Positions 1 through 64,000 of a DNA stretch of 64,000 bases are shown here, piece after piece. A model generated the notes under the pieces. It was not told where the DNA came from. It saw nothing but the letters and a program-made list of their open reading frames with translations, and ran no database searches. The position numbers were made by a program, and so were the translations under genes. Numbering within the stretch: position 1 is the first letter of the stretch; each line of letters begins with the position of its first letter. Source of the stretch: a virus (lineage: Duplodnaviria > Heunggongvirae > Uroviricota > Caudoviricetes); the IMG/VR virus record IMGVR_UViG_2700989044_000001, positions 11,683-75,682 of that record. One strand, written 5' to 3'.

Positions 1-240
1 AAGACAAAATCGACTAAGAAGAAAAGAAAGAAAAAGGCCAGCTTCACAATCGGAGATCAAGTTGAAGTAAATGATTCATATGGTACAGTAATATTTGGTC
101 CATATGAATCAGAAACTGGTAAAGATACTTATGAAATTGAATGTGAAGACGGTTCTATAGTTACATCAGAAGATGATGGTGTTTCAATTAAAGTATATGT
201 AGCTCCAATTGAAGAACCAGAAAAAGATGATTTATTATAA
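1..240 (+). CDS. hypothetical protein, 3' end (partial)
   Basis: Open frame running in from the window edge to TAA at 238-240; Lys-rich then acidic. Confidence 0.35.
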   Translation, partial: KTKSTKKKRKKKASFTIGDQVEVNDSYGTVIFGPYESETGKDTYEIECEDGSIVTSEDDGVSIKVYVAPIEEPEKDDLL

Positions 241-254
241 ACGGAGTTGTTATT

Positions 255-521
255 ATGAAACGTTTAATTAGCAAAACCGCTGCACGTTATGCTGCTTCAG
301 GTGAGATGGAAAAACTAATTGGCTACTTAGTTACAAGAAGTTCTGGTTTAAGATTAGAAAAACAACATTTTGATGATATTATCGAGCATTTTAATGAGAA
401 TGGCGGAAGTTTAAAAGGTATACAAGGTAAAGAAAAAGAAGATAAAGGTTTTTATTATGAAAAGCTTCATAACTCTATAGATAAGATTTTGAAAAAACAC
501 AAACTAAAAAATAAAAATTAA
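255..521 (+). CDS. hypothetical protein with MKRLISK N-terminal leader
   Basis: ORF with RBS gga-gttg upstream; N-terminus MKRLISK belongs to the recurrent leader family. Confidence 0.5.
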   Translation: MKRLISKTAARYAASGEMEKLIGYLVTRSSGLRLEKQHFDDIIEHFNENGGSLKGIQGKEKEDKGFYYEKLHNSIDKILKKHKLKNKN

Positions 522-653
522 TTACTAAAATTGGTGTTTTCTTAAAAGAAAATACCTTTTTTTTATAAAAAGAGTTATCATAATAAGATAATTAACATAT
601 TATATCCTTGAAGACAATTAGAACGTTTTATTTTAGAGAAGGTGGTGTAACAC

Positions 654-2600
654 GTGAGTGATCGTATCATCACGAATTTTACAGAAAAAGATTTCCAAAT
701 GGCTAAGCAAGCAGCATCAAAACCTAATGGCATGTCTAATAACCATGGCGGCGGAAGTTTGATGCGTAGTGCGTTGTTACAAGATAAGAACGGTTTACCT
801 AAAAATATACAAAGAAAAATGGCTTCCCCTTCAGTAGGTATGGGTAATATATCTATGGGTAACCCAAGTTTCTATCACCCAGTATTCCAAAACATGAACA
901 TCATGTTGCCACGTGATAGACGCGAAAGAAATGAATGGTGTAGACATTTCTATAGAACAGAACCAATTATAGCTACTTCATTAGATCTTCATACAGAATT
1001 CCCGATTTCAGATTTTAACAATGTTGTATCTGATGATGGGATTAAAGAGTTTTTTGATTACATGGCATTTGAAAGATTAGACTTAGTTAATTTATTGTTA
1101 GATATTGGTTTGGAGTATTGGAAATTAGGAGATGTATTCCCATTTGGTCAATTAAATGAACAAGACGGTATGTGGGAAAGATTTGTTATTTTAAATCCTG
1201 ACTATGTTGACATAAAAGCATCTATATTAGCTGGTGATCCAGTTATTGAATTAATACCTGACGAAACTGTAAAAGCTATTATTGATGCTGGTCCTCGTGG
1301 CGATTACTCTAGTATTTATAGTCAATTCCCAGAGGATGTAGTGAGACAAGTGAGAATGGGAAGAAACATTAGACTTGATAATAGATTAGTTTCTCACATT
1401 GCTCATAAAGCGTCTCAATATGAGACTTGGGGAACTCCAATTATGATGCGTTGTTTCAAAACTTTAATCTATAAAGACAAACTAAGAGAAGCTCAAAACG
1501 CAATTGCGAGTAGACATGTTACTCCATTAAGGATATTCAAAGTTGGCGCACCAGGTGAACCTATGCCTTCGCAAGAAGATTTAGATTCTTTACGTGATAC
1601 TTTAATCCAAGCTGATGATGATCCAAACTTCATGCTTGTATATCACTATGCATTACAAACTGACTATGTAGGTTCTGCTGGTAGAATTTTACCATTAAAC
1701 CAAGAATTTGATTTCATTCAAAAAGAGCTTATGAACGGTTTAGGCATTAACCAAGCTATGTTAAACGGTGAAGGTCCAACATATTCAAATGCTCAAGTTG
1801 GTATGGATGCATTAGCTAGAAGATACATGTCATATCGTTTAAGATTAGAGTCTTGGATTAGACAAAAAGTTTATAGACCAATTTCTGAAATACAAGGTTT
1901 TTATAAACCTACAAATGGCACTGTCGCAAGAAGATACTTAAGTTCAAAAGAACAAAGAAAACTTGCTGATAGAAAAGAAATGCAATTAATTGTTCCTGAG
2001 ATTTCTTGGAGTCAACAAGATTTAACTTCAAATCAATCTGTTCTTAACTTTATTCAACAATTACAATCTAAGGGACTTGTTTCTATGAGCACGATATTAC
2101 CAATGCTTAAACTTGACCCAGAAACAGAGCGTAAAAATCTTGAGCAAGAACGTGGTTCTGTATTTGATACTAATGCTCCTAAAGCACCAAGCGGTGGAGG
2201 CGCACCTGGAGGACCTAGTGGTGGAGCACCAAAACCTCCAACAACGCCTGACAGCCCTGGCCCTAATAATGGAAATAAACCGGGCGGGCCACCAACGCCA
2301 GGTGGGCCAAAAGGAAATGATGCGCCGGGTAAAGCTGATCCAAGTTCATTTGGATTCCCAGGTAAAGGCGCTCCTCCTGAAAACAAAGCTCCATCGCCAA
2401 ATGATAAGAGTCAAGGTGACAGTCCAGCTCCTACACCATCGTCTGCACCTACGCCACCACCAGTTGGACCAAAGCACTCTAGTTTATCGGATTTTTTAGC
2501 AAAAGACGGGGTTCAAAAAGAAGAGAAGATAGCGTCTATGGACTCCCGTTCTTCAGTAAAAGTCAGACGCTATCAGAAGGAAGACAAGACGGAGAAATAA
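654..2600 (+). CDS. portal protein (SPP1 gp6-like)
   Basis: 648-aa ORF, GTG start after GAAGGTGG RBS; portal-like conserved core; Pro/Gly-rich low-complexity C-terminal tail. Confidence 0.8.
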   Translation: MSDRIITNFTEKDFQMAKQAASKPNGMSNNHGGGSLMRSALLQDKNGLPKNIQRKMASPSVGMGNISMGNPSFYHPVFQNMNIMLPRDRRERNEWCRHFYRTEPIIATSLDLHTEFPISDFNNVVSDDGIKEFFDYMAFERLDLVNLLLDIGLEYWKLGDVFPFGQLNEQDGMWERFVILNPDYVDIKASILAGDPVIELIPDETVKAIIDAGPRGDYSSIYSQFPEDVVRQVRMGRNIRLDNRLVSHIAHKASQYETWGTPIMMRCFKTLIYKDKLREAQNAIASRHVTPLRIFKVGAPGEPMPSQEDLDSLRDTLIQADDDPNFMLVYHYALQTDYVGSAGRILPLNQEFDFIQKELMNGLGINQAMLNGEGPTYSNAQVGMDALARRYMSYRLRLESWIRQKVYRPISEIQGFYKPTNGTVARRYLSSKEQRKLADRKEMQLIVPEISWSQQDLTSNQSVLNFIQQLQSKGLVSMSTILPMLKLDPETERKNLEQERGSVFDTNAPKAPSGGGAPGGPSGGAPKPPTTPDSPGPNNGNKPGGPPTPGGPKGNDAPGKADPSSFGFPGKGAPPENKAPSPNDKSQGDSPAPTPSSAPTPPPVGPKHSSLSDFLAKDGVQKEEKIASMDSRSSVKVRRYQKEDKTEK

Positions 2601-2653
2601 TAATTGTAGAACAGGGCTGGAGAGAATTGCTTGAGAGAATGGGGGTGAGCAAA

Positions 2654-4003
2654 ATGGTTAAGCAATACATTTTATCAATAGATAGTGAAATGAAAGAATA
2701 TTTTGGTGAAAAAATTTCACTCCTTGAAAATCAAATGAAGGATGTTTTCTCTCAAGCAAATCTAGCTATTAATAATTCAAGTTATTTATATTTAATAGAA
2801 AACTTCATAAAAGACATTCTAGATACAAGTATTTCACTAATTGATTATTATGTTGATGGTATTTACAATAGTGGAAAAACAGTCAGTAGGAAAAAATTGA
2901 AATTGCAAAAACAAATCCCAGATGATGGAGAAAGATACGCGTTTACTGATAAAGATAAGTTATTTATTGAAAAATACAAATCAGAAAAATTAGTATCGTT
3001 ACAATTAGAATTACAAAAAGCAATATTTGCATATATCGAAAACAAATTATCTAATGAAATTGATAACAATGATTCAAAAGTTATTGATTTAATTAAAGAA
3101 GACCTAGATAGCTCTTATGAAGAAATTATAGATATTTTAGTTAGAGAAATACTAATGTTATTTAAAAGATCCCAAATAGAAGAGTATAAAAATTTAAATA
3201 TCAAAGAAATATCTATAATCACTGAAGATGAATCACTATGTTGTCCAGTTTGTATAGCTAAGTCTAATAAAATTTTAAAAATAGATGAAGTAATTAACGA
3301 TTTTGGTTTAAAGGATGGTAATCACCATTCATTCTGTAATTATTCGTTAGATCCAATAATTAGTCTTGGTAAAAATGAAGAACTAAATAATGAAGTTAAT
3401 ACAAATATTGATTTTAATATTTTATCTTTATCTTTTAAAAATGTACCAATTGAACTTGAATATAGAATTAATAAGTTAGTAAGTAAATTTAAGATATATG
3501 GTAAGAAGTATTTAAGAGAAATTGAATTTAATTTTGTTAAAAACATCACAGAAGAAAACGATTGGTTTAATTCTGTTAAGTCTCATTATTCAAACTCTGA
3601 AAACAAATCTGCTATTGATAATGTTTTACAGGCTCAGGATGATTTAAAAGATAAAACTATGTCTTTTGATTTTAATGACAAATGTTATATATCTATCAAT
3701 TCGCTCGATTATCAATCTGTAGAAGAAATTATTACTAGAAAACTTATGAATGATTCATTAGTTATTGATAATTGGGTAACTGATAGATATCAAACTAAGA
3801 TAGATAGTAAGTATGTTGGAAATGGTATTGTGATATATCAAGATCCGTTTGTAAATCAACTGGCTCAAGATTCACCTTTTGATTATTTATTAGAATCAAT
3901 TATTGTTTATGTAAATAAACCTAAGCAATTAGAAGTATTAGACAAGGAAATTTTTGATTACATTAAAGAAAAAATCTTCAATGGAATTCAATTTTTTAAG
4001 TAA
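2654..4003 (+). CDS. hypothetical protein (possible head morphogenesis protein, follows portal)
   Basis: ATG at 2654 after GGGGGTGAG RBS (ORF-track start 2627 is an upstream extension); Cys cluster CCPVC; position after portal. Confidence 0.45.
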   Translation: MVKQYILSIDSEMKEYFGEKISLLENQMKDVFSQANLAINNSSYLYLIENFIKDILDTSISLIDYYVDGIYNSGKTVSRKKLKLQKQIPDDGERYAFTDKDKLFIEKYKSEKLVSLQLELQKAIFAYIENKLSNEIDNNDSKVIDLIKEDLDSSYEEIIDILVREILMLFKRSQIEEYKNLNIKEISIITEDESLCCPVCIAKSNKILKIDEVINDFGLKDGNHHSFCNYSLDPIISLGKNEELNNEVNTNIDFNILSLSFKNVPIELEYRINKLVSKFKIYGKKYLREIEFNFVKNITEENDWFNSVKSHYSNSENKSAIDNVLQAQDDLKDKTMSFDFNDKCYISINSLDYQSVEEIITRKLMNDSLVIDNWVTDRYQTKIDSKYVGNGIVIYQDPFVNQLAQDSPFDYLLESIIVYVNKPKQLEVLDKEIFDYIKEKIFNGIQFFK

Positions 4004-4014
4004 GGTGTTTAGAT

Positions 4015-4389
4015 ATGAATGATAATAAAAATTTAGCAATTATTTGTGATATACGAAATAGGACTCCAATTGGAGTAATATGTTCTTGTCCAGTTACAGG
4101 CGATCTAGCTTTCTCAACAGAGAATAAAATGTTAGAAGAAACATTAGAAATAATTCTTAGCAGTAAATCATTTCTTTATTCAAAAGAAAAAGTAAATGAA
4201 CAATCAATGATAAATAGAGAAGAAATCAATCCCAATGATCATTATTACTTGATGGCAATTGATTTCTCTCTGCCATTTCCTTGGAGAATACTAGGAATAA
4301 CTTCTGTAGAAGGGGATATAGAACAAATAGTAGGAAATGCCATTGAAATGCTAAAAGAAGGAGGAAACAATTTTGAAACGATTGATTAA
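4015..4389 (+). CDS. hypothetical protein
   Basis: ORF in co-directional array, RBS-like GGTG upstream. Confidence 0.4.
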   Translation: MNDNKNLAIICDIRNRTPIGVICSCPVTGDLAFSTENKMLEETLEIILSSKSFLYSKEKVNEQSMINREEINPNDHYYLMAIDFSLPFPWRILGITSVEGDIEQIVGNAIEMLKEGGNNFETID

Positions 4390-4687
4390 AAAGTCTAACC
4401 ATGTTGAACCATCTATTCATAATGAGGTGGAAGACAAGATTATACATCCAAACACAAATATAAATGAGAATCAAAACCCATCATTTTTATTAACAAGACA
4501 ACTATTTGCAGATACTGCTTTCACGCCTACTGCAACTATTAGTTATCAATTTGCTAGAAAAATTGAAAATGGTGAGTTTAGTCACCTTGGTTCTATTGAA
4601 GAAGCAAGGGGTAATTGGTCAGAATGGTTGAACGCTTTAGATAGTTTTTTAGAAGAATCAGGTCACAAAGGTTTAAAAAAAAACTAA
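4373..4687 (+). CDS. hypothetical protein with MKRLIKK leader
   Basis: TTG start preceded by AAGGAGGAAACAA; N-terminal MKRLIKKS. Confidence 0.45.
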   Translation: MKRLIKKSNHVEPSIHNEVEDKIIHPNTNINENQNPSFLLTRQLFADTAFTPTATISYQFARKIENGEFSHLGSIEEARGNWSEWLNALDSFLEESGHKGLKKN

Positions 4688-4773
4688 GATTAGCAGCAAA
4701 TCAAAATAATTTCTATGGCGATAAATATGTTGATTCTTTATCTAGTGATAATTATTTAGATAGAGAAAAAGAT

Positions 4774-5019
4774 ATGCCAAATAGACCAGCAAAATCCCCA
4801 AGGACAGAAAAAGAGCATTTTATAAATGAAAGTTTTCAAATCGCTAAAGATTTAATTTATAGTTTGCCGATTGTACCTAGATATGATTTAATATCTCAAT
4901 TAGCACAAGATATTGAACGTGGAGACTTTGATGATTTAGGTGGCTTCTCAGAAAATAGACAAGGTTACTTAGATAGAGCTAAAACAATATTACGCTTAAG
5001 AAATATTATTATAAGTTAG
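4774..5019 (+). CDS. hypothetical protein
   Basis: ORF only. Confidence 0.35.
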   Translation: MPNRPAKSPRTEKEHFINESFQIAKDLIYSLPIVPRYDLISQLAQDIERGDFDDLGGFSENRQGYLDRAKTILRLRNIIIS

Positions 5020-5157
5020 TTTTCTATATAAAAAATGTTGGTTATTACTGACATTTTTTATTTTTTTGTAATAATAGATAAGAATAACAGTATTGATTAT
5101 AAGAAGATTGTTTTTATTTGTTATATTTAAAAGAAAATTTGTGGTGGTGAACACGAA

Positions 5158-6060
5158 ATGATAAAATATACATTTCCTGTTAAGATTGCAGGACATAGTA
5201 ATATGGTATCAAAAGTTACATTAGAGAAGAATAGAAGACCAGACTTATCTTTATTAAATAAATCCAATTCGCTTGGTTTAGTGAAAACAGCTGCTAAGGT
5301 TGTAAAGATTGCTCCTAAAGAAGATGATTTTTTATATGTTCGAGTTAGAGCGGTATCTGCGGGTAATGTTATAGAACACAAAAATGGTTTTGCTGAATTA
5401 GTTGAAATGCAAGATCTTATGAATAACTTAGATAAATACGCGGAGAAAATTCGTGGAGCAAATGATAACGGGGATTTTTTCTCTTACGATGAATTAAAAA
5501 GAACTTATAAAACATTTATTGGTAAAGCAGCATTCGTTGATCATCAAAATGAAAATGTTGAAGAAGCTAGAGGGATTATTTTAGATGCTATTTGGAATGA
5601 GCGTGGTAAATTTGTAGAATTACTTATCGCTGTTGATAAAAAAGCATTCCCTGAACTAACTCGTGGAATTGAAATGGGATATATCTCTGATGTTTCAATG
5701 GGATGTCGTTGTGAAAAATCGATTTGTTCTATTTGCGGAAATGAAGCCATTGTTGAAGAAGATTTCTGCGATCATATTTTAACCGCTAAAGGTAGAACTA
5801 TTGATAACAAACCTGTTTTTGAAGATAACTTAGGTATTGAATTTTTTGAAATCAGTTTTGTTAGTCAAGGTGCAGATAGACAAGCTAAAATCCTAGAGAA
5901 AGTTGCATCTAAATCTGGTATTAAAGGTATTGAAGCATTAACAAATGATATTTCTAAACCAGAATCAGTGTTATTAAAAATAGCTAGTGAAAAAAATAAG
6001 CGCGAAGATGCTAAATCAGTATCATTTAAAGATAAGCTTAACAACCTCCCTTGGAGTTAA
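5158..6060 (+). CDS. prohead protease-like head maturation protein
   Basis: Position between portal and scaffold/capsid; conserved His (AFVDHQNE) and Ser (ISDVSMG) segments reminiscent of HK97-family prohead proteases; unverified. Confidence 0.5.
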   Translation: MIKYTFPVKIAGHSNMVSKVTLEKNRRPDLSLLNKSNSLGLVKTAAKVVKIAPKEDDFLYVRVRAVSAGNVIEHKNGFAELVEMQDLMNNLDKYAEKIRGANDNGDFFSYDELKRTYKTFIGKAAFVDHQNENVEEARGIILDAIWNERGKFVELLIAVDKKAFPELTRGIEMGYISDVSMGCRCEKSICSICGNEAIVEEDFCDHILTAKGRTIDNKPVFEDNLGIEFFEISFVSQGADRQAKILEKVASKSGIKGIEALTNDISKPESVLLKIASEKNKREDAKSVSFKDKLNNLPWS

Positions 6061-6082
6061 AATTTTATAAAGGGGAAATATT

Positions 6083-6571
6083 ATGAGTAAAAAAATATCA
6101 CGTCTTAAGAAAACAGCATTAATGCCTACTCAAATGTTTGAATCTCAACTAGATCAAATTAGCGACAAAGGGAGAGATGTTTTAAAAGCTTTAGAAGATT
6201 ATAAGTTCTTTGTTGACCAAACTTCAAGAGTTATGAAAAATGATCCAGCTTTAATTGAAGTTATTGTTGGTAAGAAAAAGAATTTAGAGGAAGCATCTGC
6301 TAAAATTTATGATATAGTTTTTGATATTGAAAATCTTGACATTTCTGCTTTGTATGAAAGACAAGAAGAAAAGACTAATGAAAACCAAGGTATTCAAGTT
6401 CCTGAAAGTCAAGATGATTCCAATAAGGAAGAGGTCAAGGAAGAACCTGAAAAAGATTCCAATGAGGAAGTTCCTAAAGAAGAAAACAAAGAACAAGAAA
6501 ATCCTAATGAATCTAAAGATGAGAATACTAAGAATGAAGAAAAACAGGAAGAAAAAGATAAAAAAGAATGA
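6083..6571 (+). CDS. acidic Glu/Lys-rich protein (scaffold-associated?)
   Basis: ORF with RBS AAAGGGGAAATATT; C-terminal half is KEE/EEK low-complexity. Confidence 0.45.
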   Translation: MSKKISRLKKTALMPTQMFESQLDQISDKGRDVLKALEDYKFFVDQTSRVMKNDPALIEVIVGKKKNLEEASAKIYDIVFDIENLDISALYERQEEKTNENQGIQVPESQDDSNKEEVKEEPEKDSNEEVPKEENKEQENPNESKDENTKNEEKQEEKDKKE

Positions 6572-8046
6572 GAGGGAGAATTGAAGTGGAAGAAAAGTTC
6601 GATGCGAGAAAAAAATTAGCAAGAGCCGAACAACAAGAATACGCTCACCAATACACTCCAAAGACAAGGGAAGAAAATTATCAATACCCCGATGAAGATA
6701 AAAGATTTACTAACAAAGTTAAAGATGAAACAAATCTATATGGTGTACAACCAGAAGATTCTGTCTTTGCCGGCCCAACTGAAGGTAGAATAAAAGCGAT
6801 TGTTGATGTGAAAAAAGTAACTGAAGATCATAGACAACGCTCTTATAAGATTAAGACTCAACCTCCAATTTTTAGTAGAACTGATATTGATAAGACTGAA
6901 GATGTTAACAACACTCATCGTGAAGATGAAATCAATAAATTAAGAGAAACTTCTAAATCATTTGCTCAGCAAATTGAAAAAGAACAAAGTGTTGATATTT
7001 CAAATCCTATTGAAAGATTTTCAGAAGAAATTGATCCCTCACTTGGTGAAGATGATTGTGAAATCGTATTTAATGTTGGCGATCAAGTTGTTGATGTTGA
7101 AGAAAATATTAATGGTAAAATTACTTTTGCAAATAGTAAGAGATTATCTGTTGTTTGGGAAGATAATACAAAAGAAAGATTTGCTATTAAAGAAGCAAAA
7201 GAATTCTTAAAAATAACAAAAGCTTATGTTGGCGATGTTCAAGAACAGATTGATCCTATACACACTGAAGATTGGCCTAAAAATGAAGTGTTAGAGAATA
7301 AAATTGATAACACTCTTAGTTCCATGGAGCAAGAAGAAGAAATCGACCAGAAAACAGCTAATATAGATTTAGAAAAAATTAAACTGCAAAGACAGGTTAA
7401 TGAACTAGAAAATAAAGTAAATGAAATAGATGTTATGAAAGTTAAAACTAAAGCTGCTAATGAAGTTATCACACTTATGCAGAAAAAAGGTATATTAAGT
7501 AATAACGAAGCTGAAGTTAAAAATCAATTTGACTCTATTATAGAAATGGACGATGTTTCTTTTGAGGCATTTAAAAATGCAATTATTTCTAAAAAGGTTC
7601 TTGACGATGACATGTATGCTTTCTTAGATGAAGAAGAAGATTTTTCTGACATCGAAGATGGTAATGAATTCGCAAAACAAAGAGAAGAGATCAAAAAAAC
7701 AGCTAAGAGCGCGCCTAGATCATTAGGTGGAATCGAAATGGGTGACACTAGTTTATTTGAAAATGGTGGATTATCTAACTTCAAAGGTAATATTGGAGAT
7801 TTCTCTGGTGCAGCGACTTCTATGAGTTCATCTACTAAAGAATCAAGAAGTTTATCTGCAGCTGCAGAAGGGAACAAAAGAAAACCTATTGAAAGAAAAT
7901 CAAACTCATTAGATATGTCAGGTTTCCAAGATATACAAGGTCTAAAGACACCAATTAATATTCCAAATAGAGAATTATCTGCAGGTAAAAAATTCTCTGA
8001 ATTATTTAGTGATGGATTTGGTTGGTCAGGAGTACCAAAAAGATAA
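6568..8046 (+). CDS. scaffolding-like coiled-coil protein
   Basis: 492 aa, highly charged, predicted coiled coils, located between protease and capsid genes. Confidence 0.4.
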   Translation: MRGRIEVEEKFDARKKLARAEQQEYAHQYTPKTREENYQYPDEDKRFTNKVKDETNLYGVQPEDSVFAGPTEGRIKAIVDVKKVTEDHRQRSYKIKTQPPIFSRTDIDKTEDVNNTHREDEINKLRETSKSFAQQIEKEQSVDISNPIERFSEEIDPSLGEDDCEIVFNVGDQVVDVEENINGKITFANSKRLSVVWEDNTKERFAIKEAKEFLKITKAYVGDVQEQIDPIHTEDWPKNEVLENKIDNTLSSMEQEEEIDQKTANIDLEKIKLQRQVNELENKVNEIDVMKVKTKAANEVITLMQKKGILSNNEAEVKNQFDSIIEMDDVSFEAFKNAIISKKVLDDDMYAFLDEEEDFSDIEDGNEFAKQREEIKKTAKSAPRSLGGIEMGDTSLFENGGLSNFKGNIGDFSGAATSMSSSTKESRSLSAAAEGNKRKPIERKSNSLDMSGFQDIQGLKTPINIPNRELSAGKKFSELFSDGFGWSGVPKR

Positions 8047-8182
8047 ACTATTTTACTAAGCTATAGGTAATTAGACCTATAGCTTTTTTGTTAGACAATG
8101 GTAATATTATAGAAATTCAAAGATCATGTATTAAATTAACGGAGGTTTAGGCTTCCAAAATATATTTAAGAGGTGAATTTTT

Positions 8183-8929
8183 ATGTACAAAATAGCTATT
8201 TGTGCTGGTCATGGTTTCAACACTCCTGGTAAGAGAACTCCAGATGGTGAAAGAGAATGGAGCTTTAACAATAAGTTAGTTGTTGCTTTCGTTAACACTA
8301 TGAATCAGTATGAGAATGTTACTGTTAAGCGTTATGATGATCCAACGGGTAAAACTGACGTGCCTTTAATTACTCGTACTAATGGGGCAAACGCTTGGGG
8401 AGCAAACATCTACATTTCATTCCACCACAACGCTAATACTGCTAAATGGGGTACTTGGACAGGTGTTGAAACTTTCTACTATCCAGGTTCTACGACTGGA
8501 TTGAACTTAGCTAAAGCTATTCACCCAGCAGTTGTTCAATCTTATGGATTGAAAGATAGAGGCGTTAAGTCTGGAAATCTTCACATCGTTAGAGAAACAA
8601 AAATGCCAGCTATTTTAATCGAAGGTGGATTCATGGATTCTACTATCGATATTAAAAAACTTAGAAGCGACGCTGTATTAAAAGCTGCTGGTGAAAACAT
8701 TGCTCATGCTGTAGCTAAGTACGCTGGTTTAAAGAAAAAATCTTCTACTTCTACTCCTAAACCGCCAACTCCTACTACTCCAAATGCTGCAACTTACACT
8801 GTAGTTAAAGGAGATACTCTGTATGGAATTTCTCAAAAATTTGGAATCAGTGTCGATACTATCAAATCATTAAATGGTTTGAAAACTAATACTATCTCTA
8901 TTGGGCAGGTATTAAAGGTAAAAAAGTAG
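8183..8929 (+). CDS. N-acetylmuramoyl-L-alanine amidase (Amidase_3) with C-terminal LysM domain
   Basis: N-terminus IAICAGHG...PG motif typical of CwlA/Amidase_3; C-terminus YTVVKGDTLYGISQKFGISVDTIKSLNGL is a LysM repeat; RBS AAGAGGTGA. Confidence 0.85.
   Translation: MYKIAICAGHGFNTPGKRTPDGEREWSFNNKLVVAFVNTMNQYENVTVKRYDDPTGKTDVPLITRTNGANAWGANIYISFHHNANTAKWGTWTGVETFYYPGSTTGLNLAKAIHPAVVQSYGLKDRGVKSGNLHIVRETKMPAILIEGGFMDSTIDIKKLRSDAVLKAAGENIAHAVAKYAGLKKKSSTSTPKPPTPTTPNAATYTVVKGDTLYGISQKFGISVDTIKSLNGLKTNTISIGQVLKVKK
8920..8926 (+). other. A_AAA_AAG slippery heptamer (candidate -1 frameshift site) at amidase stop
   Basis: Sequence A AAA AAG in the amidase zero frame immediately before TAG; the -1 frame continues open into the glucosaminidase ORF. 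Confidence 0.5.
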
Positions 8930-9186
8930 AAGATGTAACTGCTGATAGTTTCTATCGAGTTTTTGTTAATGGAAAACAGGTAGGCGCATTTTCAGTTAAA
9001 GAGAATGCTTATGAAGACGGTTGGAAACAATATAATTCTGGAAAAACAGATGCTTATTTAGTAGAACCAAATGGTAGTAAATATACTTTCAACGCTCACC
9101 AATCTGAAAACCCTAACAAAAAACAAGACGAAACTAATTCTACAAAAAACCCTATTTTAGGTAAATCAGTAGTTACATCTAGTCAA

Positions 9187-9852
9187 ATGGTAACTCTTGT
9201 AAAATCAAAAAACCCTAATGCTAAAAATATTGAAGAAATTGCTGAAGCCTTCTTAAAGGTTGGCGAAAAATACGGACTTCGTGGAGATATTGCATTTTGT
9301 CAGTCAATTATCGAAACGGGTTGGTTTAGATTTGATGGCGGTACTGCGGTTACTCCAGATCAACATAACTATTGCGGACTTGGAGTTACGAGTACGGGTA
9401 TTAAAGGAGCTGTATTTGCCACTATTAAAGATGGTGTAACTGCACAAATACAACATCTTTATGCTTATGCTACTAAATCGGCACTACCAGCTGGAGAAAC
9501 TCTATTGGATCCAAGATTCCAATACGTTACAAGAGGTATAGCTCCAAATTGGGAAGATTTAAGTAATAGATGGGCTATGAATGCTAATTATGGAACTCAA
9601 ATCTTGAATATGTATAATCAATTATTACAAGTTCCTGCATCTAATACTTCTCCTGAAAAACCAAATACACCAAAACCTAAAGAAGAAAAAAAGGATGTTC
9701 TTTTTACACATTCAGAAATCAACAATAAACAATATGCTTCTGTCGTAATTGACGGAAAAGGATATATAGCGGTTTCAGATGTTGCAGATTTACTTGATTT
9801 AAAAGTAGTATTTGACAAGGTTACTAAAGAAATTATCTTCATTAAAAAATAA
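9187..9852 (+). CDS. peptidoglycan hydrolase, glucosaminidase-domain (LytD-like); frame open upstream to 8926 without a start codon
   Basis: AFCQSIIETGWF...YCGLG glucosaminidase motifs; same frame is stop-free for 86 codons upstream and encodes a SPOR-like segment (YRVFVNGKQVGAFSVKENA). Confidence 0.7.
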   Translation: MVTLVKSKNPNAKNIEEIAEAFLKVGEKYGLRGDIAFCQSIIETGWFRFDGGTAVTPDQHNYCGLGVTSTGIKGAVFATIKDGVTAQIQHLYAYATKSALPAGETLLDPRFQYVTRGIAPNWEDLSNRWAMNANYGTQILNMYNQLLQVPASNTSPEKPNTPKPKEEKKDVLFTHSEINNKQYASVVIDGKGYIAVSDVADLLDLKVVFDKVTKEIIFIKK

Positions 9853-9879
9853 TCTTTTAGTCAAACAAGTTAAAGAGAG

Positions 9880-10410
9880 GTGGCAATTATGGAACAAGTT
9901 ATTGATTTAATCATACCGTTCATTGCTTTAGCTTTTCTTAGTGTGATGATTGATAAGTTCACTTTGTTTTTAGAGCAAATTGTTCATAAAATCCCACACT
10001 TCCCAGATTACTTTGAATGGTATACCGCTTATGCTGTAGTATTAATTATAAGTACTATGGTTTGTTGGCAGGGTGATTTTAGATTTTTTGACTATTTAAA
10101 TCTTTATTTCCCTGTTTGGTTAGATTATTTTATGAGTGGTTTAGTTATTAGTGGAGGAAGTGCATTTGTTAGAACTCAATTCAGTATGATAGAAGCAATC
10201 CCTTCTACTGTTACTGGCATAGCATCTTCATTTACTAGACTTTTACCAGGTAGAAAAGATAGCAATGTAGATCAATCAAATAACAATTCAACTGCTCCTA
10301 ATAAAAATAGCCAACCTAATGTAACTCCAAACTATACTGAGGAAGAGTATTATCCTCCAGCAACTGAAGAAATAGATACTAACTCAAATCGTTATACTGA
10401 TGATATTTAA
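9880..10410 (+). CDS. membrane protein (holin-like, 3-4 TM segments)
   Basis: Hydrophobic helices, follows lysin genes; RBS AAGAGAGGTGG. Confidence 0.5.
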   Translation: MAIMEQVIDLIIPFIALAFLSVMIDKFTLFLEQIVHKIPHFPDYFEWYTAYAVVLIISTMVCWQGDFRFFDYLNLYFPVWLDYFMSGLVISGGSAFVRTQFSMIEAIPSTVTGIASSFTRLLPGRKDSNVDQSNNNSTAPNKNSQPNVTPNYTEEEYYPPATEEIDTNSNRYTDDI

Positions 10411-10426
10411 ATAAAAGGAGGGAAAA

Positions 10427-10786
10427 ATGATGAATGAATTATTATCTTCAATTTTAAGTGATCTTTTAATTCTTGTAACTACAGTTGGTGCAAGCTATTT
10501 AGTATTATTCCTTAAAAATAAACTTGGTGTTGAAAAGTTAAAGAAAATTCAACAAGAATCTGAATTATTAAGAGAAGTGGTTGAAGCTGGTGTTAGATAT
10601 GCAGAACAACGTTTTAGTAGTGGTGAGAAATTAGATGAAGCTGCTAAATGGATTTCTGAAAGACTTGGCGAAAAAGGAATTAACGCTACTCCTGAAGAAA
10701 TTAACGGTTTAATTGAGTCTACTGTACGTCGTTTTAAAGATGAATTTGGTAATGAATGGGCAAACGCAGTAAAAGATGAAAAATAA
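10427..10786 (+). CDS. holin-like protein (single N-terminal TM, LL-H holin-like architecture)
   Basis: N-terminal TM helix followed by charged C-terminus; RBS AAAGGAGGG; adjacent to lysins. Confidence 0.45.
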   Translation: MMNELLSSILSDLLILVTTVGASYLVLFLKNKLGVEKLKKIQQESELLREVVEAGVRYAEQRFSSGEKLDEAAKWISERLGEKGINATPEEINGLIESTVRRFKDEFGNEWANAVKDEK

Positions 10787-10792
10787 TTTCAA

Positions 10793-10820
10793 AGAGAGCT
10801 TATTGCTCTCTTTTTTTATT
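10793..10820 (+). terminator. rho-independent terminator
   Basis: AGAGAGC-TTATT-GCTCTCT stem followed by T7. Confidence 0.75.
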
Positions 10821-11083
10821 TCCAATAAAACGGCGCGTTTTGAATTATCTTTTCAAAAAAATATAAAAAAAATTTTCTAAAACTGTTATATAAAATGCAA
10901 CTATCTGTATTTTTAACATGAGAGAACAACATGAGAACGTCGAATACGCTTGTTCAACAAACTAGGATTTTGTGTACTGCACTCATAACCCCCTATTTAT
11001 TTCCTAGTAAGCTGCAAGTTATTTCCGAGTCTCAAAGAAAACAATTTGATTTTCTCTCGATAACACTCGGAGGTGTATTTAAC

Positions 11084-11581
11084 ATGGCAGGTGGATTCAA
11101 AAATTTCGGTCCTACGTACAACTCAACTCCATATGTACGTTTAGGATATGAGGGCATTCTTAACGGTGCTCATGATATAGATGTTGCAGGTTTAAACGGT
11201 GTAGAACAATTAGCGGGTAAATTCGCTACTATTGGTGCTAATGGTGTTAAATTAGCAGGAGACAATGGTACTAATGCAGTAGGTCTTTTCCGTGAAGACT
11301 TAGGCGATATGGTTAATGCTTCTGAAAAAGCTTCCTTCTATTTCCGTGGTGGAGAATACTACGTAAACATTTCACGTACTTCTTTAACAGCTGCTGGTAT
11401 TGCTGCTGGCGACGAAATTACTTGTGATGCTGATGGTAAAATGATTAAATTCACTGGTACTGGTAAAGCTCTAGGTGTTGTAACACACGTTGGCGAATAT
11501 CGCGCTGGTAACATGTACGAAAAAGCTACTCAAGGTGTAACTGATACAGATACGTTTATCGGTTTCATCATGTACGTTTAA
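11084..11581 (+). CDS. head structural protein (decoration-like), highly expressed codon usage
   Basis: ATG after GGAGGTG RBS (ORF-track start 10931 is an extension); Gly/Ala-rich; codon usage shifts to cgt/ggt/gct as in the capsid gene. Confidence 0.45.
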   Translation: MAGGFKNFGPTYNSTPYVRLGYEGILNGAHDIDVAGLNGVEQLAGKFATIGANGVKLAGDNGTNAVGLFREDLGDMVNASEKASFYFRGGEYYVNISRTSLTAAGIAAGDEITCDADGKMIKFTGTGKALGVVTHVGEYRAGNMYEKATQGVTDTDTFIGFIMYV

Positions 11582-11606
11582 TAAGGGATAATAGGAGGTT
11601 AATATA

Positions 11607-12455
11607 ATGAGTCAATTATCAAATCAAGAAAAAGAATATTTAATTTCAAAAGCTCTTGAAACTGAAGAAGGCCGTGTAGCATTAGCTCAAGCAATGGCTA
11701 ACCCAATTCGTGTTTCTCTAGACTACCAAGGTGTAGGTCGTAAACTTTTAGTTGTTGACCCACTACCACAAGGCGCATTACCAGTTTACGATAAAGATGT
11801 TGACGCGAAAGCGTTCGTTATCTCTAAACGTGGTCAAGTACCTGATCAAGTTATCGAAGGTGACAGAATTCAAGTTCCAACTTTCGAAATCGTTTCTTAC
11901 CCACAAGTAAGATTCTCACAAGTTAAAGAGCGTCGTTTCAACGTTATTGACCGTGCTCAACAACGTGCTAAAGCTGATATCATGGCTGTTGAAGATGCTG
12001 AAATCTTCTCACTTTTAGAAGGTGCTGCTACAGCAGTTAACGCAGTTACTATCTCTTCTGGTGGTTTACAACGTGCAGCTTTAACTAAAGCTTTCCAAGA
12101 AGTAGAAAAACATGACTTAGTTGTTACTAAAATCGTTATGAACGCTTCTGCTTTCGCTGATATCCGTGCATGGGGACAAAACGAGTTCGACCCTGTAACT
12201 CAACACGAAGTATTACAAACTGGTTTATTCGGACACATCTGGACTGCAGATATCTTAATCTCTAAGAAAGTTCCTCAAAACACAGTTTATGTACTTGCTG
12301 ATCCTGAATTCGTAGGTGTTATGCCTATCCGTCAAGATATTCAAGTAATTCCAGCTGACAAGCCCGAAGAATTACGTCTCGGCTGGGTAATTTACGAAGA
12401 ATTGGGCCTTGCGGTAGTTAACTCTTTAGCAATTGCTAAAATTTCAATCCAATAA
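11607..12455 (+). CDS. major capsid protein (HK97 fold)
   Basis: 282 aa; capsid-like sequence; strong RBS TAGGAGG; high-expression codon bias; strong terminator downstream. Confidence 0.6.
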   Translation: MSQLSNQEKEYLISKALETEEGRVALAQAMANPIRVSLDYQGVGRKLLVVDPLPQGALPVYDKDVDAKAFVISKRGQVPDQVIEGDRIQVPTFEIVSYPQVRFSQVKERRFNVIDRAQQRAKADIMAVEDAEIFSLLEGAATAVNAVTISSGGLQRAALTKAFQEVEKHDLVVTKIVMNASAFADIRAWGQNEFDPVTQHEVLQTGLFGHIWTADILISKKVPQNTVYVLADPEFVGVMPIRQDIQVIPADKPEELRLGWVIYEELGLAVVNSLAIAKISIQ

Positions 12456-12483
12456 TATAAATTCAATTTATATATATAAATGA

Positions 12484-12510
12484 AAAGGACCTCTTAAAGG
12501 TCCTTTTTTT
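12484..12510 (+). terminator. rho-independent terminator
   Basis: AAGGACCTC-TTAA-AGGTCCTT followed by T7. Confidence 0.8.
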
Positions 12511-12566
12511 CTTGTTAAAGATTATCAACTTTCTTCATTAGAATAGAATATACTCTAATAAAAGGA

Positions 12567-13508
12567 ATGATTAGTTTGAAATGTCCAGTTTGCAATAAAG
12601 ATTTTAAAAGTAATAGTTTAAAAAGGCATCTAGGTTTAATGAAAGATGAAAATCATAATACCTTGTACAATAAACAAAAAGAAATTGCAATAAATTTATT
12701 TTATAATGTAGATTTTAAACCTAATAGTAATATAGGAGATTTTGATTTACTCATCACTTATAAAGATTGTAAAGTTTTATGGATGGATACATTTAGTGAA
12801 TCTGAAAGAAAAGAGAGGTCAAATAGATTAAAAAGTGAAGTTAAACCTTGGAATAAAGGTTTAACAGTTAGAGATCATAGAGTTAGAGAAATGCAAAATA
12901 AAAGAAATGAAACAACTAGTAAAGTGTTAAGAGAAAAATATAAAAATGGAGAAATGGCTGCATGGACTAAGGGGTTGAAGAAAGAAAATAACAAAAAATT
13001 AAGAATTTTAAGCCAAAAAATTTCTAAAACTATGTCAGAAAGAGAACAAAACAATAGTCGTGGCATTTCAGGTATTAGAAAAGACATTGGTCACCATGCA
13101 GCAAGTACTTATGAGGCTAACATATATAGAATTTTACAATATCATAGTTCAAGTTATTTAAAAGAATTTGAAATTATAAAAAAATTAAAAAGAGATAATG
13201 GAACCTTAAAATATTATAGATTAGATATAAAAGATATTGATGGTGTTTTTGGTGTTAAAAATGCTTTTATAGAAGTAAAGGGATTTATGAAAGAAGAAGA
13301 TAGAGAAAAAATAAGATTATTTAAACAACAATATCCCAATGAAACATTAATGATTATTGGGAATGGTGATAAGAGGGAAAATTATTTTTGGGAGCCAGAT
13401 GTTAATTATTTAGAATTAGAAAAAAAATATAAGCCTTTAATACCGTTGTGGGAAGATAGAAAGCAAAACTTAAGAACAACACCCGAGTTGTATAAAGATA
13501 ATGAATAG
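12567..13508 (+). CDS. Lys-rich protein with N-terminal C2H2-like zinc finger (possible free-standing nuclease/mobile ORF)
   Basis: CPVCNKDF...LKRHLG finger; flanked on both sides by terminators; very AT-rich. Confidence 0.4.
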   Translation: MISLKCPVCNKDFKSNSLKRHLGLMKDENHNTLYNKQKEIAINLFYNVDFKPNSNIGDFDLLITYKDCKVLWMDTFSESERKERSNRLKSEVKPWNKGLTVRDHRVREMQNKRNETTSKVLREKYKNGEMAAWTKGLKKENNKKLRILSQKISKTMSEREQNNSRGISGIRKDIGHHAASTYEANIYRILQYHSSSYLKEFEIIKKLKRDNGTLKYYRLDIKDIDGVFGVKNAFIEVKGFMKEEDREKIRLFKQQYPNETLMIIGNGDKRENYFWEPDVNYLELEKKYKPLIPLWEDRKQNLRTTPELYKDNE

Positions 13509-13534
13509 AGGACTGTACAAGGTCCTTTTTTTTA
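13508..13534 (+). terminator. rho-independent terminator
   Basis: AGGAC-TGTACA-AGGTCCT hairpin followed by T8. Confidence 0.7.
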
Positions 13535-13629
13535 TTTGTTAATTAAAGTGGCTATAATGCATTAAATTAACAACGTAATATAAATAATATATATTTTATT
13601 ACAACAAAACATTGAAATGAGGAATTCAA

Positions 13630-13815
13630 GTGGGTATATCAATTATTATGGCAATTTTCGTTTTCTTCTTATTATTCTTATTATTTTCCGCACTTTATGC
13701 AGCTTCCAACATAAAACCGAATTGTCCGAATTGCAATAAAGAATTTACAGTAAGTAAAAAAGAATATGACTATCATGTTGAATATCGTTGTTCAAATTGT
13801 GGATATAAATACTAA
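13630..13815 (+). CDS. small membrane protein with C-terminal zinc ribbon
   Basis: TM helix then CPNC...CSNC. Confidence 0.4.
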   Translation: MGISIIMAIFVFFLLFLLFSALYAASNIKPNCPNCNKEFTVSKKEYDYHVEYRCSNCGYKY

Positions 13816-13825
13816 GAGTTAGAAG

Positions 13826-14158
13826 GTGATTAAGATATTAGATAAGTTTAATGAACATGTAGAATCCATATTAACTATGACTGCTTTATTAAATTATGAT
13901 ATTTATAATGAAAACATAAGTTATCATGCAAGTAAAGGTAAAATGCATGAAAAAACGTATAGAGTTATAAAAAATGAAATGCATATAGATAATTTCTTTC
14001 GATTGAGGTTTGATAGTAGCTCAATAGTTGAAATTTCACTGATGTATAAGAATAATGAAGGCTATTGGCAAACGAAAGATTTAATTAAAGCTCCCAATGA
14101 AGAAGAAGTAAAAAATATGCTCGATCTTTTAATCATTAACAATAATGAGGGGAATTGA
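13826..14158 (+). CDS. hypothetical protein
   Basis: ORF in array. Confidence 0.4.
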   Translation: MIKILDKFNEHVESILTMTALLNYDIYNENISYHASKGKMHEKTYRVIKNEMHIDNFFRLRFDSSSIVEISLMYKNNEGYWQTKDLIKAPNEEEVKNMLDLLIINNNEGN

Positions 14159-14163
14159 TAGTT

Positions 14164-14481
14164 ATGGGTATGAGTACGGCGATTTGTAAAAATGAAGTAG
14201 AGAGATTTGAGTTAGTGAAACAAAATTACAATGGTAACTTACCTAAATTTATTAAAGAAGTGCATATGAATCTTGAAATCCCAAAAGGTTTTAGTTATCA
14301 GCAATTGGATTATGGTTCAAAGGGTATGAGTTTGACAAAAAGAGAATTATTGAATATCTTTGAACATAATTTAAATTCAAAATATTTAATGCTGTGGCAA
14401 AAAGAGTATTGTGAAGAGATTATTGAATTTGTAAAAAACCATGAAGATAGAACATTTATGTTGGTGCGGTATGAAATCTAA
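14164..14481 (+). CDS. hypothetical protein
   Basis: ORF; ATG after GAGGGG. Confidence 0.4.
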   Translation: MGMSTAICKNEVERFELVKQNYNGNLPKFIKEVHMNLEIPKGFSYQQLDYGSKGMSLTKRELLNIFEHNLNSKYLMLWQKEYCEEIIEFVKNHEDRTFMLVRYEI

Positions 14482-14824
14482 TCAGCTGCGTATATATGAT
14501 GAACTTAAAGATTTAAAGAAAAGATTTGTTAAAGATAAAGCATGTCCTATTTGTGGAAATACAAATTTGCAAACAATGTGGTTGTTTTCTGATTCAATTT
14601 CTTGTCCTCATGGATGCATTGATATATATCTAACAAGTAAAATTTTTACTGTAGATAACATGTTGGAATCAATAAAAATATGTGTAGTTAGAATATTTAA
14701 AGAGAGTATAGCAATGAATAATGATGATAGTGAAATTGAGCAAGAAGCAATTGAGAAAGTACAAAAAATGATAGATTATTGGAAAGAGAATGATAGATAT
14801 TTAGTAGAAATTTTATCAAAGTAA
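14471..14824 (+). CDS. zinc-ribbon paralog A (C-terminal YWKENDRYL motif family)
   Basis: CPICGN...C motif and C-terminal IDYWKENDRYLVEILSK. Confidence 0.5.
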   Translation: MKSNQLRIYDELKDLKKRFVKDKACPICGNTNLQTMWLFSDSISCPHGCIDIYLTSKIFTVDNMLESIKICVVRIFKESIAMNNDDSEIEQEAIEKVQKMIDYWKENDRYLVEILSK

Positions 14825-14856
14825 AGATAAAGTAAATTAAAGTTAGGAGAATAGTA

Positions 14857-15009
14857 TGATTACATGGTCGGTTTTAATTGGTTTGATTTTAGCAGCAGTG
14901 GGGGTTGTGGGACTTTATAAAGAAAAAAGTTGGGGTAAATTAGTATTATTTTTCTCTATGGGTTGGTTTATTGGAGAACTCCTAGGTAGAATTCTATCAA
15001 TTCTATAGT
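14857..15009 (+). CDS. small membrane protein (50 aa)
   Basis: Not in ORF track; AGGAGAATAGT-ATG; two TM helices. Confidence 0.35.
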
Positions 15010-15060
15010 ATATAGTAAAGTTATTATCAAAATAAATAATTATGAGGAGCGTAAGTAGAT

Positions 15061-15417
15061 ATGGATAATCCAGTAAATATTGGCGAATTTGTAGCTGGTA
15101 ATTTAAGAGGTGAATTTTTTAAGGATAGTACATGCCCTATTTGTAATAGTAAAAAAGGCGTAACACGTATATCTCTTGGGTCAGCGCGTTACACTCTTAC
15201 TTGTGAAGATGAATGTGTTAGTGTTATATTTGATGAAATTTTAAATTCTGTTGGAGACAAAACAATAAAAACAACAGAACATACAGTTAAAATATTTGAT
15301 GAAAAAATAACTATAGTGAATTGCGAAGAGATTGAAGAAAAGAAAAAAGAAGCGTGGGAGAAAATAAACTATTTAAAAGAGAATGATAGATACTTAGCTA
15401 AGAAGTTAGCAAAATGA
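15061..15417 (+). CDS. zinc-ribbon paralog B (YLKENDRYLAK motif)
   Basis: CPICNS...C and C-terminal INYLKENDRYLAKKLAK. Confidence 0.5.
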   Translation: MDNPVNIGEFVAGNLRGEFFKDSTCPICNSKKGVTRISLGSARYTLTCEDECVSVIFDEILNSVGDKTIKTTEHTVKIFDEKITIVNCEEIEEKKKEAWEKINYLKENDRYLAKKLAK

Positions 15418-15426
15418 GGTCACTAT

Positions 15427-15750
15427 ATGAACATAACTGAATTAAGAGATAGATTTTGTAATGGAAGTAAGTGTCCTATTTGTAGTAATGAAGTTACTAT
15501 AGATTATAAATTGTATTTTAGAATTGTTTGTCCTAATAGATGCATTTATATTTCTTTAAAGAAAAGAGTTATGAGTATTGTTGATGATAAAGTATCATCG
15601 GAAGACTTTTATACAATCAGTATATTTGGAGAAAAATGTAGTAATGAAGTGTTTGTTGAAATAGACAAAACAATAGTGAAAAATGTACAAGATAAAATAA
15701 AATATTGGAAAGAGAATGATAGATACTTAGCGAAAATATTGTCAAAATGA
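15427..15750 (+). CDS. zinc-ribbon paralog C (YWKENDRYLAK motif)
   Basis: CPICSN...CPNRC and C-terminal IKYWKENDRYLAKILSK. Confidence 0.5.
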   Translation: MNITELRDRFCNGSKCPICSNEVTIDYKLYFRIVCPNRCIYISLKKRVMSIVDDKVSSEDFYTISIFGEKCSNEVFVEIDKTIVKNVQDKIKYWKENDRYLAKILSK

Positions 15751-15831
15751 ATTATTTGATTCACTTAAGTTATTAAATATTTGTAGTGATAATTCTACGC
15801 AAAATTAAAGATGATAGTTGGTGAGGTGCGA

Positions 15832-16141
15832 AATGGATAGAGTAAGTTTAAATGTAGAAAAGCAGATTCATTCAATGTTAAGACAATATTATGTTTATGA
15901 TACAATAAAAGTGCCCGCAAATATGAATACAGTGACTGTTAAGAGAAAAGAAAAATTAAATGTAAGGAAGAAAATCTTATCAATAATACCAATCTATGAT
16001 TATAAAGAATGGGAAGAAGAATTAAGCGATTGGGAGATTTATGATATTCTTACGATTTTTGATAAGACGATATCTGTCTCAGTATGTATAGATTGTATTG
16101 GTGAAAAAGTTTATTGGAAGTATTTAGTAGAAGAAAAATAG
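15832..16141 (+). CDS. hypothetical protein
   Basis: ATG after GGTGAGGTG. Confidence 0.4.
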
Positions 16142-16165
16142 GATAGAAGAGGAGCAGTTTTTGAG

Positions 16166-16444
16166 ATGGATTTAGTTTGTAGAGATGGCTTGTGTCCAAT
16201 TTGTGGAAAAGAAATGATAGATCGAAAACATGCATTTTCTTATGGCAAAGAAAAAAGATGCATAAATGGTTGCTATTCATGTTCATCATTTGGTAAAACC
16301 TTTTATGACTTTATTGAATGGATTAAAATATTTAATCTTTACTATGCGCCAAGCGCGAAAGAAGAAATCATTGAAGAAATTAGAAAGTTAAAAGAAAATG
16401 ATAATTATATTACAGAAATAATTAAAATGTCGAAGTCTGAATAG
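16166..16444 (+). CDS. zinc-ribbon paralog D (degenerate, LKENDNYITEII)
   Basis: CPICGK...C motif, C-terminal IRKLKENDNYITEI. Confidence 0.45.
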   Translation: MDLVCRDGLCPICGKEMIDRKHAFSYGKEKRCINGCYSCSSFGKTFYDFIEWIKIFNLYYAPSAKEEIIEEIRKLKENDNYITEIIKMSKSE

Positions 16445-16535
16445 TTATATGTACTACTGATTTTAATAATCAGTAGTATTTTTTTATGAAAAAATAGTAT
16501 TAATAAAAGAATGAAGTTAATAAAAGGAGAGTTTT

Positions 16536-17051
16536 ATGAAGAGATTAATTAAGAAAGCTTCGGTCTATGATGTTCCTGAGGAATTTTTATTTTATTGGTG
16601 TTCAAGTCCAAGTGATATAAAATATAATTATCCAGAATCTATAGAAAAGATAGCTAATGAAAATACAGATTGTATTTTTAGTGGTGATGCTTATAGATAT
16701 ATTGAGTTACCTAATTTCGAGTATCAAGATAAAGAAATAGATCAATTACTTAAAGAAGCATGGGATGAAGTACAAACAGTCGAGAAGTATAGTTCATTCG
16801 CTTCATCAAAAAGAGGCGTAGAGCATTTTATTACAACTGATTATAGAAGTTTTGGAATTATTATTGAAGCGAATGTTAGCGGGATTGATATAAAGAAACT
16901 AACAAATAAGTATCGCGATACTGTAGATGAACAAGTTTTCGAATACGCTGATACAGAAGATGAAATAGTGACTTTGGATGTTGTTGATTCTTGGGATATA
17001 GCTGCAATAGTTATTGAAGAAGAGGTAGAGTGGATTCAGAGTGATATTTAA
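16536..17051 (+). CDS. hypothetical acidic protein with MKRLIKK leader
   Basis: RBS AAAAGGAGAG; N-terminal MKRLIKKAS. Confidence 0.5.
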   Translation: MKRLIKKASVYDVPEEFLFYWCSSPSDIKYNYPESIEKIANENTDCIFSGDAYRYIELPNFEYQDKEIDQLLKEAWDEVQTVEKYSSFASSKRGVEHFITTDYRSFGIIIEANVSGIDIKKLTNKYRDTVDEQVFEYADTEDEIVTLDVVDSWDIAAIVIEEEVEWIQSDI

Positions 17052-17080
17052 GAAGGTATGATAAAATACCTTCTTTTTTG
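17052..17080 (+). terminator. rho-independent terminator
   Basis: GAAGGTAT-GATAAA-ATACCTTC followed by T6. Confidence 0.7.
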
Positions 17081-17156
17081 TTGGAATCACTTTTTGTTAA
17101 ATACAGTTGACTATTTAATTAATATATAACAACATAATAAAGAAGGAGGACATCAT

Positions 17157-18197
17157 ATGATAGAAGAAGATGATTTGCTTGATGATTATGAGTTTCTTTC
17201 AAATAGAGAGAAAATTACACAGCGTCAATTTGAGTATTTGGTCCACTTAGTTGATTACTTTGATTTAGGTATGCATGAAAGAATGCTTGTATTTAATTAT
17301 TTAATCGATAAACACAAGATGATAGCTCACTTAACGAAAAATGAAGCAACAATTATTATTTCGCATTTAGAGGATTTAAAGAAAAAGCATAAATATAGTG
17401 CCTCATTCGCAAGAAAAGTTTTACTAGATGAGGTAGAAAAAAAGGTAGGAACAAAGAAAGTAGAAAAAACAAATGAAAGTGTTAGTGGAGTTAGAGAAAC
17501 TGAAGAAACTAAAGTTGTTAATGAAAAGGAGAATTCTACAATGAAATTTAAAAACTTGTTCGGTGGAGAAATTGGTAAAGACAAATCTGGTATGTTTAAA
17601 ATGTCTGCTTTAGGTTTAGCGGTAAAAAATGAAGAAGGTAATTACGTTTGTTATAATGGATCTAATATGGTAGATGTTTTAGACATGACGGTAGATATGG
17701 ACAACATCGTGTATAAGATTCCAGTGCAAAAAGTTGAAAAAGGTGATCTTATTATGTCTAATGGAAAGCCTGTATACGTTAAAAAGGTTAATGGTAATGA
17801 GTTAACAGTGTTTAATCCTTTTAACAATCGAAAAGAAAGTTACATTCCGCAAACAAATTTATTTGGATTTAACTTCTTCATTAAAGTTGTCAGCTTATTT
17901 GATCTTAGTAAACCAACCGATGGAAGCCAAGGTATGACATTCAATCCTATGTTCTTAGCTTTCGCTGACCGTGAAGAAGGCGATAAAAACGATATGTCTG
18001 AAATAATGATGATGAGCATGATGATGCAAGGTGGAAATCAACAAAACAATCAATTTAACAATATGCTGCCATTTATGATGATGAGTAAGGGTGAAAATTC
18101 TAACTTAATGGAAATGATGATGATGCAACAAATGATGGGTGGTCAAGGTTTTAACTTTAACCCATTCAATCAACCAGTTGATAACAACGAACAATAA
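17157..18197 (+). CDS. hypothetical protein with Met/Gln/Asn-rich low-complexity C-terminus
   Basis: RBS GAAGGAGGA; C-terminal MMMSMMMQGGNQQNNQFNNM... region. Confidence 0.5.
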   Translation: MIEEDDLLDDYEFLSNREKITQRQFEYLVHLVDYFDLGMHERMLVFNYLIDKHKMIAHLTKNEATIIISHLEDLKKKHKYSASFARKVLLDEVEKKVGTKKVEKTNESVSGVRETEETKVVNEKENSTMKFKNLFGGEIGKDKSGMFKMSALGLAVKNEEGNYVCYNGSNMVDVLDMTVDMDNIVYKIPVQKVEKGDLIMSNGKPVYVKKVNGNELTVFNPFNNRKESYIPQTNLFGFNFFIKVVSLFDLSKPTDGSQGMTFNPMFLAFADREEGDKNDMSEIMMMSMMMQGGNQQNNQFNNMLPFMMMSKGENSNLMEMMMMQQMMGGQGFNFNPFNQPVDNNEQ

Positions 18198-18212
18198 TTT
18201 GATCATTGATTG

Positions 18213-18245
18213 TAGGCGCAGATAAAATCTGCGCCTTTATTTTAT
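18213..18245 (+). terminator. rho-independent terminator
   Basis: AGGCGCAGAT-AAA-ATCTGCGCCT followed by T-rich run. Confidence 0.8.
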
Positions 18246-18315
18246 TAGAGAATAGAAGAGTAAAAAAAAGATGCTATAATGATTATTATTTAATAAATGA
18301 AAGGTGGTTTTTGGA

Positions 18316-18573
18316 ATGAACAACGAACAACATAAAGATGTAGGTAAATACAATAAAGAAGTAAAAGGTAAAAAAGCTGTTTTAAAAGAAGAGGTTTTTT
18401 TCTACACAGGTTATCATCGTACTGAAAAAACTAAAAAGACTTTTAAAGCTGGTACAACTATTACTGCTGCGCATGAAGTTATTGGTACTGGTTTAACAAC
18501 ATTTGATTTTAAATGTAATAAACAAGTTTTCCAACATGTCTTACGTAAAGATAAATTTGAATATATAGATTAA
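18316..18573 (+). CDS. hypothetical protein
   Basis: ATG after AAAGGTGG. Confidence 0.4.
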   Translation: MNNEQHKDVGKYNKEVKGKKAVLKEEVFFYTGYHRTEKTKKTFKAGTTITAAHEVIGTGLTTFDFKCNKQVFQHVLRKDKFEYID

Positions 18574-18592
18574 GATGTTGGAGGTTTAACTC

Positions 18593-18952
18593 TTGGAAAA
18601 AATTAATGAGGAAATAGATTCTTTTTTAGTATTACTAATTTTAAGCGAGGAAGAAGAAAAGGAATTTTCAAAATATTACAAATACCACAATGATGTAAAC
18701 AGTTACTTGTATTTTTATTATGATTCACATGCTTTTTTAACTATTAAAAAATCAGTAGGGTTCTTCTTAAAAGAAAATAAATATATCATTGAGTTTAAAC
18801 CAACTCTGAATTTACATTTTGATGTTAATATAGGAAAATCACTAAAGTCTTTAGGTTTTGATCATTTGATAACTATGGAAAGAGGAATCATTTTCAACAC
18901 TCCCGAAGAATGTGTAGATTTTTTAAAGGAATTCCTTGAAAAAATGATATAA
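18593..18952 (+). CDS. hypothetical protein
   Basis: ORF after GGAGGT. Confidence 0.4.
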   Translation: MEKINEEIDSFLVLLILSEEEEKEFSKYYKYHNDVNSYLYFYYDSHAFLTIKKSVGFFLKENKYIIEFKPTLNLHFDVNIGKSLKSLGFDHLITMERGIIFNTPEECVDFLKEFLEKMI

Positions 18953-18969
18953 GAGAGGGGAAACGAATT

Positions 18970-19428
18970 ATGCCACATATGAAGTTTTTTCAACAAGTAG
19001 CAGATATACAAAATCATCTTGAAAAAGTAATTGATGCCTTTCATGAAGAGAAATTTTTCTTATTAGAAAGTTGGGGTATTGATAAATCTGAGAGAATAGC
19101 TAATATTCTAGAAGAAATAGAGGTTTGCAGATATATTATAGGTTGCCGATTAAGTATAGTAAGAAAGAATAATGTTAAAAAGCCTTCTTATGAAGCTGTT
19201 TCACGTTGTTTTAATCGCCATTTATATTTCTTAGAAAAAATCCATAGAGTCAAGCCAAATTCAAGATATCCTTCTTCTGATTATAGATATCATGTAACTA
19301 AAGAAGCAAAAGCATGTAAACATTATTTATTTAAATTCAGTTTACCAGCTTGGGTTGATAAGTTGCCTGAAGAAATATTAACTTATGAAAACAAATACCC
19401 TAATCATAAAGAAAGATGGGGAAGTTAG
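18970..19428 (+). CDS. hypothetical protein
   Basis: ORF after GAGAGGGGAAA. Confidence 0.4.
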   Translation: MPHMKFFQQVADIQNHLEKVIDAFHEEKFFLLESWGIDKSERIANILEEIEVCRYIIGCRLSIVRKNNVKKPSYEAVSRCFNRHLYFLEKIHRVKPNSRYPSSDYRYHVTKEAKACKHYLFKFSLPAWVDKLPEEILTYENKYPNHKERWGS

Positions 19429-20082
19429 ATGTTAGAGAATAAAAATGAGGAAGAATTAATAGCAATAAAAGATAAATACTTAGATGAAGTACGAGATTTA
19501 CAAAGATTAATAGATGAAAAGAGAAAATCAATAAGAGAAATTGATGAACAATTACAAAGAAAACACGTTTGGTATGTCTATGATGTAGTTAGCACTATGT
19601 TAGAGCAATTAGAATTAAACAAGAATAGAATTTCTGATAATTCTTATTGGCTTTTACAAAGAGAAATAAAATCATTGTTATTAACTAATGCTACTGATAG
19701 TAAATTTTATAAACGTGGGAAAATAGTTAAGAATATTTATTTTAATTTCAAAAGCTTAATTGTAATGAAATTGTCAGAATATGATTTAATTACTAAAAGA
19801 TTTACCTATAGTCCTGTTTATAGATTTCAATTTAGTTTTGATGAGTTAAATAATAAAATTGATAGAAAATTCACATCTAATATTTTTTCAAAGCATTCAA
19901 AAAGGTTTTGTGATTTCGTTGTACCAATTGAGAATTTATCAGGTATGAATAAAGAAGTAATTAAATTAACAAAATCAAAGTATGATGATTATAAAGATAT
20001 TATGAATGATATAATATTGGTTACGCAATATATTGAGAATGAAATGGAAGCTAGATTTTTAGCTTGCAAATTGAATCAATAA
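19429..20082 (+). CDS. hypothetical protein
   Basis: ORF abutting previous stop. Confidence 0.4.
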   Translation: MLENKNEEELIAIKDKYLDEVRDLQRLIDEKRKSIREIDEQLQRKHVWYVYDVVSTMLEQLELNKNRISDNSYWLLQREIKSLLLTNATDSKFYKRGKIVKNIYFNFKSLIVMKLSEYDLITKRFTYSPVYRFQFSFDELNNKIDRKFTSNIFSKHSKRFCDFVVPIENLSGMNKEVIKLTKSKYDDYKDIMNDIILVTQYIENEMEARFLACKLNQ

Positions 20083-20094
20083 AAGGGTGATTAA

Positions 20095-20616
20095 ATGGCT
20101 AGAAAAAACATTAAAGTAGATTTTGGTTATCAGGAAGACAATACATTTAAGGGATCTGTTTTTATAGTTGATAAGTTTGAAGATTCTATCAATTGTCATT
20201 TAGAAAGAATTATTAAAACATTAGATGAAAGAGATTTTGAAAAAGTTGTCTTATACCCTTTACATGAAAATACATTAAAAAGAATGAATATAGATGTAAG
20301 TAAAAAATATTTTTCAAGGTTAGATGACTTGGAAAATTTAGTTAGTAATGTTAAAACATATATTCCAGTTAGTATAGATAAATTAGATGGAAAAAGAAAG
20401 AAATACACTCCATTGGATTTTATTTTAAATCACTTAACTGAAAAACATAAAAAACCATATTTTGTTTGTCTATCAAAAGATATTGCTAATAAATTTGCAA
20501 GTTATTCTTCGTTCGATACTTGGATTAAAGAAGTTAGATTAATAATAGCTGAAGATGTTACATTAGCTTTACACAAAAATTTAGAGAAAAATTCAAAAAG
20601 AATTGAATTTATTTGA
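20095..20616 (+). CDS. hypothetical protein
   Basis: ORF after AAAGGGTGA. Confidence 0.4.
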   Translation: MARKNIKVDFGYQEDNTFKGSVFIVDKFEDSINCHLERIIKTLDERDFEKVVLYPLHENTLKRMNIDVSKKYFSRLDDLENLVSNVKTYIPVSIDKLDGKRKKYTPLDFILNHLTEKHKKPYFVCLSKDIANKFASYSSFDTWIKEVRLIIAEDVTLALHKNLEKNSKRIEFI

Positions 20617-20718
20617 AATGGGAATATTTATATTTATTCCCATTCTTTTTTATTTTATTTAAATTTAGTTCACTATATAATAATAATATTAACTATAGGA
20701 GTTGAAAGGAGAATTAAA

Positions 20719-21111
20719 GTGGAATGGTTGAATGAACCGGATTTTCTGGAATGGGATTTTCATAATATGCATTGTTTGATAATAAGAAATGATCTTGGAG
20801 TTCTTTGTGGATATGTAGGTATAAGCAAAGAACACGAATTGTATCAAACTAATTATTGTAAGTTTAAAGTTCACGGAGGTATTTCTTTTACTGGTAATGA
20901 TGTGGCGGGAATGAAAGGAGATTTATTTTATTTTGGATTTGATTGTGCTCGCGCCAGAGATTTAATTCCAAAATTTGAAACATTTAATATTAATTTTATT
21001 GATGATGGAGGGTTTAAAACTTATAGAAATATAGAATACGTAAAAGAACATGTAAAAAATCTTGCATATCAATTGCATTATAGAACTTATATTATTGACG
21101 AGTTGTTGTAG
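20719..21111 (+). CDS. hypothetical protein
   Basis: GTG start after AAGGAG. Confidence 0.4.
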   Translation: MEWLNEPDFLEWDFHNMHCLIIRNDLGVLCGYVGISKEHELYQTNYCKFKVHGGISFTGNDVAGMKGDLFYFGFDCARARDLIPKFETFNINFIDDGGFKTYRNIEYVKEHVKNLAYQLHYRTYIIDELL

Positions 21112-21121
21112 GGGGTATTTT

Positions 21122-21424
21122 ATGTCATCATTCGAACATATTACTATTTGTCCAATATGTCAATCTGAATTAAGCAAACAAATATGGACTGGTGAAGGAT
21201 GGTTAGAAGAACTATATTTAAGGTGTGAGAATAAATGTTTTTATTACAGCTTCTCATATGGAGATACTAGAATTAGTGTTTTTGATAAAGAGGTAGAGTA
21301 TAGTTATAATGAAAAAGATAAGAGTGGTAAAGAAAAAATAGTTGAAAAAATGATTAAATATTGGAAAGAAAATGATAGATATTTAGCTAAGTTGATAAAG
21401 GGGATTAGTGATGAAGAAAGTTGA
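21122..21424 (+). CDS. zinc-ribbon paralog E (YWKENDRYLAK motif)
   Basis: ATG after GGGGGT (ORF-track 21062 start is an overlapping extension); CPICQS...C and IKYWKENDRYLAKLIKG. Confidence 0.5.
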   Translation: MSSFEHITICPICQSELSKQIWTGEGWLEELYLRCENKCFYYSFSYGDTRISVFDKEVEYSYNEKDKSGKEKIVEKMIKYWKENDRYLAKLIKGISDEES

Positions 21425-21608
21425 AGAATATACAGAAATAATGTGGGAAGTAGTATTTTTAGATTCAAAGGGTAAACTAATTGACCTTTGGGGAAACACT
21501 GAAAATGAAGATGAAATAGAACTTTTAAAAGAAAGAGCTATGAAAAAGGGGTATGATTGTATGGAAGTTAGTAAAATAACAAAAGAAGCAAAGAGATATA
21601 AATTATAA
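21408..21608 (+). CDS. hypothetical protein
   Basis: ORF only. Confidence 0.35.
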   Translation: MMKKVEEYTEIMWEVVFLDSKGKLIDLWGNTENEDEIELLKERAMKKGYDCMEVSKITKEAKRYKL

Positions 21609-21659
21609 TTTTAAACGTATATCTAACTGCCAGACAAAAAAGAAAGAAGGTAGATAGAT

Positions 21660-22073
21660 ATGATGAATTTCATAAAGAAATCACTTGGATTATTAAATGC
21701 CGCCGAGGGATTTATTCATATTTTTATTGCATGTATCGGGTTTTGGGGAATTTTCGCTACAGGCATTTATGATTGGAGAATTATTTCAGCGCCAGCTATT
21801 AATTTAGTTCTTGGAGTGTTTTCAATTTTTACAGGATACATTTTATTATACGATAAGGTTGGCATACTGAAAAAGATATTAGCAATTTTAAACACTCTTG
21901 AGGGTATTATCCATATAGTTGTAGCTCTTATTGGTTATTGGGGAATTTTTGCATATATGGTATTTGATTGGAGAATTTGGGCTACGCCAACAGAGCACTT
22001 ATTTTTTGGGTTATTCTCAATTTTAACGGGATATATACTTGGTAAAAATCACCATCACCATCATCACCATTAA
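21660..22073 (+). CDS. membrane protein with internal tandem duplication and C-terminal His7
   Basis: Two ~60-aa repeats each with two TM helices (…GFWGIFATGIYDWRI… / …GYWGIFAYMVFDWRI…); ends KNHHHHHHH. Confidence 0.5.
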   Translation: MMNFIKKSLGLLNAAEGFIHIFIACIGFWGIFATGIYDWRIISAPAINLVLGVFSIFTGYILLYDKVGILKKILAILNTLEGIIHIVVALIGYWGIFAYMVFDWRIWATPTEHLFFGLFSILTGYILGKNHHHHHHH

Positions 22074-22083
22074 ATCAAATAGA

Positions 22084-22122
22084 AGGTAGAAAAGGTAAAA
22101 TATCTTTTTCTACCTTTTTTTA
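22084..22122 (+). terminator. rho-independent terminator
   Basis: AGGTAGAAAA...TTTTCTACCT hairpin followed by T7. Confidence 0.7.
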
Positions 22123-22211
22123 ATTTCTGTTTAAACTATCATCATTAAATAATTAATATATAGTATATGACATTAAAGAATCGAAACAATAAATATGGGG
22201 AGAGTGAAATT

Positions 22212-22403
22212 ATGGCAAGAAAAATTAAAATCATTCGTAGAGCCGACATTGAGAAAGAGTATGAAAGAATGTTGAAATTAGAGTTGGATTATGAATTAGC
22301 TTCTTTGTTTTCCGCAATGAATGAAAAAAATGAAGTTGACATTGAAAAAAGCAAAAAACGTCTAACTGAAATACAAATGGATTTAGAAAGTTTAAAAGTT
22401 TAG
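22212..22403 (+). CDS. hypothetical protein
   Basis: ATG after GGGGAGAGTG. Confidence 0.4.
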   Translation: MARKIKIIRRADIEKEYERMLKLELDYELASLFSAMNEKNEVDIEKSKKRLTEIQMDLESLKV

Positions 22404-22414
22404 AAGGTGAAAAT

Positions 22415-22834
22415 ATGTGGGTAGATCCAAAAAGTTTAGAAGAAAATAAAGTGTTGATTAGCACTCTATTATCTGAACTTGATAAAGGCAATAATAAGAG
22501 AGCTAAGAAACTCGTAGATCATTTACTTGAAAAGAATTGGACAGTTAATATTAATTACATTGAACAAGAAAAAAAGAAAAGAAAAATCAAAAACTTAGAT
22601 GTTGATTTTGAAGCTATACTCTTAGGTAAATTCAAGGGTGACTATCATTTAACTACAAAGTGTAAGAAATACGTAGTAAGAATAACTAGTCAGAGGGCTG
22701 TCTTTTGGAAAATGGAAAAGTGGGTTAAATTAGGGGAATTTTTATTTGAAGATATTGAATTAACAGAAAAAGGCATTAAAGTTGGAATTGTAAAGATAGA
22801 GGTAGATGACAATGAACAAGAAACGGGAAGTTGA
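22415..22834 (+). CDS. hypothetical protein
   Basis: ORF after GAAGGTGA. Confidence 0.4.
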   Translation: MWVDPKSLEENKVLISTLLSELDKGNNKRAKKLVDHLLEKNWTVNINYIEQEKKKRKIKNLDVDFEAILLGKFKGDYHLTTKCKKYVVRITSQRAVFWKMEKWVKLGEFLFEDIELTEKGIKVGIVKIEVDDNEQETGS

Positions 22835-23144
22835 ATTGATATTAGAAAAGAAAAATCCTAATTTCTTCGAAATCTATTTTTTTGCTAAAAAGTTTAAATT
22901 GCCGCAAAAGAAATATGATACTTATCCCCATATTCATATGAATAATAAGACAAATGATGTTATGGTTGATTTTAATATACTTCTTACAGTTTCTTATAGA
23001 GAGAGTTCAAATATATACCGCATTTTTGGTGGAACATTTAGTCTTGCATATCCAAGTGAAGTATCTAGAGAAGAACTTGATTTTTGGTTACCTAGACTAG
23101 TTATTGAAAGTGAAAAATTTATTTTAAAAAATAATCTTAGTTAG
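22806..23144 (+). CDS. hypothetical protein
   Basis: ORF after GAGGTAGA. Confidence 0.4.
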   Translation: MTMNKKREVELILEKKNPNFFEIYFFAKKFKLPQKKYDTYPHIHMNNKTNDVMVDFNILLTVSYRESSNIYRIFGGTFSLAYPSEVSREELDFWLPRLVIESEKFILKNNLS

Positions 23145-23152
23145 GAGAAAGT

Positions 23153-23386
23153 ATGATGTCTTTAATAACAGAAATCAATATTAAAGTAACTGGTGACTAT
23201 TTACGAGGGACAATTAAAAATGATAAGTATTTAACTAATAATCTTATCTTACCACCAAGTATGGAAAGAAATAAACCGGAATTTGGATTAAATGTTATGC
23301 AAATAAGAAACATTATTAAAGAGTTAGAAGAATTAGCAGATTTAATGGATAGTTCAAATATAGCAAATACGTTAAAAAATAATTAA
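23153..23386 (+). CDS. hypothetical protein
   Basis: ORF after AGGAGAAAG. Confidence 0.4.
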   Translation: MMSLITEINIKVTGDYLRGTIKNDKYLTNNLILPPSMERNKPEFGLNVMQIRNIIKELEELADLMDSSNIANTLKNN

Positions 23387-23395
23387 ATTATTTTA

Positions 23396-23430
23396 AAAGG
23401 GACAATAAAAATTGTCTCTTTTTTTATTTT
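23396..23430 (+). terminator. rho-independent terminator
   Basis: GGGACAAT-AAAA-ATTGTCTC followed by T7. Confidence 0.7.
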
Positions 23431-23498
23431 TTGTAATAAATCTCGTTAATTAAGTCTATTCTTTTATATAGTGGAACCAAATAGGAGGATTTATAGAT

Positions 23499-24632
23499 AT
23501 GAAACGTTTAGTAAAAGCTGAACAACAGAGTAGTACTATCAAATTAATGCATGGTACATCTAGTAAATTAGCTGAATCTATTTTTGAAAACGGTCTTTTA
23601 CCGCAAGGATTGACTGATACAAAAATGTTTAATTATAGTGATTATGGTAGAGAAGGCGACGCAAGACATATTGAATGCGTATATTTAACTGATGATTTAG
23701 AAAATGCTGTTAGATACGCTAACAATGCTGTTAAACATAAGGGAGGATTTCCTTTAATTTTCGAAGTGGAAGTTGAGAAATCTGCTTTAACATGGGATGA
23801 CGATGCTTTTTATAAAAACTATGGCGATTTTGATTTTGGAGAAAAAGATGAAGAGTCTGGTACTTGGATCAAAAAACCATCTAAGCAATTGTGGGAACAA
23901 TCATTAACTATCAATAATCAATGTGCTCATTATGGCAAAATTGAAAGAGACAGTTTTAAAAGAATTAACTTAAATTCAAAATGGATCAATATTTATAATT
24001 TTATTAGAATTTACAATAGCTACGATAAGATGAATTTAAAACCAGAGTTGTTAAAAGAAAAAGAAGAATATTACTACAAAGAATTTAGTTTAGAAATAGA
24101 CGATAATTTAAAATTAATGGCTTCGATTATTGACAGAAATATATTTTTGTACAATTTAGAAATCGTAAAATCGCTTGATAAATTCGAAAAACAAGCTTTT
24201 TCATTGATCTTAATGGAATTTTTAAAGGACAATTTGAAAGAATTTGGAGCTAAAATTTTCTATACTTCAGATTTTAAATCATTAAATTTCAATCCAAAAA
24301 TTTCTAGTTTAAACTACGCTTTTGGTAGATTTGAAATAAATAGTTTAGAAAGCATACTTGATCACGTACAATTACGAATTCAACGTATGGATGAAGACTC
24401 TATAATGATGTCGAAGATAGTTAATTGCGAAGCTTCTGAAGAAGAATTTGACTTAATTTATGAGTATAGCATTGATTTCTCTGGAGATTTAATCGAATTC
24501 TGCGAAAAATCTTTACAAATGGATAATGATTCTATTCTTGATGTTTTAAAAAGAGTTAAACATCAGTATAACGATGCGTATAACGAGTTAGATGCTGAAA
24601 TCGAATACTTATTGTATAGAGATCATAAATGA
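23499..24632 (+). CDS. ADP-ribosyltransferase-fold protein (PARP/Tpt1-like NAD-binding lobe) with MKRLVK leader and ~270-aa C-terminal extension
   Basis: LMHGTSSKLAESIFENGLLPQGL...CVYLTDDLENAVRYA...FEVEVE resembles the HGT-GLLP-VHLSxDxExA pattern of KptA/Tpt1 and the H-Y-E lobes of PARPs; RBS AATAGGAGGA. Confidence 0.5.
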   Translation: MKRLVKAEQQSSTIKLMHGTSSKLAESIFENGLLPQGLTDTKMFNYSDYGREGDARHIECVYLTDDLENAVRYANNAVKHKGGFPLIFEVEVEKSALTWDDDAFYKNYGDFDFGEKDEESGTWIKKPSKQLWEQSLTINNQCAHYGKIERDSFKRINLNSKWINIYNFIRIYNSYDKMNLKPELLKEKEEYYYKEFSLEIDDNLKLMASIIDRNIFLYNLEIVKSLDKFEKQAFSLILMEFLKDNLKEFGAKIFYTSDFKSLNFNPKISSLNYAFGRFEINSLESILDHVQLRIQRMDEDSIMMSKIVNCEASEEEFDLIYEYSIDFSGDLIEFCEKSLQMDNDSILDVLKRVKHQYNDAYNELDAEIEYLLYRDHK

Positions 24633-25253
24633 TTTGAAAATCTTAAATGGTTGATTTCTCCCAGTTTCTTTATTAGTTTGACATGCTATTAGATTATTAT
24701 TTAAGTAAGCTAATAAAATGCTCTATGAAATAAATGGTGAGAAGGATAAATTATTGAAAACCTCTAGAAAGTCATCTAGAAATTTAGATTTTTAAAATGA
24801 AATAGTTTGGAAATGATTTGATTAATGAAATTGAAATGTTAACTCTGTATTCACTAATTTCAGTCCATGATTCACAGAGTGCAGCTATAAATATAATTAA
24901 TATTATTTATATTAGATTAATAAAAATAAGATATATAAAAATAAAAAGATATAAGAGATATGTTAGTGCTGCGCACACATTCTCTTCTTTTTATTTATTT
25001 TTAAAACATACTGATTTTTAATGAGTTATCAGTACTGAAAACCGTATCTAGAGATTATTTATTAGTGACATAATTTTAATTAGATACGCTTTTCTTTATA
25101 TTTTTATGTTTATTAATGTATCATTAAAAAAACAACCTCAGATTGAAGATTTATGTATTTAAAAAGTAGTCAAGAAGATTGTTGTTTATCTACTTTTTTG
25201 TTAATGAATTTACGTATTCCCATTAAAATATAAAATGGGAGGTTGGTTAAGTG

Positions 25254-26141
25254 ATGAATTCTAATTTTTTCGATGAAGTCCATGATTTTCAAAGGTTTGT
25301 AAGACAAAATGTAAAATTGTTGGGTAACTATTTAATTATTTCAGAACAATTATATATGAGAAATGATGAAACTGGAATACTTGATATGTTAGCCGTTGAT
25401 AATGATTCTAAAGTATTAACTATTATTGAAATTAAAAATGATATCACAACTGATAAAAATGTTTGGCAACCCATTCGTTATTACGATCTCGCTAAAAGAG
25501 GTGAAGATGATCTTAGAGAACTTCTTGTAAAGGCTTCCTCTAAATTTGATTATGATATACAGGAAATTGATTTAACTCCAAAATTATTGTTAGTGGTGCC
25601 TAAATGTAATTCTCAGCTGTTAAGAACTTTATCGTATTTTGGAGACATAGATTCAGAAGTTATTGAATTAACAAGAGATGTTAAAAAATATGGTGTTGAA
25701 ATAAAGAAAGAGAGTTATAAGCCGAGATCAATTTTTCACAAAGATGATCTAGTAAATGTACAAAAGAAGATTTCCCAAGAATGGAGTTTTGATGAATATT
25801 TAAAACACGGAATCAATAGTGATAAAGTTAATTTAGCAAAGAGAATATCTACTCAAATTCAATATCTTTTCAATGAGAAAGACATTAAATTTGATATATT
25901 CTTTAGTGAAACGAAAATTACGATAACTAAAGATAAAAAAGTTTGGTTACATCTTTTTATTAAGAATAGGATACTTGATAATAAATTGACTATATCTTTT
26001 AAAACTCATAAAGATTGTGTTATTAATAAAAATGATTTTATATATAATTCATCAATAGAATCATTCACTATTCAGAAGAGCAGTATAAAGTTAACATTAA
26101 TAGAAGCTTTATCACTAAATGTATTTGAACGATATTTATGA
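25254..26141 (+). CDS. PD-(D/E)xK nuclease family protein (NucS/DUF91-like)
   Basis: GILDMLAVDNDSKVLTIIEIKND matches the G-IDLLA-D...IE-K nuclease core; RBS GGGAGGTTGG. Confidence 0.5.
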   Translation: MNSNFFDEVHDFQRFVRQNVKLLGNYLIISEQLYMRNDETGILDMLAVDNDSKVLTIIEIKNDITTDKNVWQPIRYYDLAKRGEDDLRELLVKASSKFDYDIQEIDLTPKLLLVVPKCNSQLLRTLSYFGDIDSEVIELTRDVKKYGVEIKKESYKPRSIFHKDDLVNVQKKISQEWSFDEYLKHGINSDKVNLAKRISTQIQYLFNEKDIKFDIFFSETKITITKDKKVWLHLFIKNRILDNKLTISFKTHKDCVINKNDFIYNSSIESFTIQKSSIKLTLIEALSLNVFERYL

Positions 26142-26156
26142 AAGAGGTGTTTATTT

Positions 26157-26684
26157 ATGCCAATGAAAGCAAGAAAAATAACAACAACTGAGCTACGCTC
26201 AAAAACAATTGAAACACTAGAAGAAAGAGGTATTACACTTCACGATATTGCTGAAATTGTAGTCACTATCCAAAAGAGATATTCTCCAGATTTAACTATC
26301 GATGTGGCTATTCACAACATCTTAAGAGTCTTGCAAAAGAGAGAAGTATGCAATGCTATTTTAACAGGGTTAGCACTTGATAAATTAGCAGAACAAAATC
26401 TTTTACCCTCTCCAATACAAGAAATTATCATGTCAGATGAACCACTATATGGCATAGATGAAGTTATACCACTTTCTATTATTAATATCTATGGTACAAT
26501 TGGTTTTACTAGTTTTGGTTACTTAGATAAAGAAAAAATTGGTATCATTAAGAAGTTGGATGAAATGGAAGACACTGTTCATACTTTTGCTGATGACATT
26601 GTGTGTGCTATCGCAGCAGCTGCTGCAAGCCGAGTTGCTCATAGAAGTAGAGATATTGAGGATAATGTAGAAAAAGGTAGCTAA
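26157..26684 (+). CDS. hypothetical protein
   Basis: ORF after AAGAGGTG. Confidence 0.4.
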   Translation: MPMKARKITTTELRSKTIETLEERGITLHDIAEIVVTIQKRYSPDLTIDVAIHNILRVLQKREVCNAILTGLALDKLAEQNLLPSPIQEIIMSDEPLYGIDEVIPLSIINIYGTIGFTSFGYLDKEKIGIIKKLDEMEDTVHTFADDIVCAIAAAAASRVAHRSRDIEDNVEKGS

Positions 26685-26764
26685 TTTTTTTTAAAAAAAA
26701 AATGATTATATTTTTTAAAAGGGTTCTTATATTCATCATGAATAACTCATGAAGGAGATTTACG

Positions 26765-27220
26765 ATGAAGAAATTTTCTAGGTTACAGAAAAAAGCAGCT
26801 GGAGTTCCAGTTGAGAATCTATTAAATGATTTAAGTCAAAAAGGTTTAGATGCAAGTGCTGAAGGCGAAAAGATAACTGTAAGAAATGGTAACATTGAAG
26901 ATTTTGCAGAAGTTTTGAAAAAATATAGAATGTTAGACGAGTATGGTTTCTTTTTGTATGGTGGTTTCCAATCAGATGGGACAGTTCTTATTTCAAATGA
27001 AGAAGTAAAAGATGCTGAGGTTCTTTTTACTTATTCTTACAATGGGTATGTTGATGTAGATTACACAGCGGATGAGCTTTTTAATCATCAAAGTATACAA
27101 CTAAAAAGATTGGCGAGTAACTTTAATAAAGTTTTTGCTAATTTGGGTAATTGTGTATTTGCATTCCAAGATACAGAAATAGAATTCTTTGAGTTAAGTC
27201 GTATGATTAATCCATCTTAA
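26765..27220 (+). CDS. hypothetical protein
   Basis: ORF after GAAGGAGATT. Confidence 0.4.
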   Translation: MKKFSRLQKKAAGVPVENLLNDLSQKGLDASAEGEKITVRNGNIEDFAEVLKKYRMLDEYGFFLYGGFQSDGTVLISNEEVKDAEVLFTYSYNGYVDVDYTADELFNHQSIQLKRLASNFNKVFANLGNCVFAFQDTEIEFFELSRMINPS

Positions 27221-27230
27221 CAAAAGTAAA

Positions 27231-27258
27231 AAGAAGAGAATAACTCTTCTTTTTTTAT
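27231..27258 (+). terminator. rho-independent terminator
   Basis: AAGAAGAGAATAACTCTTCTT hairpin followed by T7. Confidence 0.7.
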
Positions 27259-27340
27259 TCACTAAAACTCATATGAAGTTCCGTTAAAAATAAACTGGCT
27301 TGTTTATATAATAAAAATATCACAGGAGGTAAAAGACAAG

Positions 27341-27949
27341 ATGAAAAAGAGACTTTTAAAGAAAATTTCAGCGCCTTCTTTAGAAAGAATCTTACCAGGT
27401 TACCCTAATGATTTCATACATTCTGAAAAAGGTTTAGAAATAGTTAATGTTGATGATATTATTGGTATGAGTTTTAGCAGAGCTGATGAATATGATGATA
27501 ACTTTCAACCTATTGGCGAACCAGATGATAGATGGAAAAGTTTACATGATAGAGCTTTACAGGAAGGTAATTTAGACTTCGCAGGACCTATCCATTTAGT
27601 TCAACAAAGTGGTGATAATAAGTATTATGTTTATGATGATGGTAACCATAGGCTTTCAGTTGCTAAATTTCTCAATATCCCAACTCTTCAAGCTGTAGTT
27701 ACGGTTTTGATTCCTAAAAACGATGAAATCGAAGCTGAAATAGAAGGAATAATGAAAGAAATAAAAAAACAAGAATCAATATTGAATCAACTAACAAAAG
27801 AGCAAAATAATCTATGGAATGATGATTTATCTTTAGATGAAATTAATTTAAAGGTAGATGAAATAGAAGAAAAGAAAAAACCATTGTATGAAACGATAGA
27901 TAATCTTTGGCTTAAATTAACAAATTATCAAAATAATTTAATAAATTAA
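27341..27949 (+). CDS. ParB/Srx-like nuclease domain protein with MKKRLLKK leader and C-terminal coiled coil
   Basis: DDGNHRLSVAKF matches the DGxHR..A ParB-N motif; RBS ACAGGAGGTAAAA. Confidence 0.5.
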   Translation: MKKRLLKKISAPSLERILPGYPNDFIHSEKGLEIVNVDDIIGMSFSRADEYDDNFQPIGEPDDRWKSLHDRALQEGNLDFAGPIHLVQQSGDNKYYVYDDGNHRLSVAKFLNIPTLQAVVTVLIPKNDEIEAEIEGIMKEIKKQESILNQLTKEQNNLWNDDLSLDEINLKVDEIEEKKKPLYETIDNLWLKLTNYQNNLIN

Positions 27950-27969
27950 AAGATTGGAGATTTTAAATA

Positions 27970-28782
27970 ATGACTAAAGAATTAACACATAAAGATATTT
28001 GCCCTTACTTCGAAGATAACTGCTCAAGCGTAGGGTGTGTTTGTCCTAAATACTTAGCTTACCAAGATGTAAATAATCCTGAAATTGTAGCCCGTGAAAT
28101 TAAAAAAATGGGTATTGACCCTAATAGTGATAAATTAACTCTAATGATGGAAATGCAAAAATCTTTTGCAGCAAAATTCCACAAGATTGATGGTTTTGAA
28201 AAAACGGAAGTGGATTATTGGATTAAAGCATATGACACTTGTGTTACTGATGAAATTGCAGAGGTACATGAATTTTTAGAGGTTCTTCCTGACATGCAAG
28301 CGAAAGATAATCTATTGGAATTACAAAAAGAATTCATTGATATTTGGCACTTCCTAATGGATATGTTTATTGTTGCTAATATGAATGCAGATGACTTAAT
28401 CAAAGTTTATAGCAAGAATCATAAAGATGTTGAAGGTTACTCAAAACCATTAGAAGCAATGTTTGAAAATGAAAAACAATATTTAATTTCAAAAATCAAC
28501 AACTTCGATTCTTTAAGTAAAGAAGAAAACGATTTAGAAATCTTAAAGTATTCTTCAATGGTTATGCAAGGTACTCGAAAAGTACGACAACAAATTTCTT
28601 GGAAGCATTGGAAAAAACCTTCCAATGAAATTAACTATGAGTTTCTTCACGCAGCTCTTGTAGATACTTTCCGTTCATTAGTTCAATGTTTTGTATTAGC
28701 TGGTTTAGATGCAGAAAAATTAACAAACATCTATAAAAACAAAAATATCGAAAACGTTTTACGTCAATTACATGGTTATTAA
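27970..28782 (+). CDS. all-alpha NTP pyrophosphohydrolase (dimeric dUTPase/MazG-like)
   Basis: EIAEVHEFLEV...ELQKEFIDIWHFLMDMF carries the E..E..E...E..D metal-binding spacing of MazG/dimeric dUTPases. Confidence 0.4.
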   Translation: MTKELTHKDICPYFEDNCSSVGCVCPKYLAYQDVNNPEIVAREIKKMGIDPNSDKLTLMMEMQKSFAAKFHKIDGFEKTEVDYWIKAYDTCVTDEIAEVHEFLEVLPDMQAKDNLLELQKEFIDIWHFLMDMFIVANMNADDLIKVYSKNHKDVEGYSKPLEAMFENEKQYLISKINNFDSLSKEENDLEILKYSSMVMQGTRKVRQQISWKHWKKPSNEINYEFLHAALVDTFRSLVQCFVLAGLDAEKLTNIYKNKNIENVLRQLHGY

Positions 28783-28795
28783 TTGATTATTATTT

Positions 28796-28830
28796 AAGAA
28801 GCTATCTTATTAGATAGCTTCTTTTTTATT
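28796..28830 (+). terminator. rho-independent terminator
   Basis: AAGAAGCTATC-TTAT-TAGATAGCTTCTT followed by T6. Confidence 0.8.
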
Positions 28831-28930
28831 AAACGAATATATAGTTTTAGAGATGTCTAGATTTTGTAAAAACTATTCAATATATTTATTATAATTTATG
28901 TATCTTAATTGAAAAAGGGGAAATAATAGA

Positions 28931-29203
28931 ATGACTTTCGATAAAATCTTACCGTTATTAAAAGAAGGAAAAAAAGCTTTTAGATTAGGTTGGAATGGTA
29001 AAGAGATGTTTGTTGTGTTTCAAAAAGGTTATCCAGATGGGATTCCTTGTAATAAACAAACAGCAGAAGCTTGGGGGTTACAAGAGGGAGACTTATTTAA
29101 AGTAGAACCTTATTTGCAAATTCGCACTGCTCGTGGCACACATGCTATGTGGGTTCCATCTATCGGAGATATACTTGCTGATGATTGGGAAATAATCAAA
29201 TAG
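28931..29203 (+). CDS. DUF2829 family protein (Tad2-like candidate anti-Thoeris sponge)
   Basis: N-terminal MTFDKILPLLKEGKKAFRLGWNGKEMFV and C-terminal DILADDWEII match the DUF2829 pattern. Confidence 0.55.
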   Translation: MTFDKILPLLKEGKKAFRLGWNGKEMFVVFQKGYPDGIPCNKQTAEAWGLQEGDLFKVEPYLQIRTARGTHAMWVPSIGDILADDWEIIK

Positions 29204-29211
29204 TTTTAATT

Positions 29212-29246
29212 AAGAGCTGAAAGTAAATATTCAGCTCTTTTTAATA
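29212..29246 (+). terminator. rho-independent terminator
   Basis: AGAGCTGAA...TTCAGCTCT hairpin followed by T5. Confidence 0.7.
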
Positions 29247-29267
29247 AATAAGATGGGAGAGATTTAA

Positions 29268-29981
29268 ATGGAGCTTATTCGTTTATTATTGTTTACGATT
29301 TTCTTTTATATTCCAATTATTCTTTTCGTTGGTCATAGATTTAAAAATATGCTTGCTTTCTTTGCTGTTTTTCTAATTCCAACTGCCCTCGCCATGTTTA
29401 TTGATAATGAACTCATAGGATTTACTGACATATTTTTATTAATAGTATGTTCATTAATAATCCAAAGCGTATTGAAAAAATCTTTACCTTATGATTTATC
29501 AGAAAACAAGACAAATCATTCTCTTAATAAGATAATAGAAATTATTCCAACATTTGTGTTTTTAAAGTTTGTTACTACTGCTTTAGCAGCAATAGTCGTT
29601 TCTAGTATTGAATTCCTTTTAAAGACGGAGAACGTAAGACAAGAAATTGTAACAAAAATGGATAGTAGTGATAGCATATCTGTAACTATTATGTTACTTA
29701 TTTCAGTTTGTATTTTTGCTCCTATAGCAGAAGAGTATGCTTTTAGATATTTTTTATATGATTATTGTTTGAAAAACATAGTAAAGCTTAATGTGTATGC
29801 ATCGGCTATCATATCTTCTTTAATCTTTGCAGTATTACATGATGGCTTATCTGGTATGGTAAATGCATTTATTTCAGGTTTGGTTTTAGCTTGGGTATAT
29901 CAAAAGCACGGATTGTTATATTCTATAATAGCCCATTTTACATTTAATTTGATATCCAGCATTTTTATAATTTTCCTTTAA
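29268..29981 (+). CDS. CPBP family intramembrane metalloprotease (CAAX protease/Abi-like)
   Basis: Multi-TM protein with APIAEEYAFRYFLY (EExxxR) and FAVLHDG (FxxxH) motifs. Confidence 0.7.
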   Translation: MELIRLLLFTIFFYIPIILFVGHRFKNMLAFFAVFLIPTALAMFIDNELIGFTDIFLLIVCSLIIQSVLKKSLPYDLSENKTNHSLNKIIEIIPTFVFLKFVTTALAAIVVSSIEFLLKTENVRQEIVTKMDSSDSISVTIMLLISVCIFAPIAEEYAFRYFLYDYCLKNIVKLNVYASAIISSLIFAVLHDGLSGMVNAFISGLVLAWVYQKHGLLYSIIAHFTFNLISSIFIIFL

Positions 29982-30042
29982 AATTTTGAACTCTTATAAA
30001 TATAATTCTTTTATCTTAAATAAAGAATGCGAGGTATTGCAA

Positions 30043-30180
30043 ATGGCACACTTTGGAACAAAAGGTTATTATGTAGCGGAACTTAAAAAATTAGGTATTC
30101 GTTCAATTGAAGGCCGTAAACTTGAAAGTTTTAAAGCTCACGTTTTACTTAATGCTTTAGAAGAAGCAAAAAATAAGTAA
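30043..30180 (+). CDS. small hypothetical protein (46 aa)
   Basis: ATG after GCGAGGT (ORF-track 29986 is an extension). Confidence 0.35.
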   Translation: MAHFGTKGYYVAELKKLGIRSIEGRKLESFKAHVLLNALEEAKNK

Positions 30181-30206
30181 TTTTTAGAAGAAAATAGCAC
30201 AAATGT

Positions 30207-30245
30207 AAAAGAACAACTAAAAAAAGTTGTTCTTTTTGTTTTTAA
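30207..30245 (+). terminator. rho-independent terminator
   Basis: AGAACAACT-AAAAAA-AGTTGTTCT followed by T-run. Confidence 0.75.
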
Positions 30246-30314
30246 GTATAATTTTGTTACTTCCTTGAGCTATATAAGAATCGTAGATAATAAGGGAGTA
30301 AGGGAGTATGCTTA

Positions 30315-30533
30315 ATGTCACAATTTCCAGAAAGATTAAAATATTTGAGAAAAGAGAATCTTTTAACTCAAAAAGAAATTGCAAATTTATTAAATATCCA
30401 AAGAGTTACTTACAGTCACTATGAAACAGGCCGCTCGCAACCAAGTATTGATACACTTATTTTGCTTTCTAACATTTTTGATTGTTCAATTGACTACTTA
30501 GTTGGTATATCTGATAATAAGAAAAAAGTCTAA
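30315..30533 (+). CDS. XRE-family helix-turn-helix transcriptional regulator
   Basis: LTQKEIANLLNIQRVTYSHYETG HTH_3 motif; RBS AGGGAGTATG. Confidence 0.8.
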   Translation: MSQFPERLKYLRKENLLTQKEIANLLNIQRVTYSHYETGRSQPSIDTLILLSNIFDCSIDYLVGISDNKKKV

Positions 30534-30619
30534 CTGTAATGAGTTGGGCTTTTTATTTTTGGTTAAATGTTTAATGAAAGTACATATAATCTTATTATTC
30601 AAGTAATAGGAGGAGAAAT

Positions 30620-31180
30620 ATGGAAAAGTCAATTCATATTATTTTATCAGAAATTGAAAATGGTTTTGAAGGTGAAGAAATAACTACTTTAGATAAAGAA
30701 ACATTAGGTAGACTTTATCAATTGGTTGTTGAATCTGAAAAGCTTAACAAATTTGCAGAAAAATTTGACATTAAAAAACAAAAAGCTCTAAGAGAATCAA
30801 ACAAATTAATGAGACGAATAATTGATAGTCATGGTATTAAGTACGATAAAGATACTCAAGCTGTTGGTATTTCTGATGACGATGTTATTTACATTGGAGA
30901 AAAAGAACGAGTTATTAATAGCCCATCTGCTGACCCATTAGATACTGACGAATTAAAAGGTAAAATCACGAAGTATGAACGACGTAAATACAATGAACTT
31001 ATCGACCAATTTAATTATTTAAATAACCAAGCAATGGATCATAATAAGAAAGTTGTAGCTAATGAAAACAACTTAATTGACTTTGAACGCAAAACATTAC
31101 AAGGTAAAGAATATTCTAGAGAAAATGATTACTTAGTTATATTTAGTAAAAACGGTAAAGTTGTTTTATGCAGACGATAA
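30620..31180 (+). CDS. hypothetical protein
   Basis: ORF after TAGGAGGAGAAAT. Confidence 0.45.
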   Translation: MEKSIHIILSEIENGFEGEEITTLDKETLGRLYQLVVESEKLNKFAEKFDIKKQKALRESNKLMRRIIDSHGIKYDKDTQAVGISDDDVIYIGEKERVINSPSADPLDTDELKGKITKYERRKYNELIDQFNYLNNQAMDHNKKVVANENNLIDFERKTLQGKEYSRENDYLVIFSKNGKVVLCRR

Positions 31181-31281
31181 ATATTTAAAACATTGTTAAA
31201 TAAAGACACTATTTATTCTATATTATTATCAAATAAATGATTATCATTTATTGAACAGAGTACATAAGAAAGGAGAAAACA

Positions 31282-31536
31282 ATGAAAAAATTGCCTTGGA
31301 TTAGAATTATTATTACAATTGTTGCCTGGGTAGGCTTAACTATGTATCAAAATTATTTTATGGTTTTTGATACAAATAAAATAGCTATGGGTCAACTTGA
31401 AAACAGTAATGAAGCTTATGCTAAATGGCAAGCTTGGAAACATGTTATTGATTATTATTGGGTACTGTACTTATTGCCATTATTAATGTTTATTCCTTAT
31501 GCTTTTAAAAACAAAAACAAATTGGGGGAATTGTAG
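31282..31536 (+). CDS. small membrane protein
   Basis: Two TM helices; RBS AAAGGAGAAAACA. Confidence 0.45.
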   Translation: MKKLPWIRIIITIVAWVGLTMYQNYFMVFDTNKIAMGQLENSNEAYAKWQAWKHVIDYYWVLYLLPLLMFIPYAFKNKNKLGEL

Positions 31537-31538
31537 AA

Positions 31539-32495
31539 ATGAAAATCAAAAAGAAAGCGTCATTAATTATCATGACAGCATTATTAGCTTCAACATTGGC
31601 AGGTTGTCGTCAACCATACGATAAACCAGAATTTGTTGAAATTGGCCCTAATGAAACTGCCTTCGTACTTCAAATGGAAGGTGACACAAAAGATCAAGGA
31701 AAGTTTGAAAGTGAAGAATTCCTAATGGAAAACTTAGTTGCTGCAAAACGTATTGAAATTCCTCATAAATGGATAAAAACAGGCCGTGGATGGTGGAAAG
31801 GTAAATATGTAGATAAAATTCGTGTAATCAAAGTTGACCGTACAACTGTTACACGCGAATGGACTACTGAAGGCGAGAAGAAACAAGGAATTAAAGTTGA
31901 ATCAAAAGATTCTATTAAGTTCTCTGTTGGTACAAGCGCAACAGCTCAAATTGTAGATCATGAATCCGCTGCAAAGTTCTTATTCTGGTACAGTGGCCGT
32001 ACTTTAGCTGATGTAATGGATACAGAAATTCGTAACCGTTTTGAAACAGCTTATATTGAAGAAATTTCTAAACTCACAATGGAAGAAATCCGTGGCGATA
32101 AATCAAATTCTATGAATGTTGTTCGTAAACAAGTTGAAAGTTATTTCGCTGAACGTGGCATTACTTTATCTAACATTGGTTATAAAGGTGAGTTAGTTTA
32201 TGATGATCCTGAAGTTCAAAAAGCTTTATCTGCTCAATTCGTAGCTGAACAAAATAAAAAGGCGCAAGACACTATTAACTCAACAAATGAAGAGAAAGCT
32301 AACTCTGAAGCTAGAGCAGCAGCTACTCGTCAAAAATCTTTAGAAGCTCAAACACGTATTATGGAACTTGAAAACCAAAAAGCTTTAATTGAAAAACTTG
32401 ATAAAGTTGATCTTCCAAAAGTATGGATGAGCGGTAGTAATAGTACAATCTTAGATTTACCCGCTGATTTACTAGAAGGTACATCTAAAAAATAG
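31539..32495 (+). CDS. lipoprotein (possible SPFH/band-7-like)
   Basis: Signal peptide with lipobox LAGC; C-terminal coiled coil; RBS GGGGGAATTG. Confidence 0.45.
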   Translation: MKIKKKASLIIMTALLASTLAGCRQPYDKPEFVEIGPNETAFVLQMEGDTKDQGKFESEEFLMENLVAAKRIEIPHKWIKTGRGWWKGKYVDKIRVIKVDRTTVTREWTTEGEKKQGIKVESKDSIKFSVGTSATAQIVDHESAAKFLFWYSGRTLADVMDTEIRNRFETAYIEEISKLTMEEIRGDKSNSMNVVRKQVESYFAERGITLSNIGYKGELVYDDPEVQKALSAQFVAEQNKKAQDTINSTNEEKANSEARAAATRQKSLEAQTRIMELENQKALIEKLDKVDLPKVWMSGSNSTILDLPADLLEGTSKK

Positions 32496-32502
32496 CAAAA
32501 GG

Positions 32503-32533
32503 AAAGAGATGATTTTAAATCATCTCTTTTTTA
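32503..32533. terminator. bidirectional rho-independent terminator
   Basis: AAAGAGATGATTTTAAATCATCTCTTT flanked by A-run and T-run; sits between convergent genes. Confidence 0.75.
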
Positions 32534-33064
32534 ATTGTATTTAACTACTTCTTTTTTAAAAGGATTGAATCTTAAAATCCTTTTCTTTCGTGATTCTGCA
32601 TACTTAAAACAATTCCTTGTTCCTCCATTAGAACCATCCCAAACTGCTATGATTAAATCTGAATGATTCACCATCCACTCATTTCTAACTTGTAAAATGT
32701 AGTTCCCAACAGCATCAAAAGATCCTTTGTGTACATATATAGTTTCATCCGCTAAAGAAACTAATTTATAAAATTGTTGCTTGACTTCGTCAGGCCATCG
32801 TTCACCAAAGCCTTTGTAAGGTATAGCCATTGTCAGTTTTATATTTTTGTTAGTGTGTAACTTCTTCTTTTCTAGTATTATTTCAGCAGCCCACAAATCA
32901 ACTCCTTGCGCCCCTCCTGAAATAAACCTTACGTAGTCAAAACGTTGTATCATTTTTTCTATTGTTTGGTCTAACCAATTGTAAACTAATTGAAACTCTT
33001 CTTCGTTTTCTCCATAATTGCCTATTTTGTCGGGTCTATGCCCTGTAAAAGAAATAGAAACCAC
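32531..33064 (-). CDS. YpsA/SLOG family protein (DUF1273)
   Basis: ISFTGHRP...FISGGAQGVDLWAAE matches the B. subtilis YpsA TGYKP...GQLGVELWAAE core. Confidence 0.6.
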   Translation of the reverse strand: MVSISFTGHRPDKIGNYGENEEEFQLVYNWLDQTIEKMIQRFDYVRFISGGAQGVDLWAAEIILEKKKLHTNKNIKLTMAIPYKGFGERWPDEVKQQFYKLVSLADETIYVHKGSFDAVGNYILQVRNEWMVNHSDLIIAVWDGSNGGTRNCFKYAESRKKRILRFNPFKKEVVKYN

Positions 33065-33123
33065 GATATCACCTCTTACTAAATCATATGTAATAAAGTA
33101 AGAGAAATTAAAAAAAGGTACAT

Positions 33124-33516
33124 TTAAGTACCTAAAGAGAAAGTATTCTTTGTTTTTTCAACGATTTTCTTGATAGTTGAACCTCCATAGATTCTCTTCT
33201 TGTAAACTTCCAATTGTTCTAATTCATCTAGTATTGTATAGAAAATTTCTGTTGATGCAGAGTCTTTTGGTTTTATGATCCAACTTCTATCGTAATTCGC
33301 AACTACGCCTTCCCAGAATTCATCTTCATTCATATCTTCTTCCATGTTACCTTTTCTTACAACTAACTTTATAACTCTACCTTTGTCTAAACCATTTTTA
33401 TTTTTTTCATCGTCAACTTTTGCGTACCAGTCGTATGTAGATTTATGATGTTCAGCAGTTCCTGTTACCCAAATGCTATCGTCTTCAATTTTGTCAATAT
33501 GCACTTTAGTTGTCAT
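33124..33516 (-). CDS. hypothetical protein
   Basis: ORF co-directional with the YpsA-like gene; RBS AGGAGGAT on the minus strand. Confidence 0.45.
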   Translation of the reverse strand: MTTKVHIDKIEDDSIWVTGTAEHHKSTYDWYAKVDDEKNKNGLDKGRVIKLVVRKGNMEEDMNEDEFWEGVVANYDRSWIIKPKDSASTEIFYTILDELEQLEVYKKRIYGGSTIKKIVEKTKNTFSLGT

Positions 33517-33737
33517 GCTAATCCTCCTTTTATTTTATTGTATTCAAAGTCAATGAAATGTATACCAAAAACAATGTTTTAATTAAATTTTTTCTACTTA
33601 GTTCATATAATATAATTATTATTTAATAACAGAAACAATAAAATAACGTATAAGTATAGAAACATGCATTATGTTATGTAATTTGAAATATTTTGATTCT
33701 AAATCACATGAAGTTAATATGGAGAGGAGAATAGAGA

Positions 33738-33998
33738 ATGGAAAAGACATATTTAACAGAAACTGAAACTATGACATTGAAACATCTTTTAGGATTTAAT
33801 AAACAAACTATAAAACGTTTTGAAGATTTAAATTTAGATGATGAAACTAGATCATTTATTGTGTTCGATATGATAGCAAAAGCTCAACAAAAAGAACGAA
33901 ATAAATGGGAAAAAGAAGTAGAAGAATTGAAAAAGAAAAACAATGGGTTTTTTAAAAATTTATTTAAAAAACGTGGTGACAATAATGGAAGAGTTTAA
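33738..33998 (+). CDS. hypothetical protein
   Basis: ORF after GGAGAGGAGAATAG. Confidence 0.4.
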   Translation: MEKTYLTETETMTLKHLLGFNKQTIKRFEDLNLDDETRSFIVFDMIAKAQQKERNKWEKEVEELKKKNNGFFKNLFKKRGDNNGRV

Positions 33999-34605
33999 AT
34001 ATGAAGAGCATGTTGGTTTGGTGATGAAAGGTATTAAAAAGACATTTGGTAGTATTGAAAGTGCTGCTTTTATAGCGAAAGCAAATTCTTATGATTTAGA
34101 AGATTATATTCAAGTAGGTATGATAGGGCTATTTGCAGCAAGAGAGAAATTTGATGAGTCAAAAAATTATAAGTTTTCAACTTTTGCAATGTCATATATT
34201 TGCGGTTATTTATTAAAAGAAATAGAAAGGAATACTTTAGTTAAGTTTCCTAGAAGTATACAAAAAGAAGAGAGAATTGATTTTATGAATTCTATTTTCT
34301 CTGTAAATTCTGAATATGTCAGTTTAGATAAAGATATCAAGGCTATGAGAGATGTTGGAGAATCAGAGTTATTAATAAGACGTACCTCTTTAGAAGAAGA
34401 AGTTTTATCTAACTTAGAATTTGATAGAGCTCTAAATACTCTAAATGAAAAGAATAAACAAGTTGTTTTAATGAAACTAGAAGGTCATAGTAATATAGAA
34501 ATTAGTAAATACACAGGCATTTCTACCAAAATGATAAGTAAAATATTTTGTAACAGTAAAAAGAAAATAGCACAACATTACACTACATTAGGAGAGTTAG
34601 CATGA
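33985..34605 (+). CDS. sigma-70 family RNA polymerase sigma factor
   Basis: Region 2 (IQVGMIGLFAAREKFD...FSTFAMSYICGYL) and region 4 HTH (LEGHSNIEISKYTGISTKMISKI); ATG after GGTGACAAT. Confidence 0.7.
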   Translation: MEEFKYEEHVGLVMKGIKKTFGSIESAAFIAKANSYDLEDYIQVGMIGLFAAREKFDESKNYKFSTFAMSYICGYLLKEIERNTLVKFPRSIQKEERIDFMNSIFSVNSEYVSLDKDIKAMRDVGESELLIRRTSLEEEVLSNLEFDRALNTLNEKNKQVVLMKLEGHSNIEISKYTGISTKMISKIFCNSKKKIAQHYTTLGELA

Positions 34606-35930
34606 AACAAAAACCATTAGCGCATCGTATGAGACCAGAATCATTAAGTGAATTCATAGGACAAAAGCATATTCTTGGAGAAGGTATGCTCCTAAGAAAA
34701 GCAATTGAAAAAGATATGTTGCGTTCTATAATCTTTTACGGCCCTCCCGCCTGTGGTAAGACATCATTAGCATATGTAATTTCAAAAACGACTAAATCAA
34801 TTTTTGTACAATTAAACGCAGTAACTGCTAAGAAATCAGATATTATGGACGTAATTGACCAAGCTAAAAAAATGGAAATAGGCATGGGTAAAAAAACAAT
34901 TTTGTTTTTAGACGAAATACATCGTTTCAATAAAGGACAGCAAGATTCGTTATTACCTTATGTTGAAGATGGAACAATTACGTTAATTGGTGCAACAACT
35001 GAAAATCCATTTTTTGAAATTAACGGAGCTTTAATTTCTAGATCAACAATATTCAAGTTGGAACCATTAAGTAAAAAAGATATTAGAGATGCTCTAGTTG
35101 TAGCAATTGATAAAGAGTACAGTGACGTTAATGCCGATTTAGACGCATTAGAACATATTGCAGATGTTGCAAATGGAGATCTGAGAGCTGCTTATAATTC
35201 TTTAGAGTTAGCAGTATTGATGTCTGAACCAAGTGAAAAATCAGTAGCTGATTCAGATAAATTACTTAAAAGGATAACTTTGCAAATTGTTGAAGAATCA
35301 AGTCAAAAGAGAGCTATTAATTATGGTAAAGGTGATAGTAATCATTACGACATTATGTCTGCTTTTTCTAAATCTATGCGAGGTAGCGATTCTACGGCAG
35401 CCCTACATTGGTTTGCAAGAATGTTGCAAGCTGGAGAAGATCCAAAAGCTATAATGAGAAGAGTTATGACACATGCTGCTGAAGATGTAGGTTTAGCAAA
35501 TCCGCAAGCATTGGTTGTTGCTACATCTGCGATGACAGCTTTAGAATTTACAGGAATGCCAGAGGCCCGTATACCAATGTCTCAAGCGATAATCTATATT
35601 TGCGAATCACCAAAGAGTAATGCTGTTTATAGAGCTATAGATAGAGCAATTAACGATGTTAATAATAAAGAGTTAGGCGAAGTACCTTTATCATTAAGAG
35701 ACACTCACTATAAAGGTGCTAAAGATTTTGGACATGGAGAAGGTTATATTTACCCGCATAATATCCCAGGAAATTGGTTGCCTCAACAATATGCTCCTGA
35801 CAACATACATGGCTCTGATTATTACAAACCTACTAATAATGGGTTTGAAATTAAAGTTAAAGAATTAAGAAAAAGAAGAGAAGATAATTATGCTAAATAT
35901 AAGGGGCATTACGAAGATAAAAAAGAGTAG
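34602..35930 (+). CDS. AAA+ ATPase, replication-associated recombination protein A (RarA/MgsA-like)
   Basis: MRPESLSEFIGQKHILGEG...FYGPPACGKTSLA Walker A and MgsA-type C-terminal domain. Confidence 0.8.
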   Translation: MKQKPLAHRMRPESLSEFIGQKHILGEGMLLRKAIEKDMLRSIIFYGPPACGKTSLAYVISKTTKSIFVQLNAVTAKKSDIMDVIDQAKKMEIGMGKKTILFLDEIHRFNKGQQDSLLPYVEDGTITLIGATTENPFFEINGALISRSTIFKLEPLSKKDIRDALVVAIDKEYSDVNADLDALEHIADVANGDLRAAYNSLELAVLMSEPSEKSVADSDKLLKRITLQIVEESSQKRAINYGKGDSNHYDIMSAFSKSMRGSDSTAALHWFARMLQAGEDPKAIMRRVMTHAAEDVGLANPQALVVATSAMTALEFTGMPEARIPMSQAIIYICESPKSNAVYRAIDRAINDVNNKELGEVPLSLRDTHYKGAKDFGHGEGYIYPHNIPGNWLPQQYAPDNIHGSDYYKPTNNGFEIKVKELRKRREDNYAKYKGHYEDKKE

Positions 35931-35942
35931 AGGAGATTTGAA

Positions 35943-36221
35943 ATGGAAAAGATAATTAAGCACATTAAATCTTGTCCGATGTATGTGTATTTAACGTTCA
36001 TTCTTAGTCACGTTATAATTACAACATCATTTTTTGGAATTGATTATTACATTAGGCAAGATTATTCTTTAGATAACTGGATAGACGCAATAATTGTTTC
36101 TCTTATATCTTTTACTATTACTGCTGTTGTTATCGTAATTGTTAAGAAAGTAAAGAGACGAAAGAAATTAAAAGATGCTTATAAAGAAAAATTACCTCCA
36201 TTTTTAAGAAGAGGGAAATAG
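35943..36221 (+). CDS. small membrane protein
   Basis: Two TM helices. Confidence 0.4.
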   Translation: MEKIIKHIKSCPMYVYLTFILSHVIITTSFFGIDYYIRQDYSLDNWIDAIIVSLISFTITAVVIVIVKKVKRRKKLKDAYKEKLPPFLRRGK

Positions 36222-36223
36222 AG

Positions 36224-36589
36224 ATGAATGAAATTACATTAAAAAGTAATGATTCTAATATGATAGTTAAATTACAATATTCATCTCAAAATATCCAAAG
36301 TAGTTTAGATGAAATTTTTATTGGCGCTTCTCTATTAGATTATGAGGTACGATTCTCTCGAGTAACTTCTATGGGTAATTATAAATACGGAGTTTCTAAT
36401 ACAAGAGAAGAATTGACTTTTTATAAAGGAGAAAAACTACATTATCTACGTTTCAAATTCGTAGATTCAAGCAATAGAGTTATTGATTTTGTAGAAGTTT
36501 TCGTAGATGAAAATTATATCAAAATGTATATATGTAATGATGAACAAAGTTTTTTAGATGCTCTAGAAAAATTAAAGTCAAATTTATAA
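36224..36589 (+). CDS. hypothetical protein
   Basis: ORF only. Confidence 0.4.
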   Translation: MNEITLKSNDSNMIVKLQYSSQNIQSSLDEIFIGASLLDYEVRFSRVTSMGNYKYGVSNTREELTFYKGEKLHYLRFKFVDSSNRVIDFVEVFVDENYIKMYICNDEQSFLDALEKLKSNL

Positions 36590-36615
36590 AAGCCGGAAAC
36601 GGCTTTTTTATTTTG
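36590..36615 (+). terminator. rho-independent terminator
   Basis: AGCCGGAAACGGCT followed by T6. Confidence 0.75.
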
Positions 36616-36686
36616 TTATAAAAATGATAGAACTTATACATAATATATATAGTATATAAGTGATTAAGATAAAAGGGTGAAGCATA

Positions 36687-38315
36687 TTGAAGAATATACT
36701 TAATAATTTTCCATTTGAAACTGTAAGAGATAGACAGGAAGAGGTCATTAAGAAATTAGAAGATAATTGGGATAAATATAAGTGCTTTGTTGTTGAAGCA
36801 CCCACAGGCTTTGGAAAGTCGCCAGTTGCAAACGCTATAGGTATGAGTGTTGATAGTACATTTTTATTGACTTCAACAAAACAACTTCAAAATCAATACA
36901 TTGAAGATTTTGGAAGTAAAGAAGTTGTAGATTTAAAAGGTAAAGCTAATTATAGATGTAATATAGAACCAGGGTTAAATGTGGAGTGTGGACCTTGTAC
37001 TGTCAATAAAGATTTATTGAAAAACTGTAAAGACAATGGTATTTGTTCCTACTACACTCAAAGAGAAAAAACTTTAAATGCAAATATAGCGGTTTTAAAT
37101 ACTTCATTCTTTTTATACGCTACAACTTGTGGTAGATATTTTAAACCACGCGATGTTATTATTGTTGATGAATGCCATTTGTTGGAATCACAATTAGTCC
37201 AATGGGCAACAACTTTAATTTCTCCCACAATATTAGAAGAAGAATATGATATTAAAGTTCCAAAATATAAAGAAGCATCTGGTTATAATGCTAACAAAAG
37301 ATGGTTAAATAAAGTTTGGAAGATCATTATTGATAGAAGAATTGAGTTAGAAGAAGAAATAAAAGAAATGTTAGATGGACAAGATCCAAATACTATGAGT
37401 GAAGACTTATTAGAAGAAGTAACTATTTCACATAGTGCATACTATAAAATAGATAAATTGTATAAAACAATGGAAAGATTCTTTAAATCTACTAATAAAG
37501 AATCATGGTTATGTGAGCCTCAAGATGATGGTTTAATAGTTACACCTGTTGAAGTATCAGACTTGTTCCAAAGATTTATAGCGTCTCAATCATTAGAGAA
37601 AGTTGTATTCATGAGTGCTACGATTTTAGATATGGTTGGTTTTTGTAAAACTTTTGGAATTAAGAAAGAAGAAGTTGGTTTGTTAAAAGTTGAATCAGAG
37701 TTCCCACCTGAAAAATCTCCAATTATCTATAAGCCTTGTGGTTCTATGAATATGAAAAATATTGATGCTACTATGCCAAATGTAATAGAAACTATAAGAG
37801 ATATTTTAGCAAAACACCCTAATGAAAAAGCTGTCATTCATTCTTCTAATTATAAAATAGCAGAACAAATATACCAAGCTTTAAATGACCCAAGATTAAT
37901 TATCAAACAAGAAGGCGAAAACAATGAAATGATTATTAAGAAACACATGGAAAGTACAGAGCCTACTGTTTTGTTATCTCCTTCTTTGACTACTGGAACT
38001 GATTTAAAAGATGATTTAAGTAGATTTCAGATTATAGTTAAAATGCCTTTCTTATCTTTAGCTGATCAAAGGGTTGCTAGAAAAAATGAATTAAATAACG
38101 ATTGGTATGTAGCTGAAATGCTTAGGACAGTTGTACAGGCAGCTGGTAGAAGTACCAGGAATGAAAATGATTGGTCTGTTACTTATGTTTTAGATTCTTC
38201 ATTTTATTACTTTATTGTAAAATATAGACGTTGGCTGTCTAAAAACTTCTTACAAAGAATTAAATTTAAAAGTTCTGATTTTGATATTGAGAAATTTAAA
38301 GATGAAAATAAATAA
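36687..38315 (+). CDS. SF2 DNA helicase, DinG/Rad3-like (DEAH box)
   Basis: VVEAPTGFGKS Walker A, IIVDECHLL DEAH box, VQAAGRSTRN motif VI; TTG start after AAGGGTGAAG. Confidence 0.75.
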   Translation: MKNILNNFPFETVRDRQEEVIKKLEDNWDKYKCFVVEAPTGFGKSPVANAIGMSVDSTFLLTSTKQLQNQYIEDFGSKEVVDLKGKANYRCNIEPGLNVECGPCTVNKDLLKNCKDNGICSYYTQREKTLNANIAVLNTSFFLYATTCGRYFKPRDVIIVDECHLLESQLVQWATTLISPTILEEEYDIKVPKYKEASGYNANKRWLNKVWKIIIDRRIELEEEIKEMLDGQDPNTMSEDLLEEVTISHSAYYKIDKLYKTMERFFKSTNKESWLCEPQDDGLIVTPVEVSDLFQRFIASQSLEKVVFMSATILDMVGFCKTFGIKKEEVGLLKVESEFPPEKSPIIYKPCGSMNMKNIDATMPNVIETIRDILAKHPNEKAVIHSSNYKIAEQIYQALNDPRLIIKQEGENNEMIIKKHMESTEPTVLLSPSLTTGTDLKDDLSRFQIIVKMPFLSLADQRVARKNELNNDWYVAEMLRTVVQAAGRSTRNENDWSVTYVLDSSFYYFIVKYRRWLSKNFLQRIKFKSSDFDIEKFKDENK

Positions 38316-38368
38316 GTTTTGAAAACAGTTTACATTAACCATATCATGTTATATAATATAAATATAAC

Positions 38369-38668
38369 ATGATATGGTTTGAGAAAGGAATGAGAAAAAT
38401 GATCAGAGGATTCCTACAGTTGTTTTCTAAAAGTGTTAAATCCTTTAATGCTAAATTTTCAGGAACTTTTCTTAGTTTTAACCTTGATGATCAAAATGAA
38501 AAGATTTTGATGAATAAGATTAAAGAGGTAATGGAACTTGAAAAAGACAATAAGATTCAAGCATTAGAAGTTAGTGAAACTTATAGTGGTACTAAACGCG
38601 GTTATAGAATTTTAGTTAAGTATCTTGGAAGCGACATTATTAAAACGTATTATGTTAATAAAAAATAG
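38369..38668 (+). CDS. hypothetical protein
   Basis: ORF only. Confidence 0.4.
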   Translation: MIWFEKGMRKMIRGFLQLFSKSVKSFNAKFSGTFLSFNLDDQNEKILMNKIKEVMELEKDNKIQALEVSETYSGTKRGYRILVKYLGSDIIKTYYVNKK

Positions 38669-38671
38669 GAG

Positions 38672-38941
38672 TTGAGTATTTTGAAAAACATAACCTTTTC
38701 TGATGAATTAATGGAATTGTTCAAACACTCTCAATTTTTTAAACATGAAGCAAAATTAGTAAATTTAAATTCTGGTAAAGAAGTTGATATTGAACCAGAT
38801 GAAGATGGTTACGTATATATTCCAGAAGTAACTGAATTTTCTCCAACTTCATTAGTTAAAAATGGTGATGATGAAGATGCTCAACATGATTATGTTTTTA
38901 TGGTAAAATTGATTAATGAATTTAGAAATCAAGCAAAATAA
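38672..38941 (+). CDS. hypothetical protein
   Basis: TTG start after AGGAG. Confidence 0.4.
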   Translation: MSILKNITFSDELMELFKHSQFFKHEAKLVNLNSGKEVDIEPDEDGYVYIPEVTEFSPTSLVKNGDDEDAQHDYVFMVKLINEFRNQAK

Positions 38942-38964
38942 AAAAAGATAAGGTGGTTAATAAA

Positions 38965-39366
38965 ATGAGTGGAGAAATTATTATTGGTCAAACAGCAAAT
39001 AAAGAAGTAGAACAAATTGATGATATTCATCGTTTAGTTAACTCTTTTGCTACAAATCGAAAACTTTCAGGTCAAGAAGTTTTAGTTAAAAAAATCAACA
39101 ATGGTGATGGTTCTATTGTACGTGTTGAGAGGCATGATCATAAATTATTAGAAGTAAAATACAGTGAAAGTATGTTCCAAATTAACGTTATCTTCAATTT
39201 ACAACCAGTATTAGATGATCAACTTATTCGAACAGTTAAAAATTTAGCAGAAGTAGATAAAGAAGATTTAGATCGATTCTTTATTGAAGAAGATAAAAAT
39301 ACTTACGGTGCGATTTTGTTTGGCTTTGACCAATTTAAAGAATTGTTTCCAAAGATGTATTCTTAA
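38965..39366 (+). CDS. hypothetical protein
   Basis: ATG after AAGGTGG. Confidence 0.4.
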   Translation: MSGEIIIGQTANKEVEQIDDIHRLVNSFATNRKLSGQEVLVKKINNGDGSIVRVERHDHKLLEVKYSESMFQINVIFNLQPVLDDQLIRTVKNLAEVDKEDLDRFFIEEDKNTYGAILFGFDQFKELFPKMYS

Positions 39367-39389
39367 TAAAAGTTAAAGAAGGTGCCTTT

Positions 39390-39602
39390 ATGAAACATTC
39401 TGACTTAGAAGAATTAGCTCAAGAGACTGTCAAGTATGCAATGGAAAATGAAATGGATGAATTCTGTTTTTTTAATGGCGTTGGAATAGATTCTATATTT
39501 TATAAAGTATATAATGACTTAGCAAATAAAAATCTTATTGTTGGTAGTATGTTTGCCATGTTATTAGAAAACAAATATGAAATCAAAATTCCAATAAAAT
39601 AG
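39390..39602 (+). CDS. hypothetical protein
   Basis: ORF after GAAGGTG. Confidence 0.4.
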   Translation: MKHSDLEELAQETVKYAMENEMDEFCFFNGVGIDSIFYKVYNDLANKNLIVGSMFAMLLENKYEIKIPIK

Positions 39603-39712
39603 CTTATATTGATTTTTTAGATTAATTATTTAGGTTCCATAAATATATTCAGATTTGGTTCAGAATTCAACTCTGATTCATCTAGATTAATTGAATAATA
39701 TATATATAATAA

Positions 39713-39747
39713 TAAAAACCGTACTGAATCCAGTACGGTTTTTTTAT
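39713..39747. terminator. bidirectional rho-independent terminator
   Basis: AAAAACCGTACTG-AATC-CAGTACGGTTTTTTT between convergent genes. Confidence 0.8.
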
Positions 39748-39748
39748 A

Positions 39749-40450
39749 TTAGTTCTGCTCTTCTATTTCATCTTCTTGAAGTTGTTCAGATAAGCAGTTG
39801 TTGAATTTTTCTTCATCTTCTTTTCTGATGTATTTAAAGCCCCATTCTTCAGAACTGTTTTGAGCTATCAGCAATAAATGTTTTTCTTCACTATAACTCT
39901 CTATTTCTTCATCATCAGTTTCTAATGCTAAGAATTTCATGCCGCCAACCATCTTTTTAACTTCAACCCAAAGTAGTTTATGTGATTCTGCATAATTATC
40001 AAATTCATCAAGTAGAATACTAAAGTCGTCTAACAAATCATTGTAAAATTCTAATTGATTTAAAATTTTCATTGTTTGTTTTGGGTTAGACTTGTGAATA
40101 TATAATGGCTCTGGTAGGTCTTCTAAAAGAATTTCTTCATCTTCAAATTCTTCGTCACTTTTGCCTTTCTTTAGATCTTCCACATTATAAATTTCTATTT
40201 TGTGATTTTCTCTAACGAATATAGCTTGTTTAGATTGTTCGAAGTTTTCAAGACCTAGAACATTACTTAAATACATATTGACACGTTTATCTGCAGCAAC
40301 GATGTCTTCGTTCATTTCTTCTAATTCACTTTCTAAACTTTTTAATTGGATAGTAACTTCTGCAATTTCTTTTGCGTATTTCTTAATTTGCTTATTACCA
40401 TCAATCTCCCATATTGGGACATTTGAAATTATCTTTTTAAAATCAGACAT
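39749..40450 (-). CDS. hypothetical acidic coiled-coil protein
   Basis: 233-aa minus-strand ORF with RBS AGAGAGGTAC. Confidence 0.5.
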   Translation of the reverse strand: MSDFKKIISNVPIWEIDGNKQIKKYAKEIAEVTIQLKSLESELEEMNEDIVAADKRVNMYLSNVLGLENFEQSKQAIFVRENHKIEIYNVEDLKKGKSDEEFEDEEILLEDLPEPLYIHKSNPKQTMKILNQLEFYNDLLDDFSILLDEFDNYAESHKLLWVEVKKMVGGMKFLALETDDEEIESYSEEKHLLLIAQNSSEEWGFKYIRKEDEEKFNNCLSEQLQEDEIEEQN

Positions 40451-40636
40451 ACTTGTACCTCTCTTTCGGGTTAAAATTGATTAATAGGACTATATTATTA
40501 TAATTAGTTTTAACGTGCTTTTTATACTAATTCTTAAGAAATAAAATTTTTTATTCTTAGCTATTACAAAAAACAATACTTGTTGTATTAAATAAATGAA
40601 AGGAGGCGATAAAAAAAGTCGGGAGGTGAGGGTCGT

Positions 40637-41116
40637 ATGCATATTTCTAAAGTTAATGATATTTTAGATTCAATCAAGGAGATTGATGTTGCAACATACG
40701 ATCATTTAGAGCGTACAGCTATGTTTACTTTTGCTATTGCGAAAGAGTTAAAATTTGAGTCAAAACAAATGGAACAAGCTTATTTTGCCGGTTTATTGCA
40801 TGATATTGGTGTTTTATCTGCTACTAATAGAAACAAAAAAGAATGCGCTGAGTTTGGTAGTTTAATGTTAAGATTTGTTGACGATTCAAAATTCTTATCA
40901 GACGTTATTAAACACATGCATGATTTCTATTTACAAGAAGAGAGTTTTAATACTTTACTTTCTGAAATAGTAGCTGTTTCCAGTGAATACGATGAACTTA
41001 AGAATGTAGAAGGTTTAGAGTATGACAAAGTTTTTGAAGTTCTTAAATCAAAGAAATATCAAGATAGAATATTAGACAGTTTTGATAAAGTTTTAAAGAA
41101 AGAAGAATTAATTTAA
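40637..41116 (+). CDS. HD domain phosphohydrolase
   Basis: H...LLHDIGV HD motif; RBS GGGAGGTGAGGG. Confidence 0.6.
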   Translation: MHISKVNDILDSIKEIDVATYDHLERTAMFTFAIAKELKFESKQMEQAYFAGLLHDIGVLSATNRNKKECAEFGSLMLRFVDDSKFLSDVIKHMHDFYLQEESFNTLLSEIVAVSSEYDELKNVEGLEYDKVFEVLKSKKYQDRILDSFDKVLKKEELI

Positions 41117-41135
41117 ACTTAAAAAACCGCCTTCG

Positions 41136-41168
41136 AAAACAGCTATTGAGTTAGCTGTTTTTTTATTT
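41136..41168 (+). terminator. rho-independent terminator
   Basis: AAACAGCTA-TTGAG-TTAGCTGTTT followed by T6. Confidence 0.8.
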
Positions 41169-41269
41169 GTAAAAAGTGATACAAATAGGTACAACAAAAG
41201 TAATTTATATATAATAAAAAAACAGCAATCTTCCCTTGTAAAAATTTTGAGGATTTTCAATTTTAAAAA

Positions 41270-41310
41270 GAAGATGTTATTTAACTTCACAGAGATTCTA
41301 TATCTTCTGT
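41270..41310 (+). promoter_or_regulatory. imperfect palindrome upstream of the nrd operon (candidate NrdR-box-like operator)
   Basis: AGAAGAT...ACAGAGATTCTATATCTTCTGT inverted symmetry about 60 nt upstream of nrdH. Confidence 0.25.
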
Positions 41311-41370
41311 ACCTGGGAGATTCAAGTTGAATTTCTACAAGAACGAATACAATTTCAAGGAGGCAATAAG

Positions 41371-41601
41371 ATGAAAGTTGTTGTTTACTCACAACCAGAT
41401 TGTGGGCCATGTAAAATGGTAAAAGCTTATTTAAATCATAAAGGCATTGATTTTGAGGAAAAGAATATTAGAGAAGATGAAGCCGCTTACAAAGAATTAG
41501 TTGCTCAAAATTTCTCAAAAACTCCAGTTACTTTTATTGATGGCGAACCAGTAGTTGATTTTAACATTGAAGAATTAAATTCAAAATTAAATATAGAATA
41601 G
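41371..41601 (+). CDS. nrdH: NrdH-like glutaredoxin
   Basis: CGPC redox motif, 76 aa, first gene of the nrd operon; RBS CAAGGAGG. Confidence 0.75.
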   Translation: MKVVVYSQPDCGPCKMVKAYLNHKGIDFEEKNIREDEAAYKELVAQNFSKTPVTFIDGEPVVDFNIEELNSKLNIE

Positions 41602-41701
41602 TTTAATTGGCTATAAACTATATAAGACTTTTAACATATAATAAACATTAACAATAAAAACTTGCAATGAGCGTAGTTTGTAAGATTGGAGGTGTTTTGA
41701 G

Positions 41702-42073
41702 TTGTTAATAGCGTACGATTCTAAAACAGGAAACGTTCAACGTTTCATAAATAAACTGGATATGAATGCTATTAGAATTGAAGAAGATTTAATCTTAAGT
41801 GAACCTTTTATATTAGTTACTTATACAACTAACTTTGGACAGGTTCCAAAGAAAACTGCTAGTTTTTTAAAGAACAATCATACAAATTTAATTGGCGTCG
41901 CTTCAAGCGGAAATAAAAATTGGGGAGATAATTTCTGTAAAAGTGCCGTTAAAATATCAGATATGTATAGAATCCCTATAGTTCTTAAGTTTGAACTATC
42001 TGGCACAAATAATGATGTGCAAAAATTTAAAGACGAGGTGGCAAAAATTGAATCACATAGAACTAAACAATGA
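41702..42073 (+). CDS. nrdI: NrdI flavodoxin-like protein
   Basis: MLIAYDSKTGNVQRF matches the NrdI N-terminus; RBS GGAGGTG. Confidence 0.8.
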   Translation: MLIAYDSKTGNVQRFINKLDMNAIRIEEDLILSEPFILVTYTTNFGQVPKKTASFLKNNHTNLIGVASSGNKNWGDNFCKSAVKISDMYRIPIVLKFELSGTNNDVQKFKDEVAKIESHRTKQ

Positions 42074-44135
42074 GATTACAATGAGAGGAGAAGATGGATT
42101 TTTCCAACTTCACAAAGATAAAGAAGCAGTTGAAGCTTTTAGAAAAGAGCTAGAAACTAAAAAAATTAAATTTAAAGATGTAGAAGAAAAAATCAACTAC
42201 ATGATTAATAACGACTACTACTTTAATGTTTTAGAACAATATACTATGGATCAAATCAAAAAGATTTATTCTACATTGTATGCTTATAACTTTAAATTCC
42301 AATCATATATGGCGATTTCAAAGTTTTATAAAGATTATGCTTTAAAAACAAACGATAAAAAATTCTACTTAGAATCTTATGAAGATCGTATTGCTATTGT
42401 TTCTTTATTCTTAGGACAAGGTAATTTCAATAAAGCAAAAAGTTTAGCTGTTTCTATGATTGAACAAAGATACCAACCAGCTACTCCAACTTTCCTAAAT
42501 GCTGGTAGAAGCAGACGCGGAGAAATGGTTTCTTGTTTCTTATTAGAAATGGATGATAGCTTGAATTCAATTGGTTTCAATATCAATACTGCAATGCAAT
42601 TATCTAAAATTGGCGGCGGCGTTGCCTTAAACCTTTCTAAACTTAGAGGAAGAAAAGAGCAAATTAAAGGTATTGATGATGCTGCTTCTGGAGTAGTACC
42701 AGTTATGAAACTTTTAGAAGATAGCTTCTCTTATGCTAATCAGCTTGGCCAAAGAAAAGGCGCTGGAGCTGTTTACTTAAACATCTTCCACTGGGATATT
42801 ATTGAATTCTTAGATACTAAAAAGATCAATGCTGATGAAAAAGCCAGAATTCAATCTTTATCTATTGGATTAATTGCTGAAAAAATCTTCTTCCAATTAG
42901 CAAAAAGAAACGAAGAAATGTATGTTTTTGCTCCTCACTCGGTTTACAGAGCTTATGGTGAACATTTAGATGACATGGATTTAAATGTTATGTATGATAA
43001 GTTAGTTAAAAACCCAGCTGTTAAGAAACGTAAGTTAAATTTAACTGCTCGCGAAATGCTTATTAAAATTGCTATTATTCAATTAGAATCTGGCTACCCT
43101 TATTTTATGTACAAAACTAACGCTAATGATACTCACGCATTAAAAGATATTGGCCAAGTTAAAATGAGTAATCTTTGTACGGAAATCTTCCAATTACAAG
43201 AGACATCTACTATTAATAACTATGGTACTGATGATGAAATCAAGAGAGATATCAACTGTAATTTAGGTTCATTAAATATTGTTAATGTAATGGAATTAAA
43301 AGCAATTAGAGATTCAGTTCATGCTGGTGTCGAAGCATTAACATCAGTTTCTGATATTACTTCAATTGAAAATGCCCCTACAGTTAAGAAAGCTAATGAT
43401 GAACTTCACGCTATTGGTTTGGGTTCTATGAACTTACACGGATGGTTAGCTAAAAATAAAATTAATTACGAATCTCCTGAAGCTCTAGATTTCGTTAGAA
43501 CTTTCTATATGGCAGTAAACTACTATTCTATTGAGAAAAGTATGATGATCGCTAAAGAAACTGGGGTTAAGTTTAAAGACTTTGAAAGATCAGAATATGC
43601 AAAAGGTACTTATTTTGCTAAATATCTTAAAAACGATTACTCTCCTAGAACTGAAAAAATCAAACAAATGTTTGATGGAATTGAAATTCCTTCTCAATCA
43701 GATTGGGAGAATTTAATGTTTGATGTTAAGAAATATGGTTTATACCATGCTTACCGTCTGGCAACAGCACCAACACAAAGTATTTCTTATATTCAAAATG
43801 CAACGCCAAGTGTTATGCCAATTGTAGATCATATTGAAGCTAGAACATATGCTAACTCTACAACATACTATCCAATGCCTTATTTGTCATTAGATACTTT
43901 CTGGTATTATAAATCAGCATATAATACAAATCAATTTAAATTAATTGACATTATTGCTGAAATGCAAGAACATGTAGACCAAGGTATTAGTACAATTTTA
44001 TATGTAAATAGCGATATTACCACTAGCGAATTAGCTAGATATTATATTTATGCAAGTGAAAAAGGATTAAAGAGTCTTTACTACACTAGAACGAATAATT
44101 TAGGTGTTAACGAATGTGAGACTTGTTCAGTTTAA
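42048..44135 (+). CDS. nrdE: ribonucleoside-diphosphate reductase class Ib alpha subunit
   Basis: Colinear with Bacillus NrdE along its length (NNEIT..KDKEAV...PTFLNAGR...NLCTEI...CETCSV); TTG at 42048 after GAGGTGG, overlapping the nrdI end (ORF-track 41991 start rejected); no intron or intein. Confidence 0.85.
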   Translation: MNHIELNNEITMRGEDGFFQLHKDKEAVEAFRKELETKKIKFKDVEEKINYMINNDYYFNVLEQYTMDQIKKIYSTLYAYNFKFQSYMAISKFYKDYALKTNDKKFYLESYEDRIAIVSLFLGQGNFNKAKSLAVSMIEQRYQPATPTFLNAGRSRRGEMVSCFLLEMDDSLNSIGFNINTAMQLSKIGGGVALNLSKLRGRKEQIKGIDDAASGVVPVMKLLEDSFSYANQLGQRKGAGAVYLNIFHWDIIEFLDTKKINADEKARIQSLSIGLIAEKIFFQLAKRNEEMYVFAPHSVYRAYGEHLDDMDLNVMYDKLVKNPAVKKRKLNLTAREMLIKIAIIQLESGYPYFMYKTNANDTHALKDIGQVKMSNLCTEIFQLQETSTINNYGTDDEIKRDINCNLGSLNIVNVMELKAIRDSVHAGVEALTSVSDITSIENAPTVKKANDELHAIGLGSMNLHGWLAKNKINYESPEALDFVRTFYMAVNYYSIEKSMMIAKETGVKFKDFERSEYAKGTYFAKYLKNDYSPRTEKIKQMFDGIEIPSQSDWENLMFDVKKYGLYHAYRLATAPTQSISYIQNATPSVMPIVDHIEARTYANSTTYYPMPYLSLDTFWYYKSAYNTNQFKLIDIIAEMQEHVDQGISTILYVNSDITTSELARYYIYASEKGLKSLYYTRTNNLGVNECETCSV

Positions 44136-44210
44136 TTAGTTTTAAAATATCAGCTTCTATTAATTTAGAAGCTGATATATAAATTTTAAAATATGAGGTG
44201 TATGAATAGA

Positions 44211-45182
44211 ATGGCACGTGGCGTCAATTGGAATAAATTAGAAGATGAATATAGTTTAATGTTCTGGAAGCAAAATATTTCGCAATTCTGGACCGAAGAA
44301 GAAATTGCAATTTCTTCAGATAAAAATACTTGGTTCGATTTAACTAAAGCTGAAAAGAAAGCTTATAAAAATATACTAGGTGGTCTTACTTTACTTGACA
44401 CTAAACAAGGTGGAGAAGGTATGCCGCTTATCTTGCTTCACACTAAGAATCTACAAGCAAAAGCAGTTTTAGCTTTCATGGGGGCAATGGAAGAAATTCA
44501 CGCTAAGAGCTATTCTAGTATCTTTACCACTCTCGTTGCTGAAGATGAAATTGAAGATATTTTTGAATGGGTAGATAAAAATCCACAATTAACTACAAAA
44601 TCAGATTTAATTACTCAAAGATACCATGCTTTGTTTAAACCGCAAGTTACTAATAAAGAACTCTATATGGCGATGGTTGCTTCTGTATTCCTTGAAAGTT
44701 ATCTTTTCTATAGTGGTTTCTTCTATCCATTATACTTAGCTGGCCAAGGGAAAATGACAGCTTCTGGTGAAATTATTAACTTGATTATTCGTGATGAATC
44801 TATCCATGGAGTATTTGTTGGTATGCTTGCACAAGAGGTTTATTCTCAAATGTCAGAGCAAGAACAAAAAGAAGTAGATAAAGAAACTTATGATTTGTTG
44901 ATTGATTTATATGAAAATGAATTGGTTTATACAGAAGAGATTTATTCTGAAATTGGTTTAGTTGATGAAGTTAGGAAATTTGTTCGTTATAATGCCAATA
45001 AAGCTCTTATGAATTTAGCTTTAGAACCCTACTTTGAAGAGGAAGAAATTAACCCAATCGTATTTAATGGTTTGAAAACAAATACTAAAAATCATGATTT
45101 CTTCTCAGTTAAAGGTAATGGGTATATTAAAACTTTAAACATTACGCAATTAAAAGACGAAGATTTCAACTTTAACTTTTAA
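44211..45182 (+). CDS. nrdF: ribonucleoside-diphosphate reductase class Ib beta subunit
   Basis: Matches Bacillus NrdF (VNWNKLEDE...FWTEEEIA...SGEIINLIIRDESIHG...NANKALMNL); ATG 44211 is 9 nt after GAGGTG. Confidence 0.85.
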   Translation: MARGVNWNKLEDEYSLMFWKQNISQFWTEEEIAISSDKNTWFDLTKAEKKAYKNILGGLTLLDTKQGGEGMPLILLHTKNLQAKAVLAFMGAMEEIHAKSYSSIFTTLVAEDEIEDIFEWVDKNPQLTTKSDLITQRYHALFKPQVTNKELYMAMVASVFLESYLFYSGFFYPLYLAGQGKMTASGEIINLIIRDESIHGVFVGMLAQEVYSQMSEQEQKEVDKETYDLLIDLYENELVYTEEIYSEIGLVDEVRKFVRYNANKALMNLALEPYFEEEEINPIVFNGLKTNTKNHDFFSVKGNGYIKTLNITQLKDEDFNFNF

Positions 45183-45186
45183 TCAT

Positions 45187-45226
45187 TAAACCTACTTGGA
45201 CTTTAATTCAAGTAGGTTTAATTTTC
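45187..45226 (+). terminator. rho-independent terminator
   Basis: AAACCTACTTG...CAAGTAGGTTT hairpin followed by T-run. Confidence 0.8.
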
Positions 45227-45345
45227 TTTAATTTTTGTAAATAAAAATATTAATTTTAAATATAATTTTAATGTAATTACTTATTAATTTCTGAGAAAGA
45301 AAATTAACAGTTTATATAAAGGATAAAAAGGAGTTTTTATTTGCA

Positions 45346-45921
45346 ATGAGAAAAAGATGGAATAAAGAAGAAGATAAAGAGTTACTATCATATATTTTAA
45401 AATTCGTAGAAGAAGGAAATTCCTTAAGAGAAGCTGTGAAATTAGCGAGCGAAGAAATTAATAGAACATTTGAATCTTGTTACGCTAGATGGAATAATTT
45501 CCTAAGAATAGAGTATGAAGATCGATTAGAAACAGCAAAGTCATCTGCAAAAGAAAATGGAAATGTCTTTTATGAAAAATGGACTTCAGATGATGATGAA
45601 ATGTTAGCCGATATTATTTTAAATGAAATTAGTAACGGTAGCTCTACTAGAAAGGCGGTCAACGCTTCTGCTAAGAAACTAAATAGATCCTTTACTTCTT
45701 GCTATAATAGATGGCAAACAGTTGTAAGTAAGCGTTTTGAACAAAAATTTGTTTTTAAAGATTGTGAAAATGAAAGTAATAATGACTTAGAAAACTTAAA
45801 AGAAAGATTTTTACTTTTAGAGAATAATTTTCATAATGTTCTAGAACAAAATGAAAAAATTATTGCGCAAAATGAAGAATTATTTAAGATGTTACAAAAA
45901 GAGAAAGGGACTAATAGCTAA
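45346..45921 (+). CDS. RsfA-family (Myb/SANT-like) transcriptional regulator, two repeats
   Basis: RWNKEEDKELL...LREAV...NRTFESCYARWNN and a second WTSDDDEML...NRSFTSCYNRWQT repeat, as in Bacillus prespore regulator RsfA. Confidence 0.6.
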   Translation: MRKRWNKEEDKELLSYILKFVEEGNSLREAVKLASEEINRTFESCYARWNNFLRIEYEDRLETAKSSAKENGNVFYEKWTSDDDEMLADIILNEISNGSSTRKAVNASAKKLNRSFTSCYNRWQTVVSKRFEQKFVFKDCENESNNDLENLKERFLLLENNFHNVLEQNEKIIAQNEELFKMLQKEKGTNS

Positions 45922-45938
45922 TATTAGTCCTTTTTTTA
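45906..45938 (+). terminator. rho-independent terminator overlapping the stop codon
   Basis: GGACTAATA-GC-TAATATTAGTCC followed by T7. Confidence 0.65.
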
Positions 45939-46080
45939 TATAAATTGGTTATTATGTAAAAAATTGACAATAATGTGGATGAGTTTTTTAACTATTTTGT
46001 TAATTTATTATATAATACATGTATACGCAAAGGGGTAAAAACTACGAACGTAGTATAAATTAATGTAGGGGGAGTTTCGT

Positions 46081-46446
46081 TTGTCTAAAAGATGGACAGC
46101 AGAAGAAGATAAATTGTTAGCAGTATTAATGCTAAAATATATACAAGGTGGGGAGAGTGTTAGAAAATCCGCTCTAATTGCTTCAAAAGAAATGAAAAAT
46201 AGAACATATGAAGCATGTTATACAAGATGGACTAAGACTTTAAAAAAGAAAAATGATTCCCCTTTGAAAAAAGAAGATTATGATAAAGCTTTCATAACTT
46301 TAATAATTGATCTTTTTAAAGAAAACCAACTATTGAGTTATAGACTAACTGGGTTAGAAAGAAAATATCAAAAAATAGAGAAAAAAATAGAAATAGAACA
46401 AAAACCAGTTAGAAGAATAGGGTTTCTTATTGAAGAGAATGAATAA
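46081..46446 (+). CDS. RsfA-family (Myb/SANT-like) transcriptional regulator, single repeat
   Basis: RWTAEEDKLL...NRTYEACYTRWTK; TTG start after GGGGGAG. Confidence 0.55.
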   Translation: MSKRWTAEEDKLLAVLMLKYIQGGESVRKSALIASKEMKNRTYEACYTRWTKTLKKKNDSPLKKEDYDKAFITLIIDLFKENQLLSYRLTGLERKYQKIEKKIEIEQKPVRRIGFLIEENE

Positions 46447-46867
46447 TTCTCTTTTCTTTTTGTAGTTCTTTATTAATTTATACTATGTTAAAAAAATGAA
46501 TATTTTGTTAAAACTATGTGACTAAATATATATTATTTATTATCTCAATTTTACAGTTCAAGCTAGAAAATACATCAAAAAAAAGATAGTTGAAAAATAA
46601 AAATAAAAAAATTAAAAATAACTGTTATAAAAAGTGATAGTTATGTATATAATATAATCAAATAAAACAATTGAACGAAAGTTGAGAGGTGAAAGATAAT
46701 GATGAAATGTTCGTGGTTTGAATTTGATACTGATTTTACGGATGTATTTTATTGCGAATATACATTTTATTCATTATACACTTTTTTAGATATACGAAAA
46801 CAACTCCAGAAAAGCAGAGGATGTCTTACATAAACTAGATTTAGTTTAGATATCATAAAAAATGCTC

Positions 46868-46898
46868 GGAGCTGATTCGTATAGAATCAGCTTTTTAT
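46868..46898 (+). terminator. hairpin followed by T-run upstream of the tRNA cluster
   Basis: GAGCTGATTC-GTATA-GAATCAGCT followed by TTTTTA. Confidence 0.45.
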
Positions 46899-46901
46899 TA
46901 T

Positions 46902-46972
46902 GCGTTTATAGCCAAGTGGTAAGGCCTCGGTCTGCAAAACCGATATCGCGAGTTCAAATCTCGCTAAACGCT
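46902..46972 (+). tRNA. tRNA-Cys (GCA)
   Basis: Cloverleaf read by eye; anticodon loop CTGCAAA; T-loop GTTCAAATC; similar to Bacillus tRNA-Cys. Confidence 0.85.
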
Positions 46973-46979
46973 TTATAAT

Positions 46980-47055
46980 GGCTCCGTGGTGTAGCGGTTA
47001 ACACGCCTGCCTGTCACGTAGGAGATCGCCGGTTCGAATCCGGTCGGGGCCGCCA
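46980..47055 (+). tRNA. tRNA-Asp (GTC)
   Basis: Anticodon loop CCTGTCACG, T-loop GGTTCGAATCC, encoded CCA. Confidence 0.85.
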
Positions 47056-47084
47056 TTAAGTATTTAATGGAAAGAGGTGAAAAC

Positions 47085-47396
47085 ATGTCTAAAGCGTCTA
47101 TGATTGCTAAAATGCTACAAGAGGGTAAAACTATCGAACGTTATAAAGAGGCAGGAAATAGTATGTTACCTATTTTAAAGTCGAAACAACCAGTAACTTT
47201 AGAACCAGTTACTATTGATATTGTTTTAAAAGAAAATGATATTGTGTTTTGTAGAGTGAAGGGTAATTACTATACTCATAAAATCACTGGAATAAGAAAC
47301 AATCAATATCAAATTTCAAACAATCGTGGTTTTGTTAATGGTTGGATATCAAGAGATAAAATCTTCGGTAAAGTTACAAAAATTTGGGATAAATAA
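47085..47396 (+). CDS. S24/S26-like peptidase domain protein (LexA/signal-peptidase fold)
   Basis: GNSMLPIL resembles the GDSM/GSMxP catalytic Ser motif; ATG after AGAGGTGAAAAC. Confidence 0.4.
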   Translation: MSKASMIAKMLQEGKTIERYKEAGNSMLPILKSKQPVTLEPVTIDIVLKENDIVFCRVKGNYYTHKITGIRNNQYQISNNRGFVNGWISRDKIFGKVTKIWDK

Positions 47397-47431
47397 CTTA
47401 CAAAAACAGTTTAATAGTGAGGAGAATTATG

Positions 47432-47557
47432 ATGATGCATAAGATTGATTGGTTATCAGTAAAATTATTATGTTTAGGTGGCATAGTTACTATTGCATTA
47501 ACTGAATTAGCTATAATTATAGCTCACACTATTATCTGGAGTGGTATGGATGTATAA
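47432..47557 (+). CDS. small membrane protein (41 aa)
   Basis: Not in ORF track; RBS AGTGAGGAGAATT; single TM helix. Confidence 0.35.
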   Translation: MMHKIDWLSVKLLCLGGIVTIALTELAIIIAHTIIWSGMDV

Positions 47558-47613
47558 TTTAAAGAAGTTCCTTATACATACCGATAGTTTTAAAAAAGGA
47601 ACTTTATAATAAC

Positions 47614-47689
47614 GGAGGAGTAGCTCAGTTGGTAGAGCGGCAGATTGAAGATCTGCGCGTCGGGGGTTCAAGTCCCTTTTCCTCCACCA
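47614..47689 (+). tRNA. tRNA-Phe (GAA)
   Basis: GGAGGAGTAGCTCAGTTGGTAGAGC D-arm; anticodon loop TTGAAGA; CCA encoded. Confidence 0.85.
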
Positions 47690-47694
47690 TATAT

Positions 47695-47779
47695 GGGGAG
47701 ATAGACCGTAAGTGGAAGCGGGCAGGACTGTAAATCCTGTGAGAAATCCTTGGGTGTTCGATTCGCCCTCTCCCCACCA
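47695..47779 (+). tRNA. tRNA-Tyr (GTA)
   Basis: Anticodon loop ACTGTAAAT, long variable arm, CCA encoded, 85 nt. Confidence 0.8.
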
Positions 47780-47792
47780 TTTTATTAATTAT

Positions 47793-47868
47793 GGCGCGTT
47801 AGCCAAGTGGTAAGGCATCCGGCTTTCTACCGGAGATTACACGAGTTCGAACCTCGTACGCGCTACCA
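47793..47868 (+). tRNA. tRNA-Glu (TTC) (anticodon assignment tentative)
   Basis: Bacillus tRNA-Glu-like architecture; anticodon loop CTTTCTA gives TTC but carries an unusual pyrimidine at position 37. Confidence 0.55.
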
Positions 47869-47873
47869 TTTTT

Positions 47874-47948
47874 GCCGGTTTAGCTCAGCGGTAGAGCGCT
47901 CCCCTTGTAAGGGAGATGTCGTGGGTTCAAATCCTATAACCGGCTCCA
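47874..47948 (+). tRNA. tRNA-Thr (TGT)
   Basis: GCCGGTTTAGCTCAGCGGTAGAGC; anticodon loop CTTGTAA. Confidence 0.85.
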
Positions 47949-47972
47949 TGTTATTTTAAAGGAGGAATTCGC

Positions 47973-48176
47973 ATGATATCTAAGCTTATCAATTTGTTTT
48001 CTAGAAAGAAAACTCCCGCTGAATTAGTCCGATTAAGAAAAGTAAGCAATTTAGAATCGCAAGGTGATATGATGTCAGGAGTTATTAGACAATACCAACA
48101 AATGAATAATAAACAAATGGCTAATCAGATTTTAAAAGAATCTATTGAACCATTAAAGAAAGCTAAATTTAAATAA
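47973..48176 (+). CDS. hypothetical protein
   Basis: ORF after AAAGGAGGAATTCGC. Confidence 0.45.
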   Translation: MISKLINLFSRKKTPAELVRLRKVSNLESQGDMMSGVIRQYQQMNNKQMANQILKESIEPLKKAKFK

Positions 48177-48440
48177 TATTTGCAGGTTGTAAGTGGAATG
48201 ATAGCCACTAGAATCCATATAGCACAACGAAAACATGAGGTAGCTCCTCATTCGTCTTAGGTGAACCTCCCTGTGCAAAAGAGAGTTTGATTCTCTCCAC
48301 CTGCTCCATATATGTCATCGGTAGTTTAAATAGAATAGGCTTAGATAATCTGCGACCAAAAGATAGTGGACCTAAGTTCTAAGAACAGTCCCATTGTGAT
48401 GGGGAAAGTTAAGGTGCGATTCCTTATCGAGACACCATTC

Positions 48441-48530
48441 GGAGGGTTACTCTAATTGGTAAGAGAACAGTCTTGAAAACTGTCGTAGGTATAAAAGCCG
48501 ATGGGGGTTCGAGTCCCTCACCCTCCGCCA
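48441..48530 (+). tRNA. tRNA-Ser (TGA)
   Basis: Anticodon loop CTTGAAA, 20-nt variable arm, 90 nt. Confidence 0.8.
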
Positions 48531-48552
48531 TATAATTTATTAGGAGAAATCT

Positions 48553-48858
48553 ATGAAAAAATATGAATTTAAAGTTAAAGGATATGTTATTCACTCCACT
48601 TTAAAGGAGTTTTTCCCTAATAATAAAATTGTTTATACAATTGACTGTTATTCTTTAACTGGAAGAAATTGGTGTGATTCTGTTGTCACAAATAGTATTG
48701 CATTTAGAGTAAATTGGGATGAATATAGTAAAATTATGCAAGCTAATTTTAATTGTGTTTTTAAAAAAATGAAATTATATTATGGATCTTACGATGAATG
48801 TAAAAGGGCAATTGAATTTTCAAAAACTCTTATTGTTATGAATAAATTGTTAAAATAA
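48553..48858 (+). CDS. hypothetical protein
   Basis: ORF after TAGGAGAAATCT. Confidence 0.4.
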   Translation: MKKYEFKVKGYVIHSTLKEFFPNNKIVYTIDCYSLTGRNWCDSVVTNSIAFRVNWDEYSKIMQANFNCVFKKMKLYYGSYDECKRAIEFSKTLIVMNKLLK

Positions 48859-48919
48859 ATATCAGAAGATAATTGTATTCGAGATATGTCGGTTCAATTC
48901 CCAAATCTTCTAATTATAT

Positions 48920-48997
48920 AGGGGATTAAAGATAATTGGATAATCGTCTGGCCTCCAAAGCCATGATACGCGGGTTCGATTCCTGCATCCCCTGCCA
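48920..48997 (+). tRNA. tRNA-Trp (CCA) candidate with atypical D-arm
   Basis: Acceptor AGGGGAT/ATCCCCT, anticodon loop CTCCAAA identical to Bacillus tRNA-Trp, T-loop GGTTCGATTCC; no clean D-stem pairing found. Confidence 0.5.
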
Positions 48998-49008
48998 TAA
49001 AAACAAAA

Positions 49009-49041
49009 GGAGAATGCTTAATGAAAATTTTTAGCATCGAT
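49009..49041 (+). repeat. 33-nt direct repeat copy 1 (RBS + MKIFSID mini-ORF start)
   Basis: GGAGAATGCTTAATGAAAATTTTTAGCATCGAT; 31/33 identical to copy 2. Confidence 0.8.
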
Positions 49042-49120
49042 ATCATACCAAGCTCATAAGACTATAAATTCCTTGAGGTATCTTATGAGCTTGGTTTTTA
49101 ACTCAAGGAGGTATGATATC

Positions 49121-49399
49121 ATGAAAAACAGAAGTCTTGATTATTATCGTCATCACAGAAAACGTATTATTGCTAGAAAAGTTTATATTTTTACTCATAT
49201 TTGGGGAAATGAATTATTCGAATATGAGAACAGAGACTATAAACCATTTCCAATTGGAAAATATTCAAAAGGAAAAGTACATTGTAGTTGTAAGGTTTGC
49301 AAATATGACAAGCATTTTGAGATTAAAAAACATAAAGTCAAATCAAAAGAACAAGCAATGAAACAAGAAATTGATGATTATTTTAATAATAAAGAATAA
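49121..49399 (+). CDS. hypothetical basic protein with C-x2-C...C-x2-C motif
   Basis: ATG after AAGGAGGTATGATATC (ORF-track 49073 start rejected). Confidence 0.45.
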   Translation: MKNRSLDYYRHHRKRIIARKVYIFTHIWGNELFEYENRDYKPFPIGKYSKGKVHCSCKVCKYDKHFEIKKHKVKSKEQAMKQEIDDYFNNKE

Positions 49400-49438
49400 C
49401 GTTTTACAATTTTCATGTAATAAGTAAAGGAGAATGTT

Positions 49439-49471
49439 TAATGAAAATTTTTAGCATTGATTTTGAACACC
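49439..49471 (+). repeat. 33-nt direct repeat copy 2 (RBS + MKIFSID mini-ORF start)
   Basis: GGAGAATGTTTAATGAAAATTTTTAGCATTGAT. Confidence 0.8.
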
Positions 49472-49504
49472 TTTAGTGAAGTCATAAACTAAAGGAGAAA
49501 TTAT

Positions 49505-49900
49505 ATGTTACAAGAAGAAGTAATTGACATGATCATGGAAGAGATATCTGAGTTCGTAGAAAATTATATTATTATGTCATCATTGATGCAAGATGCTCTT
49601 TATACTGAGGTCGATCCAGGCAAATCAATAAGATTTTTAACTCGTTCCGAAAGATACGGTAGTATTTATTCTGAGGTAAGACATCAAATAATAAAAAGAG
49701 GTAGAACAAGAATTGCATTCAGCTTTAGATTTCTTAAAGAAGAGGCTGATTATGCTATGGAATTAGTTCATTTATTGGAAAGTTATGTTGAATATAGTTT
49801 TGGTAATTATTCAAATCACTATAGTTGCAACTTTGTTTTAGATGTAGGTTCTAAGAAAAATGGTATTGAACTATTTGAAAAAGTTAGTTTCTTAAAATAG
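49505..49900 (+). CDS. hypothetical protein
   Basis: ORF after AAAGGAGAAATTAT. Confidence 0.45.
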   Translation: MLQEEVIDMIMEEISEFVENYIIMSSLMQDALYTEVDPGKSIRFLTRSERYGSIYSEVRHQIIKRGRTRIAFSFRFLKEEADYAMELVHLLESYVEYSFGNYSNHYSCNFVLDVGSKKNGIELFEKVSFLK

Positions 49901-49927
49901 ACAAAATATTTTGTCTATTTTTTTTAT
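49899..49927 (+). terminator. rho-independent terminator
   Basis: TAGACAAAATATTTTGTCTA palindrome followed by T9. Confidence 0.8.
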
Positions 49928-50008
49928 CGTAAAGTTACGAAAAAAGATTTACAATTTTGACTAAATTTGATATAATCTATATATAACATAAAAATAGAGG
50001 GTGATACA

Positions 50009-50194
50009 GTGGACGAATTGCTGCATAGGAGAGCTACTAAAAACTTAGAAGAATTTAAGTGTCTTCAAGAAGATTTAAGATTATTTGTCTTAGAAAATGG
50101 TAAGGATCCAGATGTATTTATGCAAGAATTTGGTAAATTGTATTTAGATGAAATAACTCCAGAAAAAATTCAAGAAATTATGGATAGGATATAG
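50009..50194 (+). CDS. hypothetical protein
   Basis: GTG start after AGAGGGTGATACA. Confidence 0.4.
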   Translation: MDELLHRRATKNLEEFKCLQEDLRLFVLENGKDPDVFMQEFGKLYLDEITPEKIQEIMDRI

Positions 50195-50202
50195 ATGAGT
50201 TT

Positions 50203-50487
50203 ATGATGGAAAAGAAGCCAAAGAAGCCAAAGTATAAAATGCTAAAAGATTTTAGATTAAAGCTTTTGTTATTTGAAAGCTTAGAAGACAAGCGCATAAA
50301 CTCAATATCAAATATAGATATTTACTATACAAAAGTTAAATCCGGTAAGTTTTTATTTCCATGTAAGAAGAAAATATTAGTTAGACTTACTGTCGAAGAA
50401 GAATTATTTGTTTTAGAATGTATGACAAAAAATTTGGATTTACAAAAACTAACTATGGGATACGAATATGAAATAGAATATAAATGA
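50203..50487 (+). CDS. tandem paralog 1 (EYEIEYK family)
   Basis: Shares the VKSGK...ECMTKNLDLQKL...EYEIEYK core. Confidence 0.5.
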   Translation: MMEKKPKKPKYKMLKDFRLKLLLFESLEDKRINSISNIDIYYTKVKSGKFLFPCKKKILVRLTVEEELFVLECMTKNLDLQKLTMGYEYEIEYK

Positions 50488-50496
50488 GGTTAAATT

Positions 50497-50775
50497 ATGG
50501 TAAATAGGGGTGCGTACGAAAAACTAGCTGATGTACAAATAAAAGGCGGCATCATTAAAGATCTTGTAAAACAAGATATAGAGTCAATATCAGATATAGA
50601 GATTTATCATAAGAAAGTTAAAACTGGTAAACGCTATTTCTCTCGTAAAAAAGACGTAAGAGTTATTAAATTTATTATACGTAGTGAAGAGTTATTTGTT
50701 ATTGAATGTATGACTAAGAACTTAGATTTACAAGAATTAGCAGGCGGAAATGAGTATGAAATAGAATATAAGTGA
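50497..50775 (+). CDS. tandem paralog 2
   Basis: ...VKTGK...ECMTKNLDLQELAGGNEYEIEYK. Confidence 0.5.
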   Translation: MVNRGAYEKLADVQIKGGIIKDLVKQDIESISDIEIYHKKVKTGKRYFSRKKDVRVIKFIIRSEELFVIECMTKNLDLQELAGGNEYEIEYK

Positions 50776-50784
50776 GGGGAAATA

Positions 50785-51069
50785 ATGTCTCAAAGTACAA
50801 CATTCGATGTATTGCATAACGCAGCGATTGAAGCCTTTATTAAAAAGAAAGTTGAAGAAAGAGATTTAAAATCTATATTAGAAGTGGAAGTTCGTTTTAA
50901 ATCAGTTAAAACTGGTAAAAAAGTTTTCTTTTTCTTTTCAAAAAAGAAACAAATAGGTATTGTGAGATTTAAGGTTAATGAAGAGTTGTCTATTATAGAA
51001 CACATGACAAAAGGATTAGATTTTAAAGAATTAGCGGGTAAAAGAGAATATGAAATAATATACGTTTAA
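50785..51069 (+). CDS. tandem paralog 3
   Basis: ...VKTGKK...FKVNEELSIIEHMTKGLDFKELAGKREYEIIYV. Confidence 0.5.
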   Translation: MSQSTTFDVLHNAAIEAFIKKKVEERDLKSILEVEVRFKSVKTGKKVFFFFSKKKQIGIVRFKVNEELSIIEHMTKGLDFKELAGKREYEIIYV

Positions 51070-51093
51070 GAAACAAGCGAGAGGAGAAGAACT

Positions 51094-51393
51094 ATGACTA
51101 AAGGCGAAATGTCTAATAGAGATAAAGTTACTATTTTAAGAAATGCAGCTATTAAATCTTCCGTTAGAAAAAATATTGAACAAAGAGATTTAGAATCCAT
51201 ATTGGAAGTAGAAGTTTGTTTCCAAATAGTTAAAACTGGTGAATACGTTTCACTAGTTGAAAATAGAGATGAAGCAGTAACTATTGTGAGATTTAAAGTC
51301 GATGAAGAATTATCTCTCATAGAGCATATGATAAAGGGATTAGACTTTAAAGAATTAGCGGGTAAAAGAGAATATGAAATAATATATGTTTAA
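51094..51393 (+). CDS. tandem paralog 4
   Basis: ...VKTGE...FKVDEELSLIEHMIKGLDFKELAGKREYEIIYV; 3' ~75 nt about 90% identical to paralog 3. Confidence 0.5.
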   Translation: MTKGEMSNRDKVTILRNAAIKSSVRKNIEQRDLESILEVEVCFQIVKTGEYVSLVENRDEAVTIVRFKVDEELSLIEHMIKGLDFKELAGKREYEIIYV

Positions 51394-51403
51394 GGAGCTT
51401 TTT

Positions 51404-51685
51404 ATGTCTGATAAAAATGATTTCCATAGATTATTTAACAGTTTAGATATACAAAGAATTATGGATACAATTTCAGAGAAAAAATTCAAATCAATATTAG
51501 AAGTAGATATTAATTACAAGAAAATCCCAACGGGTAAAAAATTTCTTTTTTTCCAACGTAAAGAGATGATTTTTATTTTCAAATTTAAAGTTAATGAAGA
51601 GCTTTCAATTATTGAGCATATGACAAAAGGCTTGAATTTCCAAGAATTAACAAAAGGTTGTAAGTATGAAATAGAATATGTATGA
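51404..51685 (+). CDS. tandem paralog 5
   Basis: ...IPTGKK...FKVNEELSIIEHMTKGLNFQELTKGCKYEIEYV; ATG after AAGGAG. Confidence 0.5.
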   Translation: MSDKNDFHRLFNSLDIQRIMDTISEKKFKSILEVDINYKKIPTGKKFLFFQRKEMIFIFKFKVNEELSIIEHMTKGLNFQELTKGCKYEIEYV

Positions 51686-51986
51686 GGTGTTTAAATTGCC
51701 TAACGATAAAGAGATAGATGAATTCTATTTTAGTGCTATTCATTTTTTGATGGAACATTCAGTTAGAGAAGGTCCATTTAAAAGTATTGAAAAGGTAGAA
51801 GTAATAAGTAAAGAATTTAAATATACAAGGTTTTGTTTCACTCTCAAGAAATCTGTAACAGTTGTTAAGTTTGTTGTAAATGAAAGTATACTTGTTGCTG
51901 AAACTTTAATGAATAATTTAAATATTGAGAATTTCTTGAATTCTATATGTGGAAAGGAATACAAATGGGAAATTGAGTATATTTAA
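51678..51986 (+). CDS. tandem paralog 6 (divergent)
   Basis: Divergent but ends KFVVNES...GKEYKWEIEYI. Confidence 0.45.
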   Translation: MYEVFKLPNDKEIDEFYFSAIHFLMEHSVREGPFKSIEKVEVISKEFKYTRFCFTLKKSVTVVKFVVNESILVAETLMNNLNIENFLNSICGKEYKWEIEYI

Positions 51987-52002
51987 TAAGAGGTGAATTG
52001 TT

Positions 52003-52545
52003 ATGGACCTTTATGAAGCTGGTAATATAAAGAGTCTTGAAAACCGGATAAAAGACACAATTTGGGTAGATAGTCAATCTTCTATTCAATATTTAATAAA
52101 AAAGAAGTATTTCCGTAAAAAAGTGATAAAAGATAAAGGTACTAAAAATGAATATGTTAGTTATTTCTTTTTTAGGTATAAAGAAGATAAGATGTTATTT
52201 ATGAAAGAATATTACAAAAAATTATCAAAGACAGATGGTATAAGAGAAATACATGATAAAATTGGTTTATTATTTGGTTACCCGCCAAAGGCTGTGCAAA
52301 AATTTCACTCTAGAGATTATACTTCCAACATTTATTTTAATTTTTGTGGTATGGTTTTCTCTTCTTACCCTGAGACAATTATAGAAGACGTGAAATGGCT
52401 TCTATTAAATAAACCTTTGATAGAAGGAGAAGTTATTGAAATAGAAAAAGGGGTTATCACTCTTAAAAGAGAATCAGTTACAATTGGAGATTATGATTGG
52501 GAAAGAAAGTTGCAAAATTTAGTTTTAAAGTATAGTTCTAATTAG
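52003..52545 (+). CDS. hypothetical protein
   Basis: ORF after AAGAGGTGAATTGTT. Confidence 0.45.
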   Translation: MDLYEAGNIKSLENRIKDTIWVDSQSSIQYLIKKKYFRKKVIKDKGTKNEYVSYFFFRYKEDKMLFMKEYYKKLSKTDGIREIHDKIGLLFGYPPKAVQKFHSRDYTSNIYFNFCGMVFSSYPETIIEDVKWLLLNKPLIEGEVIEIEKGVITLKRESVTIGDYDWERKLQNLVLKYSSN

Positions 52546-52560
52546 AAAGGAGAGTTATTT

Positions 52561-53169
52561 GTGGATTGGGGAGAAACAAAACTTAAAAGCATAAAAGAAG
52601 AGATATTGTATGTGTTTCCGTTTGGTTCAAAAGTTTATGGAAATGTTACAAAAAATTCTGATACAGATTTGATTGTAGTTGTTAAGGGCAACGAAGAATT
52701 GAAATATCAAATATGCGATGATGACGGTGATATTCACGTGTATAGTAGAAAAACGTTTGAGGGATTAATAGATAGACATGATATCTCTGCATTAGAGTGT
52801 ATTTTTTCTAACGATACAGATTTTGATTTTGTGTTAGATTTTGAGAAATTAAGAAGATCGATTTCTGCAGTTGCGTCTAATAGTTTTGTAAAGTGTAAGA
52901 AAAAATTAACTTCAGGCTCAGATTATAACCCGTACATAGCAAAGAAAAGTATGTTTCATTCAATAAGAATACTTGAATTTGGAATTCAAATTGCTAAGTA
53001 TGGTAAAATTACAGATTTTGGTTGCGCCAATCACTATTATGAAATGCTGTTGGAGATGGATGATTGGGGAACTATTAAAAATTATTTTCAACCAATTGCA
53101 AATAAATTGAAATCTGAGTTTAAAAAATTAGCACCTTTAGATAAAGATATATATAACAAAAAATGGTAG
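52561..53169 (+). CDS. nucleotidyltransferase (Pol beta superfamily) domain protein
   Basis: FPFGSKVYGNVTKNSDTDLIVV matches the hG[GS]x9-13Dh[DE]h NTase motif; downstream acidic DDDGD. Confidence 0.5.
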   Translation: MDWGETKLKSIKEEILYVFPFGSKVYGNVTKNSDTDLIVVVKGNEELKYQICDDDGDIHVYSRKTFEGLIDRHDISALECIFSNDTDFDFVLDFEKLRRSISAVASNSFVKCKKKLTSGSDYNPYIAKKSMFHSIRILEFGIQIAKYGKITDFGCANHYYEMLLEMDDWGTIKNYFQPIANKLKSEFKKLAPLDKDIYNKKW

Positions 53170-53185
53170 AAAAGAGTGTGAACAT

Positions 53186-53557
53186 ATGGGTTATTTAAGT
53201 TTTTCTGACGCAAAAGATGAAAGAAAGAAACTAGTGAATGGTTGGACTTATATTGAAAAAGCGCTTCCTGGATCTAAAGATGTATTACAACAAATATGTG
53301 CTATGTTAACTTTAGCCCATTCTCCAACTTCTGTTCGTCAAAATAAAAAGAGTGAAAAGAAGAAAAATCTCGTAGTATATAAGTATCATATTGTTTTTGA
53401 AAATGGTAAGAAATTCGCTACTATTTATATTGATATAAATAATAAAGATAATTATAAAGTTAGATTGTTTTATAAAGATAAGAAACCACATGAAGCAAAA
53501 GTTGTTGGATTCTCTACTTTAGATGAATTACAAGAACATATCGCTGATTTCTTATAA
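53186..53557 (+). CDS. hypothetical protein
   Basis: ORF only. Confidence 0.4.
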   Translation: MGYLSFSDAKDERKKLVNGWTYIEKALPGSKDVLQQICAMLTLAHSPTSVRQNKKSEKKKNLVVYKYHIVFENGKKFATIYIDINNKDNYKVRLFYKDKKPHEAKVVGFSTLDELQEHIADFL

Positions 53558-53568
53558 GGAGAATATAA

Positions 53569-53958
53569 ATGAAAAAAAGATTGAAAAGAAAATCTAATAG
53601 TATATTAAATGTCAATGATATATGCGTTAATTACGATTATGTACATGGTGCGTTAGAAAATATTACTTTTGGTCGCATTAGTCAATCAGAAGGACAACCT
53701 TTAGAAATATGGAAAGCAGAGGATGGTAACTTGGTTTTAATTAACGGTTACCATCGCTTTGTAGAAGGTATATTGAAGGGTTTAAATGAGTTTGATGTTA
53801 TTTATGTTGAGTATGATGATGAAAATAAAGAATATATTGATGAGTATAATCCTTCAGCATATGATTTCCTTAATAAGAATTCAAAATATAGAGGGTTAGA
53901 AGATTTCAAGAGTGAAGAAGAATTAGATGAACTCGCATCACTACTATTAGAAGGGTAG
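53569..53958 (+). CDS. hypothetical protein with MKKRLKRK leader (possible ParB-like GYHR motif)
   Basis: LINGYHRFVEG resembles the ParB-N DGxHR motif; N-terminal MKKRLKRK. Confidence 0.4.
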   Translation: MKKRLKRKSNSILNVNDICVNYDYVHGALENITFGRISQSEGQPLEIWKAEDGNLVLINGYHRFVEGILKGLNEFDVIYVEYDDENKEYIDEYNPSAYDFLNKNSKYRGLEDFKSEEELDELASLLLEG

Positions 53959-53965
53959 GTAAATT

Positions 53966-54154
53966 ATGAAAAAGATTGAAACTTTACAAGATGTATCAGA
54001 TTTTGTTGAAAAAGTAAATAGTGTTTCAATAGATAACATAAATGATCTTTTTAAGCAATTAGAAATAAAGAAACAAAATGGTGAAAATGTAGATAAACAA
54101 TTTGAAATGTTAGAAAATTTTAAGAAAATGAAAACAATTTTTAACTCTAATTAG
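53966..54154 (+). CDS. hypothetical protein
   Basis: ORF only. Confidence 0.35.
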   Translation: MKKIETLQDVSDFVEKVNSVSIDNINDLFKQLEIKKQNGENVDKQFEMLENFKKMKTIFNSN

Positions 54155-54167
54155 TAAGGAGATTTGC

Positions 54168-54455
54168 ATGGAAAAGATATATGAAGCTTTAAAAGGTGTA
54201 GTAGCTTCTGTTAAGTTGATAAACCCTAATTTAAGTGATGAATTAGAGTTGGAATATAATGAAATTCAAGTTCGTTTTGCAAATAGCACTAATATGTTTT
54301 ATTTTATAGAATTTGAAGATGGGAAACTAAAGGTTTATGACTATGTGTTTTTAGATGGGCAAAAAAGAATTTACAATAATGTCGATTCTTTTATTAGTCA
54401 TATAGAATTTAATTTTTCACAATTAGTAAGTATAATTGAAAAAATATCAAAGTAA
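54168..54455 (+). CDS. hypothetical protein
   Basis: ORF after AAGGAGATTTGC. Confidence 0.4.
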   Translation: MEKIYEALKGVVASVKLINPNLSDELELEYNEIQVRFANSTNMFYFIEFEDGKLKVYDYVFLDGQKRIYNNVDSFISHIEFNFSQLVSIIEKISK

Positions 54456-54471
54456 AGAAAGAGGTATTAAA

Positions 54472-55302
54472 ATGTCTAGAGATCAATTAGCTAAAATAGC
54501 AAAAGAAACAATTGAAATCGTAAAAAAAGGCAGTTATGTAAATAAAAAGAAAAAGACAATATCAGTCAAAGATGATGTGGATTTTTCTGTAAAAAATACT
54601 AAGTTGTATTCACCAGAAGATGGAGATGAGTTACTTAAAAATTTAACTCAAAATGATATTTTACATCAAACAAAATTTGAATGTAAAAATGAAACAACTT
54701 TATTTGCTGCAAAGAGACTATTAGATGAAGGTTTTAATAATGTAGTTGCTTTAAACTTTGCTTCAGCAAGAAATCCAGGTGGAGGTTTCTTAAAAGGGTC
54801 TTCAGCACAGGAAGAAAGTTTAGCAAGGTCTTCTGCATTGTATGATAGTATTTCTCAAATGAGAGAAATGTATGATTACAATTCTAAAAATAAGAGTGGA
54901 TTATACTCTGACTATATGATTTACTCGCCTTCAGTACCTGTATTTAGAGATAACACAGGGGAGTTACTAGAAAAAAGTTTTAATTGCTCCTTTGTTACTT
55001 CTCCGGCTGTTAATTTAAAAGTTTTACAACAGGAAGAAAAACAAAAGGCTAGAGTTGTCATGGAGCAACGAATCAGAAAGATACTTACTGTGGCACTAGA
55101 AAATAATTGTGATGCTATTGTGCTTGGAGCGTTTGGTTGTGGTGTATTTGGAAATAGACCAGTAGATGTAGCTCAGATTTTTAGACAAGTTTTGAATAGT
55201 ACACAGTTTAAGGGCAAATTTAAAAAAGTATCATTTGCAGTTTACGACAAGACTCCTAATAAACAAATTTTTAATGTTTTTAAAAATACCTTTGGGAGAT
55301 AA
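54472..55302 (+). CDS. microbial-type poly(ADP-ribose) glycohydrolase (DUF2263/PARG)
   Basis: LNFASARNPGGGFLKGSSAQEES contains the PARG signature GGG-X7-QEE; ATG after AAGAAAGAGGTATTAAA. Confidence 0.6.
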   Translation: MSRDQLAKIAKETIEIVKKGSYVNKKKKTISVKDDVDFSVKNTKLYSPEDGDELLKNLTQNDILHQTKFECKNETTLFAAKRLLDEGFNNVVALNFASARNPGGGFLKGSSAQEESLARSSALYDSISQMREMYDYNSKNKSGLYSDYMIYSPSVPVFRDNTGELLEKSFNCSFVTSPAVNLKVLQQEEKQKARVVMEQRIRKILTVALENNCDAIVLGAFGCGVFGNRPVDVAQIFRQVLNSTQFKGKFKKVSFAVYDKTPNKQIFNVFKNTFGR

Positions 55303-55309
55303 TTGATAT

Positions 55310-55540
55310 ATGGGTATTACATTATATAAGATGAGGAAAATGATAGAAGATCATGAGTATGTTGAAGAAATGATAGATATGAGTGATTGGTATCTTGGTA
55401 AAGTATATTTACGCCTTAAATGTAATGATAAATACATTGCAGATATTTTAAGTGGTAACAATGAATTAGACGAATACATTAAACAAGTCAGTTTACTTGT
55501 GCCGTATAATTGTACTATTGAATATGATATAGAAACATAA
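55310..55540 (+). CDS. hypothetical protein
   Basis: ORF only. Confidence 0.4.
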   Translation: MGITLYKMRKMIEDHEYVEEMIDMSDWYLGKVYLRLKCNDKYIADILSGNNELDEYIKQVSLLVPYNCTIEYDIET

Positions 55541-55593
55541 GCAAACAAATTTTGTTTGCTTTTTTAATAAACATTTTTAAAGGGGATTTGGGG

Positions 55594-55998
55594 ATGTATA
55601 AGGCTACTGGTAAAATAGTATTTAATCCCGTAACAAGAGAAGGAGATATGCCAGATAAGTTATGGTGGGTGATGGTAGAATGCCCTCATGATATTATCGA
55701 ATATTATAGGTATTGGGTAACTAAAAACAAAAACTTTAAAATAAGTTACCCACTATTTGGATCACATATATCTATCATTAGGAACGAAGAGCCACCTGAT
55801 GAATTTAAACACTTGTGGGGTAAGAGAAATGGTATGGAAGTTGAGTTTACCTATACTCCAGACTTTGAAACAAACGGAAACTACTGGTGGTTAAAAGTGG
55901 ATTGTCCACAATTAGATGATATTAGAGAAGAGTTGGGTTTACCTAGAAAGCCTTTTTTTGATTATCATTTAAGTATAGGTAAACTCATAAGGGTATAA
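55594..55998 (+). CDS. hypothetical protein
   Basis: ATG after AAAGGGGATTTGGGG. Confidence 0.4.
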   Translation: MYKATGKIVFNPVTREGDMPDKLWWVMVECPHDIIEYYRYWVTKNKNFKISYPLFGSHISIIRNEEPPDEFKHLWGKRNGMEVEFTYTPDFETNGNYWWLKVDCPQLDDIREELGLPRKPFFDYHLSIGKLIRV

Positions 55999-56049
55999 TT
56001 AACGCAATCAATATTCTTATTAAGTTAAAAAGCAATGGAGGTGTAGTTA

Positions 56050-56253
56050 ATGAAAAAATTGATTAGTAAGTTTAAATCTTTTTTTGAGAGAGTTGGAGAA
56101 CTTTTATTTAAAATTTTAGATCGTAGAGTATCTGTAGCTAAAGTAGCAAAAGCTGAAGATCTTGTAATTAGTAATGCTTCTTTAAAAAATATAAAAAGGG
56201 GAATGAGAAAAGTTTATAATGAAGTGTATGGTGCCAGAGAAGATAAAAAATAA
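56050..56253 (+). CDS. hypothetical protein with MKKLISK leader
   Basis: ORF after AATGGAGGTGTAG; N-terminal MKKLISKF. Confidence 0.4.
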   Translation: MKKLISKFKSFFERVGELLFKILDRRVSVAKVAKAEDLVISNASLKNIKRGMRKVYNEVYGAREDKK

Positions 56254-56268
56254 AAAGAGGTGAAAGTT

Positions 56269-56556
56269 ATGCCAGGCGCTGTTAGATTAAATGATACGTG
56301 TAGTGGACATGACGATTTTGGTTCAAGACCTAATAATCAAGCGAGTACAGACGTGTTTGTGAATGGTAGAGGTGCTCATAGACAGGGAGATTCTTGGGCT
56401 GTACATTGTAACCCTGTTCCATCATGTCATGGCGGCAATGCTGCAAATGGAAGTCCTAATGTTTTTGTAAATGGAAAACCAATGTGTAGAATTGGTGATA
56501 GCGTGAATTGTGGTTCCACAATGGTTAATGGTTCGAGTAATGTTTTTGTTAATTAA
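56269..56556 (+). CDS. PAAR-repeat domain protein
   Basis: VFVNGRGAHRQGDSW...C...VFVNGKPMCRIGDSVNCGS...VFVN repeats typical of PAAR spike-tip proteins; ATG after AGAGGTGAAAG. Confidence 0.6.
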   Translation: MPGAVRLNDTCSGHDDFGSRPNNQASTDVFVNGRGAHRQGDSWAVHCNPVPSCHGGNAANGSPNVFVNGKPMCRIGDSVNCGSTMVNGSSNVFVN

Positions 56557-56584
56557 ACATTAATAGAGAAGAGGTTAGTAATAG

Positions 56585-56821
56585 ATGGGTATATTTGAAG
56601 AGATTTCTACATTTATTAAGATGGTTATTAAATCACCTATGAGAATAGTTTGTAAGAGAAAAAAAGATCATGATTGGTATAAACGTGGTGGTGGTTTTAA
56701 CATTTTTGGAACTAAATACCCTTATATTTGCAAAAAATGCGGTTGTAGAAGTAATGGTACCTTTGATGATTTAAAGAAGAAAGGGTTTAAAGGTAAAGCG
56801 AAAATTTATATTAAAAAATAA
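56585..56821 (+). CDS. small zinc-ribbon protein
   Basis: CKR...H...CKKCGC; RBS AGAGGTTAGTAATAG. Confidence 0.4.
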   Translation: MGIFEEISTFIKMVIKSPMRIVCKRKKDHDWYKRGGGFNIFGTKYPYICKKCGCRSNGTFDDLKKKGFKGKAKIYIKK

Positions 56822-56829
56822 TCTGTTAA

Positions 56830-57345
56830 ATTAGATGACTATTTTACAGATAATATATTTATCAAATAATTGAATTTCAATGCAGTTGACCACGTTTGCA
56901 AGGTGGGTAAACGTAATTTAGTAGGGCTATATCGGTATCGCTGCTGGATATAGGGAAAAATTACGTGGATAAGGACTAGTATCCTCGTGGAGTTCAGCGA
57001 TAGAACAACTTCCCATGTTTGAAATTCAAAATGTCCCTAAGTTGCTAGGGGTTATTGAAAAGCAACCGGGTTAGAGAGGCTCATATAAGATACGGTATGA
57101 GTTGTAAGAGCTAAGAAGCCATTGTAAATTCTCTAATCAGGAGTGATGTTCACATGATAGGGCTTAGTGAACTAAATAAAATATGCTTAGTATCAATAAA
57201 TTTAAGAGGTGAGAACAATGTAGTACTTAACTGTGCTATTACCCCTATTTTCACAATTTTTAACGGGGGATTCCTTTTCAAGTTTGTTCTTAATAAACTT
57301 TGAGCCGATCGATGGTTAAAAGACGGAAAATTGTAAATAATTAAG
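56830..57345 (+). ncRNA. candidate large structured noncoding RNA / leader upstream of guaC
   Basis: ~520 nt free of ORFs with multiple nested perfect helices (AAACGTAATT...AATTACGT, CTATATC...GATATAG, GGATA...TATCC); ends in a terminator. Confidence 0.4.
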
Positions 57346-57375
57346 CTGTCCTTCTGCGGAAGGACTAATTTTTTG
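57346..57375 (+). terminator. rho-independent terminator immediately upstream of the guaC RBS
   Basis: GTCCTTC-TGCG-GAAGGAC followed by T6. Confidence 0.75.
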
Positions 57376-57402
57376 TCAAAATTATGTTCTAGGAGTGTAG
57401 AT

Positions 57403-58386
57403 ATGAATAACGTATTTGATTATGAAGATATTCAATTGGTACCAGCAAAGTGTATAGTTGAGAGCCGTTCCGAGTGTGATACATCTATTAGTTTAGGGAA
57501 TCGAAAATTTAAATTACCAGTAGTTCCATCTAATATGCAAACGATTATTGATGAGAAAATAGCTGCTTATTTAGCAGAAAATGGCTATTTCTATGTAATG
57601 CATAGATTTGAACCCGAGACTAGACTTGATTTTATTAAAGATATGCAAACTCGCAACTTATATGCTTCTATTAGTGTTGGTGTAAAAGAAGAAGAGTATC
57701 AATTTATTAATCAATTAGCTGATGAAAAACTTGTTCCAGAATATATCACTATTGATATAGCTCACGGACATTCTAATGCTGTTATTAAAATGATTCAACA
57801 TATAAAGAAGATGTTACCAAATAGTTTTGTTATTGCTGGTAATGTTGGTACACCTGAAGCTGTTCGTGAACTTGAAAATGCAGGCGCAGATGCTACAAAA
57901 GTTGGTATTGGCCCAGGTAAAGTATGTATTACTAAAATCAAAACTGGTTTTGGTACTGGCGGCTGGCAGTTAGCTGCATTGCGTTGGTGTTCAAAAGTAG
58001 CTACTAAACCAATAATTGCTGATGGTGGTATTCGTACTAACGGTGATATTGCTAAATCTGTACGTTTTGGCGCTTCAATGGTTATGATTGGTTCGCTATT
58101 TGCGGGTCACGAGGAATCACCAGGTGAGACGATAGAAAAAAATGGTAAATTATATAAAGAGTATTTTGGATCCGCTTCTGAATATCAAAAGGGTGAAAAG
58201 AAGAACGTTGAAGGAAAGAAGATACATGTAGAATGTAAAGGGAGTTTGAAAGATACGTTGATTGAAATGGAACAAGATCTTCAATCTTCAATTTCTTATG
58301 CTGGTGGTAAAGATTTATTAGCAATTAGAAATGTAGATTATGTCGTTGTTAAGAACTCCATTTTCAATGGAGATAAAAGTTATTAG
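57403..58386 (+). CDS. guaC: GMP reductase
   Basis: [25 protein letters not shown]...[11 protein letters not shown]...GGIR; ~328 aa without CBS domains (GuaC rather than IMPDH); ATG after TAGGAGTG (ORF-track TTG 57373 rejected); recalled Bacillus GuaC is very similar. Confidence 0.85.
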
Positions 58387-58397
58387 GAGGTTATTAA

Positions 58398-58652
58398 ATG
58401 CTTTCAGATACAAAACAAATGTATAGTTTTATCAAGATGAGAGGTTTCAAACAATCAAAAGATGTACTAGGTACTTATTTTGATAAAGGTGATCACAAGC
58501 TAACAATTAATAAACAAGCTGGTTGGTTTATTTGTTATTATAATAGAAAATCTGGAATGTCATGGCAGTTAATAGCTAAAAGCCAAACTCTTGATAATTT
58601 CTCTTCAGCTTTAGGTTGGGTTGTTCAAGAAATACAGAAAAATCAACTATAA
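58398..58652 (+). CDS. hypothetical protein
   Basis: ORF after TAGGAGGTTATT. Confidence 0.45.
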   Translation: MLSDTKQMYSFIKMRGFKQSKDVLGTYFDKGDHKLTINKQAGWFICYYNRKSGMSWQLIAKSQTLDNFSSALGWVVQEIQKNQL

Positions 58653-58667
58653 GAAAGGCGGTTTAGA

Positions 58668-59147
58668 ATGATAACAGCTTTTAGAAGTGATTTAACTAAA
58701 TTGCAAAACGTAGATTATATAGTGAACGCTGCGAATGCAAAAGGTCCCATGGATTCTGGAATAGCTGGGGCAATAAGAATAAATGGTGGAACTGAAATAC
58801 AAGATGCTGCAATGTTAATATGTTCTAAATTAAATTATCAACCTGGAGATATTTATGTTACACATGCTGGTAGATTATCATTTAAGAAAATAATTCACCT
58901 TGTAACAATGGAAAACCCAGGTGGAGTAACTTCATATGATATTGTTAGAAAATGCCTTCAGAATTTAATTTTATACTGTAAAGTTAATAATATTAAGAAA
59001 ATCGCTTTACCAGCTTTAGGTACAGGTGTAGGTGGTTTAGATATTGATAAAATAGCAGGAATTTTTAAAGAAATATTGGGTAGTGTAGAAGAAATAGAGT
59101 TTTTAGTTGTAGATATTGATCCAATGTTTATTTACAATTTTAAATGA
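58668..59147 (+). CDS. Macro domain protein (ADP-ribose binding/hydrolase)
   Basis: YIVNAANAKGPMDSGIAGAI matches the macro-domain VNAAN...G..GAI signature; RBS AAAGGCGG. Confidence 0.55.
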   Translation: MITAFRSDLTKLQNVDYIVNAANAKGPMDSGIAGAIRINGGTEIQDAAMLICSKLNYQPGDIYVTHAGRLSFKKIIHLVTMENPGGVTSYDIVRKCLQNLILYCKVNNIKKIALPALGTGVGGLDIDKIAGIFKEILGSVEEIEFLVVDIDPMFIYNFK

Positions 59148-59182
59148 AATAAGTTGTTTTAAGAAAGATTATTTGATGTATA

Positions 59183-59218
59183 TAGGATATAGCTAGTTTA
59201 GCTATATCCTATTTTTTT
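59183..59218 (+). terminator. rho-independent terminator
   Basis: AGGATATAGCTA-GTT-TAGCTATATCCT followed by T7. Confidence 0.8.
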
Positions 59219-59246
59219 GATTTTAATATTGAAGAGGGTGTTTATA

Positions 59247-60167
59247 TTGAAAAGATTAAAGAGACAATCAAAAGTATTTAGACAATCAAGATTGAAAAAG
59301 AAATCTTGGGATGCAGTGAGTTTAAAACACTATACTAGTACCCAACATTTTATCGAGATAATGAACGAAGGCCAAATAACTCCTGGTGGTTACAATGGGA
59401 ATATCTCAGGTGGTGGACATGTTAAGTATTTATCGATGAGTGATGGCAGCAATACTACAAAAAAAATGTCACCATCAGAAATAGATAGATTATTCTCTAG
59501 TGATTTATGGGAAATTGATAAAGATTTATTGAACTATGTGAATGAAACGAAAGATACTGATGAATGGTACTCAAAACAAATTAATGTAAATATTATTCAA
59601 CCTAGTCATGATCAAAATGGTGTTTATTTAACTAATAGGTCTGATGAAAATGATTACGGAAAAGAAGCTGTTAATAATGGTTTAAGTGACGATTATCCTA
59701 ACTTTGAAATAACTTTAGAATTTAATGTTCAAACTGATGCATTAGGTCCTGACTTAGATGATGGTAAAATAGATAAAGAGAGCGAAACTCCACTTTGGAG
59801 ACAAACTATTGATTCTATAGGTCAGTGTGTACATTATGGTCCTATTTCTATTGACTCAATTAGCCAAGTGATAATAAAGGATTATGGTCAAATAAATGGA
59901 TATGAAATGAGGTTTTCAGATAGAGATAATTTTTTAAGTTGGGCTAGTGAATTTATAAGTTTTGAACAAGGTTTAAGTGCAGCAGATGCATATTCGCAAA
60001 TTCAAAAAATGTATGAAGAATTTGACAATTATTATGAAGAAGAAGACTTTGATGATGAAAATATTAATATCAACGACGATGATGATTTTGATGATGATGA
60101 TATTGATTTTGACATAGATGATTTCGAATTCCCTGAAGATGAATTAAATGATGATGATTTAAAGTAG
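59247..60167 (+). CDS. hypothetical protein with MKRLKRQ leader and poly-acidic C-terminus
   Basis: TTG at 59247 after AGAGGGTG (ORF-track 59217 start is an extension); C-terminal DDDDFDDDDIDFDIDDFEF. Confidence 0.45.
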   Translation: MKRLKRQSKVFRQSRLKKKSWDAVSLKHYTSTQHFIEIMNEGQITPGGYNGNISGGGHVKYLSMSDGSNTTKKMSPSEIDRLFSSDLWEIDKDLLNYVNETKDTDEWYSKQINVNIIQPSHDQNGVYLTNRSDENDYGKEAVNNGLSDDYPNFEITLEFNVQTDALGPDLDDGKIDKESETPLWRQTIDSIGQCVHYGPISIDSISQVIIKDYGQINGYEMRFSDRDNFLSWASEFISFEQGLSAADAYSQIQKMYEEFDNYYEEEDFDDENININDDDDFDDDDIDFDIDDFEFPEDELNDDDLK

Positions 60168-60232
60168 TTAAAATTGTAAAGATTAATCAAACTTATTCAT
60201 ATAATTATCTTGTCTAAGAAGGAGGATGAATA

Positions 60233-61069
60233 GTGAGCAACGCAGATATACAATATAATAAATTAGTATCTAACATTCTATTAAATGGATTGTGGGATAA
60301 AGATCAAGAAGTAAGAACAAGATGGAAAGATGGTACCTCAGCTTACTCTAAAAGTATAATAGGGGCTCAGTTTAAATTTGATAATTCTGAAGTTCCAATT
60401 CTTACAACAAAAGAAGTAAAATGGGAAGCTGCTATTAAAGAAATCTTATGGATTTGGAAACAAAAAAGCAATGTAGTGCAAGATTTAAAAGATGTTGGTG
60501 TAAATATTTGGAATGATTGGGAATTAGCTGATGGCACTATTGGTAAAGCGTATGGGTATCAACTTGGCAAAAAATGTTTAAATTTAAATGGCGAAAAAGT
60601 AGATCAAGTTGATTATTTATTACACAATTTAAAAAACACTCCCGCTTCCAGACGACACATTACTACATTATGGTCTATAGAAGATTTAAATGATATGAGT
60701 TTAACTCCTTGTGTTTGGAAAACTCAGTGGTTTGTAAAACAAAATAAATTGCATTTAATTGTAGAAGCTCGTTCGAGTGATACAGGTTTAGGGTTACCAT
60801 TTAATATCTTTCAATACAATGTTCTACAGAGAGTATTTGCTCAAGTTTTAGGTTATGAATTAGGCGATTATGTTTTCAACATTGGGGATGCCCATATCTA
60901 CGAAAGACATATTGAACCTTTAACTTCTCAATTGGAATTACCTCAACATGATGTTCCAACTTTATGGATTAATCCAGAAAAGAAGAACTTTTACGATTTT
61001 GACATATCAGATTTCAAATTAATTGGTTACGAGCATGGTCCTTTCATTAGATTACCAATAGCTATTTAG
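60233..61069 (+). CDS. thyA: thymidylate synthase (ThyA family; uracil-type Asn retained, His after catalytic Cys replaced by Val)
   Basis: TLWSIEDLNDMSLTPCVW catalytic Cys region; GLGLPFNIFQY (N of the dUMP-specific LPFN); GTG start after AAGGAGGATGAATA. Confidence 0.75.
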   Translation: MSNADIQYNKLVSNILLNGLWDKDQEVRTRWKDGTSAYSKSIIGAQFKFDNSEVPILTTKEVKWEAAIKEILWIWKQKSNVVQDLKDVGVNIWNDWELADGTIGKAYGYQLGKKCLNLNGEKVDQVDYLLHNLKNTPASRRHITTLWSIEDLNDMSLTPCVWKTQWFVKQNKLHLIVEARSSDTGLGLPFNIFQYNVLQRVFAQVLGYELGDYVFNIGDAHIYERHIEPLTSQLELPQHDVPTLWINPEKKNFYDFDISDFKLIGYEHGPFIRLPIAI

Positions 61070-61080
61070 GAGGGTAAGAT

Positions 61081-61560
61081 TTGATTAATTTAATAGTAGC
61101 TTTAGATAAAAATAATCTAATAGGTAAAGATAATGACCTCCCTTGGCGTTTGCCTAGAGATTTACAGTACTTTAAGTCAAGAACTTTAAATAGTCCTATT
61201 GTTATGGGTAGAAAAACTTTCCAATCGCTTCCAGGTTTGTTACCAGATAGACAACATGTCATTTTAACGAAAAGTGGATATGCTGTAAGAACGCCAAGAG
61301 CTGAATCTCATTCTTCAGTTGAAAGTGTATTAGAAAAATTTAAAGACAAAGATATATACGTAATTGGTGGTTCTGAAATCTTTAATTTGTTTTTATCTTA
61401 TGTAGATAGAATGTATGTTACTTACATCGATGAAGAATTCGAAGGAGATACTTATTTTCCAGATGTTTTAGATAATTGGAAAATGGTATCTAATGAAAAA
61501 GGGATAAAAGACGACAAAAACCCTTATGATTATTACTTTAGAGTATATGAAAAAAAATAA
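61081..61560 (+). CDS. dfrA: dihydrofolate reductase
   Basis: LIVALDKNNLIGKDNDLPWRLPRDLQYFK...IVMGRKTF...YVIGG; TTG start after TAGGAGGGTAAGA. Confidence 0.8.
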   Translation: MINLIVALDKNNLIGKDNDLPWRLPRDLQYFKSRTLNSPIVMGRKTFQSLPGLLPDRQHVILTKSGYAVRTPRAESHSSVESVLEKFKDKDIYVIGGSEIFNLFLSYVDRMYVTYIDEEFEGDTYFPDVLDNWKMVSNEKGIKDDKNPYDYYFRVYEKK

Positions 61561-61647
61561 ATTTATAATTTTTAAAAGGTATTTTTTGGATTATAATTTT
61601 GATTTCTCGTCCCTATTATGTATATGTAATGGGGAGGGGAAATTCAA

Positions 61648-62007
61648 ATGAAACGTCTTATTAAAAAGTCAGAAAAGACTTATGAAACTAAGAATGATAA
61701 TAATGAAGTTGAACAGCGTGAAGAAGTAGATAATGAAGTTCATGAAGAAGTACAAGAAACAAATCATGAAGAAGTACATCCTGCAGATATGGAGAGAGAA
61801 GACCCTTATCTTGGAAGATATGTAGAAATCACAAATCGTAGATCAAAGTATTATGGTTATCACGCAAGAGTAGATGATAAATTTTATACTGATAGATATA
61901 AAATTTACTTAGAACCAAAAAGAAGTGATGACGATGGTGGAAAAGGGTATATTATCAATTTTGTAGGTGTAAATGTTGCTTCTAACTGGTTTACTGTTGT
62001 TGAGTAA
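61648..62007 (+). CDS. hypothetical acidic protein with MKRLIKK leader
   Basis: RBS GGGGAGGGGAAATTCAA; N-terminal MKRLIKKSEK. Confidence 0.5.
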   Translation: MKRLIKKSEKTYETKNDNNEVEQREEVDNEVHEEVQETNHEEVHPADMEREDPYLGRYVEITNRRSKYYGYHARVDDKFYTDRYKIYLEPKRSDDDGGKGYIINFVGVNVASNWFTVVE

Positions 62008-62024
62008 GGGGAGATTAGTAAAAA

Positions 62025-62347
62025 TGACTTTAGATGAAATGCAGAAATGGTTTGAACTTTTTGCGGAAAAAGAAGGATGGCTCGAACATAAAAGTTTCGT
62101 GGATATTGGTTTTTTATTAGAAGAAGCTGGCGAAGTTGCAAGAGAAGTTCGGAGACACGAGATCGGTAGGCATGCACACGTAGATGAGAATGGTATGTCT
62201 AATAATGAAATGAAAGAAAAGTTAGCAGAAGAAATAGGAGATACATTACAGGCTCTATCAGTAATAGCATCTAGATATGATATTTCTCTAGCAGAAGCAT
62301 TTAATATTCATAAAGAAAAAGTAATTAGAGAATATGGTGATATGTAA
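62025..62347 (+). CDS. MazG-like nucleotide pyrophosphohydrolase
   Basis: EEAGEVAREV...EEIGDTLQAL matches the MazG EExxE...ExxD core; ATG 62025 after GGGGAGATTAG (ORF-track 61973 start rejected). Confidence 0.6.
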
Positions 62348-62400
62348 GTTGTACCGTTAATAATTATTTTTCTTTTTAAAACAGAAAGAGGTTAAAAATA

Positions 62401-62985
62401 ATGGCGAATAAAACTCGCATATACTTTGACTGTGAATTTACAGGCTTACATCAAAATACAACTATGATTTCAATTGGGTTACTTGCTGATAATGGAGATT
62501 ATTTTTATGCTGAGTTTAATGACTACGATAGAGATCAAATAAACGACTGGTTAAAGGATAACGTACTAGCTAATTTGTTTTTCTTAAAACAAGTTGAAGA
62601 AAGACAATTAGTTTTTCCTAAGTCTATGAAAGTTGAAAAATATTTGATGTGTGGAAACACTAATCAAGTTGTTGAAAGATTAAAAGAGTGGTTGTCGAAA
62701 TTTGAAGAAATAGAGATATGGTCTGATTGTTTATCTTATGATTGGGTTCTATTTAATCAACTGTTTGGTGGAGCGCTCAATATACCAAAAAACATTTACT
62801 ATATACCATTCGATATTTGTACGCTCTTTAAGATGAAAAATGTTGATCCAGATATTAGCAGAGAAGAATTTGGGAAAAATCACATAAGAGAAGATAACTA
62901 TTTTAAATCTAATGTTAAAAAGCATAATTCTCTATGGGATGCATATTTAATAGAAGCTTGCTATAATAGATTGGAGGAAAAATAA
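62401..62985 (+). CDS. DEDDh 3'-5' exonuclease (DnaQ/oligoribonuclease-like)
   Basis: YFDCEFTGL (Exo I), SYDWVLF (Exo II region), HNSLWDAYL (Exo III with His). Confidence 0.65.
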   Translation: MANKTRIYFDCEFTGLHQNTTMISIGLLADNGDYFYAEFNDYDRDQINDWLKDNVLANLFFLKQVEERQLVFPKSMKVEKYLMCGNTNQVVERLKEWLSKFEEIEIWSDCLSYDWVLFNQLFGGALNIPKNIYYIPFDICTLFKMKNVDPDISREEFGKNHIREDNYFKSNVKKHNSLWDAYLIEACYNRLEEK

Positions 62986-63461
62986 TGGTAATGCCGTATA
63001 GTAACAAAACTATTCAACATCAACTAGATCTTTTTGACTCACCTATTGATTGGACGATTGATCAAAGTTATAATCCTGAAATCAAAAAATTAGAAAACAC
63101 TATTAAGGGTATTTCTGATAATATGCGTCAACAAATGCTTATTCTCCAAGGTTTAATTTTAGAATTACAGGGAAAAGCTAGTAACACTGGGAAATTTGAC
63201 AAAAAATTATACGAAGAAATAATGAAATATGCTGAAGTAGTTGAACAAACAAAGTCGACTTTAGGCGGTTTTAATGAATCACTAAATGGAGTAAAAGATA
63301 TTATTGATTCTTTACAAGTAGGGCAAGAATTATTAGATGGTTTTAACGAATATAAAGAGAAACAAAAAGTGCGGCACCAAGATTTTTTCGTCGGTGGGGC
63401 AGACACTTTCATATCAGATAATGTTAGAAATTATACTTTAAAACATAAGTTATATTTATAA
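62985..63461 (+). CDS. hypothetical protein
   Basis: ORF overlapping previous stop (ATGA). Confidence 0.4.
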   Translation: MVMPYSNKTIQHQLDLFDSPIDWTIDQSYNPEIKKLENTIKGISDNMRQQMLILQGLILELQGKASNTGKFDKKLYEEIMKYAEVVEQTKSTLGGFNESLNGVKDIIDSLQVGQELLDGFNEYKEKQKVRHQDFFVGGADTFISDNVRNYTLKHKLYL

Positions 63462-63488
63462 ATGTAGGTAAGGAAAGGGAGATTTGTT

Positions 63489-63791
63489 TTGAATTTTGAT
63501 CCAATTAAGGAATTAAAAGATTTAGTAGTAGAAATAGAGGGAAAAGTGCCAACGGATATTATTGATTTATTAGATAAAAAAGTTGAGTATTACAAATCAA
63601 ATGGTATTCATGATAGAATGCACATTGGGAAAACGGATTGGGATCTAGTTAGTGCATCTGAATGGTTACTTAGTATGTTTATCGGAATTATTAAAAAGGG
63701 AAAAGAAGATAAACGAAACTTTAATGTATTTGGTAATTGGTTAGAACACGTGTATCACTTCGTTATTAATAATAAACAAGGTTTTAAGTAA
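63489..63791 (+). CDS. hypothetical protein
   Basis: TTG start after AAGGAAAGGGAGATTTG. Confidence 0.4.
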   Translation: MNFDPIKELKDLVVEIEGKVPTDIIDLLDKKVEYYKSNGIHDRMHIGKTDWDLVSASEWLLSMFIGIIKKGKEDKRNFNVFGNWLEHVYHFVINNKQGFK

Positions 63792-63818
63792 AGAGAGGTT
63801 TTCCTCTCTTTTTTTACA
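63790..63818 (+). terminator. rho-independent terminator
   Basis: AAGAGAGGTTTTCCTCTCTT followed by T7. Confidence 0.8.
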
Positions 63819-63892
63819 TAAAAGTGAATTAATTGTTATTACATTTTAACTCTTCTATATTCTTTATATGAATAGAAAGGAGGGGGAAAGTT

Positions 63893-64000
63893 GTGAGTGA
63901 TTTTGATAAAACATTAATGGGGAACATTGATGATGTTTTAAGAGATTTGCAAAATACAAAAGGGGTACGTTTAGATAAAGATAAAGTTGAGTTTTTAAAA
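63893..64000 (+). CDS. hypothetical protein, 5' end (partial)
   Basis: GTG after AAGGAGGGGGAAAGTT; open to the window end. Confidence 0.35.
   Translation, partial: MSDFDKTLMGNIDDVLRDLQNTKGVRLDKDKVEFLK

Follow-up and report, generated by a model that had tools for sequence, protein, structure and literature searches.

A GC-rich non-coding gap ending in an intrinsic terminator before guaC of Bacillus phage G, a possible orphan RNA unit

Between gp119 and gp120 (GMP reductase, guaC) of Bacillus phage G (NC_023719.1) lies an unannotated 581-bp gap, the ~550-nt feature considered here, which is non-coding, differs in base composition from the ordinary spacers of this phage, and ends in an intrinsic terminator. 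The reading that we tentatively prefer, and regard as possible rather than probable, is a stand-alone orphan non-coding RNA unit of the phage, ~0.5 kb in length. The initial annotation had described an ORF-free, highly structured RNA ending just before guaC, with ROOL, GOLLD and riboswitch or attenuator leaders among its candidate identities. What stood was a non-coding unit with anomalous GC content and a terminator, but exceptional structure lacked statistical support and the named families did not hold. The third candidate of the initial annotation, a novel regulatory RNA of the phage, may still apply. Positions refer to the window, the whole 64,000-nt stretch of DNA that was analyzed (window position = record position - 11682), unless marked as record positions. 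Genes are tightly packed in this part of the genome, and the gap is the largest ORF-free stretch in the window, tRNA-bearing gaps excepted.

Table 1. Features of the gap and its flanking genes, in window coordinates
Feature	Position	Strand	Description
gp119	56585-56821		Gene 5' of the gap; stop at 56821
AT-rich lead-in	56822-56879	+	GC 0.17; holds the sigma-A-like promoter candidate
Sigma-A-like promoter candidate	TTTACA 56843-48, AATAAT 56865-70	+	16-nt spacer; 10/12 match; predicted start ~56877
GC-rich non-coding core	56880-57149	+	41% GC; three-base periodicity absent
Predicted domain 1	56871-57029	+	Multi-branch fold with a perfect closing helix of 10-11 bp; contains the hairpins of the initial annotation
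Additional 11-bp perfect helix	56870-80 / 57019-29	+	Longest helix
Helix ACGTTT / AAACGT	56893-98 / 56909-14	+	Named initially, present
Helix ACGTAATTT / AAATTACGT	56911-19 / 56958-66	+	Encloses CTATATC / GATATAG
Inner helix CTATATC / GATATAG	56927-33 / 56947-53	+	Named initially, present
Helix GGATA / TATCC	56968-72 / 56981-85	+	Named initially, present
Predicted domain 2	57053-57198	+	Contains the three-way junction
Predicted three-way junction	57066-57141	+	Helices 57069-77 / 57130-38 and 57079-86 / 57095-102
Lower-GC 3' portion	57150-57347	+	GC 0.31; two local hairpins; A-rich, unstructured sequence leads up to the terminator
Longest ORF in the gap	57154-57303	+	49 aa; ATG; GGAG 9 nt upstream
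Hairpins of the 3' portion	57220-26 / 57233-39 and 57281-88 / 57292-99	+	Predicted
Intrinsic terminator	57348-57375	+	7-bp stem with 4 G-C pairs, UGCG loop, then UAAUUUUUU
guaC (gp120, GMP reductase)	57391-58386 including RBS	+	RBS AGGAG 57391-95; CDS 57403-58386; ATG 57403

Coding potential of the gap

The gap does not code for protein. The initial claim that it lacks an ORF was borne out, as no ORF of at least 50 aa was found on either strand and no frame has positive coding potential. With a three-periodic Markov model trained on the ORFs of the window and scored per 120 nt, real neighboring genes reached +10 to +20, whereas positions 56830-57340 stayed at or below 0 in all six frames. GC content by codon phase in 56880-57149 was flat (.43/.39/.41, p=.83), compared with a GC3 of.11-.22 in equal-length stretches of the flanking genes, and no residual codon periodicity was detected in any sub-window of 150-270 nt. 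Searches with translations of the gap gave the same picture: six-frame stop-free pieces, concatenated, had no match at E<=10 among 5.8 billion proteins, comparison with Pfam, PHROGs and NCBIfam returned noise only (E=0.16-0.23), and tblastn against GenBank phages recovered phage G itself only.

The longest ORF in the gap invites the explanation that the product is a small protein of 49 aa, whose mRNA would resemble those of type I toxins in its long structured 5' UTR and would end at the terminator. This ORF is preceded at the correct spacing by a Shine-Dalgarno-like AGGAGTG, a heptamer found in identical form before guaC, its C-terminal half is hydrophobic, and the terminator starts 45 nt past its stop. 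Its coding score, however, is -5.6 against +15 to +19 for neighboring phage G genes of 67-84 aa, and its GC content by phase is not gene-like. No protein relatives were found in Pfam, PHROG, NCBIfam or 5.8 billion proteins, and the annotators did not call it. A small protein would also leave the GC-rich 270 nt upstream unexplained. With regard to a type I toxin-antitoxin pair, the ORF has an RBS, and no Rfam antitoxin RNA matched the gap. The ORF is probably not a gene, and we give the small-protein explanation very little credence.

Base composition of the gap and of guaC

Base composition is the strongest and most informative signal in these data, and by this measure the gap is not an ordinary phage G spacer. 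Within the core, 111 of the 270 bases are G or C (P=4e-10 versus 24%), while ordinary intergenic gaps in the window have 17-26% GC with a maximum of at most 0.29 in any 100-nt window, and third codon positions in phage G are at ~20% GC. Elsewhere in the window, GC-rich gaps are limited to those bearing tRNAs and to the segment at 8930-9186, which is coding by way of an annotated frameshift. Genome-wide, 165 ORF-free gaps of at least 100 nt were compared by their maximum 100-nt GC content, for which the median is.25, the 90th percentile.39, and the value of the guaC gap.44. Fourteen other gaps reach.40, comprising seven with tRNA or tmRNA, one with a sub-threshold YrlA, one between this YrlA match and the Ro60/TROVE gene, two that flank a homing endonuclease, and a remainder that is unexplained. 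As the composition of the gap resembles that of phage G RNA genes, it may be a non-coding RNA outside the known families.

The neighboring guaC gene provides a measure of how far composition has drifted at this locus. Its product shares 84-87% amino acid identity (~79% at the DNA level) with the chromosomal GuaC of many Bacillaceae and Clostridium, and among the 120 best-scoring proteins listed no phage relative was present, all being chromosomal proteins of Bacillaceae or Clostridium. By its sequence, guaC thus appears clearly to have been acquired horizontally from Bacillaceae. Its GC3 is 0.198 against a phage median of 0.201, so that the acquired gene has fully adopted the composition of the phage, and identity and converged GC3 together point to an old host-to-phage transfer of GMP reductase. 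The conversion of G to A nucleotides by this enzyme makes sense for a phage of 30% GC. Since guaC is fully phage-like, unconstrained DNA of equal age would be expected at ~20-25% GC.

Several other ORF-free segments of phage G were noted during these comparisons. The 257-nt gap at 8919-9186 has no in-frame start codon, a coding-like GC content (0.32) and a position behind an A AAA AAG slippery site, and it links an amidase/LysM ORF (8183-8929) to a glucosaminidase-like ORF (9187-9852); as GenBank annotates gp23 as a two-piece joined endolysin CDS, this is a known programmed frameshift. About 2 kb upstream of gp540, the TROVE/Ro60 gene, a GC-rich island free of ORFs holds a YrlA-like match at record 405233-405319. 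This match is unannotated, and with 36.2 bits (E=1.2e-5) it falls short of the Rfam gathering score of 69, at which it is missed. GC-rich ORF-free segments (maximum.42-.45) at record 241543-241746 and 243218-243534 flank the homing endonuclease gp330, which sits between the DnaE-like polymerase gp329 and gp331, a short ORF annotated as a DNA polymerase. The gp329-gp331 region looks like an intron or a split gene, and no Rfam intron match was obtained there even at E<=1. Four further ORF-free islands with a maximum 100-nt GC content of.43-.48 (spacers ~.22) are located at record 198401-198697, 452530-453568, 471371-471589, which is just upstream of the transposase gp662, and 492195-492403. Rfam at the gathering score had no match to these four islands, which may be additional unannotated RNA genes.

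Predicted structure

All of the helices named in the initial annotation are present where it had placed them, together with the longer helix that closes the first domain (Table 1). Several helices in the gap have pair probabilities above 0.9. In domain 1 most helices fall between 0.75 and 0.99, with a z-score of only -1.1 for the inner part, and the three-way junction of domain 2 has pair probabilities of 0.98-0.99 and a folding energy of -21 kcal/mol (z=-2.8, for an element that was picked after the fold had been seen). The nesting described initially was recovered in part: an isolated 60-mer folds in this way (z=-2.8), but in the full-length RNAfold prediction the CGTAATT/CTATATC nested hairpin is replaced by a pairing of 56916-24 with 56941-49.

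The description of the region as highly structured was not supported by the folding statistics, which are ordinary. For the whole gap (555 nt) the minimum free energy z-score is -2.4 (+ strand) or -2.3 (- strand), so the two strands are alike, and sliding 160-nt windows in the gap range from -0.1 to -2.2, no better than neighboring coding DNA (-4.3 at 55840-55999). Perfect stems of at least 7 bp number 10, against 4.8 +/- 2.2 in dinucleotide shuffles (P=0.03), a modest excess of about twofold, and the longest stem in the gap has P=0.085 against the shuffles.

Comparison with RNA families

Rfam 15 was searched with the whole window at the gathering score and with positions 56700-57500 at E<=10 under permissive filters. 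No family was assigned to the gap, which gave three chance matches only (E 4.6-6.2). In particular, ROOL (RF03087) and GOLLD (RF01998), as well as the purine, PRPP/ppGpp/ykkC and T-box leaders that had been proposed as candidates, produced no covariance-model match at the gathering score or at E<=10. No YrlA signal was found in the gap at E<=10, and ARAGORN detected no tRNA or tmRNA in 56500-57600, the nearest tRNAs being located at 46902-48994, ~8 kb away. Because the permissive mode of Rfam does recover the divergent YrlA of phage G (E=1e-5), the failure to match the gap carries some weight; as Rfam also misses the probable intron region, such a failure is not proof that there is no RNA. On general grounds the gap resembles an RNA gene, in that a coding signal is absent and the composition is RNA-gene-like in an AT-rich genome.

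Other identities for the gap were considered and dropped. A MITE was set aside since the 11-bp terminal inverted repeat has no second copy, an intron since both flanking genes are complete, a replication origin since the GC content is too high and there are no iterons, and a Y RNA since that of phage G is located elsewhere. On inspection by eye alone, neither a tetraloop receptor nor domain V of a group II intron was convincing.

Terminator, read-through and promoter candidate

The terminator GTCCTTC-TGCG-GAAGGAC (57348-57365) followed by TAATTTTTT was recovered by a terminator scan, with a pair probability of 1.0. It does lie just before guaC as first described, but the distances are slightly different: the T-run ends 17 nt before the RBS, and the stem ends 38 nt before the ATG. 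It is oddly placed, without an ORF to terminate: it starts 527 nt past the stop of gp119, whereas, of 20 terminator-like hairpins on the + strand of the window, 18 start within 35 nt of an ORF stop. Two further terminators, at 55539-55571 and 59182-59222, are found ~33-35 nt before the start codons of gp116 and gp123, which leaves no room for a promoter. From these it follows that in this neighborhood a terminator closes the preceding unit, and is not a switch, and that the downstream genes need read-through. The gap, by analogy, looks like a unit the size of a gene that carries a terminator of its own. The arrangement implies that terminators are leaky and operons are read through in this nucleotide-metabolism block. 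As the terminator of the gap lies directly before the RBS of guaC, again with no room for a promoter, transcription of guaC must cross it.

An intrinsic terminator immediately upstream of a gene is a general feature of attenuation leaders, and a riboswitch or attenuator controlling guaC had been among the initial proposals. The gap would then be a cis-acting 5' leader of guaC, either a riboswitch or a protein-dependent attenuator, in which the core senses, for example, a guanine nucleotide and sets the level of read-through. In addition to the placement of the terminator, several observations are consistent with such a leader: enzymes of purine interconversion, to which the guaC product belongs, are often controlled by riboswitches, the composition of the core is constrained, and phage G encodes gp582, a NusG-like antitermination factor. 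The absence of any Rfam match described above argues against it, as does the absence of an evident antiterminator, since in constrained folds the blocking of either terminator arm cost 9-11 kcal/mol and gave no alternative helix that was coherent; the 45 nt that precede the terminator are also unstructured. The ~200 nt of low-GC sequence that separate the core from the terminator are unlike known expression platforms. Moreover, no Rfam family was found within 2.5 kb of 20 donor-type guaC loci from Bacillaceae and Clostridium, the upstream regions of these genes are short (median 247 nt) and AT-rich, and gp116 and gp123 have their terminators in the same position without any leader. We therefore consider a guaC leader improbable.

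The scan found no terminator separating the gap from the stop of gp119, and transcription is therefore likely to run in from upstream. This is compatible with the gap being a long 3' UTR or a processing or stability element of the gp116-gp119 transcript, or a recruitment site for processive antitermination, and the leakiness that must be ascribed to terminators in this stretch, along with the NusG-like factor of the phage, would suit such a role. At every other operon end in the window, nevertheless, the terminator lies no more than 35 nt past the stop codon, and no known antitermination RNA family matches the gap; we view a role of this kind as highly doubtful.

If the gap is instead a unit of its own, the sigma-A-like promoter candidate in the AT-rich lead-in is a possible site of initiation. 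Promoter-like sites occur at chance level (21 versus 19.2 in shuffles). The start predicted from this candidate, ~56877, coincides with the rise in GC content but falls within 56870-80, the 5' arm of the longest helix, which it would truncate. A literature search did not find a transcriptome or expression study of phage G.

Search for homologs and paralogs

Searches for relatives of the gap covered phages, plasmids, metagenomes and bacterial guaC loci. With blastn against GenBank phages only phage G itself was recovered, plasmids gave nothing, and an alignment-based scan of IMG/VR found no relatives. Five metagenomic relatives of gp119 were found, on contigs that share no synteny with this locus and hold no similar RNA, and two single-sequence covariance models of the gap had no match to these contigs. 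Comparison with the flanks of 80 bacterial guaC loci by nhmmer, blastn and tblastx yielded nothing; a 13-nt match recurs at the guaC 3' end, but represents a single chance event common to homologous loci. Five 17-18-mers of the gap were searched for exactly in IMG/VR, of which four had no match and the fifth had 24, and one 18-mer had three chance matches in metagenomes. The 18-mer with exact matches in 24 IMG/VR contigs is CGGTATCGCTGCTGGATA, and all of these contigs come from a single, unrelated family of GC-rich phages with a coding segment in common. As they are a single family, many matches can come from a single chance event.

Paralogs were sought in the whole phage G genome with nhmmer, including --max, and with the two single-sequence covariance models, which returned the gap itself and one match at E~0.1 in the helicase gp400. 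Short matches to the rest of phage G are AT-rich 13-19-mers only, the best being a 17-mer at record 441985. This 17-mer, GAAAATTGTAAATAATT, at 57326-57342 is identical to record 441985-442001, just past the stop of gp600, where a TATATAAT box comes next, with a GC-rich stretch after it, in a 372-nt gap before gp601. The shared 17-mer may be a chance occurrence in AT-rich DNA, or a signal before another non-coding unit. Because no homolog or paralog was found by any search route, the gap is an orphan, or singleton.

A sequence of this kind could also be non-functional, a decayed gene remnant or foreign DNA that entered beside guaC or later, with the terminator a leftover and the GC content a mark of youth. 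The gap abuts a gene that appears to be horizontally acquired, it is without relatives in any homology search, its folding stability is unexceptional, and the terminator just past the 49-aa ORF could be the relic of a former gene. A remnant of a gene would, however, be expected to show some of the codon periodicity or the translated similarity that was absent in sub-windows of 150-270 nt and at permissive thresholds, respectively, and DNA brought in with guaC some similarity to the flanks of the 80 bacterial loci. Given that guaC is already phage-like, a neutral flank acquired with it should be AT-rich by now, and phage genes are otherwise tightly packed. A more recent and independent foreign insertion would also explain the high GC content without function. 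In our assessment a decayed insert is unlikely, if less so than a guaC leader.

Interpretation

On the reading that we prefer, the gap would be a non-coding transcription unit on the + strand, giving rise to an RNA of ~0.5 kb or to a processed core of ~290 nt, with the 3' end of the RNA set by the intrinsic terminator. Selection on the RNA itself, presumably structural, would keep the GC-rich 5' part at 56880-57149 at 41% GC. The RNA would most probably act in trans, by binding proteins or serving as a scaffold, rather than as a ligand-sensing leader. Expression of guaC, which lacks its own promoter, would depend on read-through of the terminator, as would that of the two neighboring genes that lie ~35 nt behind terminators. 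From the sequence of the gap we infer its transcription, the start of the RNA, the fold and the action in trans.

A bolder proposal, on which we place somewhat less confidence than on the orphan RNA unit itself and which we consider rather unlikely, is that the gap is the founding singleton of a new class of phage RNAs that are large, structured and GC-rich, with a length of ~290-500 nt, and that it maybe also gates read-through into guaC. If true, such an RNA gate would couple the conversion of guanine to adenine nucleotides to a signal sensed by the RNA.

Jumbo phages carry many RNA genes, and those of phage G include a tmRNA and a Y RNA besides tRNAs. In Firmicute phages, the function of large ornate RNAs is a puzzle that recurs. 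The gap is a concrete candidate for a new phage RNA, sited where the expression of a host-derived purine enzyme could be governed. Its value is limited by its being a singleton, which may prove to be a young and decaying insert. Since it stands alone and its folding statistics are unremarkable, the gap is a reasonable candidate for experiment, and not a discovery.

Comparison with known systems

ROOL and GOLLD, large ornate RNAs found in Firmicutes as well as in their phages, are, like the gap, phage-borne, free of ORFs and several hundred nucleotides in length, and they have multi-branch domains of the sort predicted for the gap. They are frequently found beside tRNA genes in phage or prophage DNA, whereas the gap does not adjoin the tRNA array (46.9-49 kb) but lies ~8 kb downstream of it. 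The gap also differs in having no match to their covariance models at E<=10, in being shorter, with a core of ~290 nt, and in having no relatives, where ROOL and GOLLD are widespread families.

With the purine (RF00167), PRPP/ppGpp (ykkC subtype 2) and T-box (RF00230) leaders the gap shares a position before a purine gene and a terminator just before the RBS. It differs from them in the absence of a model match and of an antiterminator, in the 200-nt spacer between core and terminator, and in its far greater length, and donor-type bacterial guaC genes have no such leader.

Y RNAs are encoded adjacent to Ro60 (PMC4201824). The YrlA of phage G is likewise a non-coding RNA in a GC-rich ORF-free island, but it lies beside the TROVE/Ro60 gene and can be recovered with Rfam at E=1e-5, whereas the gap is 336 kb away and is without a YrlA signal.

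In the GC-IGR approach of the Breaker laboratory, long GC-rich intergenic regions in AT-rich genomes have reportedly led to structured non-coding RNAs, and candidates are said to be accepted only after covariation has been seen in homologs. The gap differs from accepted candidates in that no homologs of it were found, but it resembles GC-IGR candidates in being among the longest gaps of the genome and in having a GC content well above that of the genome's intergenic DNA.
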